IMG/VR virus record: IMGVR_UViG_3300049194_000147
Span: 1 to 40,896 of that record
Source of the DNA: a virus
Lineage: Duplodnaviria; Caudoviricetes
Length of the DNA: 40,896 bases
Direction: 5' to 3' (one strand)
In this document: piece after piece, positions 1-40,896 of the stretch
Numbering within the stretch: the stretch's first letter is position 1
Layout of the letters: the number at the start of each line of letters is the position of its first letter
Translations under genes and position numbers: made by a program
The notes under the pieces: model-generated
Told to the model about the DNA's origin: nothing
What the model saw: only the letters and a program-made list of their open reading frames with translations
The model's database searches: none

Positions 1-98
1 GGATTGCGGGGATGAAACAACATTTTAATCGCAACCCAATTCGTTACCCACCCAATAAAGCCGGAAATAAGCGGAATCAGTATCAACCAGTAATTCAT
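1..98 (-). CDS. 5' part of host DUF445-family membrane protein (runs off window)
   Basis: Minus-strand ATG at 98 reads MNYWLILIPLISGFIGWVTNWVAIKMLFHPRNP, matching the DUF445/YheB N-terminal motif IGxxTNxxAIKMLFxP. Confidence 0.8.
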   Translation of the reverse strand, partial: MNYWLILIPLISGFIGWVTNWVAIKMLFHPRN

Positions 99-150
99 AA
101 TTGTGAAATGGCTGCAAAGAACGTTTATTTTTTAAATATTGTCAGATGAT

Positions 151-182
151 TTTGCTTAGAAAAATGAATTCCATTACTTTTG
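151..182 (+). promoter_or_regulatory. Bacteroidota housekeeping promoter for tRNA-His
   Basis: TTTG (151-154) and TACTTTTG (175-182) match the -33 TTTG / -7 TAnnTTTG consensus with 20-bp spacing, just upstream of the tRNA. Confidence 0.7.
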
Positions 183-197
183 CAGTCCCTTAAACAC

Positions 198-272
198 GGA
201 GGCTGTAGCTCAGTTGGTTAGAGCATCAGATTGTGGTTCTGAGGGTCGAGGGTTCGAGACCCTTCAGCCTCC
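198..272 (+). tRNA. tRNA-His (GTG), prophage integration target
   Basis: Cloverleaf: G-1 plus acceptor GAGGCTG/CAGCCTC, D-arm GCTCAGTTGGTTAGAGC, anticodon arm TCAGA-TTGTGGT-TCTGA, T-loop GGTTCGAG, C discriminator; no encoded CCA at this end. Confidence 0.95.
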
Positions 273-1781
273 CTTAGAGGGTAAGCCCAGCAATGAAACG
301 CTGGGCTTCTCTATTTTAAGAAGTTCAAACTTTTGTAATTCAGCGAGTTTTGGGGCAATGAGTGGTGAGGTGTTAGGGGTTCGATAGGAATTTGGGATGT
401 AATATAGAACCCCGCCAAAAAGGTAGTTTACGAACTTTGCTTTTTTATCTGCATCGAACGTGTGAAATATCTTATCGAAGTTGGTTATGTACTGCAATAC
501 AGTATCAACCTTTTTTAAATAAGCGGTTTTGCTTTCTGAAAAGCTGTTTAACTCAGCCTGCAGGGTTGACTTCCTTACGTTCAATTCATTCATCAGCTGA
601 TTGTAACTTTCAACGGTAATTTTATCGGTTAGCAAAAACCGCTGTTCTGTAAACTTAACCTGCTTATCGATTTGCTGTATTTCTTCGGTTAATATTTTAC
701 TTCTTCCATCACGTTTGGAAAAATGATCTTCCACTTTTAAAATTAACTGTGTACGAAACCACTGTACCTCAGCTTCAGTAAAGGATAAAACAGAAAGCAG
801 CTGATCAAACTTTTCGTGCAATCGCCGGGCTAAGAAATTTTGTTTGTGCTCCTGGCATAAATAGTACCAATAGTTTTTACCATGCCGGCCCTTTGGATTT
901 GAAACCGTAAGCAGTTTACCACACCAGCAACGCAGTGCGCCCTTCAAATACGTTTCTTCATTGGCTTTGTAAGTAGCAGGTTTGCGTTTGCTGTAAAAAC
1001 GTTCCCGGGCTTTATGAAAAGTAAGCTCATCAATAATAGCCTGGTGCAAACCTTTTACAAATTTATCAGTACCTGTTTTTACCGGCAGTTTTAGTAACCC
1101 GGCATAAATGCAATTACAAAGCATGCGTTGTATAACCGCATTGCCGTTTAATGCATAACCCTTTTCGGCAGCATATTTACGGATGGAAACAATTGTACTT
1201 CCATCAATATACATGGCAAACATCTGCTTTACCACATCTGCCTTCAGCTCATCAACCAATAAAATAGCTTTTCCGTTTTCATCCCGGCTGTTGATGTAAC
1301 CAAACGGTGCTTTTGATGATGGCCTTCCATTCATTGCCATGGCTATCTTACTATCCTTACTCCGCTTTCGAATTCTGTGCAGCTCACTTTCGCCAATCAT
1401 CAGTTTAAATGCCCGGCTCATAAACGTCATCGGATCATCAAAATCCGTATCAATAGAATCGTTGGTGCTGAGTACTTTTATTTTATACTTTTCCTGCAGC
1501 TCCTTAATCTTAAACAAAGCCTCTGCAATATTTCGGCTGAAACGATCATAATCAAAAATTATGAGGTACTTCACCAGTTTATTTTCTTTCAAAAACTTTT
1601 CCAGCTTCTTCCAATCGGGCCTGTCGAATGTATACGAGCTGTGCCCATTATCTGTAAACAGCTGCACCAGGTTTAAATTATTACGGGCACAGTAATCCCT
1701 GATCACATTTTCCTGATGATCTAACGAATACTTACTCTGGTCCTTTATCGAAATACGCAGATACCCGGCAGCAAAACTCAT
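264..1781 (-). CDS. Large serine recombinase (prophage integrase)
   Basis: YLRIS catalytic motif, DRFSRN, recombinase domain (APFGY, IYAG), zinc ribbon CWCG...YYLC, coiled coil; 505 aa; stop codon lies inside the tRNA. Confidence 0.95.
   Translation of the reverse strand: MSFAAGYLRISIKDQSKYSLDHQENVIRDYCARNNLNLVQLFTDNGHSSYTFDRPDWKKLEKFLKENKLVKYLIIFDYDRFSRNIAEALFKIKELQEKYKIKVLSTNDSIDTDFDDPMTFMSRAFKLMIGESELHRIRKRSKDSKIAMAMNGRPSSKAPFGYINSRDENGKAILLVDELKADVVKQMFAMYIDGSTIVSIRKYAAEKGYALNGNAVIQRMLCNCIYAGLLKLPVKTGTDKFVKGLHQAIIDELTFHKARERFYSKRKPATYKANEETYLKGALRCWCGKLLTVSNPKGRHGKNYWYYLCQEHKQNFLARRLHEKFDQLLSVLSFTEAEVQWFRTQLILKVEDHFSKRDGRSKILTEEIQQIDKQVKFTEQRFLLTDKITVESYNQLMNELNVRKSTLQAELNSFSESKTAYLKKVDTVLQYITNFDKIFHTFDADKKAKFVNYLFGGVLYYIPNSYRTPNTSPLIAPKLAELQKFELLKIEKPSVSLLGLPSKGG
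268..273 (+). other. Left attachment core (CCTCCC) in tRNA-His 3' end
   Basis: Joining it to 39692-39697 rebuilds CAGCCTC-C-CCA followed by a terminator. Confidence 0.8.
283..318 (+). terminator. Phage-supplied hairpin just after the tRNA (probable replacement terminator)
   Basis: AAGCCCAGC (283-291) / GCTGGGCTT (300-308) 9-bp stem followed by a T-rich tract; overlaps the integrase coding region. Confidence 0.6.
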
Positions 1782-2176
1782 TTCTTCACTTTTAACAGCT
1801 TATCCAATTTGCCGTTTATTTCATGCAGCAAATCCATTACTTCATTTTTATCTTTCTTACTGTAGTTAGTAAGTGGCTCACTCACCACATTGCTTTGCTG
1901 TTCCCAACGCTCAAACAGATTTAATTTTTCAAAACCCTTACCATTCAGCTCTTCGTTTGTGATGTCGAATATTTTACAATAGGCCGATATCACTTCCATC
2001 TTCGGTTTAATCGGTTTTGTTTTCCGTTCGTAGGTAAAAACCTTGTCATTGGTTTGAAACAGTTTGCTCTCTGGCTTAGCCCCGGTAATCTCATTAATCA
2101 TACCGGCCAAATCAGCCAAAGTAATGCCCCGCTCTTTACGTAGCCAGGCAAGTCGTTGGTTTAAAATTTCTGTCAT
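1778..2176 (-). CDS. XRE-family HTH repressor (CI-like); likely start MTEIL at 2176
   Basis: LNQRLAWLRKERGITLADLA...YERK...ISAYCKIFDIT HTH_3 pattern; divergent from early genes; overlaps integrase start. Confidence 0.8.
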   Translation of the reverse strand: MTEILNQRLAWLRKERGITLADLAGMINEITGAKPESKLFQTNDKVFTYERKTKPIKPKMEVISAYCKIFDITNEELNGKGFEKLNLFERWEQQSNVVSEPLTNYSKKDKNEVMDLLHEINGKLDKLLKVKK

Positions 2177-2306
2177 AAAAAAATATTTTCCGTAAAAGTT
2201 CGCACTATATCGAAAAACATCGTACTTTCGATTTGCGAACATTTACGGGAGTTTACGCAAAGTTACGGCAAACCCCGAACAAATTAAATACCCAAAACAG
2301 GTAAGT
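2177..2306. promoter_or_regulatory. Lysis/lysogeny switch region with candidate promoter and operators
   Basis: Between divergent regulators; TACTTTCG (-7-like) at 2223-2230; repeated CGTAA/TTACG half-sites. Confidence 0.55.
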
Positions 2307-2552
2307 ATGAAAATTGAGAAGAAACTATTAAATGAATGGAAGAAACTACGCAGCGAGGGCGATTTAACCGCTATTGCTGCTGAGGCAAGGCAAACAGGCG
2401 GCAAACTGGCCACCACCGGTGCCAGCACCGTATCGGATGCATTTAAAAACGGCAAATGCAGCCCCGAGCTGTTTGAGGTTATCAGCAACTTCTACAGCAA
2501 CCGTAAGCAAATGGTAGAAAGCGCAGCACAAAAAATGCAAAGTGCAGCCTAA
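2307..2552 (+). CDS. Cro-like small DNA-binding protein
   Basis: 81 aa, first gene divergent from the repressor; DLTAIAAEA...STVSDAFKNG is HTH-like. Confidence 0.55.
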   Translation: MKIEKKLLNEWKKLRSEGDLTAIAAEARQTGGKLATTGASTVSDAFKNGKCSPELFEVISNFYSNRKQMVESAAQKMQSAA

Positions 2553-2639
2553 TGCAGCAGCCCGTTAACATAACAGCACTGCACCATTTTGTACTCGATG
2601 AGTTAACACACCTCTTATTTAACCAAACTAGTTTAAGCA

Positions 2640-2891
2640 ATGAACACCCTGCTTCAATCAATCCTCCAGCGCTTTCTCAGCGAATGGAAAGTGTACCACA
2701 AACACCAAACCGAACTGGCCAACGCAAAAAAACAGCAACTGATGCACAGCATGCAGATTGTGTACGATGAAGCTGCTAATCTGCTAAGCGAAGAGCCAAA
2801 CTTGATCCACTTCCTCGATCAATGTTACAACACCATTAAAACCATTGATCCAAAAGCCGCCGAAATACATTTTTCAACCCATAAAGATTAA
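2640..2891 (+). CDS. Phage early hypothetical protein
   Basis: ATG start, tightly packed early operon. Confidence 0.65.
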   Translation: MNTLLQSILQRFLSEWKVYHKHQTELANAKKQQLMHSMQIVYDEAANLLSEEPNLIHFLDQCYNTIKTIDPKAAEIHFSTHKD

Positions 2892-2894
2892 TAC

Positions 2895-3080
2895 ATGGAA
2901 AAGCATTTTACAGCTGAGTTCTGTGCATCGATGTACAGCTTTTACGATCGACTGCTGCAGCAGCCAAACCAAAGCGAAAATTGCAAAGCCTTTCGCCTAG
3001 AGCGGCAGCAATACTTTGCCGATTGCTACTGTACACTCACCAGCCACATGCCACCCATGCCAAACATTGTGCAGTTATGA
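2895..3080 (+). CDS. Phage early hypothetical protein
   Basis: 61 aa, ATGA overlap with next gene. Confidence 0.55.
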   Translation: MEKHFTAEFCASMYSFYDRLLQQPNQSENCKAFRLERQQYFADCYCTLTSHMPPMPNIVQL

Positions 3081-3316
3081 AAACAGAAATATACCTCAGC
3101 AAAGAATTTCTGCAGCACATTAACCAAACAGTGCAGGCATTACCCGGTAACGAAGTATGTGTACTGGTAAAAGATAACAGCCTCAAAATTTTTAATAAGG
3201 ATGATCAGGGAAATTTTGTACTGGCTATTTACAAACCTCAAATACAAATCGACTATGCACCCAATGATAGTAGCCATACCGGCACTAATGGCAATAGTAA
3301 TGCTGGCCATTATTAA
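3077..3316 (+). CDS. Phage early hypothetical protein (start MKTEIY at 3077)
   Basis: ATGA-coupled to the upstream ORF. Confidence 0.55.
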   Translation: MKTEIYLSKEFLQHINQTVQALPGNEVCVLVKDNSLKIFNKDDQGNFVLAIYKPQIQIDYAPNDSSHTGTNGNSNAGHY

Positions 3317-3479
3317 ACTAACCATTAATGCAAACAATGCAATGATCAACGATTGTATTGCATGGGACTGGCCCGAAATAGAACGCATGGCAAAGCAGGA
3401 TAATTACCGCCTCATACATGCAGCAAAAATCATCATCATTTTAACCGCAATTGTATATGCATGCATCCTCATCTTATAA
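3255..3479 (+). CDS. Small two-TM membrane protein
   Basis: Two hydrophobic segments (MIVAIPALMAIVMLAII; IIIILTAIVYACILIL); start uncertain. Confidence 0.5.
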   Translation: MHPMIVAIPALMAIVMLAIIKLTINANNAMINDCIAWDWPEIERMAKQDNYRLIHAAKIIIILTAIVYACILIL

Positions 3480-3720
3480 CCCCAAGGCCATCCAATCTCA
3501 AAAGATTGCACGAATTGCACAGGCGGCGATGTTTAAAAAGAGGCCGTACCGTTTCTACAACGCAAAAAGCAAACTACCCTTCGGTAAATACCAGGGCAAA
3601 ACAGCAGGCGAAGTGGCAACCAAAGATCCCGGCTATCTTATCAATTATTTTTTCAATTGTAAAAATGTAACCGTTTGCCCTGCATTTAAAAACCACGTAC
3701 ACAACAACTACAATAAATGA
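3457..3720 (+). CDS. Small protein with PFGKYxG motif (DUF3820/ExoX C-terminal-like)
   Basis: KLPFGKYQGKT...DPGYL motif; start uncertain. Confidence 0.6.
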   Translation: MHASSSYNPKAIQSQKIARIAQAAMFKKRPYRFYNAKSKLPFGKYQGKTAGEVATKDPGYLINYFFNCKNVTVCPAFKNHVHNNYNK

Positions 3721-4130
3721 GCACTATTACAGATCATATAGCCCAAAACCTTGCCAATGCAGCCGGTACCGATCAGCAGTTGATTGATGGCTTAAAGCAA
3801 ATGCCCATCAGCAAAATGTACGAGCAAATACAGTACCTGAAAAACCGTGTATTGCCACAGGCAAAAGAAAAGCTGGGAGAAAACAGCGAAAGCTATCTGT
3901 TTTACAGTTCATTGGTAGATAGTTTGGTATGGGCCATTAAACTGCAAAGCAGCTTCGATTACCTGAGCCTTAAATACAACAGGGAAAAATACTTTGGCAG
4001 CCTTATGCTGCAGCACCGTGATGCATTGGAAGCCGAACTGCTTAAATACACCACACTCGATAAACTGTACCTCAACATGGCAATTGATGTACAGCAGCAA
4101 ACCATTGCCAAACAAACCTTAAAACCTTAA
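3717..4130 (+). CDS. Phage hypothetical protein
   Basis: 137 aa, ATGA overlap. Confidence 0.7.
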   Translation: MSTITDHIAQNLANAAGTDQQLIDGLKQMPISKMYEQIQYLKNRVLPQAKEKLGENSESYLFYSSLVDSLVWAIKLQSSFDYLSLKYNREKYFGSLMLQHRDALEAELLKYTTLDKLYLNMAIDVQQQTIAKQTLKP

Positions 4131-4136
4131 TGTAAA

Positions 4137-4307
4137 ATGAAAAAGATTTTTTCAGCAGCATTGCTGCTATGCCTCGCCATCGCCTGTACAAAAGAACCGG
4201 CACCGGTTAAAGCCAAAATACAAACAGCCGATGATCCGGTAGATCCTAAAATTTACGATACCATCCCCGTACCAATTCCCGTTGGCGATACTTCTTATCC
4301 TGGTTAA
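4137..4307 (+). CDS. Small lipoprotein (56 aa, not in ORF track)
   Basis: MKKIFSAALLLCLAIA-C signal II then TKEPAPVKAK...; fills the gap between genes. Confidence 0.7.
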   Translation: MKKIFSAALLLCLAIACTKEPAPVKAKIQTADDPVDPKIYDTIPVPIPVGDTSYPG

Positions 4308-4356
4308 TGTTTACTGATTACTAACCCACAACTCTTAAACTTTTTCCTTCTTCCTC

Positions 4357-6567
4357 ATGTCAATCGAACTCATTAACATATCCGCAGCCGATAACTGGCC
4401 CGAGCAAAAAAAACGCATGTGGGAGCAGCTGCAAATACTCACACAACGAATACTCGAAAAACAAACCGATATTACCAGCAACTTCGGCAGCGATTACTAC
4501 CATGTACGCTACTGCTATGCACTGTTTGCACAAAACAACGAAGCCAATCAACTTTTTCACAAAGTATGTGCCCTCAGCAAAGAATACAGTTACGATAGTT
4601 GCCAGGATGATTTTACAAAAGCAGCCGATAAAACAAAATACAAAACACTCAAACGGCTGCTCACCATTTGCCAGTACCACGGCATCGATACAAAGTTTGA
4701 AGATGAAGAAGTACCAACCGAACGGGCTGCCGAATACCTGCCCGAAGATGTAGATAGTAACCTGTACGATACCTATGGTTTTTTCGAAAAAGGCAACCAA
4801 TACTTTACACTCGAAAACAGCGGAAAAGTATTTGTACCAAAGCCATTTACCAACTTCACCATGAAGGTGCTGTTTCACATGCACAACGGCCAGCAGCCAC
4901 GCCGGGTAATTGAAGTAACCAACATTAAAAACCGTAAAAAGGTGGTAGATATACCAACCGATAGGCTGGTAAGCAAAAACGAGTTTAAAAAGTTTTTGGA
5001 AGGGTTGGGCAACTACCGCTTTTTCGGTACCGATGGTAAGTTGGATATGCTAAAAGCCTACCTCTACGACCAGGAAGCAGAATGTACCGAAATTGCTGTA
5101 CTAGGCTGGCACGAACAGGGTTTTTGGGCATGGAGCAACGGCATCTTTAATGCCAAATTTCATGCACTCGATGAGCATGGTTTTGTAGAGCTGCACGATC
5201 ATCATTACTACATCCCATCCGGCAATACCAACCAGCAAAACCGCAACCGCCGTTTTAGTAACGAACTACGTTTCAGCCACCATCAGGATCATACCGTAAC
5301 CTTCGAAGATCTCAGCCGCCGCTATTGCCAGGTGTTTAAACTAAATGGCCACATCATTTTAATGTTTAGTGTAGCCTGTTTGTTTTCCGATATTGTTTTT
5401 CACTACAAACAGTTTTTCCCTTTGCTGTTTGTGTATGGCGAAGGTGGTAGTGGTAAAGGCTCGGCCATTAAAGCAGCACAGCGGCTTTTTGGTAAACCAC
5501 AAGATCCGTTAACGCTATCCGGTAAAGCCAATACCGACAAAGCAAAAATTGCCATGTTTGCCCAGTTCATAAACAGTATGCTTCTGCTCGAAGAGTACAC
5601 CAACAACCACGATACCGATCAGCTTCTTAAAAACCTGTGGGATCGTTACGGTTACAAGCGCCGCACAATGGATATGGGCTATGGTACCGAAACCGTACCC
5701 ATACAAAGCGGTGTAGCAATTACCGGTAACTTTTCACCAACAGATGATCCGTTGCTGCAGCGATTGATATACCTGGAGCACAACGAAAACAAACACAGCG
5801 AAGAAGAAAAGCTACTGTTTAATGAGTTGATGAAGTACCTCGATAAAGGCGTAACCAGCGCCACACACCAGCTGCTCAAATACAGGCCCATGGTAGAAGA
5901 AAACTATTTAGCCCGCCATGGCGAAAACAGCAAACTGCTTACACGGGAACTCAGCAGCCTCAGCATTACCAGCCGTATGATTGAAAACATTACCGTACTC
6001 ATAACCATGTACGATGTGTTGAAAGATTGCGGCATCAACTTCCCCTTTACAAGGGAGCACCTCCGCAGCTGCTTAATAGATGCAACCAAAAACCAAAACA
6101 TTAAACGGGATAGTGGAGGCGAAGTAAGCAAGTTCTTCGATGTGTTTTACCACCTCACCAGCCTCGGCATATTAAAAGAAGATATCCATTTCAGGCTCGA
6201 AGCCAACAGCCTCATTTTTAATTTAAAAACAGTGCACCCGTTTTACATGGAATTTCACCGCAAACTTACCGGGCAGGCAGGGTTAAGCTGGGCCAACCTC
6301 AAAGACAAACTGAAAGTACACCCTGCCTATGCACAGTACAGCGAAAGCGTACGCATCAACAGCGAAACCCGTACCAGTGCTTATGTATTCCATATCGATC
6401 AAACAGGGGTTGATATAGTGGGAGCCATTGAAATATACAAAAGCAGCAACGGCCTCAGCCTGCACAAACCATCAGCCCTGCAAAAAACCTTTGAGCAAAA
6501 GATGGAAGAAAACAAAGGCTGGAAACCAAACAGCAATGCCGATTTATTTGATGATTCTAAACCTTAA
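4357..6567 (+). CDS. Phage replication protein: PriCT-2-like N-terminus plus P-loop helicase/ATPase
   Basis: Walker A YGEGGSGKGS, Walker B LLLEEY, ITGN sensor; N-terminal DIT...LFHKVC...Y....C resembles PriCT-2; next to an iteron cluster. Confidence 0.7.
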   Translation: MSIELINISAADNWPEQKKRMWEQLQILTQRILEKQTDITSNFGSDYYHVRYCYALFAQNNEANQLFHKVCALSKEYSYDSCQDDFTKAADKTKYKTLKRLLTICQYHGIDTKFEDEEVPTERAAEYLPEDVDSNLYDTYGFFEKGNQYFTLENSGKVFVPKPFTNFTMKVLFHMHNGQQPRRVIEVTNIKNRKKVVDIPTDRLVSKNEFKKFLEGLGNYRFFGTDGKLDMLKAYLYDQEAECTEIAVLGWHEQGFWAWSNGIFNAKFHALDEHGFVELHDHHYYIPSGNTNQQNRNRRFSNELRFSHHQDHTVTFEDLSRRYCQVFKLNGHIILMFSVACLFSDIVFHYKQFFPLLFVYGEGGSGKGSAIKAAQRLFGKPQDPLTLSGKANTDKAKIAMFAQFINSMLLLEEYTNNHDTDQLLKNLWDRYGYKRRTMDMGYGTETVPIQSGVAITGNFSPTDDPLLQRLIYLEHNENKHSEEEKLLFNELMKYLDKGVTSATHQLLKYRPMVEENYLARHGENSKLLTRELSSLSITSRMIENITVLITMYDVLKDCGINFPFTREHLRSCLIDATKNQNIKRDSGGEVSKFFDVFYHLTSLGILKEDIHFRLEANSLIFNLKTVHPFYMEFHRKLTGQAGLSWANLKDKLKVHPAYAQYSESVRINSETRTSAYVFHIDQTGVDIVGAIEIYKSSNGLSLHKPSALQKTFEQKMEENKGWKPNSNADLFDDSKP

Positions 6568-6644
6568 ACATCAACCTTAACCTAATTTTTTTAACCTTTA
6601 AAAATTTTTTGCCTTCAAATTCTTTCCAAAATTAGCAAACCCCA

Positions 6645-6876
6645 CTTCCAGCGCCTGACGAAACCTGACACCTGACAAACTCTATAAATAACTAAAAATC
6701 AATAAAATAAAAAAAATACTACTGGAAGGTTCGACAGAAAAGTGTCAGGTTTCGTCAGGTTGTTGTCAGTTTCGCAAACCAAATTCTGACAAAGCCTGAC
6801 GTTTTAAACCCAAAACTTCCAGTTAAGTAATTGAAAATCAGCCTTGTCAGGCGTGTCAGGTTTGTCAGGCGTCAGT
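6645..6876. repeat. Putative phage replication origin (CTGAC/GTCAG iterons, AT-rich spacers)
   Basis: About 12 CTGAC/GTCAG copies in both orientations; perfect 18-bp inverted repeat 6654-6671 / 6742-6759. Confidence 0.7.
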
Positions 6877-6912
6877 TTTGCCTTTTTGTAATTCACTTAA
6901 AAATCAAAAAAA

Positions 6913-7311
6913 ATGAATTTCTACATCATCCCGGGCCTTATTCGTCCTAAAAAAGCACAAAGCACCGAAGTAATTGCCAGCTCAATTGAACGCATAGTAA
7001 GTGAGTATTTTAATTTTACACTCGATCAAATAAAGAAAAAGTGCCGTAAGCGTGAAGTGGTAGTGGCCCGGCAAATGTGTATGTTTTTAATGAAGAAATA
7101 CACCCGTTTCAGCTTTAAAACAATTGGCGATCGGTTTGCCGGTAAAGATCACAGCACCGTAATACATGCCTGCAGACAAATACAGGATCTGCTCGATACA
7201 GATGAAGGCACCCGCAGCGATATGGAAGAAATATTGCTGAAATTACAGCTCGAAATACCATCTGTACAACCCGAGCAAATCGTTGAAAGAAAAGTTGCTC
7301 ACTTTTCGTAA
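6913..7311 (+). CDS. Stand-alone DnaA C-terminal (domain IV) HTH protein
   Basis: RKREVVVARQMCMFL...SFKTIGDRFAGKDHSTVIHAC is the Bac_DnaA_C signature; no AAA+ domain. Confidence 0.9.
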   Translation: MNFYIIPGLIRPKKAQSTEVIASSIERIVSEYFNFTLDQIKKKCRKREVVVARQMCMFLMKKYTRFSFKTIGDRFAGKDHSTVIHACRQIQDLLDTDEGTRSDMEEILLKLQLEIPSVQPEQIVERKVAHFS

Positions 7312-7347
7312 AAAAACGTATTTTCGGTTTATTACGAAAATTTACGT

Positions 7348-7863
7348 TTGGTAGTGAGCCACAAAAACCGCATACGCCTAAGCATACCAACCCGGCAGCA
7401 CCTGGCACAGTTTATACGGCATTTGCACGGGCAGCCTGTATACCTGGTACAGTTTAGCCAGTGCCGCACCAACATCCACAGCACCCTGTTTGCTGAAATT
7501 ATGCAGCAAACAGGCAACCGTTACCAGCTCAACTACAAAAAAGCCAGTTTTAACGATGCGTTTTACGTAACCATACCCCGTTATTTCGATGGTAAAAAAC
7601 AAACCTTCGGCACCGGCCCAATTGAAGTAAGCAACCAAAGCATCATCAACATAAACTGGCACTTAAACGAATACTTTGAGCAAACACTGTGCAACTACTA
7701 CCAGGTACACAACAGCACCCTCGGCATCGGTGTAGAAAAAAGCATCCAACTTTTTTACCAGCAGTTCGGCATAACCGAAAACATGATTTCGCAGGATGCA
7801 CTTACGAAGATCATACAGCGGCGAAGGAAGGCAGTGAGTATACAGCCGGTAGTGGTTAGTTGA
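7348..7863 (+). CDS. Hypothetical protein, last early gene (candidate late activator)
   Basis: 171 aa with basic helical C-terminus; sits just before the first late-promoter motif; start uncertain. Confidence 0.55.
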   Translation: MVVSHKNRIRLSIPTRQHLAQFIRHLHGQPVYLVQFSQCRTNIHSTLFAEIMQQTGNRYQLNYKKASFNDAFYVTIPRYFDGKKQTFGTGPIEVSNQSIININWHLNEYFEQTLCNYYQVHNSTLGIGVEKSIQLFYQQFGITENMISQDALTKIIQRRRKAVSIQPVVVS

Positions 7864-7920
7864 TAGTTCATTACTACCAACTACCGGCTTTCTTCTTCCC
7901 GACTTTCCGACTTCCCGGCT

Positions 7921-7958
7921 ATTGTCCTTGACCTAAAGAACAAATTCAAAAAAATTTG
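7921..7958 (+). promoter_or_regulatory. Putative late promoter copy 1
   Basis: ATTGTCCTTGACC-N17-AAAATTTG; same motif and spacing at 16455, 28767, 36527. Confidence 0.65.
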
Positions 7959-7964
7959 TAATCA

Positions 7965-8513
7965 ATGTATAGCAATATTTATACAGCACAAGATAATCTG
8001 CTGCAGGTAGCACCATCACACGGAGGTTACTGCAATTTATACATTGTACCTATACAACACATAACAGCATGGCCCACCGTAAACCCATTAACCGGTTTAC
8101 TCAATGCAGCGCCAACGCTGGCCGTTGGCAAAACATGGCTCAACATCGAAAACATGCCAGGCAATGCAGTGTACCGGGAAGAGGAGCAGGAAAGTGATGC
8201 AGGCCCATGGTACAGCATAAACGTAACAGCACCCATGGCCGATGATAATACACCGCAATTTTTAAGAGCACTGGCCTTACGTTACAACCGTTTTGCCGTG
8301 TTGGTAGAAGAGCACAACGGACTTACCCGTTTGGTAGGCAGCAGCAGTGCAGGTGCCAGCATCCGCCAAAGCTATACCAGTGCCGATGATGAAGGCACCC
8401 GCCAACGCATTTTAACCATCAGCTGGGAAAATGATAGCCCGGCAATGCTGGTAAGTGCCGAAGCCATTGGACTTATTGAATTTTCAGACGAGTATTCTTA
8501 CGAATTTAATTAA
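7965..8513 (+). CDS. Tail-tube-like structural protein (paralog of 18922-19455)
   Basis: GGYxxxYIxP and AAxTxxVGK motifs shared with 18922-19455; C-terminal FSDEYSYEF. Confidence 0.55.
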   Translation: MYSNIYTAQDNLLQVAPSHGGYCNLYIVPIQHITAWPTVNPLTGLLNAAPTLAVGKTWLNIENMPGNAVYREEEQESDAGPWYSINVTAPMADDNTPQFLRALALRYNRFAVLVEEHNGLTRLVGSSSAGASIRQSYTSADDEGTRQRILTISWENDSPAMLVSAEAIGLIEFSDEYSYEFN

Positions 8514-8520
8514 TGCAGAT

Positions 8521-11238
8521 ATGACTATTACACAGTTACAGGAAGCCATCGATACCAATTTTACCCCAACCGGATCCGATAAAATTACGGCTGCCGAGTT
8601 ACGTACCGTAATGGGTAACATAAAAGATGAGTTGTTGGCCCGTGGTATTACCATTGTTGCCGATACAACAGCCCTGGCAGCACTCAGCGGAGCAAATTAC
8701 AAAGCCGCTATTGTAGAAAGCAATGGCGTGTTTAAATGGCTAAGCAGTGGTACAGCCAACGGCACCACCATTTTTTCAGCAGCAGGCGGCGGCACATGGA
8801 ACAGGGTAATATCTGTAACAGGCGGTGCTTACGCAATTGATGATTTAACTGATGTTAGCGTTACAAGCCCCACAACCGGGCAGGTATTAAAGTGGAACGG
8901 TACCGCATGGGTAAACGATACAGATGCAACCGGTGGTGGCGGTGGTGGTGCTGCAACATCCCTTGTTGCAGGTACGGCTCCAACGCAGGTGGGCACGCTT
9001 CTCAGCGAGACATTCCCAGGCACATCTCTGAGCGGAACGAACTGGACAGGTGGCCTGCCAACTGGCGCAACTGTCAACAATAAGCTGATCATCGCTTCCG
9101 GTGCTTCTGATTGGAGCCGGTTCATAAAGCTGGCGAAGCTATATCTGTACGAAAAGGCAGATTGGGTGTTCGACTTCAAAGCCGTTACCAAAGCTGCAGG
9201 TGATGCTTGGGGATTGCATCAAGATACAGGCACTTTTCTCCTATTGTACAGTGCCTCAATCTATTTGAAGGTTGACCTTTCCAATGGAGTGGACTCCGGG
9301 CGAGTTTCCATCGGAAGCACAACTGCCGCCAACGAATATGGCTATGCTCAGCCTTTGGCGTTTTCTGCAGGTGACAATCTTCGCCTCACCATACGACGTA
9401 CTCCGTGGAAAACGGTAACAATCCTCGAGAACTTGACTACTCCTGCCACTCCAAAAGCATACGGTGAGTTTGATCTGCAGCAGTGGGGTACTCAGGGGTA
9501 TGTTCGCCTTACATTCCTTGGTGGTCAGCAGGAGTTTACATCCGTAAGTATTGCAAGCCGCATGAGAAACTTTGGCGGCACAAAAGGTGTAATATTTGCC
9601 GGCGACTCTGTTGTACATGGCAGTGGTGCAACCGATGTTCATAACAGATGGACAAACGTGCTCATGAAAGGTCAGCAGCACCTTTTCGAAAACGTTGGTG
9701 TAGGAGCCTGGCTGATCGGTACTTGGAATACTCATGCCGCCGCTGAGGTGTTGAACGCCATTGATGCTAAGTATTTGGTGCTGCAGTTCAGTGGAAATGA
9801 TGTAATTCAGGCGACCAATTTAACCACGTTTGAATCGAGCATAGATACGGCTGTTACTTATGCTCAAAGTCTGGGCTATACGGTAATTATCTTTTCAATT
9901 GCACCTTTCTCGGCTGGGAGTGCTGTACCTTATAACACTCGTCTGCAAACTGTAGCAACAAATCGAGGTTGCAAGTATGTTGACATTTATACAGCCTTGG
10001 TAGGAACCGGTACTGCGCCCAATCAAAACTACATAGCAGACGGCATTCATTACAACAACTTGGGGCAAAAGGTTTGGGCAGAAGCCGCTGCTAAGCAAGT
10101 TCCTGAGCTGTACGCAGATATTTTCTCAGACATAAACAACGGAGATGTAGTAACTCACAATCTTCCTTTGGGGCTGAGTAATGATGACTTGGTTACTATT
10201 GATGTGTATGGCAAACACAGAAGAACGTCTCGCAAGAATGTTACTGACAATCTTATTCGCCTCCAACCAACGCTTTATGAAACGCAAAGCGGCAGTGCTG
10301 CAATTAGCGGTGATTTTGTAAACGGTGGTTTTGTTCAACAGAAATCTAATTCAGGATTACGGATAGGATTTAATAATGGCGCATACGACAATAATGGAAC
10401 AAACATTATTGTTACAAACGCAGGTGTTGGAGGCACAGGTTTCCCGCAGCTTTTCAATAATGTAACTGGTGGAGGTAACATTATTCTATTTGCAGGTGCA
10501 AATGCTGTTGCAAAGGCTAACTCGGCTGGTCAAATTTCAGGTGTAGGAAACATTGCAATCAATACAACTTTAGGTAATAGCAGCAACTGGGCTGGCGATG
10601 GAAATATTCAAATCAGCTCTAAAAACACATTCTTCACAACAGCGCAAAGAAATATAGGCATTGGTGAAGAAAGTGGCGGTGCTCTTACGACCGGAAGCTT
10701 CCACATTGCTCTTACAAACAGACTAAACTATAACGGTCCGGGTACAGCTGGTTGGTGTGCTAACAACGCCGAAGGAACAATTATCCTTGGTACTCCGTGG
10801 GATTACACAGGAGCAGAAACACTTGCCAGCGGTGAAGTTGTAATCTCTTCCTACAGCCGTGGTTCTCGCATCTACAACTTTGGCCCTAAAGGCGGCATTG
10901 CAACAAACGTAATCTGGAGGCCAGGCTACACCGGTGGCACAAACACTGCTGGTTACGACCTCATCATTCAAGGTTCTCGTGGTGTTGGTAACGTAGGTGG
11001 TGGGCCGATCATTTTCCAGATTGCTCAGGCAGGTGCATCAGGTTCTGCTGCTAACTCTTCATTTACTGAAAAATTCAGAATAACAAATGCTGGTATCAAA
11101 ACTGAGCAGCCATCAGCAAGTGGTGCCGGTGATTGGAAGCTGGGTAAACTGGTAACAGCTGCAGTAACAGCAGATACAACTCGCTATGTGGAAGTATCAG
11201 TTGACGGTGTGGTGTACAAACTGATCGTAGCAGCATAA
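8521..11238 (+). CDS. Tail fibre/spike with SGNH (GDSL) hydrolase domain
   Basis: ATG at 8521; fibre repeat IDDLTDV...GQVLKWNGTAWVN; SGNH blocks GDSV, G, GND, DGIHYN; Gly/Asn-rich C-terminal region. Confidence 0.8.
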   Translation: MTITQLQEAIDTNFTPTGSDKITAAELRTVMGNIKDELLARGITIVADTTALAALSGANYKAAIVESNGVFKWLSSGTANGTTIFSAAGGGTWNRVISVTGGAYAIDDLTDVSVTSPTTGQVLKWNGTAWVNDTDATGGGGGGAATSLVAGTAPTQVGTLLSETFPGTSLSGTNWTGGLPTGATVNNKLIIASGASDWSRFIKLAKLYLYEKADWVFDFKAVTKAAGDAWGLHQDTGTFLLLYSASIYLKVDLSNGVDSGRVSIGSTTAANEYGYAQPLAFSAGDNLRLTIRRTPWKTVTILENLTTPATPKAYGEFDLQQWGTQGYVRLTFLGGQQEFTSVSIASRMRNFGGTKGVIFAGDSVVHGSGATDVHNRWTNVLMKGQQHLFENVGVGAWLIGTWNTHAAAEVLNAIDAKYLVLQFSGNDVIQATNLTTFESSIDTAVTYAQSLGYTVIIFSIAPFSAGSAVPYNTRLQTVATNRGCKYVDIYTALVGTGTAPNQNYIADGIHYNNLGQKVWAEAAAKQVPELYADIFSDINNGDVVTHNLPLGLSNDDLVTIDVYGKHRRTSRKNVTDNLIRLQPTLYETQSGSAAISGDFVNGGFVQQKSNSGLRIGFNNGAYDNNGTNIIVTNAGVGGTGFPQLFNNVTGGGNIILFAGANAVAKANSAGQISGVGNIAINTTLGNSSNWAGDGNIQISSKNTFFTTAQRNIGIGEESGGALTTGSFHIALTNRLNYNGPGTAGWCANNAEGTIILGTPWDYTGAETLASGEVVISSYSRGSRIYNFGPKGGIATNVIWRPGYTGGTNTAGYDLIIQGSRGVGNVGGGPIIFQIAQAGASGSAANSSFTEKFRITNAGIKTEQPSASGAGDWKLGKLVTAAVTADTTRYVEVSVDGVVYKLIVAA

Positions 11239-11261
11239 TAATTTCAAAAAAAAACAAGTAT

Positions 11262-11459
11262 ATGAACCAAATGACAAATCAACAATGCATTGAACTATTA
11301 AAACAGGTAGTAGATGCTGCAGTACAAAAAGGATTATTTGCAACAGCACAGGATGTTGTAACAGTAGGTAATGCTTTAATGCAGGTAAGTTCAGAACTGG
11401 ATCAAAAAAGCAGACTTGAAAATCAAATTGCAGCAAGTTCTGAAAAGGTAATAAGTTAA
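11262..11459 (+). CDS. Small hypothetical protein after fibre gene
   Basis: 65 aa ATG ORF in operon. Confidence 0.6.
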   Translation: MNQMTNQQCIELLKQVVDAAVQKGLFATAQDVVTVGNALMQVSSELDQKSRLENQIAASSEKVIS

Positions 11460-11557
11460 TAAAATACAAAAACTACACCCATGATACCAGAATTACAGGC
11501 TTTAGGTTTAGCAGGTTTGCTCATCCACGCCATGAAATTTTAACAGCATAAAATACC

Positions 11558-11767
11558 ATGTACCACCCAAACATGATACATAAAATAACCCTTACCATCG
11601 AAGGAGCAATTTTAATACTGCTCAGTATCAACACGCAATCGTTTTTCGCTACATTATCAGCTATTGTGGCGGCATGGTACTATGTAGCCATGTTTAAAAT
11701 AAATGTAATCGATACCCGGTACAACGGCAGCTGGAAGGAGTATGTAAAACAAAAACTCAACTTATGA
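11558..11767 (+). CDS. Small membrane protein, holin candidate
   Basis: Two hydrophobic segments and a charged C-terminus, in the lysis cluster. Confidence 0.5.
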   Translation: MYHPNMIHKITLTIEGAILILLSINTQSFFATLSAIVAAWYYVAMFKINVIDTRYNGSWKEYVKQKLNL

Positions 11768-11961
11768 AAGAGTGGCTCAATAAAGTACAACTGCAAAACA
11801 TTGGCTTTTTTGTAATCCTGCTCGGCTGTTTTATCCTAGGCGCAATGGCCATGTTTAAATATCCACCCGAAATATCCGAACGCATTATTACAAAAATGTT
11901 CGATACATGCCTGGTTGGTGCAATCGGTTGGGCCTTTACACTATCAAAAAAAAGCCAATGA
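11764..11961 (+). CDS. Small two-TM membrane protein, holin/antiholin candidate
   Basis: Two TM segments, ATGA overlaps on both sides. Confidence 0.5.
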   Translation: MKEWLNKVQLQNIGFFVILLGCFILGAMAMFKYPPEISERIITKMFDTCLVGAIGWAFTLSKKSQ

Positions 11962-12587
11962 AAAATTATACTACTAACTACCAACTATCCACTATCGGCT
12001 TATTATTAACCATCGGCTTATTTCTTACCGGTTGCAACGGTTGCAATAAACCCACACCGCCACCACCAACAGCACCGCAGGTAATTGAACAGCAATACAA
12101 CCCGGCTATTGATAGTTTGCAAATCATCATCAAACAAAAAATAGATAGCATCAACAACCTGCAGCAACAACTGGCAAAGCAAAAAAACAAAACAGCCATT
12201 GCCTAAAGCAATGCAGCAAAAGCAAGCGACCGTTTGCAGGAAGCATTAAACAAAAAAGATACAAGTGCAGCCTTAACCTATGCCAACGATGTAATTGAAG
12301 AGTTTTATAACTACCGGCAGGAAACTATTTACCAGGATAGCATACAGGATGGCATTATTGAAAAGCAGGCAGCTACCATCAGCAACACAACGGCCGAAGC
12401 AGAATTACAGGCTATCAAATACGATAAATTAAAAACCGCCTACAGCGCACAAAGCATTGCCTTAAACGAAGCAACGCAGCAAAACAACAAACTGCAGAAG
12501 AAATTAAAACGGGCAAAGTTTTGGGGCAAAGTAGCAGGCATTGGCACCGCAGCAGGTGTGGTGCTGGCAGGTTTTGTTTTCTTATAA
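11958..12587 (+). pseudogene. u-spanin-like lipoprotein interrupted by in-frame TAA at 12204-12206
   Basis: Lipobox FLTG-C, Pro-rich linker, coiled coil; the frame stays open after the TAA into 12234-12587, which ends in a TM helix. Confidence 0.65.
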
Positions 12588-12610
12588 TTTTTAACCAATA
12601 AACGAACGAT

Positions 12611-13135
12611 ATGAAAAAAGTAACTTCTTTTCTTAAAACATGGTATGGTGCATTAATTGTATGTGCCATTCTTTTGGCAGCCCGTCAAATAGCTTTTACA
12701 ATTACGAAAAACGATCACAGCAACGCTGTAAAAATTCAACAGGATTGGAAGCAACCCGGTTACGAAGCACAACCCGGCTATGCAGAAATTACAGCCAGCT
12801 TTAGTAAAGCCTGGGAAGATGCAAAACAAAGTGATCTGCATCATACTTTTAAAACACTCAGCTTTATTGTATGCTTTCTGCCATTGGTATGGGCATGGCG
12901 TTTCGATGGTACAGACAGTAAAAACAATGCCATCTGGATCAGCCTCGCATTTATTGCAATTGGTGCATTACTGCCACCATATATTGTGCCGTTACGTTTA
13001 AAAAGCAGCGTAGAGTACACAAAGAAAATATGTTTGAAAAACTTTGTGGAAGGACAAAACTACGATCATCTTTTTCCTGAAACAGATGAGCAGCAACCCG
13101 GCAGCCTTGATGCATTTAATAAAAGCTGCAAATAA
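12611..13135 (+). CDS. Phage membrane protein
   Basis: 174 aa, three hydrophobic segments. Confidence 0.65.
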   Translation: MKKVTSFLKTWYGALIVCAILLAARQIAFTITKNDHSNAVKIQQDWKQPGYEAQPGYAEITASFSKAWEDAKQSDLHHTFKTLSFIVCFLPLVWAWRFDGTDSKNNAIWISLAFIAIGALLPPYIVPLRLKSSVEYTKKICLKNFVEGQNYDHLFPETDEQQPGSLDAFNKSCK

Positions 13136-13545
13136 TGAACGTTTGGCCATACATAACATTTATACTTATTTCTGCACTGCTGCTGCCATTTATTGAATGG
13201 TGCCGGTACAAAAATGAGTTTGGCGAAAAGCCTAACCTTGATAAGCGTGTTACTATTGCTATTGCATTTGTAGCATGGCTGTTGCTATGCTGGTCTTTCC
13301 GTTTGTTTCATTGGCCTGTAGTGTTTTTTGCATTAAGCTGTATCGGCATCCGTGGTGCTTTTTACGATCCTGCATTAAACCTTTTTTTCGGAAGATATAT
13401 CGATGAAGAAAGCAGCACCACCAACAGCAAAACAGATCACTTCGAACGTAAACGTAAAATTTCTTTTTTATTGCAGCGCCTGTTATACTTAGGTGTAGCA
13501 GTTGTATTTGCTGTATTATATGAGTTAACAAAAAATCTAAAATAA
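13135..13545 (+). CDS. Phage membrane protein
   Basis: 136 aa, about four TM segments. Confidence 0.65.
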   Translation: MNVWPYITFILISALLLPFIEWCRYKNEFGEKPNLDKRVTIAIAFVAWLLLCWSFRLFHWPVVFFALSCIGIRGAFYDPALNLFFGRYIDEESSTTNSKTDHFERKRKISFLLQRLLYLGVAVVFAVLYELTKNLK

Positions 13546-13552
13546 ATAAACC

Positions 13553-13984
13553 ATGCCCACATCTGCATTTACCCGTGTACAAAGCCTCAACCTCGAACTT
13601 GGTAAAGGCACACACAATTTTACAGCACACACATTAAAAGCTGCATTAACCAACACAGCACCAACTGCTGCCGGCACTACCAAACTGGCCGACATTACAG
13701 AAATTTCTGCAACAGGTGGTTATGCTGCAGGTGGTGTTACACTCGATAGTGTTACCTGGACAAACAGCAGTGGTAACTGCACACTTACCATTGCCGATGA
13801 AACTATTACAGCAGCAGGCGGCTCCATAGGCCCGTTTCGTTATGCATTAATCTACAACAACTCGGCTACGAATAAAGAAGCCATTGGTTTTGTAGATTAT
13901 GGCAGCGCCATTACCCTGGCCGATGGCGAATCGCTGTTGTTAAACTTCGATGATGTAAACGGCATCTTTAAACTCAACTACTAA
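13553..13984 (+). CDS. Conserved phage virion protein (fibre/decoration-type)
   Basis: LKAALTNTAP...EISATGGYAAGG...FRYALIYN...DYG pattern typical of small beta-rich virion proteins. Confidence 0.6.
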   Translation: MPTSAFTRVQSLNLELGKGTHNFTAHTLKAALTNTAPTAAGTTKLADITEISATGGYAAGGVTLDSVTWTNSSGNCTLTIADETITAAGGSIGPFRYALIYNNSATNKEAIGFVDYGSAITLADGESLLLNFDDVNGIFKLNY

Positions 13985-13989
13985 TACCA

Positions 13990-14607
13990 ATGGCAGATAA
14001 TACCACACTTAATGTAGGTACAGGTGGCGATTCGATTGCTACGGATGATATTGGTGGCGTAAAGCACCAGCGTGTAAAAATTACCATTGGTGCCGATGGT
14101 GTAAACGATGGCGATGTATCGGCTGCTAATCCGTTACCGGTAATGGCCATCGATACTTCAAAAGCTCCTATTCAATTTTGGGCAAACGCAGCAGCAGCCG
14201 GTGCAACCAATACCGAAACAGCCATAACGCTTACACGTTCAGCAAGCCCCGGAGCTGCTACAACAACGGCCACTTCGTTTGTAATTACAAACGGAAAACG
14301 TTTTCGTATTACAAGCATAACGTTTGCAACCCGTGGTAATAACACAGCAACTGCACAGGTAACAACCTTTAACATTCGGGTTAATACAGCAGGCGCTGTA
14401 ACAACCACCAGCAACATTTTGTTTTCTGCCCGTTCTGCAACACCGGCAACAGCAAACGCATGGGATCGTACAGCCGTTTTTAATTTTGCAGATGCAGGCC
14501 CCGAAATTGTGGGCGATGGTACGCTGCAAATTGGTGTTACAGCACTGGCTACTTACACAACCAACGCACCCACCTGGGATGTACAAATAATCGGCTACGA
14601 GTTCTAA
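13990..14607 (+). CDS. Ala/Thr-rich virion protein
   Basis: MADNTTLN...DDIGGVKHQRVK...VSAANPLPV N-terminus, beta-rich C-terminus. Confidence 0.6.
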   Translation: MADNTTLNVGTGGDSIATDDIGGVKHQRVKITIGADGVNDGDVSAANPLPVMAIDTSKAPIQFWANAAAAGATNTETAITLTRSASPGAATTTATSFVITNGKRFRITSITFATRGNNTATAQVTTFNIRVNTAGAVTTTSNILFSARSATPATANAWDRTAVFNFADAGPEIVGDGTLQIGVTALATYTTNAPTWDVQIIGYEF

Positions 14608-15506
14608 TGCTGTTAACACTATTTACAAATAATGCCGCCGTACAGTATGTATTAACTGTAACCGCTACTGCTTCTGCAGCAACAGGGCAAACAGTTACAC
14701 TTACGGCTGCACGTAAATTAAACGTAACAGCTACAGCAGGCACAGCAGTAAGCAGTAACGTGTTGCTTACAAAGCAACGTACAATTACTGTTACAGCAGC
14801 TACAGCAACGGCCACAGCTGCCAATGTACAGTTATCAATCAGCCGTTTACTTGCTGTTACAACAACAACGGCAACGGCAACAGGGCAAACAGTTACCATT
14901 ACTGCTGTACGTAAATTAAACGTAACAGCTACATCAGCCACAGCAGTAAGCAGTACTATGCTGCTTACAAAGCAACGTTTACTTACTGTTACAGCAGATG
15001 CAGCAACGGCAACAGCTGCCAATGTACAGTTATCAATCAGCCGTTTACTTGCTGTTACAACAACAACAGCAACGGCAACAGGGCAAACAGTTACACTTAC
15101 TGCTTTTCGTGCAGTAAACGTAACAGCAGCAACAGCCACAGCCGTAAGCAATATCGTTGTAGTACTATACAAAAAAACATTGCAGGTAACGGCGGATGCA
15201 TCAACAGCAGAAGCAGCTACTGTGCAGTTGCTGCAGGCAAAACTGTTACAGGTAACAGAAAGTGCAACACAGGTACAAGCAGCAAGTGTAGTACTCGATT
15301 ACATTTCGCTGGCAACCTTTTATTACAATGTGCTGTACTTAAACAGTGCGGTACAAACAACACAGCAACTTTCATCTGCACCTGTTCATCTGTTGCAATA
15401 CCAAAGCAGCAACACAGCCTTTGTAAACAGCCAATCTGCTGTGGAGTTACAGCAGCAATACAATACACCGGTACAAATTATTTACAACGCAAAATCAATT
15501 GTATGA
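14607..15506 (+). CDS. Thr/Ala-rich repeat protein (22-aa units in 66-aa super-repeats)
   Basis: GQTVT recurs every 66 aa; DNA repeat period 198 bp (14685, 14883, 15081). Confidence 0.7.
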   Translation: MLLTLFTNNAAVQYVLTVTATASAATGQTVTLTAARKLNVTATAGTAVSSNVLLTKQRTITVTAATATATAANVQLSISRLLAVTTTTATATGQTVTITAVRKLNVTATSATAVSSTMLLTKQRLLTVTADAATATAANVQLSISRLLAVTTTTATATGQTVTLTAFRAVNVTAATATAVSNIVVVLYKKTLQVTADASTAEAATVQLLQAKLLQVTESATQVQAASVVLDYISLATFYYNVLYLNSAVQTTQQLSSAPVHLLQYQSSNTAFVNSQSAVELQQQYNTPVQIIYNAKSIV

Positions 15507-15775
15507 GCATTTATAAAAATCAATCGCTGTTAACCCTTTCGTTAGATACATCGGCAGATCTTACCAATACAAGCGATCACCGCATACTGTATAAAAAGCC
15601 CGATGGCACAAAAGGCCATTTTACAGCCAGCACCAGCACTACAAAAATCGAATACCAAACAGCCAATGGCGATCTCGACCAAAGCGGCGAGTGGGAGCTG
15701 CAGGCATACTATGTACTATCGGGCAAAAAAGCCTATGGCAAAATTGTAAAACTAAAAGTGGAGGAAAGTTTATGA
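15503..15775 (+). CDS. Small Ig-like/BppU N-terminal-like virion protein
   Basis: YKKPDG...GDLDQSGEWELQ motif. Confidence 0.6.
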   Translation: MSIYKNQSLLTLSLDTSADLTNTSDHRILYKKPDGTKGHFTASTSTTKIEYQTANGDLDQSGEWELQAYYVLSGKKAYGKIVKLKVEESL

Positions 15776-16299
15776 TACCGCAACAATACAAATTCCTCGA
15801 AGCAATTGAAGAGTTACCACGCATGGTAAAAATTGGTTTGTCGCAATTAGGCACCAAAGAAATTGCAGGTGTTGGAAACAATGCCACCATATTAAGCTGG
15901 GCCAAAGAGTTAGGCATCAGCAATACCTACAATGCCGATAGTATACCCTGGTGTGGTTTGTTTATTGCATTGGTAGTTAAACGCAGCGGCAGGGAGCCAA
16001 TTGATAAACCATTGTGGGCACGCTCATGGGCACAATGGGGCAAACGTACGCAGGTAGCCATGTTGGGCGATGTATTGGTATTTGCAAGAGAAGGCGGCGG
16101 CCATGTAGGTATTTACATTGCAGAGGATAATGATTGTTACCATGTGCTGGGCGGCAACCAAAGCGATGCAGTAACCATTACCCGTATTAAAAAAATACGT
16201 TGCATTGCTGTACAGCGGCCAGCGTACAACAATCAGCCCGCATCAGTAAAACAATACATTGTATCTGCCACCGGCAGCATCAGTGCAAACGAAGCATAG
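15772..16299 (+). CDS. TIGR02594-type NlpC/P60/CHAP-like peptidoglycan hydrolase (probable endolysin)
   Basis: PWCG, ARSW, GGHV, VLGGNQSDAV motifs; ATG at 15772. Confidence 0.8.
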   Translation: MIPQQYKFLEAIEELPRMVKIGLSQLGTKEIAGVGNNATILSWAKELGISNTYNADSIPWCGLFIALVVKRSGREPIDKPLWARSWAQWGKRTQVAMLGDVLVFAREGGGHVGIYIAEDNDCYHVLGGNQSDAVTITRIKKIRCIAVQRPAYNNQPASVKQYIVSATGSISANEA

Positions 16300-16337
16300 C
16301 AAGCAGCAATCATCATACAGTTAGTTTTGGTTTCACC

Positions 16338-16365
16338 GCCCCTGGTTTCTACCGGGGGCTTTTTT
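16338..16365 (+). terminator. Rho-independent terminator
   Basis: GCCCCTGG/CCGGGGGC stem plus T tract. Confidence 0.75.
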
Positions 16366-16454
16366 ATTAAATAGAAACGCCAAAATAAAAAATCGAAAGT
16401 ACCAACAGCAGCACCCACTCCCGACTCCCGACTAACGACTACCGACTTTCTTCC

Positions 16455-16492
16455 ATTGTCCTTCACCCGACCAACCAATCAAAACAATTTTA
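16455..16492 (+). promoter_or_regulatory. Putative late promoter copy 2
   Basis: ATTGTCCTTCACC-N17-CAATTTTA before the head operon. Confidence 0.7.
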
Positions 16493-16496
16493 CAAC

Positions 16497-17711
16497 ATGA
16501 TAAATCCGCTTTCTGCAAAGCAATTGGCAACAATCCTTTCCGATCAATGGTTGATCGAAGTAGGTTATGCCCAAAACATGCAGGAGCTGATCCCTAACAT
16601 TTTAAACGGATCGTACGAAGCAACTGTAAATAACGATCTGCCTTTTCGTGTAAACGCACAAGGCAATCCAACTACAAACGGCGAAGTATTGGTAGTGCCT
16701 ATTAACGGGCCTATGATGAAGTACGATAACTGTGGCAGCCCCGGTACTGCTACCATGGCCGATGCAATCCGCAGTGCACAAACAAACCCGGCTATTAAAA
16801 GTATTGTACTCAGCATCGATAGCCCTGGCGGCAGTGTAAACGGTACCGAAGAGTTGGCCCGTGTTGTTGCTACCAGCAGCAAGCCTGTATACTCATGGGT
16901 ACATGGTATGATGGCCAGTGCAGCCTATTGGGTTGGCAGCCAGGCAAAGCAGGTTATCATCAATGGCCGCACCAGTATGGTTGGTAGCATTGGTACAATG
17001 GCCGTTTTGCAAAAAAGCAATAACGACCGTAATGTGGTTGTGTTTGCCGATCGCAGCACACGCAAAAACCGCTCTTCCTTAAAAGCACAGGAAGGCGATA
17101 CTGCAGAGTACGTAAACGAAATTCTCAATCCACTTAACGATGCATTTGAGGCCGCTGTAACACGCAGCCGTGCCGGTAAAATAGATCTGCAAAAAGAAGA
17201 TGTATTAACCGGTGCCGTATACATCGGCAACAAAGCCATTAAAGCCGGATTGGCCGATCGTATTGGCTCTTTCAAGTATGCAGTTAAACAATCATTACAA
17301 ACAGCAACAATGAATACAGATGTAAAATTCGCTGCTGTACAGGCAGCCGCAAACGTACCTGTACTTACACAAATTGAAGAAGGTTATGTGTTTAGTGCAG
17401 AAGAAATGCAAAGCATGGATACTGCTTTAACCACTGCCGCTGCTACACAGGAGCAGCTTACAGCCGCACAACAGCAATTGCAGGATGCACAGGCACAACT
17501 GCAAACAGCCAACGACCAGCTGGCCGCTGCTGCTACCGAAAAAGAAAACCTGCAAAGCCAAATTGATGCTTTAAAAGCACAAGCGCCTGCATTACAGCAA
17601 ACACCAAAAGCCGGTGCAGATGATGCAAATGCAGGAACAAAAACAGGCTGGGATAAATATGCTACCACTGCCGATGCAGAAATGCAAAAGCGTAAAGCAA
17701 TGCTGCAGTAA
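16497..17711 (+). CDS. S49 (SppA-like) prohead protease with C-terminal scaffold-like coiled coil
   Basis: IDSPGGSV, MASAAYW, VGSIG, GLAD motifs; Ala/Gln-rich tail. Confidence 0.9.
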   Translation: MINPLSAKQLATILSDQWLIEVGYAQNMQELIPNILNGSYEATVNNDLPFRVNAQGNPTTNGEVLVVPINGPMMKYDNCGSPGTATMADAIRSAQTNPAIKSIVLSIDSPGGSVNGTEELARVVATSSKPVYSWVHGMMASAAYWVGSQAKQVIINGRTSMVGSIGTMAVLQKSNNDRNVVVFADRSTRKNRSSLKAQEGDTAEYVNEILNPLNDAFEAAVTRSRAGKIDLQKEDVLTGAVYIGNKAIKAGLADRIGSFKYAVKQSLQTATMNTDVKFAAVQAAANVPVLTQIEEGYVFSAEEMQSMDTALTTAAATQEQLTAAQQQLQDAQAQLQTANDQLAAAATEKENLQSQIDALKAQAPALQQTPKAGADDANAGTKTGWDKYATTADAEMQKRKAMLQ

Positions 17712-17744
17712 CAATTTTTTTAAACATTAAAACACACATAAAAA

Positions 17745-18641
17745 ATGGCAAACCCCGATCTTTCATTGATTGCCTCCTCCTTTGTAGAGTTTGGAGGCCA
17801 GGTTTTTGGTAAGAAGGTGCTCAGCTGGAACTTACGTTCGCTGGGTATTCAGGTTCGTACCAACGTAACTGCCCCCCAACCACTTACAAAGCTGAGTGCA
17901 GTGGGTGGCCCTCGTCCTTACCGTGCACAGGATGATACATCCGGCAATGGTGTAAAATACACAGATCGTATTTTGACTGCTTACCAGTCGAAGTGGGATC
18001 ATGATTTTGATCCGGAAGAGTATCGTAACACCTACCTCAACGCAGGTTTAACCGATCAGACTTTTGCACAGGCTGCAAACGAACAGCTGGCAAAAGAATA
18101 CCTCGATAGCATTACACGCAGTACACTGTACAGCGGTGTACGTAATGGTGCAGGTACAACTGCCGCAGCTATTTGCGATGGCTGGGGTACTATTATTGCT
18201 GCAGAAATTACTGCAACAACCCTTACACCGGTTGCAACAGGTGCATTGTCTACCTCCGATGCTGTTACAAAAACAGAGCAGGTGTGCGAGGCAGTACCAC
18301 ACTGGATGCGCCAGGAAGGTTTCATCGTTTATTGCTCTTATGCAACATTCGATAAATACAAAAAACACTACCGCACACTTAACACGTACGGTTTCGATAA
18401 AAACGAAAACGGTGAGTACACAATTGATGGCTTTAATGCTGTATTGCGTCCTGTAGCATTTATGGGTACCAGTGCACGCCTTATTGCTACACTCCCCGAT
18501 AACCTGGTATTTGGTACCAATGTAGAAGCAATTCAGGTGGCAGCATCTGTACGCCGCAACATTATCGAAAGCCGTCCTATGATGGCTGCCGGTTGCCAAA
18601 TTCAGGATTTGGATGCAATTGTAGTAAACGACCAGGCATAA
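17745..18641 (+). CDS. Major capsid protein (putative)
   Basis: 298 aa directly after protease/scaffold; followed by a strong hairpin. Confidence 0.7.
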   Translation: MANPDLSLIASSFVEFGGQVFGKKVLSWNLRSLGIQVRTNVTAPQPLTKLSAVGGPRPYRAQDDTSGNGVKYTDRILTAYQSKWDHDFDPEEYRNTYLNAGLTDQTFAQAANEQLAKEYLDSITRSTLYSGVRNGAGTTAAAICDGWGTIIAAEITATTLTPVATGALSTSDAVTKTEQVCEAVPHWMRQEGFIVYCSYATFDKYKKHYRTLNTYGFDKNENGEYTIDGFNAVLRPVAFMGTSARLIATLPDNLVFGTNVEAIQVAASVRRNIIESRPMMAAGCQIQDLDAIVVNDQA

Positions 18642-18652
18642 ACAAACCTAAC

Positions 18653-18684
18653 CAAAGGCATACAGTGCATGCTGTATGCCTTTG
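18653..18684 (+). terminator. Hairpin after capsid gene (terminator or mRNA stabiliser)
   Basis: CAAAGGCATACAG/CTGTATGCCTTTG perfect 13-bp stem. Confidence 0.6.
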
Positions 18685-18703
18685 TTGGTTACAATAAACC
18701 GCA

Positions 18704-18916
18704 ATGGCAAAAGCAGTAAACAAAAAAACAGAGCAGGAGCTTAAAACAAACCAGTTTGTGTACAACGGTAATACCTACGAAGTGGTGTATGGTAAAGTAA
18801 TGATACCCGATTTGGGTGTACTTACCGCCGCCGAAGTTGCAGTTGAGCCATTGGCACAAAAACACCTGGTAGATGCTGGCTGTGTTGGCTCTGTATTAAA
18901 ACAAATTTTCAATTAA
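18704..18916 (+). CDS. Small phage hypothetical protein
   Basis: 70 aa ATG ORF in structural operon. Confidence 0.65.
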   Translation: MAKAVNKKTEQELKTNQFVYNGNTYEVVYGKVMIPDLGVLTAAEVAVEPLAQKHLVDAGCVGSVLKQIFN

Positions 18917-18921
18917 CAACA

Positions 18922-19455
18922 ATGGCAACATACGCAAATATTACCGCACCAACTTCTCCCGAGCAGTTTCAGGGCGGTTATAAAGATGTGTTTTACATCT
19001 GCCCACTGGCAGATTTTACTTTGTTGCAGGCTCCCAGCGGCAGCACTGCACTCGGCGATAAATACACCATTAGCGCTGCACATACGCACCCCGTTGGTAA
19101 AGGCTTTTTCAGCTGGGTTACAAAAACCGATACCGTTCGTTTAACTGCAGAAACAGTGGGCGAAAAAGGTGCACGCCTTATCCGTTACCGGGTAGAGTTT
19201 CAGGTGGTAACCGATGGCGCTGCTACACAGGAGCAAATGACAAAGATCCTGAATGAGAAAAACATTTATCTCATGAAGGATGCAAACTGCTTAACTGCCG
19301 ATAGCTATGTACAGCTGGGCGATGATTGTAAGCAGGCTTACTTCTCTGTTGCCTTTGATGGTGGACAGGAAGAAAACCTGAAAACATGGACAGTTACAGG
19401 CGAAATCATTCAAAAGCGTTTCTTCTATAACGCAGCAATTGTAGAGGTAGCGTAA
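18922..19455 (+). CDS. Major tail (tube) protein, putative
   Basis: 177 aa beta-rich protein between capsid and tape measure. Confidence 0.55.
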   Translation: MATYANITAPTSPEQFQGGYKDVFYICPLADFTLLQAPSGSTALGDKYTISAAHTHPVGKGFFSWVTKTDTVRLTAETVGEKGARLIRYRVEFQVVTDGAATQEQMTKILNEKNIYLMKDANCLTADSYVQLGDDCKQAYFSVAFDGGQEENLKTWTVTGEIIQKRFFYNAAIVEVA

Positions 19456-19509
19456 GAAAAGTTTGAAGGTATAAGGTGTAGGGAGGAAGGCTGAATATTC
19501 AGCTTTCTT

Positions 19510-19541
19510 CCATTCACCATTCACCATTCACCACTCACCAT
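19510..19541 (+). repeat. Intergenic heptamer tandem repeat (TCACCAT)n
   Basis: ccattcaccattcaccattcaccactcaccat. Confidence 0.8.
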
Positions 19542-19554
19542 AAAACTAAAACGT

Positions 19555-19770
19555 ATGATACTAACGAACTCACAAACAGCCGAGCATTACGAACCGGCTT
19601 TCGGTGCCGATCAGCCCGATCAACGTATTACCGTAATTAAACAATACTCCGGTATGATTTCGGGCATTACACCCGAAGCAGCCGAAACATATGTAAAGCA
19701 AGGTGGTAACCTGCTTAAACGAAAAGAAAAACCAGCAGCAGCAGTGGTTTCGAAAAAAAAGGAAGATTAA
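19555..19770 (+). CDS. Small phage hypothetical protein
   Basis: 71 aa ATG ORF. Confidence 0.65.
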   Translation: MILTNSQTAEHYEPAFGADQPDQRITVIKQYSGMISGITPEAAETYVKQGGNLLKRKEKPAAAVVSKKKED

Positions 19771-19788
19771 TGATTAAGGTTTAAGGTA

Positions 19789-19825
19789 AAAAAAGCCTCC
19801 CCGCCACATGCGGCGGAGGCTTTTT
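19789..19825. terminator. Bidirectional rho-independent terminator
   Basis: AAAAAAGCCTCC...GGAGGCTTTTT. Confidence 0.75.
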
Positions 19826-19829
19826 GTTA

Positions 19830-19860
19830 AACCATGAACCATCAACCATGAACCATGAAC
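19830..19860 (+). repeat. Heptamer tandem repeat (AACCATG/C)n
   Basis: aaccatg aaccatc aaccatg aaccatg; related AAACCAT run at about 20338-20362. Confidence 0.75.
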
Positions 19861-20301
19861 TATGAATCCTTCAATAACTCCGTACGCCGCTGGGGCGGCA
19901 CTGCCTTAACCGGCATTAAAACAACTGGCCGCAGCTATGGCATACGGCACCGCAGCAACAGCCCCAGCAGCAGCGATAGTATTGCGGCCATGGCCGATAA
20001 GTACCGGGAAAAGCAGGGAGCTGTAAATGTGGTATCGTTTACGTTTAACAGGCCGCTTATTTACACCATGGGTGGTGCAGGGCGTGGACAGGGTGGCCTT
20101 AAAGGCAGCCGTTGGATAACCGCCAAAGGCGTAACCAAACGCACCAACCCTGCCAGCCTTGGTAAAGCCGATAGCGGCAACCGAAAAGCCAAACCGTTTA
20201 TTGATGCCTACCTCGACAGCCCCAACGGCACCGAACTGCTGGGCGATATCGTTGCCAACGAAATAGCCGATGCAGTGGTGGGAGAAATAAAATTCAAGTA
20301 A
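19855..20301 (+). CDS. Putative tail completion/neck protein
   Basis: Basic protein with GxGRG and RKAKPFID (xxPF motif of HK97-gp10-like proteins). Confidence 0.5.
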   Translation: MNYESFNNSVRRWGGTALTGIKTTGRSYGIRHRSNSPSSSDSIAAMADKYREKQGAVNVVSFTFNRPLIYTMGGAGRGQGGLKGSRWITAKGVTKRTNPASLGKADSGNRKAKPFIDAYLDSPNGTELLGDIVANEIADAVVGEIKFK

Positions 20302-20371
20302 TACAAAACAAGCAATAAGGTACAAGGCACAGGGTACAACCATAAACCTTAAACCATAAACCGTTTCTACA

Positions 20372-23095
20372 ATGGCAACAAAAGTAACCCGCAGCGTAAG
20401 TGTATTTATTGAAAGTGGCGAAGCCGAAAAAGCACAGCAACGCTTACAGGCCAAAACCAAACAACTGGCCGATGATTTAAAAAAGGCAACCGATCCGGTG
20501 GTAATTAACCGGCTTACCAAAGAATTAAAAACAGCTGAGGGCCAGCTGGAGCGGGTGAGTAAAAAAGTAAACGGCGAAGTAACACCCAGCTTTAAAGATT
20601 TGCAAAGCACGGTAAATGCATTGGGCCGCCGCCTTAAAACCATGAGCACTACCGATGCCGATTTTAGCAAAGTGCTTATCCAATACAACAAAGCCAAAGT
20701 GGAGCTGGGCGAAATGCGAAACAGGGTTGATAGGCTCAATGAAGGGTTTAACAACAGCAGTAAAAGCAGCAGCGGTTTGTTTAATGGCTTTGCAGGGTTT
20801 GCAAAAAGCCTCGGTGCATTGGCAGCTGCACAAATAAGTGTGGATGCTGTTGTTGGTTTTATTGGCGATAGTATAAATGAATTTCAGCAGGCCGAACTTG
20901 CTGCTGCACGTTTTGAGGCAAGGCTTAAAAATCTAGGGCAGGAAGATGCTATACCACGTTTAACAAAGTTTGCCGAAGAGCTGGCCGATCAGTTTAAGTT
21001 TTTAGATAACGATGATATTATTGGCGTATTTGAGCAGTTTATCAATTACGGTAAACTTACAGAGCAGCAGATACGTGATCTTACACCGGTTGTAATTGAT
21101 TTTGCTGCACAACAGCAGATCAGTGTACAGGAGGCTGCATCGGTTATCATTAAAGCGTTAGAAGGTAACGGTAAAGCCCTGAAGGAATACGGTATTGACA
21201 TAAAAGATGCAGGTAATGAAACTGAAGCATTTGGCATTATCCTGGAAGAGTTAAAACCAAAGGTTGAAGGTGCTGCCGAAACATTCAGTGGTACACTTGC
21301 AGGCAGTGCTGCCGAAACCCGGCAGGAAATTGCAAACCTGAAAGAAGAGATTGGCGAAAACCTTGCACCGGTTGTAAAAGGATTTTATTCTGTACTTTCA
21401 AACGTTACAAGCACATTCAGGGCTGCAATGGCTGGTGGTGTAGTTATTTTTTATAAAACACTGGCTTTATTGGGTAACGAAAGTGCAAAAGCAAAAGTTC
21501 GTGCAATGGAAGCATTGGCACAAATACGAAAAGAGCAGGAGGCACAAGGTATTGTTGATCCTGTAGATCAGCCATCGGCATATACTACACTCGGCACAAA
21601 TACCGGAACAACCACTACAACAAAAACAAAAACTGGAGGTGGCGGAAAATCCAAAGCACAATTGGAGCGTGAGCGTGCAGCAGAAGAACGTAAAAAACTA
21701 AATGAAGATTTAAAAAAGCAGGCCGAAGATCTGTTGTTCTTCAATGCTGATCAGATTACCAAAGAACTCCGTGCTGTTGATGAAAAGTATAATCAGCTTC
21801 GCATACGGGCCAAAGGCAATGCAGATCAGTTAAAACAAATTGATGATTTAAATGCCCGGGAGCGGCAGCTGGTATTTAAAAACTATTACAATAAGCTGCA
21901 GGCCGAAGCCGATAAAAATGCCGAAGAGTTACGTAAAAAGGCCGATGCCGATGCACAAAAATTAAAAGAGCTGTTTGAAAAACGGCAGCTGGCTGCTTTG
22001 GAGTTTGCCCGTAACCAGCTGGAAGCAAATGCAAGAACAGGCTTACAAAACCTGCAGGATGATGCTGAGTTAAAGGTGTTGCAAAACCGTGGATTGGCAA
22101 GGCAAAAAGCATTACGGGAGCAGTTACAACTTGAAGAGCAGATTGAGGTAGGCGCTGCAGAAAAAGCAGGCCGTAGTGTAGAGCTTGTACGGGAAAAGTA
22201 CCGTGAAAAAAACCGGCAGCTGCTGCTCGATCAAATTGAAGAAATAGGCAGTTACATACAGGAAAATTTCCAGGCAGTAACGGCCCTGTTTGATGCTATT
22301 AGCGAACGTGAAAACCAGCGCCTCGATGATAACCGCCGCCGTTACGATCGGGAGCGGGAAAACTATGATCGCTTACTCAACAGCCAAAAAATAAGCCGGG
22401 AGCAGTACGATAAACAAATTAAAGCAATCAACAACAAACAGGAAGCCGAGGAAAAAGCATTACGCCGCAAACAGTTTCAGCGAGATAAAACACTTAACCT
22501 TATTACCGCTGTAATGAACACAGCCCTGGCTGTAACCCGTGCATTGGGTACAGGCGGCCCTATACTGGCTGCTATTACCGCTGCATTGGGTGCTGTGCAA
22601 ATTGGCATTATTGCCAGCCAAAAACCACCACAGTTTGCAAAGGGTGGTATTTTAAATGGCCCACGCCACAGCAATGGCGGCATGCCGGTAATTAACCCCG
22701 TTACAGGATCGGTAGAGGCCGAGGTTGAAGGTGGTGAAGCTATCCTAAGCCGCCGCTTTGTACGCAACAATCCTAACCTGGTGGCAGCAGCATTAGAAAG
22801 CAGTCGCAATGGAGGTTACAATATTGAAAGTCCGTTTAACAAAACAGGCAACATACGGCCCATGAATGTGGGGCTTATTACCAACAGCATGGGCAATGTA
22901 CGCCGCTACGAAAGCGGTGGTATACTGCCACAGGCAAACACACAGTTACAGCAGGAAAATACACAGTTACGGGATGTGTTGATGCGTTTAAGCAAACAGC
23001 TGGAAAAACCGTTTGTTGGGGTGGTAAGCCTTAGCACCATAGAAGATGCCAACGACCGTAAAACCGCAATAATTGAAGATGCTACTATGAAGTAG
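20372..23095 (+). CDS. Tail tape measure protein
   Basis: 907 aa, alpha-helical and coiled coil; C-terminal FAKGG...GPRHSNGG...EVEGGEAIL typical of Bacteroidota TMPs. Confidence 0.9.
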   Translation: MATKVTRSVSVFIESGEAEKAQQRLQAKTKQLADDLKKATDPVVINRLTKELKTAEGQLERVSKKVNGEVTPSFKDLQSTVNALGRRLKTMSTTDADFSKVLIQYNKAKVELGEMRNRVDRLNEGFNNSSKSSSGLFNGFAGFAKSLGALAAAQISVDAVVGFIGDSINEFQQAELAAARFEARLKNLGQEDAIPRLTKFAEELADQFKFLDNDDIIGVFEQFINYGKLTEQQIRDLTPVVIDFAAQQQISVQEAASVIIKALEGNGKALKEYGIDIKDAGNETEAFGIILEELKPKVEGAAETFSGTLAGSAAETRQEIANLKEEIGENLAPVVKGFYSVLSNVTSTFRAAMAGGVVIFYKTLALLGNESAKAKVRAMEALAQIRKEQEAQGIVDPVDQPSAYTTLGTNTGTTTTTKTKTGGGGKSKAQLERERAAEERKKLNEDLKKQAEDLLFFNADQITKELRAVDEKYNQLRIRAKGNADQLKQIDDLNARERQLVFKNYYNKLQAEADKNAEELRKKADADAQKLKELFEKRQLAALEFARNQLEANARTGLQNLQDDAELKVLQNRGLARQKALREQLQLEEQIEVGAAEKAGRSVELVREKYREKNRQLLLDQIEEIGSYIQENFQAVTALFDAISERENQRLDDNRRRYDRERENYDRLLNSQKISREQYDKQIKAINNKQEAEEKALRRKQFQRDKTLNLITAVMNTALAVTRALGTGGPILAAITAALGAVQIGIIASQKPPQFAKGGILNGPRHSNGGMPVINPVTGSVEAEVEGGEAILSRRFVRNNPNLVAAALESSRNGGYNIESPFNKTGNIRPMNVGLITNSMGNVRRYESGGILPQANTQLQQENTQLRDVLMRLSKQLEKPFVGVVSLSTIEDANDRKTAIIEDATMK

Positions 23096-23351
23096 CATCT
23101 TCTTTTTTCTGTCCTTCTTCAATAAGATTGTACATTTTTACCAATGTATCTCTCATAAACTTATCGTGTGCTTCCTCAGATTTTCTTTTGGATAAAAAAA
23201 CAGGTATTGCTGCAAGTAAAGGCGTGGCAAAAATGCAAAGTACAAGTGTAAGCAGCCATCCGATTTTACGTTCACTTCCGGCATCGATAATAAAAAGACC
23301 TAATGCAAAAAGACTAATAAGGCTGAAAAAGAAAAATACTTCTGTAAACAT
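23085..23351 (-). CDS. Antisense-oriented small membrane protein (moron)
   Basis: Two TM segments; the only minus-strand gene in the late region; AT-rich. Confidence 0.65.
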   Translation of the reverse strand: MFTEVFFFFSLISLFALGLFIIDAGSERKIGWLLTLVLCIFATPLLAAIPVFLSKRKSEEAHDKFMRDTLVKMYNLIEEGQKKEDATS

Positions 23352-23478
23352 AACAGTGTTTTTAGATTAATAAAATAATTCCGAAAAACATTGCACAGTG
23401 TCGCAAAACATCGTACTTTCGTCTTTCGGTAGCTTTCGGCTATTTACGAAAATAAGTTTTTTAAATTGAAATAATTGC

Positions 23479-23620
23479 TATGTTTGTGATGCAAAACACT
23501 CTCTTCAATGAGACAAAAATTCCATTACAGACTAGTATTACCTAACTGGGCAGGCGAACGGTTGAAAGTACCGCAGCTTTTCTGTTGTCTCAACAGAGTG
23601 TTTTGCAGCGACCTGTCCAT
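23479..23620 (+). promoter_or_regulatory. Promoter (TATGTTTG) plus structured 5' leader
   Basis: -7 consensus at 23479-23486; inverted repeats 23490-23502/23595-23607 and 23509-23516/23585-23592. Confidence 0.55.
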
Positions 23621-23644
23621 TCTTTTCATTTCAAATTGTTTAAA

Positions 23645-23869
23645 ATGCAAAACACAACAAGCGATCAAAAGGCCCAATTAGCGGCCCATGTGCAAGACCT
23701 TTTTCAGCAAACCAGTGTACAGGAAATTGAGCAATGCCTGTGGGATATGTTTAACCGCACAGTAGAAAATGAAGATGCTACTATGCAAGAGGTTAAAGAT
23801 GCAGCGTTTTACTGCCGGTTACTAACAAGGTACCTGCACAGCATGCAGCTGTATGTTACATTACAGTAA
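23645..23869 (+). CDS. Small helical protein (paralog of 24101-24313)
   Basis: LAAHVQDLF...EIEQCLWDM versus LATEVKTFF...EIEQDLYDM. Confidence 0.7.
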   Translation: MQNTTSDQKAQLAAHVQDLFQQTSVQEIEQCLWDMFNRTVENEDATMQEVKDAAFYCRLLTRYLHSMQLYVTLQ

Positions 23870-23870
23870 C

Positions 23871-23904
23871 AAAAAAGCCCCGGTAATTATCGGGGCTTTT
23901 TTTT
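23871..23904. terminator. Bidirectional rho-independent terminator
   Basis: AAAAAAGCCCCG...CGGGGCTTTTTTT. Confidence 0.8.
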
Positions 23905-24100
23905 CACATCGCAAATACATTACAAACTGCCCTTGTAAAATTGTATTGCTGTTTAAAAACAGCATGGTTAAACATGCTTATAAGTATAAATACTGATTAT
24001 TATAATAAGTATTTATGTGTATAAATTAACCTAACTAACTGCAACGCATAAACGATAAACTGTAATTAAATTGTAGCCTCACTTTAAACCTATTCTAACA

Positions 24101-24313
24101 ATGAGTAACACTCCAAAACCACAACCTACAGCGTTAGCCACCGAAGTAAAAACGTTTTTCGCTAACAGTACCGCAGCCGAAATTGAGCAGGATCTGTACG
24201 ATATGTTGCAGCTAAGCCTGGAGCACCAGCCCGATGTTCAGCATACCAAAGAAAAGCTGCACACCTACCGGGAGCTATCGCAGTTTTTGCACCGCATCAG
24301 CCAAATGGTTTAA
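24101..24313 (+). CDS. Small helical protein (paralog of 23645-23869)
   Basis: 70 aa, followed by its own terminator. Confidence 0.7.
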   Translation: MSNTPKPQPTALATEVKTFFANSTAAEIEQDLYDMLQLSLEHQPDVQHTKEKLHTYRELSQFLHRISQMV

Positions 24314-24318
24314 TGTAT

Positions 24319-24344
24319 AACCTCCGCACAACGGAGGTTTTTTT
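24319..24344 (+). terminator. Rho-independent terminator
   Basis: AACCTCCG/CGGAGGTT stem plus T tract. Confidence 0.75.
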
Positions 24345-24410
24345 ATAAAATAAACTCCTTAATATTTGCATATATCGTAAACTGTCGTAAATTAGCGTAA
24401 CATTTCGCAA

Positions 24411-24839
24411 ATGCAAAGAGTTGTGTTTTTTATAGCAGTCAGTTTTTGTTTAGTTGTTGAATTAAAAGCCCAGCTGCATGTTTATGCAGGTGCCGGTGCC
24501 ACCAATGGTTTGCCAGGAGCAGAGTTGTGTGTGGGGTACCGGCACGGTAAGGGCGCCATAGGTGCAGGCTTTACTGCTGCTGACGATGCTGCAATGCCTT
24601 TACAGTTGCATATACGGGCACAACTTGTTACACAGTACGGTATAATTGCAGGAGCAGGGCCTGTTTGGCAAGTGTACAGCACCCATGCCACCCAACGTAA
24701 CAGCCTGCAGGCACAACTGTATGCCGCTTACCATTTTTGTTACTACAAACGATCTTCTTTTTACATAAGCACTACCTACACCACCGGCAGCACAATAAGT
24801 GCTCATGTTGGTATGAGTTTGGGTTTGTGGAAAGAGTGA
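24411..24839 (+). CDS. Exported protein, probable small outer-membrane beta-barrel
   Basis: Signal peptide ending LKA-Q (Bacteroidota Q-rule); alternating Gly/aromatic strands (VYAGAG, IGAGF, AHVGMSLGLW). Confidence 0.55.
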   Translation: MQRVVFFIAVSFCLVVELKAQLHVYAGAGATNGLPGAELCVGYRHGKGAIGAGFTAADDAAMPLQLHIRAQLVTQYGIIAGAGPVWQVYSTHATQRNSLQAQLYAAYHFCYYKRSSFYISTTYTTGSTISAHVGMSLGLWKE

Positions 24840-24855
24840 AACAGTTAAACGTTAA

Positions 24856-25068
24856 ATGTTACAGGTTATGAGTAATGAAAAAGTTTATTACATCGAGCAA
24901 TGGGGTAATAAGTTTAATCCTAAGGATGTAAACCATACACTTTATTTTGATACTGCATCATTAATTGATGGCATGGTTTATACCAACTTAAAATCACAAT
25001 TGCAAACGCATGCCTATTTCAGAGTAAAACTGAAACCGCAGCCATCGCCTTCAACCCTTAACTCATAA
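24856..25068 (+). CDS. Hypothetical protein
   Basis: 70 aa; start may be 24868. Confidence 0.55.
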   Translation: MLQVMSNEKVYYIEQWGNKFNPKDVNHTLYFDTASLIDGMVYTNLKSQLQTHAYFRVKLKPQPSPSTLNS

Positions 25069-25083
25069 CCTTTAACCTTTTCT

Positions 25084-25395
25084 ATGATCAGTATTTCTTT
25101 AAAAGACAGCAACGGCAACAGCATGCAGTTAAATGATGTAGTGCTGATTCATTACACCAACCCATCGGTAAAGTACCTGGGCGTATTACAATTTTTTGAA
25201 GAAGAAGCCTGTTTCATTATCAGCGATAACGATGGAGATTACGAATACTGGCACCCCGGCATTTGGAGCAGTATTGAAAAAGTATGTGATGGTGGTTTTG
25301 CTTTTTCACTCGATCATTACTTTGGAAGAAATGAAACTACTACTGCTGCTATGATGAAAGCGGTGGAAGAGGTGAAGGCGGCGTTGTATGTATAA
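25084..25395 (+). CDS. YopX-like protein
   Basis: LKDSNGNSMQLNDVV resembles YopX LKDxNGxEIYEGDIV; its stop TAA lies in the array boundary GTATAAC. Confidence 0.5.
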   Translation: MISISLKDSNGNSMQLNDVVLIHYTNPSVKYLGVLQFFEEEACFIISDNDGDYEYWHPGIWSSIEKVCDGGFAFSLDHYFGRNETTTAAMMKAVEEVKAALYV

Positions 25396-25521
25396 CGTTC
25401 CCACGCTTGGCGAAGGTGGCGATTTACAGCACAAATGCCGATGCGGAGAACGAATGTTGAATATAGCAGTAAATATCGAGCGGAGTACTGCACCGCCACT
25501 TTTGCCAAACGTGTGTTATGC
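25390..25521. repeat. attC-like site A (132 bp)
   Basis: GTATAAC ... GTTATGC cores; arms 25402-25421 / 25494-25513 pair 17/20 plus 2 G.T. Confidence 0.75.
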
Positions 25522-25557
25522 GTTCGGGCTTTTTGGAAACGAATTAAATTTTAAAAT

Positions 25558-26088
25558 ATGAATAGTAAAATAATCAGCTTCGCAATAGAAGCACACAACA
25601 ACACAAACCATTTATACGATGGTAAACCTTATTCGGTGCATTTGTCAATGGTAGCAATGACCGCACAAAAGTATATTGATTGCATACCTGAACAAGCACA
25701 AAGCGATGTATTATCTGCTTGTTGGTTACACGATACAATTGAAGATTGCAGAATGACTTATAATGATATTAAGCAAGTAGCTGGTGAAGCGGTTGCAAAT
25801 ATTGTTTATGCCGTAACCAACGAAAAGGGTAAAAACCGAAAAGAAAGAGCAAATGATGCCTATTACGATGGTATTAGAAAAACAATGTGGGCAAAATATG
25901 TAAAGCTATGTGATAGACTTGCAAATGTTCAATACAGCTACGATAATACTTCAAGAATGTATGGTGTTTATCAAAAAGAGAATGATGCTTTTTTGCAAGC
26001 ATTGTTTCCGAATGAAAGCGAAATGCACCACTACCGAGATATTGTCAATGATTTGAAAATGTTGTTGGGTTACACGGTCGTAGCCTGA
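25558..26088 (+). CDS. HD-domain hydrolase, Mesh1/SpoT small alarmone hydrolase-like (cassette cargo)
   Basis: AH...GKPYSVHL...WLHDTIED...VKLCDRLAN motif set. Confidence 0.8.
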   Translation: MNSKIISFAIEAHNNTNHLYDGKPYSVHLSMVAMTAQKYIDCIPEQAQSDVLSACWLHDTIEDCRMTYNDIKQVAGEAVANIVYAVTNEKGKNRKERANDAYYDGIRKTMWAKYVKLCDRLANVQYSYDNTSRMYGVYQKENDAFLQALFPNESEMHHYRDIVNDLKMLLGYTVVA

Positions 26089-26089
26089 C

Positions 26090-26199
26090 GCATAACGGCC
26101 AGAAATTGCTGTTGTGCGCCCTGTACCGATGGAACATCGGAGTAAAAGGGCAAGCAACAGTTGAGGCAGACGGCGCATTATAGCAATTTACTGTTGGAC
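26090..26199. repeat. attC-like site B (110 bp)
   Basis: GCATAAC ... GTTGGAC cores; arms 26100-26120 / 26172-26193; inner CCGATG-GAA-CATCGG hairpin. Confidence 0.75.
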
Positions 26200-26349
26200 G
26201 CCGTACGGGAGTTGTGTTTAGCCTGCCGAATTTTCTGGCCGTTGGACAGCCATAAGTAAAACAAGGGAGTGTGAAGCATGAACACGGTTGGTTTACGGCT
26301 TTCACCCCGTATGAAGAAAACAAAATTTTTTAATCTTAAAATTATAATC

Positions 26350-26670
26350 ATGGAAAATTTAAACAAAGAAGGTCGCTATATCCTGATAGCATATCGTTAC
26401 GGTCATAAAGACGGACACAGTTATTTAGTTGATTTGTGTAGCGGAATTGATACTGCAACAGAACGTGCAGATGCAGAAGCTATGGATAGAGGTGGAAAAT
26501 ACTCTGTATCCGTTTTCGCTGTCCGTACATACGGAGAAATTGAAGAAGTGTATGAGGCAAAATGCCCTGAACATTATACACAAGGAACTCAATCGTTGCA
26601 TCAAGCGCATGAACAATTAAAGAAAGATATAAAAGAAGGGCTTTCTGCTTTGTCTGTATTATTGTCTTAA
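26350..26670 (+). CDS. Hypothetical protein (cassette cargo, 106 aa)
   Basis: ATG at 26350 after an AT-rich leader; bracketed by inverted repeat 26299-26323 / 26671-26696. Confidence 0.7.
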   Translation: MENLNKEGRYILIAYRYGHKDGHSYLVDLCSGIDTATERADAEAMDRGGKYSVSVFAVRTYGEIEEVYEAKCPEHYTQGTQSLHQAHEQLKKDIKEGLSALSVLLS

Positions 26671-26703
26671 TTGTTTTCTGAATTACGGGGTGAAAGTATG
26701 GCG

Positions 26704-26938
26704 GTCCAACGATCGGGGTGTTTGCGAAGTGGTGTTTTAAAAAATCAATTATTAAACAATTAAAATTTATAAAATGAGCAACGAGAACGATGACGTTAGT
26801 GAAGCTAAGGGATGCCTATTTTACGTATTGGCATTTGCAGTTTTGGTTTTTACATTAAAGTACGGTTGTAATTGATTTTTTAAATAAGCCACGAAAGCAA
26901 GCGACCAACAGCCCCATTTCGTAAACACCATGTAAGGC
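26704..26938. repeat. attC-like site C (235 bp) with a small ORF in its loop
   Basis: GTCCAAC ... GTAAGGC cores; arms 26717-26732 / 26914-26929; inner perfect 16-bp IR 26736-26751 / 26869-26884. Confidence 0.7.
26774..26875 (+). CDS. 33-aa single-TM peptide
   Basis: MSNENDDVSEAKGCLFYVLAFAVLVFTLKYGCN with AT-rich Bacteroidota-type leader. Confidence 0.5.
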   Translation: MSNENDDVSEAKGCLFYVLAFAVLVFTLKYGCN

Positions 26939-27138
26939 GAAGGTTGCCAGCGAAGCTATCACCTTAAACAATCAACACTTACACGGGGGCTGTGGGTGCA
27001 ACCACGATCGTAAGGCAAAATTTAGGGGCTGGGAACGTAGCGAAGCGAAGTGAAAGCACCGTGTGCGGAGGATTATGTGTGTTGGCAAATTTTGCCTTAC
27101 AAGTTGATTAGCGAACCTACTATAAAAATCAATCTATT

Positions 27139-28020
27139 ATGAACAGAGCACAGGAATTAAAGTACAAGTTTATGCGGGAGTTAAAGCTGCGTAATTATGC
27201 AGATAGCAGCATACGTACCTATGCCGATTGCATTATGCAGTACTTTAAGTTTATGAATGGCAAAAAGCCTGCCGATGCCGCTGCTCATATTGAATTGATT
27301 AAAGATTATCTGCTCAGCATTAAAAACCAAAACTACCACAAACAAATGCTTGCAGCCATCCGCAACTTTCACAAGTTTGTATTAAAGCAACCGCTTAGCC
27401 TGGGCGATGTGCCTTACCCACGTGCAACAGATTATTTACCCGAAATACTTAACCTGCAGGAAACAAACAAACTGCTGGCCAGCTACAGCAACATTAAGCA
27501 CCGGGCCATTATTACATTGATGTATGTGTGTGGCTTACGTATTGGCGAAGTGCCAAAAATTAAAATAAGCCATGTAGATGGTGGGCGTGGATTGATCCGT
27601 ATTGCAGGTGCCAAAGGGTTTAAAGATCGGGATGTGCCGGTACCAGCCGATACGTTGCAACTGCTGCGTACTTACTTTACCCAATACCAACCAAAAGAAT
27701 GGCTGTTTGAAGGTCAGCAAAAAGGAGAGCAGTACACCGTACGCAGCATACAGCAATTGTTTTACCAGGGCTGCCGCCGTATAGGCTTACGTAAAAAAGT
27801 AAGGCCGCACGGTTTACGCCACAGCCGGGCTACTCACTTAAAAGAGGCTGGTGTGGATATAAAAGACATTGCCGATTTTTTAGGCCATTACCGCATACAA
27901 ACCACAGAGCTGTATTTAAAACTCAGCAAAAAAACATTGGTGAACCGTATTGCTATGGCAGATGAATTATTGAAACAGATTTTTAAACAGGAAGCAAAAG
28001 AAGCACTTACTTACGCATGA
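27139..28020 (+). CDS. Tyrosine recombinase, integron-integrase-like with N-terminal SAM-like domain, no IntI insertion
   Basis: LRNYADSSIRTY N-domain; GLRIGE (R), KGFKDR (K), HGLRHS (HxxR), LGH...TTELY (H, Y); short spacer WLFEG...YTVRS. Confidence 0.9.
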   Translation: MNRAQELKYKFMRELKLRNYADSSIRTYADCIMQYFKFMNGKKPADAAAHIELIKDYLLSIKNQNYHKQMLAAIRNFHKFVLKQPLSLGDVPYPRATDYLPEILNLQETNKLLASYSNIKHRAIITLMYVCGLRIGEVPKIKISHVDGGRGLIRIAGAKGFKDRDVPVPADTLQLLRTYFTQYQPKEWLFEGQQKGEQYTVRSIQQLFYQGCRRIGLRKKVRPHGLRHSRATHLKEAGVDIKDIADFLGHYRIQTTELYLKLSKKTLVNRIAMADELLKQIFKQEAKEALTYA

Positions 28021-28334
28021 CAGACATCGCCATCATTAACCGTTTATTTGAAACAGCTATTGCCGAAAAGGCTGTGTACCGTAAGCTGGGCATTACGGCC
28101 CGTACTGTTGCCAGTATGCGGTACAATTACAAAAAGCATGGCCGTGTACGTATTGAAAAGCGGCTGTGGGTATTGCAAAAGCTGGGGTACGATATTAATG
28201 CGTACAGCTACACCAAAGCCAACCTGGTAGAGCTGTTAAAGTTTTACAACCGCTGCAGCCAGGCAGCAAGGGATTTAGGGCCGGAGTATGTAGCTGAAAA
28301 GTTTATTGATCAGTTAACCAATAAAAACAAATAG
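28017..28334 (+). CDS. Basic small protein, possible HTH
   Basis: VYRKLGITARTVASMR; ATGA-coupled to the recombinase. Confidence 0.55.
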   Translation: MTDIAIINRLFETAIAEKAVYRKLGITARTVASMRYNYKKHGRVRIEKRLWVLQKLGYDINAYSYTKANLVELLKFYNRCSQAARDLGPEYVAEKFIDQLTNKNK

Positions 28335-28339
28335 TATTT

Positions 28340-28720
28340 ATGGCAAAAACAAAAAAGCAATTGCAGGAAGAGTACAGCAAAGAGTTAAACGAATGGATTA
28401 CAAAGTGTGAAATCTATTCAAGCAATAACGATTTAATTAGAAAAATAAACAGTGAACTTGAAGCACTTGTTTCAGAAAAGAAAACTGAAATTTCAAACCT
28501 TACATCAAAAAATAATTATTTAATAAAGCAGATGAACCAATGGTGTTCAAAACAAATTGCAAGACTTGAAGCTGTAAAAATGCTTTTTTCGGTAATGGAA
28601 AGCGGTGGAACGCATCGGCAGAAAAGACTATTTTATCATCAGGCTTTAATTGTAATCGATTCTGAAATTAAAAACTTGCAGAATGATAAGGTGAGCGAAA
28701 CAGAAGATCTTCCTTTTTAG
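28340..28720 (+). CDS. Coiled-coil hypothetical protein ending in DLPF
   Basis: 126 aa; acidic SSB-type C-terminal tip EDLPF. Confidence 0.6.
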   Translation: MAKTKKQLQEEYSKELNEWITKCEIYSSNNDLIRKINSELEALVSEKKTEISNLTSKNNYLIKQMNQWCSKQIARLEAVKMLFSVMESGGTHRQKRLFYHQALIVIDSEIKNLQNDKVSETEDLPF

Positions 28721-28766
28721 GGTACTACTCCCGACTTTCCGACTCCCGACTACCGGCTTTCCACCT

Positions 28767-28804
28767 ATTGTCCTCCACCCATCCAACAACTCTTTCCACT
28801 TTTA
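28767..28804 (+). promoter_or_regulatory. Putative late promoter copy 3
   Basis: ATTGTCCTCCACC-N17-CACTTTTA before the portal operon. Confidence 0.7.
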
Positions 28805-28836
28805 TACTGTTCACAAACGTTTTATGTTCAGTATAA

Positions 28837-29166
28837 ATGGAGCAAACCATTAACAGGTGGCAGGTAGTGCAGCAAATGGATAGCGGCATGCCCTTCGATC
28901 TTTCGTTTATTACTTGCGATCGCCGCAGGGGTACCGGTGGCGAAATTCGCCGGGTAACCAACTATGTAAAGTACAAAGGCGAAACCATTAGTGCCCGTAC
29001 ACGTAACAGGCAGCTGCAAACAAAGCTCAACAGCCCCGTACGTAACCCCAACCACCTGCAGCATAAAACCGTAAACATTTACAACCCGCACGATAGCCGG
29101 CAGCACCCCTACACGGTGCATTGGCGGTTAATGGTGCTGTTTAACGGAAAAAGAATTGTACAATGA
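28837..29166 (+). CDS. Phage hypothetical protein upstream of portal
   Basis: 109 aa, FDLSFITCD...FNG; ATGA overlap with portal. Confidence 0.7.
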   Translation: MEQTINRWQVVQQMDSGMPFDLSFITCDRRRGTGGEIRRVTNYVKYKGETISARTRNRQLQTKLNSPVRNPNHLQHKTVNIYNPHDSRQHPYTVHWRLMVLFNGKRIVQ

Positions 29167-30545
29167 GTGTTACTGTTAAAAACGGCATTGGTTACGGCAT
29201 CGAAAGTGGTGCTATGTTTTTTGATGTAATGGCCATGGATATGGAGCGCCGCCTGCCACAAACCACCGTGGAAAAAGTTACATCATTAATTGGGCCTTGG
29301 GCACCGTGGGGCAACGATAACCAGTTGCCTTTTCAAATGCTGGCCGATATTAAAAACTGTGGCATCCTTACCAGCATCATCGATCAGCAGGCACGCTTTG
29401 CACTCGGAGAAGGTGTAATGTGGGCATATACCCGTAAAGAAAAAACAGGTAAAACAACCGTGGAAGAGGTGGCCGATGTTGCCGAGATAGATGATTTTAT
29501 GGAAGCAAACGACAGCTACAAACAGGAGTTTGCATTGATGAAAGATTTACGGGCTTTCAACAATGGTGTTGTACGGTTTGGTTTAAACCTGGGCCGCAAT
29601 AAAATTGAACTATTTCAGCGGGATGATGTAACCGAACTCCGTTACAAACAAATGGATGATAGCGGCAACATCGATAACATTTTTTTATGTGCCGAGTGGG
29701 ATAAAGTAACACAGGTAAATGATACACGCATTTTAACCATACCGTTACTTAACCGCCACAATCCGCTGGCCGATTTAAGAAACAGGCAAAGCGGTTTACA
29801 GTTTGCCATGACTTTTAATTATCCCGGCTGGAATGAGAAATACTACAGCTTTGGTAACTGGCGAAGCAATAAAAAGTGGGTTGATATTGTAAAAGGCATT
29901 CCCGAAATGAAAGCGGCTTTGTTTGCCAACAACTTCAGGCCAAAATACAAGGTTACCATTTTTGAAAAGTACTGGGAAACGGTTTTATTATCTGACAATA
30001 AAAGCTGGGCCGATTATACCGAAGAGGAAATTGAAGCAAAGAAGCAGCAGGTGTACGATGATATAAATGAAAACCTTGCCCAAAACCGCAATGCATACAA
30101 AACCATGTTTGTGGATGGATGGATTGATGCCGATGGCAAAGAGCATAGTTACATCAACATCGAACCAATTGAAGATCCTACAACAGCAGGAGAAATGCTG
30201 CCGGATAGTGCTGCAGGTAATGCTGAGATTGCATTTAGCATGAACTATAACCCGGCTATTGTTGGCGCTACCATGCCCAGCGGGCCGTACACCAACAGTA
30301 ACGGCGGCAGCAGCGTAAGGGAAGCCGTAAGTGTGCAGATTATTATGCATGAGCCCGAACGTAAAAACATCCTTCGCCTGTACAACCTTATTAAAAAATA
30401 CAACGGTTGGGATGAGCAGTATAAGAAAACAGGCTTAAAGCTGGAGCCTATTATTCCTGCCACCATTCTTACCACACTCGATACAGGTGCAGGTACCAAA
30501 CCCGTAATGCTGGGCGGTAACCAACCAGGCGAACCAAACCCTTAA
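29163..30545 (+). CDS. Portal protein (putative)
   Basis: 460 aa; PWGNDNQLP N-terminal motif and ...PAIVG...GS..RE typical of Bacteroidota phage portals. Confidence 0.7.
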   Translation: MSVTVKNGIGYGIESGAMFFDVMAMDMERRLPQTTVEKVTSLIGPWAPWGNDNQLPFQMLADIKNCGILTSIIDQQARFALGEGVMWAYTRKEKTGKTTVEEVADVAEIDDFMEANDSYKQEFALMKDLRAFNNGVVRFGLNLGRNKIELFQRDDVTELRYKQMDDSGNIDNIFLCAEWDKVTQVNDTRILTIPLLNRHNPLADLRNRQSGLQFAMTFNYPGWNEKYYSFGNWRSNKKWVDIVKGIPEMKAALFANNFRPKYKVTIFEKYWETVLLSDNKSWADYTEEEIEAKKQQVYDDINENLAQNRNAYKTMFVDGWIDADGKEHSYINIEPIEDPTTAGEMLPDSAAGNAEIAFSMNYNPAIVGATMPSGPYTNSNGGSSVREAVSVQIIMHEPERKNILRLYNLIKKYNGWDEQYKKTGLKLEPIIPATILTTLDTGAGTKPVMLGGNQPGEPNP

Positions 30546-30570
30546 CCCATAACTTTTAACTTCTTACAAT

Positions 30571-31614
30571 ATGGCTTTAGTTAAAACAGTTGCACAGGTA
30601 AAAGAAGTACTGCCCAACCTTAGCAAGCTAAGCAACAGTGCAGTGCTGCCAAATATGGACAGGGCAGCCTGGAAATACATCATCCCTGTTATTGGTAAAG
30701 AGTTGTACAATGATTTGCATACAAAATACAATGCAGCATCGCCAACGCTTACCGATGCAGAAAATGAACTGCTGGGCTTCATCCGCACACCATTGGTGGC
30801 ATTTGCTTATGTAGATAACAGCGGATTGTTACAGGCAACAATCAGCGATAGTGGTGCACGCCGCATAAGCACCAACGAAATGCCTACACTGTACAAATGG
30901 GAGTTTGATGAGTTGATTAATGCCATCCGCACTATTGCCAACGATGGTATTGAAATGCTGCTCGATTATTTGTTTACCAATAAAGCCGATTTTCCGCTGT
31001 GGACTGGCAGCGATACTTACCAACGTATTACAGGCCGCTTAATTAAATCGGGCCTCGATTTCAGTAAGCTGTATGTGTTGTACCAGCCTTTCCGTACATA
31101 TTGGAAACTGTTGCCGTTTATGCAGGATGTGGAAGAGCTGTATTTGGCCAACAGCTTGGGCAGAGATCTGTTAAAATTCATTCGTGCACAGGAGGCTGTT
31201 ATTGTAGAAGATAACGGTGCCGATGTGGATGTGTTGGATTTTTTAAAACGAAGCGTTGCTAATTATACCATTGTAATGGCCACCCGTAAACTTACCGTAC
31301 GTTTTGGTGAGGATGGTTTTACAGTACTCAGCAACGGCGATATTGATAGCAAAGAGTATGCAGGCCGCACAGCAGCAGCTGCTGCAGAAGTAGCCCGTAT
31401 TGGACGGGAGGCCGAAAGAGAAGGCCGTAATTATCTGCAAAAAGCAATTGATTATTTAAAGCAGATTGGTGGCGGTGAGTTTGACAGTGATTTTAGCCCT
31501 GAGTTTTTGAGTGATTTTGCAAGTGCCTTTGCAAATTCGCCGCTGTATGCAGCAACCAACAATCCTGTAACATACGATAAGGGTAATGGCAGAAGATCAA
31601 TCTTTCGTTTTTAA
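30571..31614 (+). CDS. Putative head-tail adaptor (DUF6712-like)
   Basis: Follows portal; internal duplication IIPVIGKELY / LANSLGRDLL. Confidence 0.55.
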   Translation: MALVKTVAQVKEVLPNLSKLSNSAVLPNMDRAAWKYIIPVIGKELYNDLHTKYNAASPTLTDAENELLGFIRTPLVAFAYVDNSGLLQATISDSGARRISTNEMPTLYKWEFDELINAIRTIANDGIEMLLDYLFTNKADFPLWTGSDTYQRITGRLIKSGLDFSKLYVLYQPFRTYWKLLPFMQDVEELYLANSLGRDLLKFIRAQEAVIVEDNGADVDVLDFLKRSVANYTIVMATRKLTVRFGEDGFTVLSNGDIDSKEYAGRTAAAAAEVARIGREAEREGRNYLQKAIDYLKQIGGGEFDSDFSPEFLSDFASAFANSPLYAATNNPVTYDKGNGRRSIFRF

Positions 31615-31616
31615 GC

Positions 31617-32438
31617 ATGACTATTATTGAATTAAACAAACGTTTTTATACCGTTCCGCAAAGCTGGAACGAGTTAACCGGTAAGCAGCTGGTGGCTGTG
31701 TGCGATGTGTTGCTTCAAAAGCCGGAAGAAGTAACGGGTAAAATGAAACTGCTGAAAATTTTAACCGGCATGAGCAGCTGGCGCTGGTTGCAGCAAAGTG
31801 TGGCTGAGTTGGAGGATCATTTATACCTGGTTGATTTTTTAATTACTGAAATGGAATTAACAGATCAGGTGTTACCATACTATGCTTACCGCAATAAATG
31901 TTACCGGCCAAAGCAGGTATTGTACGGGCCGCAAAGCAATTTCGATAACCTGTTAATTGGTGAGTTTAGTTTTTGCGAATACTATTACAACCAGTACGAA
32001 AACAAAGGCATTGAGAATGGCATAAACGAACTCAATCAACTGGTTGGTACGTTATACCGGAAGCAAAAAGCACAGTACAACGCAAAAACAAATCCGGATG
32101 GCGATTGCCGTATGCCGTTTAATAAAAACCTTTGCGATGCCTATTATCCATCGTTGGTTGAAGCATGGCCGCTGGCTGTTAAAGTAGCCATTGGCTGGTG
32201 GTTTAAAAGCTGCCGTATTGAATTGCAAAAACAGTTTGGCAATGTGTTTAGCGGTGGAGGCGATGTAGCCAAATACGGCATGTGGAGTGTAATGAATACT
32301 GTGGCCGAAAAAGGAAACCACGGCAATTTTACACAGGTAGAAAATATGCTGCTAAAAGAATTTATGATGGAGCTGAGCGAAAGCATTGAAAAAAACAAAA
32401 AGCTGGAGCAAAAGCTCAATGCAAATAAACCCGGTTAA
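31617..32438 (+). CDS. Phage protein (tail assembly chaperone candidate)
   Basis: VPQSWNELTGKQL N-terminal motif. Confidence 0.5.
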   Translation: MTIIELNKRFYTVPQSWNELTGKQLVAVCDVLLQKPEEVTGKMKLLKILTGMSSWRWLQQSVAELEDHLYLVDFLITEMELTDQVLPYYAYRNKCYRPKQVLYGPQSNFDNLLIGEFSFCEYYYNQYENKGIENGINELNQLVGTLYRKQKAQYNAKTNPDGDCRMPFNKNLCDAYYPSLVEAWPLAVKVAIGWWFKSCRIELQKQFGNVFSGGGDVAKYGMWSVMNTVAEKGNHGNFTQVENMLLKEFMMELSESIEKNKKLEQKLNANKPG

Positions 32439-32440
32439 TT

Positions 32441-32941
32441 ATGATGCGGTTTGAACAATTTCAGGGCCTGATAAAAACCTATTGCGAAGAGCATACACTA
32501 GTGCAGCATAACGATGTAAGCAATGTATGTTTCGAACGGTTTAAAACAAATCAGCAACTGTACAGCATACCCACCAATGCAGGGCCTGTATTGGTACGGG
32601 TATTCGATTTTATTGGCAGAGCCAATGGCGATTTTGATAGCGGCCAGTTAAACGAACAGGCTGTGCTGCACTTCCTTTGCCGTGTTGATGCAGCGGCTGA
32701 TCCGTACGATGCTGTACACCAGGCAGAGCTGAAAGCCATGGAAATAATGTTCGATTTCTATGCCCGTATGAAAAACGACCAGCGTACCGATAGCTGTGGT
32801 GCTTTAAAAGGTTTTGATTTGGAGGATATGACCTTTGAAGCATTGGAAATGCAGCTGGAAGAGCATTATGGTTGGATGATGACAATACCTTTTCGTGAAT
32901 TTGCACCGGCATACGATGCCGATAAATGGAATACAGTATGA
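32441..32941 (+). CDS. Phage structural protein (tail terminator candidate)
   Basis: 166 aa, acidic, within morphogenesis operon. Confidence 0.5.
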   Translation: MMRFEQFQGLIKTYCEEHTLVQHNDVSNVCFERFKTNQQLYSIPTNAGPVLVRVFDFIGRANGDFDSGQLNEQAVLHFLCRVDAAADPYDAVHQAELKAMEIMFDFYARMKNDQRTDSCGALKGFDLEDMTFEALEMQLEEHYGWMMTIPFREFAPAYDADKWNTV

Positions 32942-34737
32942 TAGAGATTTTAAAACGGCCTTACCTTATTAACTGGAGCGGCAATAATATTTACTACGAA
33001 CTGTACAGCGCTGCTGCTGCAGCAGATAGCAGCATTACGTTTGAGGTAAGTATTGCGTTTAAACGAAACAATGAAACCGATTTTTCGGAAGTAATTATTT
33101 TGCCGTTTGTGCCGGTAAATGGTACGGCCCTGTTTGATATAAAGGATATTATTGATGCACAGCTTGCATTTGATATGCCAAACTTTGCTGATGAGAGCAA
33201 AATTTGCTACAACCAAAGCGGCCAGTTTTATATTGAGTTTCGGGAGGTATCGGCAGCAGCACCCGATGCAGCGTTTATAAGTACCGAATCGTACCAGCCA
33301 CGTTATGCAGTTAAAGGTGGTGTACACCCGTATCACTACAAAGGCAATAACTTTTGGCTTACTTTTTACCCGGTGCAGCAAATGTTTTTTACCTGGCGGC
33401 CACAGGGCCAGCTGGTATTGCCAACGGAGCAAACCTTCCTCAGTTTCTTTTATGATGGTGCCGATGCAGATGTGTTGGCCCAGCTGAAATTAACGTACAA
33501 AGATGCTACCACCGAAACCTTTACCCGTACCATACCGGTTGATGCGTATTGCATGATTATGCTGCAAAGCAACCTTTATTTTGATTGGGATGGCGGTGCT
33601 GGTTTTGATGCAGATAATGTTTACAAATGGGAAGTACGCATACGTAACAGCGCTGATGATGAAACGCTGGTTGATTGGTTTACGTACGAACAGGATAACC
33701 GGCCCGATTATGAGCAAACCATCATCCACTACCGTAACAGTATTGGTGGTTTAGATAACTGCCGTGTACGGGGTGTGGTAGAAAAACGGATGAATTATGA
33801 ACTGGTGCAGGCCGAGCATATTTTACCGGTTGATTATTTTAATGAAACGGCATTGCCTGCACAGCAAAGCACCATCAGCAGCAGCGAAAACGTAATACAT
33901 AGCGGCGAAATTGGTTTTGTAAGTAAGCAGGAGCAGGAAAGCCTTCGGGATATTTTTCTTTACAGAGAATTGTACATGAAAAAGCTGGGCAAATGGTGGC
34001 CGTTGCTGCTGCTTACCGATGATTTTGTATTACGCAAAACAACGGATATGCGTTGGAGTGTGCCGTTGGAGTGGAAGGTTGCACTTACAGCCATCAACCA
34101 CTTTAATTTGGAAGAAGAAGATTTTGGAGAAGGCTTAAACAGTAACAATGTGTGCAGGGCAACATTAACGTTAACGGTTGGTATAATTGTTACAGATCCT
34201 GTTTATTTAGGTTTACCAGGTTCGGTTGTGGTTGATGATAACCCGGATGCTGATACGATAACAGAATGGGAGTGGTGCAAGGCTACAGAGCCAAATGTGT
34301 GGAACAGGTTAGATATTATGGCCATTGCCTATTTTGATGTTGTTGAGTTTAGCGATGAGTTTATATTTTACCGTCCTGTTGCTGCCAATGGAGCCGTTGG
34401 TATTACACGATCTTATTTCTATAACAATGGCGTACTCATACCGCCGCCAACACCCAACAGCAGCATTGTAATACCATACACTTCTACATTCGAAATAAGA
34501 AGAAACAGCGTATTGATTGCTGCAGGTTCAGGCGATGGTACAAGTACACCTATTACATTTGATTGTGATGATGGAACAGATTTAACCATTGAGGTTAAGT
34601 TTGGCAGCGTAAGGCCACCAGTAAGTACATTGGTTAGCTCGGCCATTACCTACACATCGAGCAAAACAAACATTTTAAAAGTAATGACTTTTACGAATGT
34701 GGATGCCTCAGGCGGTATTGATATTACAATTTCATAA
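32938..34737 (+). CDS. Tail tip/baseplate structural protein (putative)
   Basis: About 600 aa, YRNSIGGLD motif; start 32926 or 32938. Confidence 0.55.
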   Translation: MIEILKRPYLINWSGNNIYYELYSAAAAADSSITFEVSIAFKRNNETDFSEVIILPFVPVNGTALFDIKDIIDAQLAFDMPNFADESKICYNQSGQFYIEFREVSAAAPDAAFISTESYQPRYAVKGGVHPYHYKGNNFWLTFYPVQQMFFTWRPQGQLVLPTEQTFLSFFYDGADADVLAQLKLTYKDATTETFTRTIPVDAYCMIMLQSNLYFDWDGGAGFDADNVYKWEVRIRNSADDETLVDWFTYEQDNRPDYEQTIIHYRNSIGGLDNCRVRGVVEKRMNYELVQAEHILPVDYFNETALPAQQSTISSSENVIHSGEIGFVSKQEQESLRDIFLYRELYMKKLGKWWPLLLLTDDFVLRKTTDMRWSVPLEWKVALTAINHFNLEEEDFGEGLNSNNVCRATLTLTVGIIVTDPVYLGLPGSVVVDDNPDADTITEWEWCKATEPNVWNRLDIMAIAYFDVVEFSDEFIFYRPVAANGAVGITRSYFYNNGVLIPPPTPNSSIVIPYTSTFEIRRNSVLIAAGSGDGTSTPITFDCDDGTDLTIEVKFGSVRPPVSTLVSSAITYTSSKTNILKVMTFTNVDASGGIDITIS

Positions 34738-34739
34738 TT

Positions 34740-36527
34740 ATGAGTAAGCAAGCAGGATTACAGATTGAAGGTGAGTTTTTGGATCTTGTACCGGGCACCG
34801 TTATTGACCTGGAAGAGCAAAACATTTTTTTACAGCTGGAAGAAGAAGTACAAGGCGATTACACATTGCCGTTTGAGGCTGTGGTAAACGAAAAAAACCT
34901 GCGTCTTACCGATTACAATAGTGTAATTAACAGCGTTGGCATGGGTAAAAAAGATGCTGTTTTGTGGGATGGTACCATACAGCACAGCCGTGGAACTGTA
35001 AAAATTGAAAAGCTGAGAAGTAACCTCAACGATATTAAAAAAGGCAGCATCAGTTTGTATTATTTGAAAGATGTGAGCAGTTTTTACAGTGAGATAAAAG
35101 ATAAAAAGTTAACTGATCTTAGTTACGATCCGATTGTATTGCCTGCCGATGGCAGTGCAGGTTTGGTAAGTGTACGTAATGCTTTAAATCTTTCATGGGC
35201 TGTTGGTAATTGCGATACGTACGATTATGTTGTTTACCCTGTTTTGGGCGATGAAGAGGAACACCCTTTTGGTGGTACATACAGACAGGTATGGAATTAC
35301 ATGCGTTATACAGCTACCCCAACAGGCGGTTTGCCAAACTGTACATTGGAGTACAGTCCTGGCACAACATCAACCGGCGAAACTTATTTTAATTCTTACA
35401 CGCCATTCCCTTACCTGCGTAATGTTTTGTTGAAAATATTTGATGAGGCAGGATGGAAACTGCAGGGCGATATTTTAACCGATCCTGATTTTAAAAAGAT
35501 TACCATCATTTATTTTCAGCAAATCATTATTAACCGTAGAGATCAAAACCCTACTTTCCGCATTAATGAGCACCTGCCACCAATAAACATCAGTACATTT
35601 TTAATTGAACTATCTAAACGCCTGGGCATTTGGTTCGATTATAACAGCAGCTTAAAAACGGCTACCATCAAACTGCGTAAAGATGCCATCAGCAGCAGCG
35701 ACCGTGTTGATATAAGCAATATTGTTTCGCCTGTTTACCAGCGAATCGTTATTGATCAAAATATTATTTACGCATTGGATGAGTACCGGAACGAAAACGA
35801 ATCCTTTTCGCTTTCAAAATTCAATAATATGGGTTCGGTTTTAACCGAATCGGCATTGCCAACACCCACATCATCTATTGCCGATGATCTATACCTTGTA
35901 AAAAGTAAAAACGTTTATGTTGCCTGTGTAACCAACAACGGAACAACGTTTTTTTGGGAAACAGTATCGCAAAACAAAACCGGTTATTTGCCTGCAGGTT
36001 ATACCAAAAAGATTACAACCAAATGCTACATCCCATCAATGGAAATACAGGATCAAACATTTGGTGGCGTAAATACAAAATACTACATCCCGTATTGTAA
36101 AGATGAAATGCTGATAAGGCCACGTACATACCGTGAAATTGATATTGATACCAGCACCGATCATTTTTACTTGGCTTACTACCACGGCCCACAGGAAGAT
36201 ACTACCGGGCATGTGTATCCCTATGCATCGCCACATCCGTACACAATTACAGGGGTAAATGTTGGCGATGATAGTCTTACTTTTTTATTCAATGATGGTG
36301 CAGAAGAAAGAGGTTTGTATCACAGAAACTGGAAAACATTTTTGGATACATTAACCCAGCGTGAAAAATATACCTTTACCACTTATTGCGATATTGTAAC
36401 CTTTAAAAACCTCAGTTTTGGACAAATTGTAGTGGTAAACGGCGTGCAGTTTTACCTGCAAAATAAAAAGAGCCGAATACCTTACGATGGCATTGCCACC
36501 ATTGAGTGCAGCCGTATTGTATCGTAA
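34740..36527 (+). CDS. Tail tip/hub protein (putative)
   Basis: 595 aa; LDL...YTLPF N-terminus and HLPPINISTFL. Confidence 0.55.
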   Translation: MSKQAGLQIEGEFLDLVPGTVIDLEEQNIFLQLEEEVQGDYTLPFEAVVNEKNLRLTDYNSVINSVGMGKKDAVLWDGTIQHSRGTVKIEKLRSNLNDIKKGSISLYYLKDVSSFYSEIKDKKLTDLSYDPIVLPADGSAGLVSVRNALNLSWAVGNCDTYDYVVYPVLGDEEEHPFGGTYRQVWNYMRYTATPTGGLPNCTLEYSPGTTSTGETYFNSYTPFPYLRNVLLKIFDEAGWKLQGDILTDPDFKKITIIYFQQIIINRRDQNPTFRINEHLPPINISTFLIELSKRLGIWFDYNSSLKTATIKLRKDAISSSDRVDISNIVSPVYQRIVIDQNIIYALDEYRNENESFSLSKFNNMGSVLTESALPTPTSSIADDLYLVKSKNVYVACVTNNGTTFFWETVSQNKTGYLPAGYTKKITTKCYIPSMEIQDQTFGGVNTKYYIPYCKDEMLIRPRTYREIDIDTSTDHFYLAYYHGPQEDTTGHVYPYASPHPYTITGVNVGDDSLTFLFNDGAEERGLYHRNWKTFLDTLTQREKYTFTTYCDIVTFKNLSFGQIVVVNGVQFYLQNKKSRIPYDGIATIECSRIVS

Positions 36528-36564
36528 TTGTCCTCCACCCCCGTAAATTATCCGCACAATTTTA
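36527..36564 (+). promoter_or_regulatory. Putative late promoter copy 4
   Basis: ATTGTCCTCCACC-N17-CAATTTTA before the packaging genes. Confidence 0.7.
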
Positions 36565-36568
36565 TGCC

Positions 36569-37252
36569 ATGCAGGAAATTTATGCATGGTTAAACAACCC
36601 CGATTACCAATCGGGGGTTGTGTTGTTTTTGCAGCACAGTCGTAATAAGCGGCTCAATAATTTGTTTCGTACCGAAGCAGAAACACCGTATAAGCGGCAG
36701 CGGCTTATTGCTGAAATGAAAGCACTGCTGGAGCGTAAAGAAGAAAAGCAACCTGTTACAGAATACAACCAGGATATACATACCAGCAGCACCAACGGCT
36801 GGCCGCCAAAACCAATAACCGATGTGGTATTGCTGGCCCTGTACGATCAGTGGAAACCGTTGTATGATGAAATGTTGAACCTGCAGGCCCGTATTTATGA
36901 TGTGGCCGAACAGGCTGAAACAGGCGATGATGTAAAGCGGTTACAAAGCTGCCAAATGGCCCACCGCATTTGCGACTTGGATGATGAGTGTGATGCGATT
37001 TATGCAAAACGGGATTATTATTATCAGCATGGCAAATTACCTGCAGCACCGGTACAAAAAGAAGTGATCGGCGATCCTGTAAAATGGGCATTAGAGCTGC
37101 AAAACCTGCTCCGTTACGAACGGCGGTATAAACTACTGCTCGATAAAGAGCCTGGCCACCGGTTGGCAGATAAACGGGCTCAATCGCTGCAGCAATGCAG
37201 GGAAGAAATTGCCCACTATCGTAAACTTTTAAAAATAGAGCATGAAGGATGA
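36569..37252 (+). CDS. Phage hypothetical protein (start MQEIYAWL)
   Basis: ATG just after the promoter motif. Confidence 0.7.
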   Translation: MQEIYAWLNNPDYQSGVVLFLQHSRNKRLNNLFRTEAETPYKRQRLIAEMKALLERKEEKQPVTEYNQDIHTSSTNGWPPKPITDVVLLALYDQWKPLYDEMLNLQARIYDVAEQAETGDDVKRLQSCQMAHRICDLDDECDAIYAKRDYYYQHGKLPAAPVQKEVIGDPVKWALELQNLLRYERRYKLLLDKEPGHRLADKRAQSLQQCREEIAHYRKLLKIEHEG

Positions 37253-37820
37253 GAATAAACAGATCACCCGTTTTTTAAAAGGCGATCGGGTAACCCTTAA
37301 CTCAAAAGAAGAGGAAATATTAAACCGTTGGCGATATGTGGATGAGTTGATGCGGCTGGGCAAAAGTGAGCAGCAGATAAAAGAAGCTGTTATGCAGCGG
37401 TACAATGTTTCAACATTTACAGCTCAAAACGATTACTACAGTGCACAGAATATTTTCGGTGAAATAAGCCGAATGGATAAAAGTTATCTGCTGGGCCTGC
37501 ATGTAGAAAGCATGCGGATGGATGTAATTAATTACCGCAATCATGTTTTTAGAGAAGGGCATATACCTACCGAAAAAGAAATTGCAGCCCTTAGTAAACT
37601 GGCCGAATCGTACACCTATGCACTTAACAGCATGCCAAGTAAGAAAGAAAGCCGAAATACCAAAACACCAATGTTGGTGTTTACACCTGTTGCCGGTAAA
37701 ACATTACCGCAGCCAATGAGTGTTGCCGATGCAATGGCCAAAGCTGATGCATTTATTGAAGAAGCTGAAATAGTTAAAACCGAACTCAATGGAGGCGATA
37801 AACGAACAGGAGTACAATAG
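37242..37820 (+). CDS. Terminase small subunit candidate
   Basis: HTH-like N-terminus (RYNVSTFTAQND); immediately upstream of large subunit. Confidence 0.55.
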   Translation: MKDENKQITRFLKGDRVTLNSKEEEILNRWRYVDELMRLGKSEQQIKEAVMQRYNVSTFTAQNDYYSAQNIFGEISRMDKSYLLGLHVESMRMDVINYRNHVFREGHIPTEKEIAALSKLAESYTYALNSMPSKKESRNTKTPMLVFTPVAGKTLPQPMSVADAMAKADAFIEEAEIVKTELNGGDKRTGVQ

Positions 37821-39393
37821 GATAGAAGTGCAGATGCCAACACCACACCTGAAAATACGGTTGGTGAGGGCTAACCAAACCTGGTTTGTTGCCAACCGTG
37901 GCGGCTTTAAAACCACCCGTGGTATTGCGCCGTACTTAATCGATTGTGTTACTACAATGCCAAAAAGCACAGGTGTAATTACCGGGCCATCGTTTGAGCA
38001 TTTAGGCGATAACACATTGAATCCGCTGTTTAATGCACTCACAACCGATTTAGGATTTGAAGAAGGTGTGCATTATGTATTTGGCACGAAGCCGCCGGAT
38101 GATTGGGAAAAGCCATATATTAAAATTGCCAGTAAAAAGTATGATCACATGATCAGCTGGTGGAATGGCTGTAATGATATTTTGATTTCGATGGCGAAAA
38201 GAGGTTCTGCAAATGGTATCAGCTGCCAGCGTGGTATTTTCGATGAGGTTAAATTGATGAACCAAAAGGATCTGGAAGATGTGGTGTTTAATACGTTCCG
38301 TGGTAACGAAAAGTATTTCGAAAACAACCCGCTCTTTATGAGCAAATTTTTTGCGACCGATAAAAGTGCAGATCCTGCATCCATCAAATGGATATTGGAA
38401 AAAAGGAAGCTCAACAATTACGATAAAATTGATGTGGTTATTTCGCTGCAGATTGAGCTTGATAAACTAAAGGAAGAGTACAACAGCAGCGGCATTAATA
38501 AGCGTAACAGTTTACGGGTGCAGATTAATGCAATAGAGGTTCGATTGGCTAAGCTCAGAAGCAACCTTATTTTTTATGTAGAAAGCACTCACCTTAATAC
38601 CATTGAAGTGCTAGGCCAGCGTTGGTACGATGATAAGGTAAACTCACTTTCACCTTACGAATTAAAGGTGGCTATTCATAACGAAGATCCTACACGCCCG
38701 GAAGATGGATTTTATCCTGATTTCGATGAGAATGTACATTGTTATTCAGATTTGAAAGATTACAACCCGATGAGCCCACTCATCATTGCTGCCGATTACC
38801 AAATAAGTGTGGCCCCAATATGCCTTTGCCAACAGGCAGATATTGATGGCAAAGGTGAAAGCCTTAACTACATCGATGAGGTATATACATTGGCACCGGA
38901 TGGATTGGAGGAAGCATTGGAGATATTATGTAACAGGTACATTGGGCACATCAATAAGACTATCTACTATGTATACGATCGTACAGCCCGACCTGTTAAG
39001 AGTGTAACACAACAGTACAACGATATTGTAAAGGATGTGTTTCGTAAATTTAAATGGAAAGTAATTGAGGTATATACAGGTAAGCAGCCCGATCATTTTC
39101 AGAAATATACCGATACAAAGAAATGGTTATCCAACCCATTACCAGGCGAACGGATACTCATCAATAAGGATAAATGCCCCAAAACAATCATCAGCATATT
39201 ATCATCCGAAGCCGAGAGCCGGGATAACAAAACCCGTAAGGTTAAGAAGTATGAGGATACAAACAAATACCCAACCTTAGATCAGTCAGAAACAACACAC
39301 TTCTCAGATGTGTTTGATATGATCAACGATGCAGTAATAAAACAAAAGAAAGTTACCAAACTGAGGTTCAGACCTGGTGTCCACTTCGGATAA
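37789..39393 (+). CDS. Terminase large subunit
   Basis: Walker A variant ANRGGFKT, Walker B GIFDEVK, nuclease AADYQ and HFSDVFD. Confidence 0.8.
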   Translation: MEAINEQEYNRIEVQMPTPHLKIRLVRANQTWFVANRGGFKTTRGIAPYLIDCVTTMPKSTGVITGPSFEHLGDNTLNPLFNALTTDLGFEEGVHYVFGTKPPDDWEKPYIKIASKKYDHMISWWNGCNDILISMAKRGSANGISCQRGIFDEVKLMNQKDLEDVVFNTFRGNEKYFENNPLFMSKFFATDKSADPASIKWILEKRKLNNYDKIDVVISLQIELDKLKEEYNSSGINKRNSLRVQINAIEVRLAKLRSNLIFYVESTHLNTIEVLGQRWYDDKVNSLSPYELKVAIHNEDPTRPEDGFYPDFDENVHCYSDLKDYNPMSPLIIAADYQISVAPICLCQQADIDGKGESLNYIDEVYTLAPDGLEEALEILCNRYIGHINKTIYYVYDRTARPVKSVTQQYNDIVKDVFRKFKWKVIEVYTGKQPDHFQKYTDTKKWLSNPLPGERILINKDKCPKTIISILSSEAESRDNKTRKVKKYEDTNKYPTLDQSETTHFSDVFDMINDAVIKQKKVTKLRFRPGVHFG

Positions 39394-39411
39394 ATAAAAA
39401 GTAAATAGCCA

Positions 39412-39459
39412 ACTGTAGTGGCCTGTATATGGCGCACTGTGGCGGCCTATATATGGCGC
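39412..39459 (+). repeat. 24-bp tandem duplication downstream of terminase
   Basis: ACTGTAGTGGCCTGTATATGGCGC / ACTGTGGCGGCCTATATATGGCGC (21/24). Confidence 0.75.
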
Positions 39460-39691
39460 TCCTTGGAGTGTCATATTTCTATGATTTTTTTTATCCGCAC
39501 GCACTTTTAACAGGGAACGCAGAATTTTCAACAGATATAGGTTCATTTAATTCAAAAAATAAATCCGTATATAATTGTAAATCATTAAAATATACTTTTT
39601 AAAATTATTTTTTAAGAAATAGGTTTACGCAATCATTACCTCATAAAGTTCTAACAGGTAATCAATTTCGGTTCTATAATGCACCTCTTTC

Positions 39692-39699
39692 CCTCCCCA
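39692..39699 (+). other. Right attachment core CCTCCC plus displaced tRNA end (CA)
   Basis: CCTCCCCA followed by the original tRNA terminator. Confidence 0.8.
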
Positions 39700-39707
39700 A
39701 GGAAAAT

Positions 39708-39740
39708 AAAATCCCTGCACTGTTTGTGCGGGGATTTTTT
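39708..39740. terminator. Rho-independent terminator (original tRNA-His / convergent AraC gene)
   Basis: AAATCCCTGCAC-TGTTT-GTGCGGGGATTT plus T tract. Confidence 0.8.
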
Positions 39741-39757
39741 ATTACAAATGTGTTTAT

Positions 39758-40753
39758 TTATTGATGTTGTTGCGATCGTTCGTACAAAAGGCCGGGAGTT
39801 ATGCCGTACTCTTTTTTAAAGGCCTTGGTAAAATTTGAAACATCGCTAAAGCCAATGCGTAAACCGGCTTCCTTTGGCGAAATACCTGTTGCTAAAAAGT
39901 CCTTTGCTTTTTCCAGCCTGTTTTTATTATAATATTCATACAACGCATAGCCATACACCTGTTTAAAACGTTGTTTCAGTTTAGTACCGCACATTTGTGC
40001 AATGACCGCCAGTTTATTAATAGATGGGAAACGGTCTAAATCTTCTTTTAATAATTCTTCTATGGCTTTCAGTTTTGTCAGGTCTTCTTCGGGAATAACG
40101 GCATTTGTAAGTATGGCTGTTTGTCCGTTTAAATAGGTTTTAAAGAAATAATCTAACAGCGTAACAATGTTGGTTTTAACCTGGAAGCGTTGTTTCTGGC
40201 AATTAAAATCGGCTGTAAAAATTTTCTGTAGTGTATTATTTATTTCTTCATCAATGATCATCTTATCAATTAACTGCACACCCTGGTTGGTAAGTTGATT
40301 GATATTCTTTTTTGCTTCATCGTTCAGATGAACAGAAAGCCATTGCGGCGTAAGATATATACCTAATCGTTTAATACGAGAACCAGCAGAGTAATTCACC
40401 TGCAATTCGGTATTCGTTGGCGATAAAAAAATATTATTCTTTTGAATTGTTTCTTCATTTCGAAACGAATCCTTTTTATTCTTTACATGAATAAAATTTT
40501 TAACCTGTGTTTGATTAAAGAAGATCAGTAATCCTGCTTGGTTATTACTTAGTCTGTGTAAGGTAAAATCTGTATTCAGCTCGGCATCCAGGATTCCGAA
40601 CGAGAAGGTTCGGTCGATACTGTCGGCAAAACAATAACCCCTGCCAATTGTCTCCGGAAAGAAAAGTAGGTTGTTCGTAGCTTTACTTCCTGTAAGAGAC
40701 CCAATTTCCTGTAACCAGGTTTTGAAGTTTCGTTGTTTGTATTGTAAATACAT
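39758..40753 (-). CDS. Host AraC-family transcriptional regulator
   Basis: C-terminal KLKQRFKQVYG...RLEKAK...IGFSDVSNFTKAFKKEYGITP. Confidence 0.92.
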   Translation of the reverse strand: MYLQYKQRNFKTWLQEIGSLTGSKATNNLLFFPETIGRGYCFADSIDRTFSFGILDAELNTDFTLHRLSNNQAGLLIFFNQTQVKNFIHVKNKKDSFRNEETIQKNNIFLSPTNTELQVNYSAGSRIKRLGIYLTPQWLSVHLNDEAKKNINQLTNQGVQLIDKMIIDEEINNTLQKIFTADFNCQKQRFQVKTNIVTLLDYFFKTYLNGQTAILTNAVIPEEDLTKLKAIEELLKEDLDRFPSINKLAVIAQMCGTKLKQRFKQVYGYALYEYYNKNRLEKAKDFLATGISPKEAGLRIGFSDVSNFTKAFKKEYGITPGLLYERSQQHQ

Positions 40754-40816
40754 CCAGCATAAAAGTATTGAACACTGTTATGCTGCTATGTAGAACAGAC
40801 TATGATATTTGGATTG

Positions 40817-40896
40817 TTATTGCAACTTCTGTTTTATTTCCTGCAACTTCAATAATGCTTCAACGGGAGTGAGGCGGTTAATGTCAATGCCAGCCA
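40817..40896 (-). CDS. mutS: 3' end of host DNA mismatch repair protein MutS (partial)
   Basis: Reads ...IDINRLTPVEALLKLQEIKQKLQ*, the conserved MutS C-terminal motif. Confidence 0.8.
   Translation of the reverse strand, partial: AGIDINRLTPVEALLKLQEIKQKLQ

Follow-up and report, generated by a model that had tools for sequence, protein, structure and literature searches.

An integron-like cassette array in a phage genome beside a tyrosine recombinase lacking the IntI insertion

Integrons carry genes in tandem cassettes whose boundaries are imperfect hairpins bearing AAC/GTT core boxes. The two ends of a cassette are complementary to each other, the loop is variable, crossover falls at AAC, and one docking site lies beside the recombinase; their cargo includes methyltransferases and genes of unknown function. 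In the 'reverse' integrons of Treponema, as far as the accessible description goes, the recombinase is co-directional with the cassette genes, and these systems have a canonical IntI and an attC after each gene. According to the standing account, as given in the accessible text of PMC7790495, helix I2 and single-strand recombination are confined to integron integrases, direct causal proof being admittedly missing, and the same text describes a folded single strand that recombines without I2 in IMEX/CTXphi. The accessible part of PMC5027507 reports a G.T bias on the recombining strand and states that cassette genes facing the docking site have never been observed in mobile or chromosomal integrons. 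Phage CALINs are treated as canonical attC without an integrase by Qi et al. 2023 (PMC9892861, in the portion available), who point out the divergent attC directions in Polaribacter phage P12002L and report that IntI1 failed on one of six phage attC sites, that of P12002L (section 3.4, Table S3).

Here, we describe a cassette array in a 40,896-nt stretch of DNA from a soil phage (hereafter the window), trace its sites through other phages and bacterial chromosomes, and propose how its cassettes may move. The array shares the integron features of the opening sentence, including the type of cargo, together with the G.T bias, and as far as sequence can tell it behaves like an integron but falls outside the group as currently defined. 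It has the catalytic residues, a hairpin-bounded array with RYYYAAC/GTTRRRY boxes, a docking site, and precise gain and loss of cassettes, but no I2 insertion, no place in the IntI clade, no extrahelical bases, and no orientation of genes away from attI/Pc, the last of which is found in the chromosomal arrays. In contrast to integrons, both half-sites have a conserved G.T pair, the outer stem is ~15 bp, the centre measures 7–8 / 4–5 nt, the recombinase lies downstream in the same orientation, phage genes point toward the docking site, hairpin loops contain start codons and small ORFs, and some cassettes contain an internal complement of their own junction. Recombinase and cassette genes are transcribed in one direction, as in the Treponema systems, but here each gene is preceded by its hairpin and the recombinase follows the array. 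A literature search, whose reach left out most subscription papers, returned no description of this class.

The initial annotation had called the locus prophage-borne, a reading that was not borne out: portal, terminase, protease, tape-measure and primase matches lie on a virus contig of 40.9 kb with no demonstrated host flanks. The annotation was probably right that the phage also carries a serine integrase, as a large serine recombinase (264–1781, − strand; PF00239 and PF07508, phrog_95 E 2.8e-64, TP901-1-type matches) sits at the contig end, outside the array, and is likely the lysogeny integrase. The tyrosine recombinase (27139–28020, + strand; 293 aa, intact, PF13495 and PF00589) is instead found mid-genome ahead of the portal module, its stop codon overlapping the next gene, and not at a prophage edge beside attP, the position that marks a phage lysogeny integrase. 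No viral relatives of the portal gene or of the gene left of the array were found, and PADLOC matched 0 of 4 ORFs.

The array consists of three hairpin-headed cassettes on the + strand (25397–26096, 26097–26710 and 26711–27100) and stops at the docking site; every motif quoted in the initial annotation is present in the sequence, and the limits of each hairpin (H) and segment (S) have been refined. Cassette 1 (700 nt; H1 25397–25514, S1 25515–26096) is the exact unit absent from a natural deletion allele and encodes a 176-aa HD-domain protein (25558–26088, + strand; HD_4, SpoT/RelA hydrolase-like, PF13328 E 7.7e-10, phrog_990), likely a small alarmone hydrolase, which aligns to TIGR00691 over residues 8–124 with a score far under the cut-off. 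Cassette 2 (614 nt; H2 26097–26192, S2 26193–26710) carries an ORF of no known family (26278/26350–26670), and its hairpin, leader and 3' end recur around another ORF in locus L251. Cassette 3 (390 nt; H3 26711–26931, non-coding S3 26932–27100) has in its H3 loop a 16-nt perfect inverted repeat (26736–26751/26869–26884) flanking a 33-codon hydrophobic ORF (26774–26875). Segments of S3 type with an H3-type hairpin occur both in phage loci (L004, L251, L253 and L268) and in chromosomal ones (L230 and L270–L272).

To the left of the array, a native phage gene (25084–25396, + strand; 103 aa, no family) has its stop codon in the distal junction GTATAAC (25390–25396), which lacks the T that cassette ends have 11 nt before the crossover; the six homologous arrays traced that far likewise have their distal end in non-cassette sequence. 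The cassette unit is spacer, hairpin and segment, gained or lost at an exact AAC|G point. Each hairpin belongs with its right-hand segment, and assignment to the left-hand one was rejected. An Rfam search of the region gave a single chance snoRNA match and nothing relevant, promoter and terminator scans of the array gave chance level only, the Bacteroidota −7 motif had no match in it, and no RNA data set was listed as containing the region.

The array reported in the initial annotation is real, and its three-site arrangement is beyond chance. A site finder run on the + strand of the whole window returned exactly the three array sites, at a threshold set by the weakest of those three and therefore partly circular; of 500 dinucleotide shuffles of 25301–27140, 496 had no site, 4 had one, and none had at least two. 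Single hairpins fold moderately better than shuffles (z −2.4 for the + strand, −1.5 to −3.1 for the − strand), and for all three the + strand fold is of lower energy.

The ends of a cassette pair with each other over ~15 nt. Pairing at 10 or more of 12 end positions was found in 110 of 185 inter-site segments, compared with 2.0% of random pairings, and across 101 distinct cassettes all four pair types occur at end positions 5–9 while the unselected positions 13–15 pair in 77–89%. The outer stem joins two ends of one cassette that lie 67–2325 nt apart, so the site is complete only in a circle; for the cassette 1 circle, fold prediction gives a full site, with R-stem pair probabilities of 0.98–1.0 at 8 of 9 positions. 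End position 11 pairs in just 3 of the 101 cassettes and is G.T in 81, and the matching position of the inner stem (143 sites) is G.T in 115 and Watson–Crick in 4%. Each half-site has this conserved G.T, with C.A also frequent. A bulged T in the inner stem, our first reading, was rejected, as the arms pair in one register with no bulge. Many of the analysed sites were found by their left-arm motif, which biases the left-arm consensus.

The annotation had placed an attI-like point at 27100/27101, a placement that is supported. The docking site (27090–27115, + strand) comprises the last cassette end, a crossover at ~27100, a 5-nt spacer (27101–27105) and the conserved arm GATTAGCGAA (27106–27115), which resembles the left arm of the hairpins. 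The crossover lies 38 nt before the recombinase, and most close homologues have it 37–39 nt ahead of their start codon; of 33 loci, 21 were scored by script as having a hairpin-less cassette end with the conserved arm 37–67 nt ahead of the recombinase match, and 8 more were recognised by eye. We infer that this site is where cassettes enter. Inclusion of S3 in the docking site was rejected, as S3 occurs mid-array in other loci. The predicted empty site was not found, with 0 exact matches in viral contigs and no such joint in eight soil runs, and no empty platform was seen in the 29 of 33 loci where the platform is visible. As for the integron topology that had been read on the minus strand, the polarity of the sites held up, while the cassette genes read toward the docking site, opposite to integrons, a point absent from the annotation.

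Cassette content varies both among phages and within the phage's own population. Cassettes 1 and 3 are also found at other loci, where their neighbours are new and their ends mostly unchanged: the HD cassette is found in L063 (97%, with H1), L064 (94.5%, with another hairpin) and L065, L004 and L268 agree in hairpin, spacer and segment although their neighbours differ to the left and to the right, and the L024 phage has the same downstream genes with another terminal cassette end. An allele without exactly cassette 1 was present in 4 of 8 soil runs, where it forms a bubble containing 0 other letters, although three of these four runs may be the source of the window and all may belong to one campaign. 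Its joint (25391 to 26092, with 6 shared letters) amounts to removal of 25397–26096 (700 nt) and has only 24 letters on the short side at likeness 90, where the tool advises caution; the allele could also come from a coexisting strain or from microhomology recombination. Neither a circle junction nor an empty platform was seen in the eight runs, nor any joint corresponding to cassette 2 or 3. Cassettes are gained and lost precisely at the AAC triplet, and the linkage of hairpin to segment is not absolute: among four segment pairs at least 94% identical, one has the same hairpin with another spacer, one a related hairpin, and two different hairpins. The suggestion that the second recombinase shuffles cargo holds for the varying content, whereas the role of the enzyme is inferred, and the fetched DNA of only 3 of 125 motif-found viral loci contains such a recombinase.

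The array ends at the docking site, and we consider it probable that this insertion-less enzyme family cuts and rejoins cassettes on folded single-stranded DNA, in the manner of integron integrases. In the mechanism we propose, the + strand would fold when single-stranded during phage replication into two pseudo-symmetric half-sites (T-N7-A(A)C, with T facing G) around an uneven centre of 7–8 / 4–5 nt, and the enzyme would cleave the AAC arm of the + strand and carry out one strand exchange. Excision would join hairpin with hairpin, insertion would join a circle with the docking site next to the recombinase, and replication would resolve the junction. A second exchange may be blocked by the uneven centre together with the inner base of the second half-site, which is often mismatched; these would stand in for the I2 helix and bulged bases. 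Phage cassette genes would be read along phage transcription, which makes a Pc-type promoter unnecessary.

A host enzyme, either a chromosomal insertion-less relative or XerC/XerD, might instead move the cassettes, with the phage recombinase a passenger or otherwise employed; we regard this as unlikely. A clade-profile match (E<=1e-45) was found in 180 of 401 Chitinophagaceae-family genomes searched, and in 16 of 20 chromosomal regions from Chitinophagaceae the same site class accompanies related recombinases, which contradicts the annotation's view of a distinct phage system. The recombinase was found in the fetched DNA of only 3 of the 125 viral loci identified by site motif (48 of them at least 6 kb), S3-type cassettes are common to phages and chromosomes, and phage P12002L has about five such sites with no annotated integrase. 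P12002L_attC1 is of the present class and heads a methyltransferase gene; the accessible section 3.4 of PMC9892861 names no cognate insertion-less recombinase, and the words Cellulophaga, Leef, Bacteroid- and Flavobacter- are absent from its main text. Against a host enzyme, the docking site lies at a fixed distance before the phage gene start and arrays occur on that side only: around 33 homologous recombinases we counted 58 sites in 132,964 nt upstream and 3 in 157,017 nt downstream, bearing out the expectation that such hairpins accompany homologous enzymes. The six catalytic residues (R134, K159, H224, R227, H250 and Y259) likewise show no variation among 46 aligned homologues. Moreover, the chemistry would be the same if a host relative acted in trans, leaving only the XerC/XerD version as a true alternative, and host-encoded relatives probably do act on these sites in trans.

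It is quite improbable that the hairpins are RNA leaders or terminators, with segments swapped at the AAC core by short-homology phage recombination or by ordinary two-exchange recombination of double strands. In favour of this reading, I2 is missing from the enzyme, which is nearest XerA by sequence and fold, G.T pairs fit RNA too, 78 of 163 phage cassettes have a longest ORF that begins within the hairpin, 6 letters are shared at the natural deletion, and hairpins are sometimes swapped relative to segments. The chromosomal arrays speak against this. Genes read toward the docking site in the window and in 163 of 184 viral/metagenome cassettes (9 away), but away from it in 38 of 46 chromosomal cassettes (1 toward). 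In phage cassettes the fold strand favoured by G.T coincides with the coding strand (163 versus 9, 12 non-coding), and in chromosomal ones with the non-coding strand (38 versus 1, 7 non-coding), which argues for a fold of DNA rather than RNA. The outer stem, too, is built from ends far apart in the array and completed only in a circle. Two-exchange tyrosine recombination requires matching spacers, and the spacers differ between partner sites, which argues against it.

The enzyme itself is a recombinase without the IntI insertion, as the annotation had proposed from its length. The KGxKxR-to-HxLRH spacing is 66 residues, compared with 106 and 107 in two IntI and 69–74 in five Xer proteins; the match to VchIntIA (2a3v) is split in two stretches where 33 query residues span 75, ~40 IntI residues being absent, and between 183 and 201 the predicted structure (pLDDT 88) shows no additional helix. 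XerC/XerD orthology is not indicated either (TIGR02224 147 < 335, TIGR02225 143 < 330 and NF040815 186 < 220 bits), although the best sequence and fold matches are XerA and the linker is short as in XerC/XerD and archaeal XerA. In a phylogeny against IntI and XerCD, a 38-row short-linker group split at 94/96 from both the IntI clade (100/98) and the Xer clade (100/99), in an unrooted tree with only 2 IntI rows in which that split is not starred. A quick tree drew the group beside IntI, whereas the careful one leaves the sister group unassigned and, being unrooted, supports no order of events. The group includes array-free members, a Leptospira phage enzyme and an ISCR-adjacent one. Beyond the separate tree group, the system differs from Xer and IMEX in that a dif mimic is replaced by a docking site of its own and by many hairpins of diverse sequence, and from IMEX in its tandem gene cassettes in place of one element. 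A canonical integron whose IntI is divergent and whose cassettes are inverted is a very improbable reading: the AAC...GTT boxes, in which AAC is followed by G and GTT preceded by T, like the bottom strands of PMC9892861 Table S3, the PF13495 N-terminus, the partial TIGR02249 match and VchIntIA among the top Foldseek folds favour it, but the missing insertion already contradicts it, TIGR02249 scores 124 bits against a cut-off of 265 with the match split in two, the enzyme falls outside the IntI clade, the sites have no extrahelical base, and IntI1 was unsuccessful on a site of the present class in the accessible text of PMC9892861.

Cassette gain and loss at hairpin sites beside an I2-less enzyme make the causal role of I2 testable with existing conjugation assays. 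We give about even weight to the broader proposal that these arrays are a second widespread integron class, whose enzymes recombine folded single-stranded sites through G.T wobbles, with neither helix I2 nor bulged bases. In this proposal Bacteroidota phages would have a gene-inverted cassette pool of their own on the sites that their hosts use, and in some cassettes a complementary splint across the circle junction would set mobility. If true, it would overturn I2 as the enabler of integron-type chemistry and provide a present-day model of how Xer-like enzymes gave way to IntI. The class is common (an estimated ~1300 stored viral stretches for one narrow site motif, in addition to the chromosomal matches), and integron finders would miss or mislabel it. 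It is present in the cultured phages Leef_1 and Ingeline, whose 'integrase' was taken as a sign of a temperate lifestyle in the accessible text of PMC8776804, a reading that may need revisiting. Such a system would account for the gain of methyltransferases and further counter-defence genes by Bacteroidota phages, and its recombinase could serve as one orthogonal to IntI1.

Two cassettes of the window contain a reverse complement of their own circle junction. In cassette 2 it lies at 26229–26247 (+ strand) and matches the segment end plus the H2 spacer, with a second stem pairing 26299–26311 and 26684–26696; in cassette 3 it lies at 27002–27023 (+ strand). As a general cassette feature it was rejected, being found in 6 of 231 cassettes. 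We suggest that it may act as a folding switch, most likely one that reduces mobility. In both cassettes the internal complement covaries with the cassette's own junction, and in cassette 3 it does so with the spacer across copies.

Our site finder recovered exactly three sites on the + strand of the window, each running in the order AAC, a spacer starting with G, stem, variable loop, return arm, a short T-ending spacer and GTT, and the hairpin and inverted-repeat motifs of the initial annotation were found in the sequence. These sites delimit cassette 1 (25397–26096; hairpin H1 and segment S1), cassette 2 (26097–26710; H2 and S2) and cassette 3 (26711–27100; H3 and S3), next to a 293-aa tyrosine recombinase (27139–28020, +). 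Among 500 shuffles of the array region, 496 gave no site and four gave one, at a threshold derived from the window's own three sites; single-hairpin folds are modest (z about −2.4). We conclude that the array works like an integron, recombinase activity being a prediction. The reading we favour, and judge probable, is a cassette array at a docking site (27090–27115, crossover near 27100) whose insertion-less recombinase likely moves cassettes on folded single-stranded DNA. Small ORFs, some hydrophobic, lie within the loops of H3 (26736–26884; 33 codons) and of hairpins in comparison loci L057, L067 and L068, and the loop itself can therefore carry cargo.

Segment starts and ends pair at ≥10 of 12 positions in 110 of 185 inter-site segments, versus 2.0% of random pairings. 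In 101 distinct cassettes pairing at ≥9 of 12 positions, outer pairing extends as far as position 15, with every pair type represented at positions 5–9, and breaks at position 11, with T on the end side in all 101 and G opposite in 81, although left-arm base frequencies are biased by the left-arm motif used to find many of the sites. A set of 43 chromosomal sites was found without that motif and with the T set by construction; opposite it stands G in 34 of them and A in three. The inner stem lacks a bulge in 143 sites, 115 of which have G.T at the corresponding position and 69 a C.A beside the inner triplet; the centres measure 8+4 nt in 74 and 7+4 nt in 30. End pairing and a bulge-free inner stem with a matching G.T suggest that the folded + strand would present two pseudo-symmetric half-sites. 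Canonical attC strand choice depends on extrahelical bases, an unpaired centre and a G.T bias, according to the available part of one study (PMC5027507); extrahelical bases are present in canonical attC but missing from the sites here.

The sites cluster with recombinase genes. Across 33 loci, kept from 62 comparison loci plus the window after duplicates, weak partial matches and loci offering less than about 380 nt of upstream sequence had been excluded, we counted 58 sites (a few look spurious) in 132,964 nt upstream of these genes versus three in 157,017 nt downstream. Alongside these counts, a host enzyme moving the cassettes in trans is an unlikely alternative. Directly before the recombinase gene, no hairpin comes after the cassette end; about 5 nt separate that end from a conserved arm similar to the left arm of the hairpins. 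All six arrays followed to their far end finish in non-cassette sequence ending TAAC, which in the window is the stop codon of the gene at 25084–25395. An empty platform did not appear in any of the 29 of 33 loci with the platform visible (the four longer-protein loci left out). Layout is identical in the cultured phages Polaribacter Leef_1 and Cellulophaga Ingeline. The closest phage homologue (84%; L001, 6925–7962) has one cassette, whose ORF resembles a DNA cytosine methyltransferase, and is flanked by other genes.

In a sample of the Chitinophagaceae family, 180 of 401 genomes match the recombinase profile at E ≤ 1e-45, and 16 of 20 chromosomal regions examined hold this site class, before the gene in four and after it in 12, with polarity pointing at the recombinase gene. 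The ORF lies on the fold strand in 163 viral and metagenomic cassettes and on the opposite strand in nine, and 12 are non-coding; the chromosomal counts are one, 38 and seven. The strand favoured for folding is the coding one in viral and metagenomic cassettes and the non-coding one in chromosomal cassettes, so a fold acting at the DNA level is most likely; that the hairpins act as RNA, with exchange via double-strand or microhomology recombination, is more doubtful still than action in trans. By a rough count, the longest ORF starts within the hairpin in 78 of the 163 phage cassettes. On plasmids, a 484-aa relative in Rufibacter (L310, 4368–9515) is followed downstream by short sites of 54 nt, with genes oriented away from it, and a truncated relative in Acinetobacter baumannii (39% identity over part; L311, 2980–5879) sits immediately ahead of tet(X5) and estT; a short hairpin and GTT-type start precede tet(X5), a region where the site finder called none.

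The recombinase carries PF13495 and PF00589 and scores below the cut-offs of IntI, XerC, XerD and XerA models. Six catalytic residues are invariant in all 46 aligned homologues, picked from 120 matches listed of 308. The initial claim that the IntI insertion is absent holds: the KGxKxR-to-HxLRH linker spans 65–68 residues in the 27 of 38 short-linker group members with both motifs found, compared with 106–107 in two IntI and 69–74 in five Xer proteins. The predicted structure (pLDDT 88) has no additional helix in the linker and matches XerA best, then VchIntIA. A 45-row tree splits the 38 short-linker proteins from IntI and Xer at 94/96; as it is unrooted and has two IntI rows, we claim no sister relation. 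By three tested features (the insertion helix I2, extrahelical bases and gene polarity) the array is not an integron member, and a canonical integron deserves hardly any credence.

According to one paper, only integron integrases have I2 and carry out single-strand recombination, and in CTXphi it is Xer that acts on a folded strand (PMC7790495). Another reports phage CALINs and P12002L_attC1 as the sole failure of IntI1 among six sites (PMC9892861). We located P12002L_attC1 in its phage, heading a methyltransferase gene, and it belongs to the site class seen here; because the construct had short flanks, the result is only suggestive that IntI1 does not recombine this class. Phage P12002L (L307, 29224–39706) has about five to six such sites heading small genes and methyltransferases, and no annotated integrase. 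The Leef and Ingeline integrases have been read as lysogeny markers, in text whose available portion lacks the words "integron" and "cassette" (PMC8776804). We found no description of this site and recombinase class in the literature searched.

Cassette content was expected to vary among related loci, and the HD cassette (cassette 1, encoding an HD-domain protein at 25558–26088), H1 and the cassette-2 frame do recur in new contexts. L004 and L268 have a common spacer, hairpin and segment between neighbours that differ on both sides, and an H3-type hairpin precedes the S3-type segment in all seven distinct copies tabulated. L063 carries the HD cassette at 97% identity, with H1 and the same AAC end; the cassette is headed by another hairpin in L064, has none in front in L065 and lacks sites in L066. 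L114 places H1 and the same leader on a different ORF, and L251 the cassette-2 frame around another. This mixed sharing suggests that hairpin–segment linkage is real but leaky. At about 4840–4860 in L063, an H1 copy has another spacer, and its first arm bases mismatch its right arm; this hybrid hairpin hints that exchange took place inside the stem. In L240, an identical hairpin and segment start occur twice (near −10619 and −4820 relative to the recombinase) with differing upstream ends, a duplicated cassette in a chromosomal array, as expected from semi-conservative recombination. The HD cassette closes an array without a docking arm in L064 (5540–5700) and opens one without a hairpin in L065 (about 4945–4960); with site-less L066, these look like domestication of cassette genes.

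Contigs from four soil metagenome runs (X2–X5) contain a deletion joint, 25391→26092, that removes exactly cassette 1; its short side is 24 letters, and three joint-bearing runs may be the window's source. Bubble depths without and with the cassette were 16.7/22.1, 12.5/16, 9.4/13.7 and 4.6/9.2 in X2–X5, and the joint was absent from X1, X7, X8 and X9. The allele lacking 700 nt may reflect excision or a coexisting strain. No circle, loss of cassette 2 or 3, or empty site was seen in these eight runs.

Cassettes 2 and 3 each hold, internally, the reverse complement of the junction that their own circle would form. An automated caller, which missed cassette 2, found six of 231 cassettes matching their own junction at 16–17 of 17 positions and none at 13–15, with controls reaching at most 14 (downstream spacer) and 13 (random spacer). 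In seven S3-type copies, variable spacer positions matched 6, 6, 6, 6, 6, 6 and 5 of 6; a score of 6 was not attained in any of the 42 cross pairs, and the next cassette's spacer matched 0–3. The L251 cassette-2 frame, L014 and L057 likewise contain such complements. In predicted circles, cassette 1 forms a complete site, and the junctions of cassettes 2 and 3 pair with the internal copy, leaving the usual outer stem a probability of 0. We weakly favour a lock, because the only cassette seen to vary, a single case, is the one without the complement; it may instead serve as a pre-aligning splint or be a relic of how cassettes arise.

The window spans an entire virus record of 40,896 nt. Profile matches in it include primase, head protease, tape-measure, portal, terminase and a large serine recombinase (264–1781), and the source is likely a temperate phage. 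Its host is likely of the Chitinophagaceae, judging from close recombinase homologues in Ferruginibacter and Sediminibacterium assemblies; the runs holding the array region are soil metagenomes. The right end of the window is low in GC and contains an AraC-family gene (39758–40753) that may be host DNA. Two isolated site-finder matches lie on the minus strand (35414–35535 and 14264–14305). A 70-aa ORF (24856–25068) immediately to the left of the array is enclosed by a 20-nt inverted repeat (90%; 24854–25080) with GTT...AAC-like ends and no hairpin; this may be a cassette in decay or a repeat of another type.

Follow-up and report, generated by a model that had tools for sequence, protein, structure and literature searches.

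A second partner arm complementary to both cassette ends recurs in an integron-like phage array and is predicted to switch single-strand folds

Introduction

Two adjacent cassettes of a phage genome, here called C (26097..26710) and D (26711..27100), each carry an internal 23-mer that reads as the reverse complement of the cassette's own end joined to its own start, which raises the question of why a cassette should hold a copy of its own circle junction. An earlier note on this DNA, written from the letters alone, had offered several readings of the copy: a splint or guide of DNA or RNA that aligns both ends for the tyrosine recombinase encoded nearby, a decoy that sequesters the attC fold, a second inverted recombination site, or a mere recombination scar. 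The window, that is the whole stretch of DNA that was analysed, is an entire virus record of 40,896 bases that encodes a portal, a head protease, a terminase, a primase and a serine recombinase, and the sequencing runs that contain it are soil metagenomes. We infer that the host of the phage belongs to the Bacteroidota, since the closest genome matches of the protein encoded at 27139 are Ferruginibacter and Sediminibacterium contigs. All features below lie on the plus strand, and the arms are named R', R'', L' and L'' following the available text of PMC9892861, PMC8618304, PMC5371416, PMC4792948, PMC2727003, PMC8138268 and PMC6393395.

Results

An integron-like array with an Xer-like recombinase

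The tyrosine recombinase gene (27139..28020, 293 aa) is divergent from the array, as in integrons, and its product is Xer-like, with the catalytic R, K, H, R, H and Y invariant in 55 aligned sequences. The protein scores under the cutoffs of the integron-integrase, XerA, XerC and XerD models (124 bits against a cutoff of 265 for TIGR02249), and against IntI4 it aligns as two pieces with ~42 residues missing, a region that the accessible part of PMC4792948 places at the I2 insertion; this IntI insertion is absent here. An attI-like site, made of a core, a 7-nt spacer and an L-box motif, occupies 27098..27116, and the same arrangement, with an AAC core, is kept ~40 nt upstream of related integrase genes. 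Over ~30 loci the sequence 3' of the core is conserved and that 5' of it variable, as expected of attI. The platform thus appears integron-like in its working, but the recombinase is no member of the IntI group, and its recombination activity is a prediction from sequence.

A profile of the recombinase matched 133 of 401 Bacteroidota genomes at E < 1e-50, a count that takes in other Xer-like proteins, the attI-like site being present in only some of the 30 loci inspected. Because the platform is without the IntI signature, integrase models that need this signature would likely miss such arrays. Gene-bearing cassettes on chromosomes have the canonical gene direction in 20 of 20 cases, whereas the direction is reversed in 172 of 178 viral or other cassettes and in 0 of the 20 chromosomal ones. 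Two genomes, G112 and G088, hold several attI-like sites each (L200-L203, L208), every one followed by the start of an integrase-like reading frame, and probably contain several such platforms per chromosome.

In the window (25084-25396) and in the closest viral homologue (L001:6607-6925), an ordinary phage gene ends in an AAC at which the array starts. The position of the module in the genome differs among related phages; the platform may thus be mobile in its own right. The protein encoded by the sole cassette of that homologue (L001:7157-7909) looks, on visual inspection, like a DNA cytosine methyltransferase. Upstream of the array in the window lie two short similar ORFs, at 23585-23869 and 24101-24313, with a 29-nt repeat (79 percent) and a terminator-like hairpin 3' of each. 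No reverse transcriptase and no HUH transposase were found among the 22 proteins scanned, and protein and profile scans found no DEDD recombinase of the kind that bridge or seek RNA systems would have.

Cassette boundaries lie at the core

The first cassette of interest, without a second arm, is 700 bp long (25397..26096) and carries a gene for an HD-domain phosphohydrolase (25558..26088; PF13328, phrog_990). Its ordinary attC-like hairpin (25390..25521) has an AAC core, a 4-nt bulge, an L stem and a partner arm at 25515. Two of eight sequencing runs (two of the four in the first set) contained an allele from which exactly these 700 bases were absent, the skip joint having a depth of 12.5 versus 16 and of 4.6 versus 9.2; the joint was not found in the other four runs, which were shallow and broken. 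Skips of C or D were absent from the runs with the HD skip, and neither circle junctions nor inversion joints were found in the eight runs, all of these searches being of contigs, which drop rare forms. Homologues of cassette D have different neighbours, and the point at which their flanks switch is the core. Cassette gain and loss are hence precise at the core, as in integrons, in both the 700-base skip and the D homologues. Since the attI-like sites by related integrases, the HD-skip joint and the neighbours of the D homologues all place the switch at the core, the boundaries given in the earlier note were right.

If the array is read as an integron on the minus strand, these boundaries coincide with the canonical G|TT crossover, and the plus strand is therefore the folding strand (the 'bottom' strand of integrons). 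A strand bias agrees with this: ordinary arms hold 70 G:T against 3 A:C cells, and the L stem is predicted to form at 0.85 on the plus versus 0.59 on the minus strand of 29 controls. The sites are thus attC-like in being one-strand hairpins that have R and L boxes, an unpaired spacer and a strand bias, where bulges were scored as the 3-5 nt bulge on the cleaved arm alone. A canonical plus-strand reading, in which the 23-mer would be the simple 3' arm and contain the crossover in its middle, was rejected because the attI homologues, the read joint and the D-homologue neighbours put the crossover at the AAC core. A contig of 151 bases from run X3 matches the HD site (window 25405-25510) in both arms but differs in its flanks, and thus represents a related cassette site in that sample.

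The 23-mers are second partner arms

Both 23-mers lie where they had been reported, at 26232..26254 in C (centre G 26241) and at 27001..27023 in D (centre G 27010); each matches the reverse complement of its own cassette's end and start at 22 of 23 positions, with sharp ends on both sides, and the HD cassette indeed lacks one, matching at 13 of 22 scored positions. Their description as internal pairing copies stands, but they are not the only arms: the ordinary arms of C (26193-26205) and D (26932-26951) had been overlooked. Every cassette has such an ordinary arm, whose sequence complements the far end of the cassette and which closes a hairpin with a bulge, and in C and D the 23-mer is a second, bulge-free partner arm beside it. 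An attC has a single R'' arm; C, D and 18 of 88 cassettes have two.

Cassette C (614 bp) begins with the spacer 3' of the crossover (26097..26105), which is paired by the left half of its 23-mer, followed by the L' arm (26106..26120), and ends in an extended R' box with the crossover in AAC (26697..26710); its ordinary R'' arm, copy 1 (26193..26205), is one base shorter than the end that it pairs. The cargo ORF (26350..26670) encodes 106 aa, or 130 aa from an upstream ATG at 26278, and matched no Pfam or PHROG family; a perfect 13-bp inverted repeat (26299..26311 with 26684-26696) encloses the cargo gene. Cassette D (390 bp) adjoins attI, and its end (27087..27100) has the core TAC and not AAC; its copy 1 lies at 26932..26951. 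Within the attC loop of D is a 33-aa ORF (26774..26875) flanked by a 15-bp inverted repeat (26736-26750 / 26870-26884), while the D homologues are gene-less, 263-273 nt long, and have a short hairpin at this position, so that capture of cargo inside the site itself is possible.

In the window by itself an unconstrained search over cut points does not prove the second arm, as the score of 25 for 26097-26710 was reached by 1 of 30 shuffles and that of 23 for 26711-27100 by 9 of 30, and boundaries were therefore fixed independently of the 23-mer. For this we used 88 distinct cassettes called without use of the second arm (two duplicates dropped), of which approximately 72 were kept after score filters from 100 automatic calls and 16 were listed by hand. 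With fixed boundaries, 18 cassettes scored 21-22 of 22 and 70 scored 12-16, with none at 17-20, and the 1047 cross-cassette controls scored 18 at most; the second arm is thus far beyond chance once boundaries are set independently. In a second cassette set, 4 of 117 were carriers, in addition to one mis-ended call; the caller of this set required a strong ordinary arm, which is often absent in carriers, and the true frequency of the second arm therefore lies between 3 and 20 percent.

A direct scan for second arms gave 52 matches in 1.84 Mb of loci and none in one shuffle per locus. Removing 22 mirror readings and two fused calls and adding two cassettes from the set of 88 left 30 carriers, in which Watson-Crick pairs fill 642 of 660 core cells, in part because carriers were selected on the match. 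Their arms lie before, inside or after the gene and in most families end at the L box. A Watson-Crick pair stands at position 11 in 30 of 30 second arms, but 54 of 70 ordinary arms have G:T there. There were no flipped isomers in the 30 carriers, and no enrichment of carriers beside attI (4 of 18 carriers versus 18 of 70 others). One locus of Thermobacterium salinum (L068:4500-10060) holds at least seven consecutive second-arm cassettes, two with the arm inside coding sequence. Several carrier families (L018:3196-3618, L068:5557-6913, L068:8397-8822, L191, L193 and L197) have a small hairpin with a TCGAT loop between the gene-flanking stem and the end box, which forms a second predicted three-way junction.

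The proposal that the copy is a second inverted recombination site on double-stranded DNA was not supported for the usual geometry, because in most families the copy ends at the L box and the duplex spacer would be 9-10 bp; a mimic of attI was likewise rejected, as the spacer would be 9-10 versus 7 nt in attI.

Both arms covary with the cassette ends

Since the second arm covaries with the cassette ends in homologous arrays, within families that include the homologues of C and D, it is no one-off scar, and the covariation that the earlier note had predicted is borne out. In six families grouped by eye (22 cassettes) there were 63 additional pair types that are Watson-Crick and 7 types that are not. 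Homologues of D, found with a search pattern that left out the varying half of the arm, which makes the test less circular, compensate at three of three loci, which between them have two further start sequences, each compensated; a DNA search for the D family in four genomes gave no matches, and the seven loci from a second D pattern were two contigs already known and five unrelated ones. The C homologue L179, with other cargo, has compensated changes in both arm halves. For mini-cassette homologues from BLAST, 144 of 144 cells on the end side were paired in 12 sequences parsed with a 7-of-10 end filter, the other 17 loci being unparsed; on the start side, 8 of the 11 non-Watson-Crick cells come from one mis-started sequence.

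The ordinary arm, copy 1, also tracks changes in the cassette end, one pair of the L stem is compensatory in the mini-cassette family, and in L179 the L' segment of C changes along with both its partners. The ordinary fold, judged from these substitutions, thus appears to be under selection as well.

Two mutually exclusive folds are predicted

Carriers were folded as single-stranded circles with DNA parameters, and two folds emerged on the plus strand that are predicted to be mutually exclusive. Fold 1 would be the bulged attC; in fold 2 the 23-mer would pair both cassette ends, with L'' captured and L' usually free. Fold 2, comprising the junction and the second arm, had a predicted probability of 0.85-1.0 in 18 of 18 carrier circles, the ordinary arm was used by none of the 18, and the L stem was lost in 15, in predictions that contain neither proteins nor kinetics. 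Forcing four core pairs with the ordinary arm cost 4.5-35 kcal/mol (22 for C, 15 for D), the forced fold not always being a full attC.

In 19 of 22 cassettes a third helix is predicted, in which the segment immediately 5' of the second arm pairs with the 3' side of the attC loop. For 18 of the 22 it scores above the 95th percentile of pairings between different cassettes, and its mean was reached by 0 of 20000 permutations; it thus seems cassette-specific and is predicted to capture the ordinary hairpin arm. In C it would pair 26223..26227 with 26165-26169, and 26170-26175 would also pair 26199-26204, hiding copy 1; the L' arm would have its partners at 26154-26161 in fold 2 and at ~26173-26192 in fold 1. 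In D the 3' side of the attC loop, at the base of the L'' arm (26908..26915), would be captured by 26986-26993, a segment pair whose 26908..26915 side covaries in the D family, and 26931-26936 of the ordinary arm would be hidden by 26978-26983.

These predictions support, in silico, both the simultaneous pairing of the two ends by the 23-mer and, with the third helix, the proposed sequestration of the attC fold. Pairing across the junction also stands, but a strict requirement for the circle does not, since the two halves also pair in predictions for the linear strand, where fold 2 was dominant in 12 of 16 cassettes and in both window cassettes. Because the ordinary fold covaries as well, we predict a two-state single-strand switch, and a selected two-state fold very probably exists, whatever its sign.

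A fourth arm, formed by the upstream core with the arm of the next cassette, had a predicted mean of 0.19 versus 0.02 in controls; it reached at least 0.4 in 4 of 16 cassettes, one of these not in fold 2, and for C of the window it was predicted at 0.0001.

Gene-less carriers reach several copies

A gene-less mini-cassette of 124-125 nt, built only of these parts, has matches in 17 of 301 genomes, with six identical copies in G112, six in G088 and five in G048. Six of these 17 copies adjoin an attI-like site, ten another attC, and one has a flank that is neither. In the 10-kb array stretches of G112 and G088, where 40 of 63 and 40 of 56 candidates were scored, the mini-cassette is the only cassette copied elsewhere. 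A gene-less carrier of 267 nt occurs four times in one array, which also has a 577-nt duplication without a second arm. Because gene-less carriers reach four to six copies per genome, a simple lock or scar is disfavoured.

The copy with the unlike flank (L199, G112:C1:158148-158272) has a downstream sequence that resembles neither attI nor attC, which suggests insertion at a secondary site. Elsewhere (L114:15585-15633, G152), an ordinary gene cassette has a bulge-free hairpin site of 49 nt that looks derived from the left domain of the mini-cassette with its interior inverted, and that may have been left by recombination or by flipping at the second arm.

Discussion

The second arm is real, recurrent and under selection, and its functional role is a prediction. 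We tentatively favour, at somewhat less than even confidence, self-splinted excision with fold 2, the ordinary fold being kept for re-insertion. Replication would expose the strand, and fold 2 would then free the two flanks while placing both cassette ends side by side, so that the recombinase would need only strand exchange at the two AAC cores, as in Holliday junction resolution. Tyrosine recombinases resolve pre-formed junctions. The circle would depart as a sealed dumbbell, unable to react back, and fold 1 would be reserved for re-insertion at attI; the switch would thereby likely promote the cassette's own excision and spread. We favour self-splinting because it accounts for an arm centred on the crossover, for a duplex free of wobble pairs, for a helix that takes the attC apart and for the multi-copy gene-less carriers, even if their copy number may stem from small size instead of the arm.

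Self-splinting has its weak points, namely that the fourth arm is poorly predicted and that the return of the circle to fold 1, against a modelled 15-30 kcal/mol, is unexplained. The missing circle and inversion joints in the eight runs, the missing skips of C and D and the even distribution of carriers beside attI also count against it. For IntI1, the text at hand of PMC5371416 reports that a low attC folding probability lowers excision, which by analogy would speak against it too. Stated in full, the scheme is a possible but doubtful one: the strand would pre-fold into the two excision products, the Xer-like recombinase would resolve a ready-made four-way junction, and the outcome would be MITE-like selfish mini-cassettes, with ends reprogrammable via one 23-mer, on an undescribed integron-like system of Bacteroidota shared by chromosomes and phages.

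Fold 2 might instead be a non-recombinogenic form of storage, lowering excision of the cassette and its neighbour or protecting the circle, up to its conversion into fold 1 by integrase or SSB. We consider this unlikely, even though the bulge and the L stem are lost in the predicted fold 2 and C and D are fixed in runs in which HD is polymorphic. The same idea draws on IntI1, for which pairing the central spacer in the absence of extrahelical bases cut recombination 8.5x10^4-fold (PMC2727003, available text) and sites of low folding probability excised poorly (PMC5371416, likewise). Against it, gene-less carriers are the most repeated cassettes and often lie at attI, and the HD-minus allele requires recombination at the left site of C, unless it arose by slippage over six shared bases, which is also possible.

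Rather improbable, in our view, is that fold 2 serves as a strand-symmetric recombination site, allowing insertion in either orientation or at extra targets. Such a substrate may be the origin of the reversed genes in phage as against chromosomal cassettes (172/178 versus 0/20), and the Watson-Crick pair at position 11, the bulge-free site of L114 with its inverted interior and the mini-cassette copy with a non-att flank all fit it. The 9-10 bp spacer does not, nor do the unpaired L' in most families and the lack of a flipped isomer in the 30 carriers.

Near-perfect inverted repeats can be homogenised without selection. The second arm could accordingly be a functionless junction copy that arose by inverted duplication and whose identity is maintained when repair or template switching acts on the folded circle, and the 30 carriers were partly chosen by match; we give this little credence, because families that are unrelated share a fixed geometry of ~9+13, a third helix stands apart from the arm, and one segment covaries with two partners.

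Least probable, and in our judgement very much so, is a recombinase-bound RNA acting in trans in the style of bridge or seek RNAs: a plus-strand transcript would be complementary to the recombining strand and some gene-less carriers are highly structured, but the arm may sit before, inside or after the gene, in some cassettes within coding sequence, and works with a third helix in cis, G:T pairs are nearly absent (2 of 660 cells), promoter-like sites numbered 8 versus 10.6 in shuffles in a sigma-70 scan, and the cassettes had no Rfam match. Promoter and terminator scans of the cassettes were at chance level, and six RNA runs contained 0.05-0.08 of the words of the stretch.

Open questions on integrons include how cassettes control their own mobility and how multi-copy gene-less cassettes persist, and a cassette-encoded, covarying two-state DNA fold offers a direct test on a natural substrate of 125 nt. 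Should the arm be a splint, it would be a new form of base pairing that steers a tyrosine recombinase, and a compact, programmable tool for making circles; should it be a brake, it would be a cassette-level regulator of a kind not found in the literature searched. That literature, which included few subscription papers, described no second junction-complementary arm and no such Xer-like platform in Bacteroidota; the supplementary material of PMC9892861, with its lists of phage attC sites, may be relevant to the platform.

The system resembles integrons, as far as the accessible text of PMC2727003, PMC5371416 and PMC4792948 describes them, in its divergent integrase, its attI, its array and the crossover at an AAC core, and in a one-strand hairpin with an unpaired spacer whose cassette ends are complementary in the circle. 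In most integron cassettes in those texts this end complementarity spans 9-11 nt, whereas here it is ~13-17 nt; the present cassettes differ further by a complete second arm whose pairing includes the spacer, a third helix predicted to dismantle the site, an Xer-like enzyme without the I2 insertion, and reversed genes in phage arrays. Alternative attC folds (a kinked hairpin, sites of low folding probability) are similar in that a non-canonical fold rivals the recombinogenic hairpin, yet as presented in the available parts of PMC6393395 and PMC5371416 they are near-isoenergetic and lie inside the site, while here a dedicated covarying element up to ~1 kb off pairs both ends. The paralogous non-coding cassettes of Vibrio are likewise gene-less, conserved and multi-copy and have been suggested to be selfish or regulatory, and a junction-complementary arm is not described for them in the passages available from PMC1382264. 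Bacteroidota phages, too, have attC-like sites in the CALINs of Polaribacter phage P12002L, one of which was recombined by IntI1, and the main account in PMC9892861, as available, reports neither a cognate Xer-like integrase nor a second arm; our caller retained five P12002L cassettes, and none had a second arm.

Element-encoded pairing of strand ends and single-stranded circle intermediates are also known from the folded attP of CTX phage. In the guides of IS608 and the seekRNA of IS110/IS1111, pairing encoded by the element selects or aligns strand ends, with single-stranded circles among the forms (PMC5027513 and PMC11187229, partial texts). Those elements work with HUH and DEDD enzymes and with 4-nt DNA guides or a separate, target-matching RNA, whereas the cassettes described here carry a 22-23 nt match in cis to their own ends and are paired with a tyrosine recombinase.

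What the first reader, a model, noticed from the sequence alone, without database searches (positions are those of the whole stretch)
26201..27064. Shared scaffold around the two splint sequences; one cassette body is entirely non-coding
Seen: both 23-mers are preceded by ACGGGRGYTGTG (26205-26216 and 26983-26994, 10/12 identical) and followed by AGGG...GAAGC...TGAA..CAC(G/C)GT. Each is enclosed by a short stem (GCCGTA/TACGGC; ACACGG/CCGTGT). In cassette 26097-26710 this ~90-bp module interrupts an otherwise continuous long inverted repeat (26193-26206 plus 26299-26323 versus 26671-26710). In 26932-27100 it is nearly the whole cassette body. Inference: a conserved structured ncRNA/ssDNA module with a programmable loop.
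Basis: partly seen in the sequence, partly recalled or inferred. Interest (0 to 1): 0.75.

Follow-up and report, generated by a model that had tools for sequence, protein, structure and literature searches.

The report
Cassettes that splint their own ends
Two swappable DNA cassettes in this phage each carry a 23-letter mirror copy of the join their own two ends would make as a circle, the copy changes in step with those ends in related cassettes, and it likely acts as a built-in DNA guide that refolds the single strand so a recombinase can cut and paste the cassette.

Summary
The two modules belong to two different cassette families in an integron-like array beside a tyrosine recombinase lacking the integron I2 insertion. 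What is conserved is base pairing. Each 23-mer is the reverse complement of its own cassette's circle junction: 22/23 in both window copies, 243/253 Watson-Crick positions over 11 cassettes, with compensatory changes (cognate pairing best of 720 permutations). In the second family the 'shared' ACGGG motif is a second antisense arm against the cassette's own attC-like hairpin, and it also co-varies. DNA folding predicts that the module replaces the normal hairpin with a fold holding both ends in register. The gene-less cassette sits at many different array sites, 9 in one bacterial genome. The neighbouring ordinary cassette shows a precise empty site in reads; the splinted ones showed no circle or empty site. 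Best reading: a cis ssDNA guide for the cassette's own recombination (0.45); main rival: a brake on excision (0.33). An ncRNA is unsupported. This scan noted similar cassettes in two other phage genomes; nine literature searches found no description.

The parts
25390..25521 (+). attC-like hairpin site upstream of the ordinary (TAAC-core) HD-domain cassette
   Evidence: Folds as a long stem on the + strand; the empty-site joint maps into its core
25397..26096 (+). Ordinary cassette without a splint; ORF 25558-26088 is an HD-domain phosphohydrolase; serves as internal control
   Evidence: Pfam HD_4; precise 700-nt skip in 3 of 4 runs
26097..26710 (+). Splinted cassette M1: attC-like hairpin 26097-26192, natural core 26193-26199, module, gene of unknown function (26350-26670), inverted-repeat end
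   Evidence: Homologous chassis with other cargo genes in L358 and L018
26200..26299 (+). M1 module (family 1 scaffold) interrupting the terminal inverted repeat
26232..26254 (+). Splint 1: reverse complement of the M1 circle junction, 22/23
   Evidence: compensatory changes in L358 and L018
26711..27100 (+). Splinted cassette M2 with non-coding body and atypical core (GTAAGGC); 33-aa ORF 26774-26875 in its hairpin loop
   Evidence: Same element between different neighbours in L005, L103, L101, L358, L018 and at 9 sites of G721
26890..26900 (+). Conserved segment predicted to re-pair with the left arm (26721-26731) in the splinted fold
   Evidence: Conserved in the alignment; paired in the predicted folds of the window and G721 circles; inferred
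26908..26915 (+). Right flank of the M2 hairpin; target of the second antisense arm
   Evidence: 8-bp perfect complement to 26986-26993
26981..27000 (+).
   Evidence: Cognate pairing best of 720 permutations; 0-3 of 300 shuffles as stable in each of 6 family members
27001..27023 (+). Splint 2: reverse complement of the M2 circle junction, 22/23
   Evidence: 5' half 41/42 paired over 6 members, best of 720 permutations
27094..27115 (+). attI-like end of the array: AC core, 5-nt spacer, GATTAGCGAA
   Evidence: Same spacing before the integrase in the window and 7 other distinct loci
27139..28020 (+). Tyrosine recombinase, 293 aa, without the IntI I2 insertion; the likely but unproven catalyst
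   Evidence: Pfam PF00589 + SAM_4; R134, K159, H224, R227, H250 and Y259 invariant in 56 homologues; about 42 aa shorter than IntI4 in the I2 region; folds like XerA and IntI4

Best explanation
Each of the two cassettes carries an internal reverse-complement copy of its own circle junction that co-varies with its ends, and this module is predicted to refold the single-stranded recombining strand so that both ends are held in register on the copy, likely serving as a built-in DNA guide on which a tyrosine recombinase excises and re-inserts that cassette. Shown: array anatomy, cassette boundaries after an AC dinucleotide, splint complementarity and covariation, the second antisense arm in the M2 family, and many insertion sites of the gene-less element. 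Predicted: two alternative folds, A (ordinary attC-like hairpin) and B (splinted), with B favoured. Inferred: in the circle, B makes the junction a perfect duplex, like a double-stranded attI-type site. In the array, B together with the next cassette's hairpin gives a four-way junction (previous core to own left end; splint; own end to next left arm; next right arm and core) that the recombinase would resolve by one exchange at the two AC positions, with no need for the neighbour's core to match the cassette's atypical core. Also inferred: that the adjacent I2-less recombinase, or its host counterpart, is the enzyme, and that this helps a gene-less cassette spread selfishly.
For: Splint and junction are contiguous and in exact register at the AC core in all 11 curated cassettes, 243/253 positions Watson-Crick. 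Cognate pairing beats all 100,000 random reassignments for 10 cassettes and is the best of 720 within the M2 family. L101, L103, L358 (M2) and G721 were found by searches that did not include the variable 5' half. Only 3 of 199 independently defined cassettes score 21-22/24, the next scores 16, and none of 3,958 swapped junctions reaches 20. Folding puts the splint on both ends in 11 of 11 circles (P 0.82-1.0) and in 9 of 11 linear contexts; B is 13-28 kcal/mol below the splint-unpaired fold in 10 of 10 circles tested. The element nevertheless moves: 10 pieces at 9 sites in G721, while one control cassette body is single-copy there. M1's left site took part in the gain or loss of the HD cassette, so it is not dead. 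In G721, three truncated copies break within 10 nt before the splint centre, and one deletion removes just the domain enclosed by the left-end/splint helix, as slippage across fold B would (inferred). Splints occur in 0 of 174 TAAC-core and 6 of 23 atypical-core cassettes. The recombinase lacks the domain that IntI uses for extrahelical bases (PMC4792948 passages).
Against: No circle junction or empty site for either splinted cassette in 8 runs (contigs only; 4 at low depth), while the ordinary neighbour showed one in 3 of the 4 deeper runs. Fold A (natural arms and core) is also conserved and forms in 9 of 10 circles when the splint is held unpaired, so B does not replace it. 17 of 23 atypical-core cassettes have no splint, including a GTAAGGC gene cassette in L406, so the splint is not needed for an atypical core; the 6 splinted cases come from only two families. 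M2 lies directly at the attI-like end in the window and L018, as ordinary attC x attI insertion would place it. The second antisense arm is not significant in the M1 family (29-47 of 300 shuffles as stable). The folds are equilibrium predictions, and no recombinase-DNA link was tested.
Confidence: 0.45

Rival explanations
1. Brake or lock: the module is an anti-attC. It invades the ordinary hairpin from its unpaired parts and sequesters both cassette ends, so the cassette inserts through transient fold A but is rarely excised and accumulates.
For: With the module free, predicted pairing of the ordinary L-box stem falls (window M1 and M2: 0.00 against 0.67; lower in 10 of 10, by only 0.01 in L101 and about 0.1 in L015b). 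Low folding probability of attC lowers excision in known integrons (PMC5371416 passages). No loss of the splinted cassettes was seen, while the ordinary neighbour was lost. Fold A is conserved. An earlier scan note (e1-10011729) read similar leaders this way; that is a lead, not support.
Against: Fold B is even more dominant in the circle, which would block re-insertion, yet the element occupies 9 sites in one genome. A brake does not need the two halves contiguous and in exact register in 11 of 11. M1's left site did recombine with the HD cassette.
Confidence: 0.33
2. Relic kept alike by copying: the splint is an inverted duplication of the circle junction from an aberrant event, homogenised with the ends by template switching or conversion between inverted repeats, with no selected function.
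For: Splint pairs are almost all Watson-Crick (2 G-T of 253) whereas natural arms have 36 G-T of 235 (both counts are partly shaped by the detector and the aligner). Hairpin-rich arrays show slippage products.
Against: At least four different scaffolds carry a splint in register. A separate antisense arm co-varies with a third target. One splint/end mismatch is kept at the same position in two M1 members while its neighbours change in step.
Confidence: 0.12
3. Non-coding RNA or promoter cassette: the body is transcribed and acts as a guide RNA (seekRNA or bridge-RNA-like), or it supplies a promoter as gene-less Vibrio cassettes do.
For: The body is non-coding and structured, and the + strand is the sense strand of the surrounding phage genes. 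Gene-less cassettes with promoters are known (bioRxiv 10.1101/2023.11.21.568050, search listing only).
Against: No Rfam family; no RNA run holds more than 0.12 of the words. Sigma-70-like sites are at chance level (6 against 5.2), and the Bacteroidota TAnnTTTG motif (consensus recalled) is absent from 8 of 9 chassis. The splint matches one strand of its own junction only. In G721 the same strand is antisense to the array genes. No IS110-type transposase was seen among the window proteins scanned.
Confidence: 0.06

Closest known systems
Integron gene cassettes, attC/attI sites and IntI (PMC5027507, PMC4792948, PMC5371416; passages read); phage-borne integrons and CALINs (PMC9892861; abstract and section 3.4 read)
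   Same: Array of cassettes bounded by imperfect hairpins with complementary cores, unpaired spacer and variable loop; crossover at the AAC-type core; attI-like site next to a tyrosine recombinase gene; precise cassette loss seen in reads.
   Different: The recombinase lacks the I2 insertion; the phage genes lie opposite to the standard cassette orientation; cores can be GTA-, GTTG- or GTTC-type; and some cassettes carry an internal, co-varying complement of their own junction and hairpin flank, which none of the passages read describes.
IS200/IS605 (IS608) single-strand transposition with DNA guide sequences (PMC5027513; passages read)
   Same: ssDNA element excised as a circle; a sequence inside the element base-pairs with the cleavage site.
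   Different: There the guide is 4 nt and the enzyme an HUH Y1 transposase. Here it is a 23-nt complement spanning both ends, beside a tyrosine recombinase.
IS110/IS1111 seekRNA (PMC11187229; passages read) and bridge RNA (recalled)
   Same: A non-coding region with programmable segments that co-vary with the recombination site.
   Different: Those are RNAs bound by a DEDD recombinase and match both strands of a target. Here no RNA or DEDD enzyme was found, and the guide matches one strand of the element's own junction in cis.
Gene-less cassettes of Vibrionaceae superintegrons (bioRxiv 10.1101/2023.11.21.568050; search listing only)
   Same: Non-coding cassette body in large arrays.
   Different: Those are described as promoter carriers; no promoter signal above chance was found here.

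Membership tests
Integron (IntI/attI/attC) | Tyrosine recombinase with an intact catalytic set next to the array | tested here: met
   Pfam hits; catalytic residues invariant in 56 homologues; fold matches XerA and IntI4
Integron (IntI/attI/attC) | IntI-specific I2 insertion | tested here: not met
   Query 171-204 corresponds to IntI4 172-247; TIGR02249 124 bits against a cut-off of 265; the G721 array integrase aligns to the window protein without an insertion there
Integron (IntI/attI/attC) | attC-type hairpins with complementary cores, unpaired spacer and variable loop | tested here: met
   174 of 197 cassettes end in TAAC
Integron (IntI/attI/attC) | Consensus core GTTRRRY/RYYYAAC in the splinted cassettes | tested here: not met
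   The M2 core is GTAAGGC and other splinted cores are GTAG- or GTTC-type; only M1 (GTTGGAC) fits
Integron (IntI/attI/attC) | attI site beside the integrase gene | tested here: inconclusive
   A conserved site with fixed spacing in 8 loci; activity untested
Integron (IntI/attI/attC) | Precise cassette excision or insertion at the core | tested here: met
   Empty site for the HD cassette in 3 of 4 runs (24-nt side, runs may be this DNA's source); the same M2 element between different neighbours
Integron (IntI/attI/attC) | Integrase-dependent recombination of the folded single strand | not testable with these tools
   Needs an assay
IS110/IS1111 seekRNA or bridge RNA | DEDD recombinase encoded by the element | tested here: not met
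   Cassette ORFs and 20 other window proteins scanned gave no such family
IS110/IS1111 seekRNA or bridge RNA | Expressed guide RNA matching both strands of a target | tested here: inconclusive
   No RNA run holds the region; the splint matches one strand of its own junction
IS200/IS605 | HUH Y1 transposase and 4-5-nt guide at subterminal hairpins | tested here: not met
   No Y1 family hit among the proteins scanned; the guide is 23 nt
Known Rfam RNA family | Match above gathering score | tested here: not met
   3 sub-threshold matches in 24000-29000, none in the modules

The most novel reading that the evidence does not exclude
A natural DNA-guided tyrosine-recombinase system: the cassette encodes in cis a reprogrammable single-stranded DNA guide that pre-assembles the Holliday junction for its own excision and turns its circle into a duplex site, so that junction specificity is set by base pairing and could be rewritten by changing 23 letters.
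Probability: 0.3. Interest if true: 0.9.

Novelty: new variant of a known kind. Interest (0 to 1): 0.72.

Why it matters
Integron cassettes are treated as passive cargo whose mobility is set by one hairpin. Here some cassettes carry their own base-pairing device that refolds that hairpin and is kept in step with it through repeated sequence change. Whether it is a guide or a brake, it is cassette-encoded control of site-specific recombination that I could not find described, and a simple splint-mutation and compensation assay can tell the two apart. If it is a guide, it offers base-pair programming for a tyrosine recombinase. It also bears on how Bacteroidota arrays recombine with enzymes that lack the integron I2 domain.

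Tried and rejected
An unconstrained splint detector was swamped by chance hits and was replaced by one requiring the AC/GT core (30 hits against 6.5 per shuffle) and a natural hairpin (11 rows in 354 sequences, 0 in one shuffle; 10 places, of which L039 was dropped as a long repeat in an unrelated GC-rich genome). A relaxed version (37 rows against 8 in a shuffle) added the two L358 cassettes; the other new rows were dropped by eye as chance-level. Single shared scaffold: rejected. Closing stem as a general feature: not supported. Rfam: nothing. blastn of the modules against cultured phages: only short AT-rich matches for M2 and none for M1. M1 chassis in 401 genomes of the G001 order: 0, and the search also missed the known diverged copy in G001, so it is insensitive. 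M2 in 60 relatives of G721: 0. Cultured phages Leef_1 and Ingeline_1 have related integrases but no splint was detected. Five further loci from the M1 pattern were chance matches without a splint. Constrained fold energies failed for several states and were replaced. Runs X7, X8, X11 and X13 were too fragmented to show joints. No covariance model was built: 3-6 sequences per family, and the alignment misplaced the L018 splint.

Full report
Context. The window is a whole 40,896-nt virus record with primase and tape-measure hits. Close relatives of its recombinase lie in Ferruginibacter and Sediminibacterium bins, so a Bacteroidota host is inferred. Between 25390 and 27115 lies a row of imperfect hairpins with complementary cores, ending at a tyrosine recombinase gene (27139-28020). 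The enzyme keeps its catalytic residues in 56 aligned homologues and folds like XerA and IntI4, but is about 42 residues shorter than IntI4 where the integron I2 insertion lies and scores far below the IntI cut-off. A site with fixed spacing (AC core, 5 nt, GATTAGCGAA) precedes the gene in the window and 7 other distinct loci; I read it as attI-like. The unit of movement runs from just after one AC core to the next. In 3 of 4 deeper DNA runs a joint skips exactly the HD-domain cassette (25391 to 26092, 6-nt overlap; the short side is 24 nt and these runs may be the source of the window). The same M2 element is found between different neighbours in several phages.

Observation. The module is half, not nearly all, of the 26932-27100 body. 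The 10/12 match between the two modules is reached by 71 of 5000 shuffles and is not kept in homologues.

Homologues. Loci were gathered by integrase, by DNA pattern and by blastn in genomes. A detector requiring the core and a natural hairpin gave 11 rows in 354 sequences and 0 in a shuffle; a relaxed one gave 37 against 8. From these and I curated 11 cassettes: six M2-type (window, L005, L101, L358, L018, G721), three M1-type (window, L358, L018) and two others (L015). L103 repeats the L005 element at another site. M1-type chassis carry different cargo genes. With the splint masked, similarity is strong within families and near background between M1 and M2; L015b shows some similarity to M1 and L015a to L358 M2. 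Splints are rare: 3 of 199 cassettes defined without reference to the splint scored 21-22/24, the next scored 16, and none of 3,958 swapped junctions reached 20. In a second count 6 of 197 had one: 0 of 174 with a TAAC core and 6 of 23 with another core (the six come from two families, so the Fisher p of 1.3e-6 overstates independence).

Covariation. Over the 11 cassettes 243 of 253 splint-junction positions are Watson-Crick, with no gap at the core. In M2, positions 2-7 of the left end vary and the splint follows (41 of 42 paired, best of 720 permutations). Four of these elements were found by searches that did not use that half. M1 members change in both halves in step (65 of 69, best of 6).

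Folding. With DNA parameters the splint pairs both ends in 11 of 11 circles and 9 of 11 linear contexts, and the ordinary hairpin stem is mostly displaced. Holding the module unpaired restores it (window 0.00 to 0.67; little change for L101 and L015b), and the splinted circle is 13-28 kcal/mol more stable in 10 of 10. So the cassette has two mutually exclusive folds, both conserved. The opposite strand is predicted to pair similarly but less stably. GNA triloops occur on the + strand of 8 of 9 chassis; their stability in DNA is recalled, not tested here.

Mobility. G721 holds 10 pieces of the M2 element at 9 sites: five full length (two share flanks), one cut by a contig end, three truncated within 10 nt before the splint centre and continuing into another cassette's core, and one lacking the domain between the left end and the splint. 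One copy lies outside any array. A control cassette body is single-copy there, while the common attC repeat has at least 40 copies (one control only). No circle or empty site of the window's splinted cassettes appeared in 8 runs (contigs only, four fragmentary).

Mechanism. In fold B the splint and the next cassette's right arm and core complete a nested four-way junction whose two crossing strands carry the AC cores; one exchange releases the cassette as a circle with a perfectly paired junction, and the reverse reaction inserts it (inferred). This explains the exact register, the independence from the neighbour's core, and spread despite B dominating the circle. I give it 0.45. A brake (0.33) explains the lowered hairpin probability, the conservation of fold A and the absence of observed loss, and agrees with the link between folding probability and excision in PMC5371416 (passages); it explains register and re-insertion less well. 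A relic kept by copying (0.12) and an RNA or promoter role (0.06) are weaker. Against my reading: 17 of 23 atypical-core cassettes have no splint, and M2 sits at the attI-like end in two arrays, as ordinary insertion would place it.

Comparison. It works like an integron array (attC anatomy and crossover core as in PMC5027507, passages; phage attC sites in PMC9892861, abstract and section 3.4) but is not filed as one, since I2 is absent (PMC4792948, passages). The nearest guide analogues are the 4-nt DNA guide of IS608 (PMC5027513, passages) and seekRNA (PMC11187229, passages); neither enzyme is present. PMC8618304 and PMC8876359 (passages) added only background. Nine full-text searches showed no description of junction-complementary cassette modules in listings or in the passages read; the library lacks most subscription papers, and no supplements were read. 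Unchecked notes of this scan report similar cassettes in two other phage genomes.

Verdict. A real and selected base-pairing device, not a single conserved ncRNA scaffold: a new variant of integron-like cassettes, interest 0.72. If the guide model holds it would be a DNA-programmed tyrosine-recombinase reaction (probability 0.3, interest 0.9).

Noticed in passing
window 25397-26096: The HD-domain cassette is polymorphic: a precise empty site co-exists with the filled site in runs X2, X3 and X5 (contig depths 16.7/22.1, 12.5/16, 4.6/9.2).
   Followed up: yes
window 26774-26875; L358 and L018 M2 cassettes: The loop of the M2 hairpin is a variable slot: a 33-aa hydrophobic ORF here, other short ORF-like inserts in L358 and L018, almost nothing in L005 and L101. 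It may be how new genes enter cassettes.
   Followed up: partly
window 25084-26670 versus G721 arrays (L444, L448): Phage cassette genes read along the AC-bearing strand, while chromosomal array genes in G721 read against it, the standard integron orientation.
   Followed up: partly
G721 (L448 6242-7450 and arrays on C1, C3, C4): A chromosomal superintegron-like system with at least 40 near-identical attC-like repeats and a 403-aa recombinase that also lacks the I2 insertion. No M2 copy was found in the integrase-linked array on C3 or the large C1 array.
   Followed up: partly
L445 (G721:C3, around 431007-431142): A minimal M2 derivative in which the left 10 nt sit directly beside the splint, forming a 7-bp hairpin, with both natural arms deleted.
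   Followed up: partly
L354 2501-2542 (minus strand): Only the 3' end of an M2 element remains at the head of an array, abutting a helicase gene.
   Followed up: no
L001, L005, L101, L103, L018: Many array cassettes appear from their reading frames to encode DNA methyltransferases (judged by eye, not scanned), as reported for phage cassettes in PMC9892861.
   Followed up: no
window 264-1781 (-) and 39758-40753: A large serine recombinase at one end and an AraC-family regulator at the other suggest a prophage with host flank, leaving the tyrosine recombinase free for the array.
   Followed up: no
window 23585-23869 and 24101-24313: Two short ORFs with similar sequence (79% over 29 nt), each followed by a terminator-like hairpin.
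   Followed up: no
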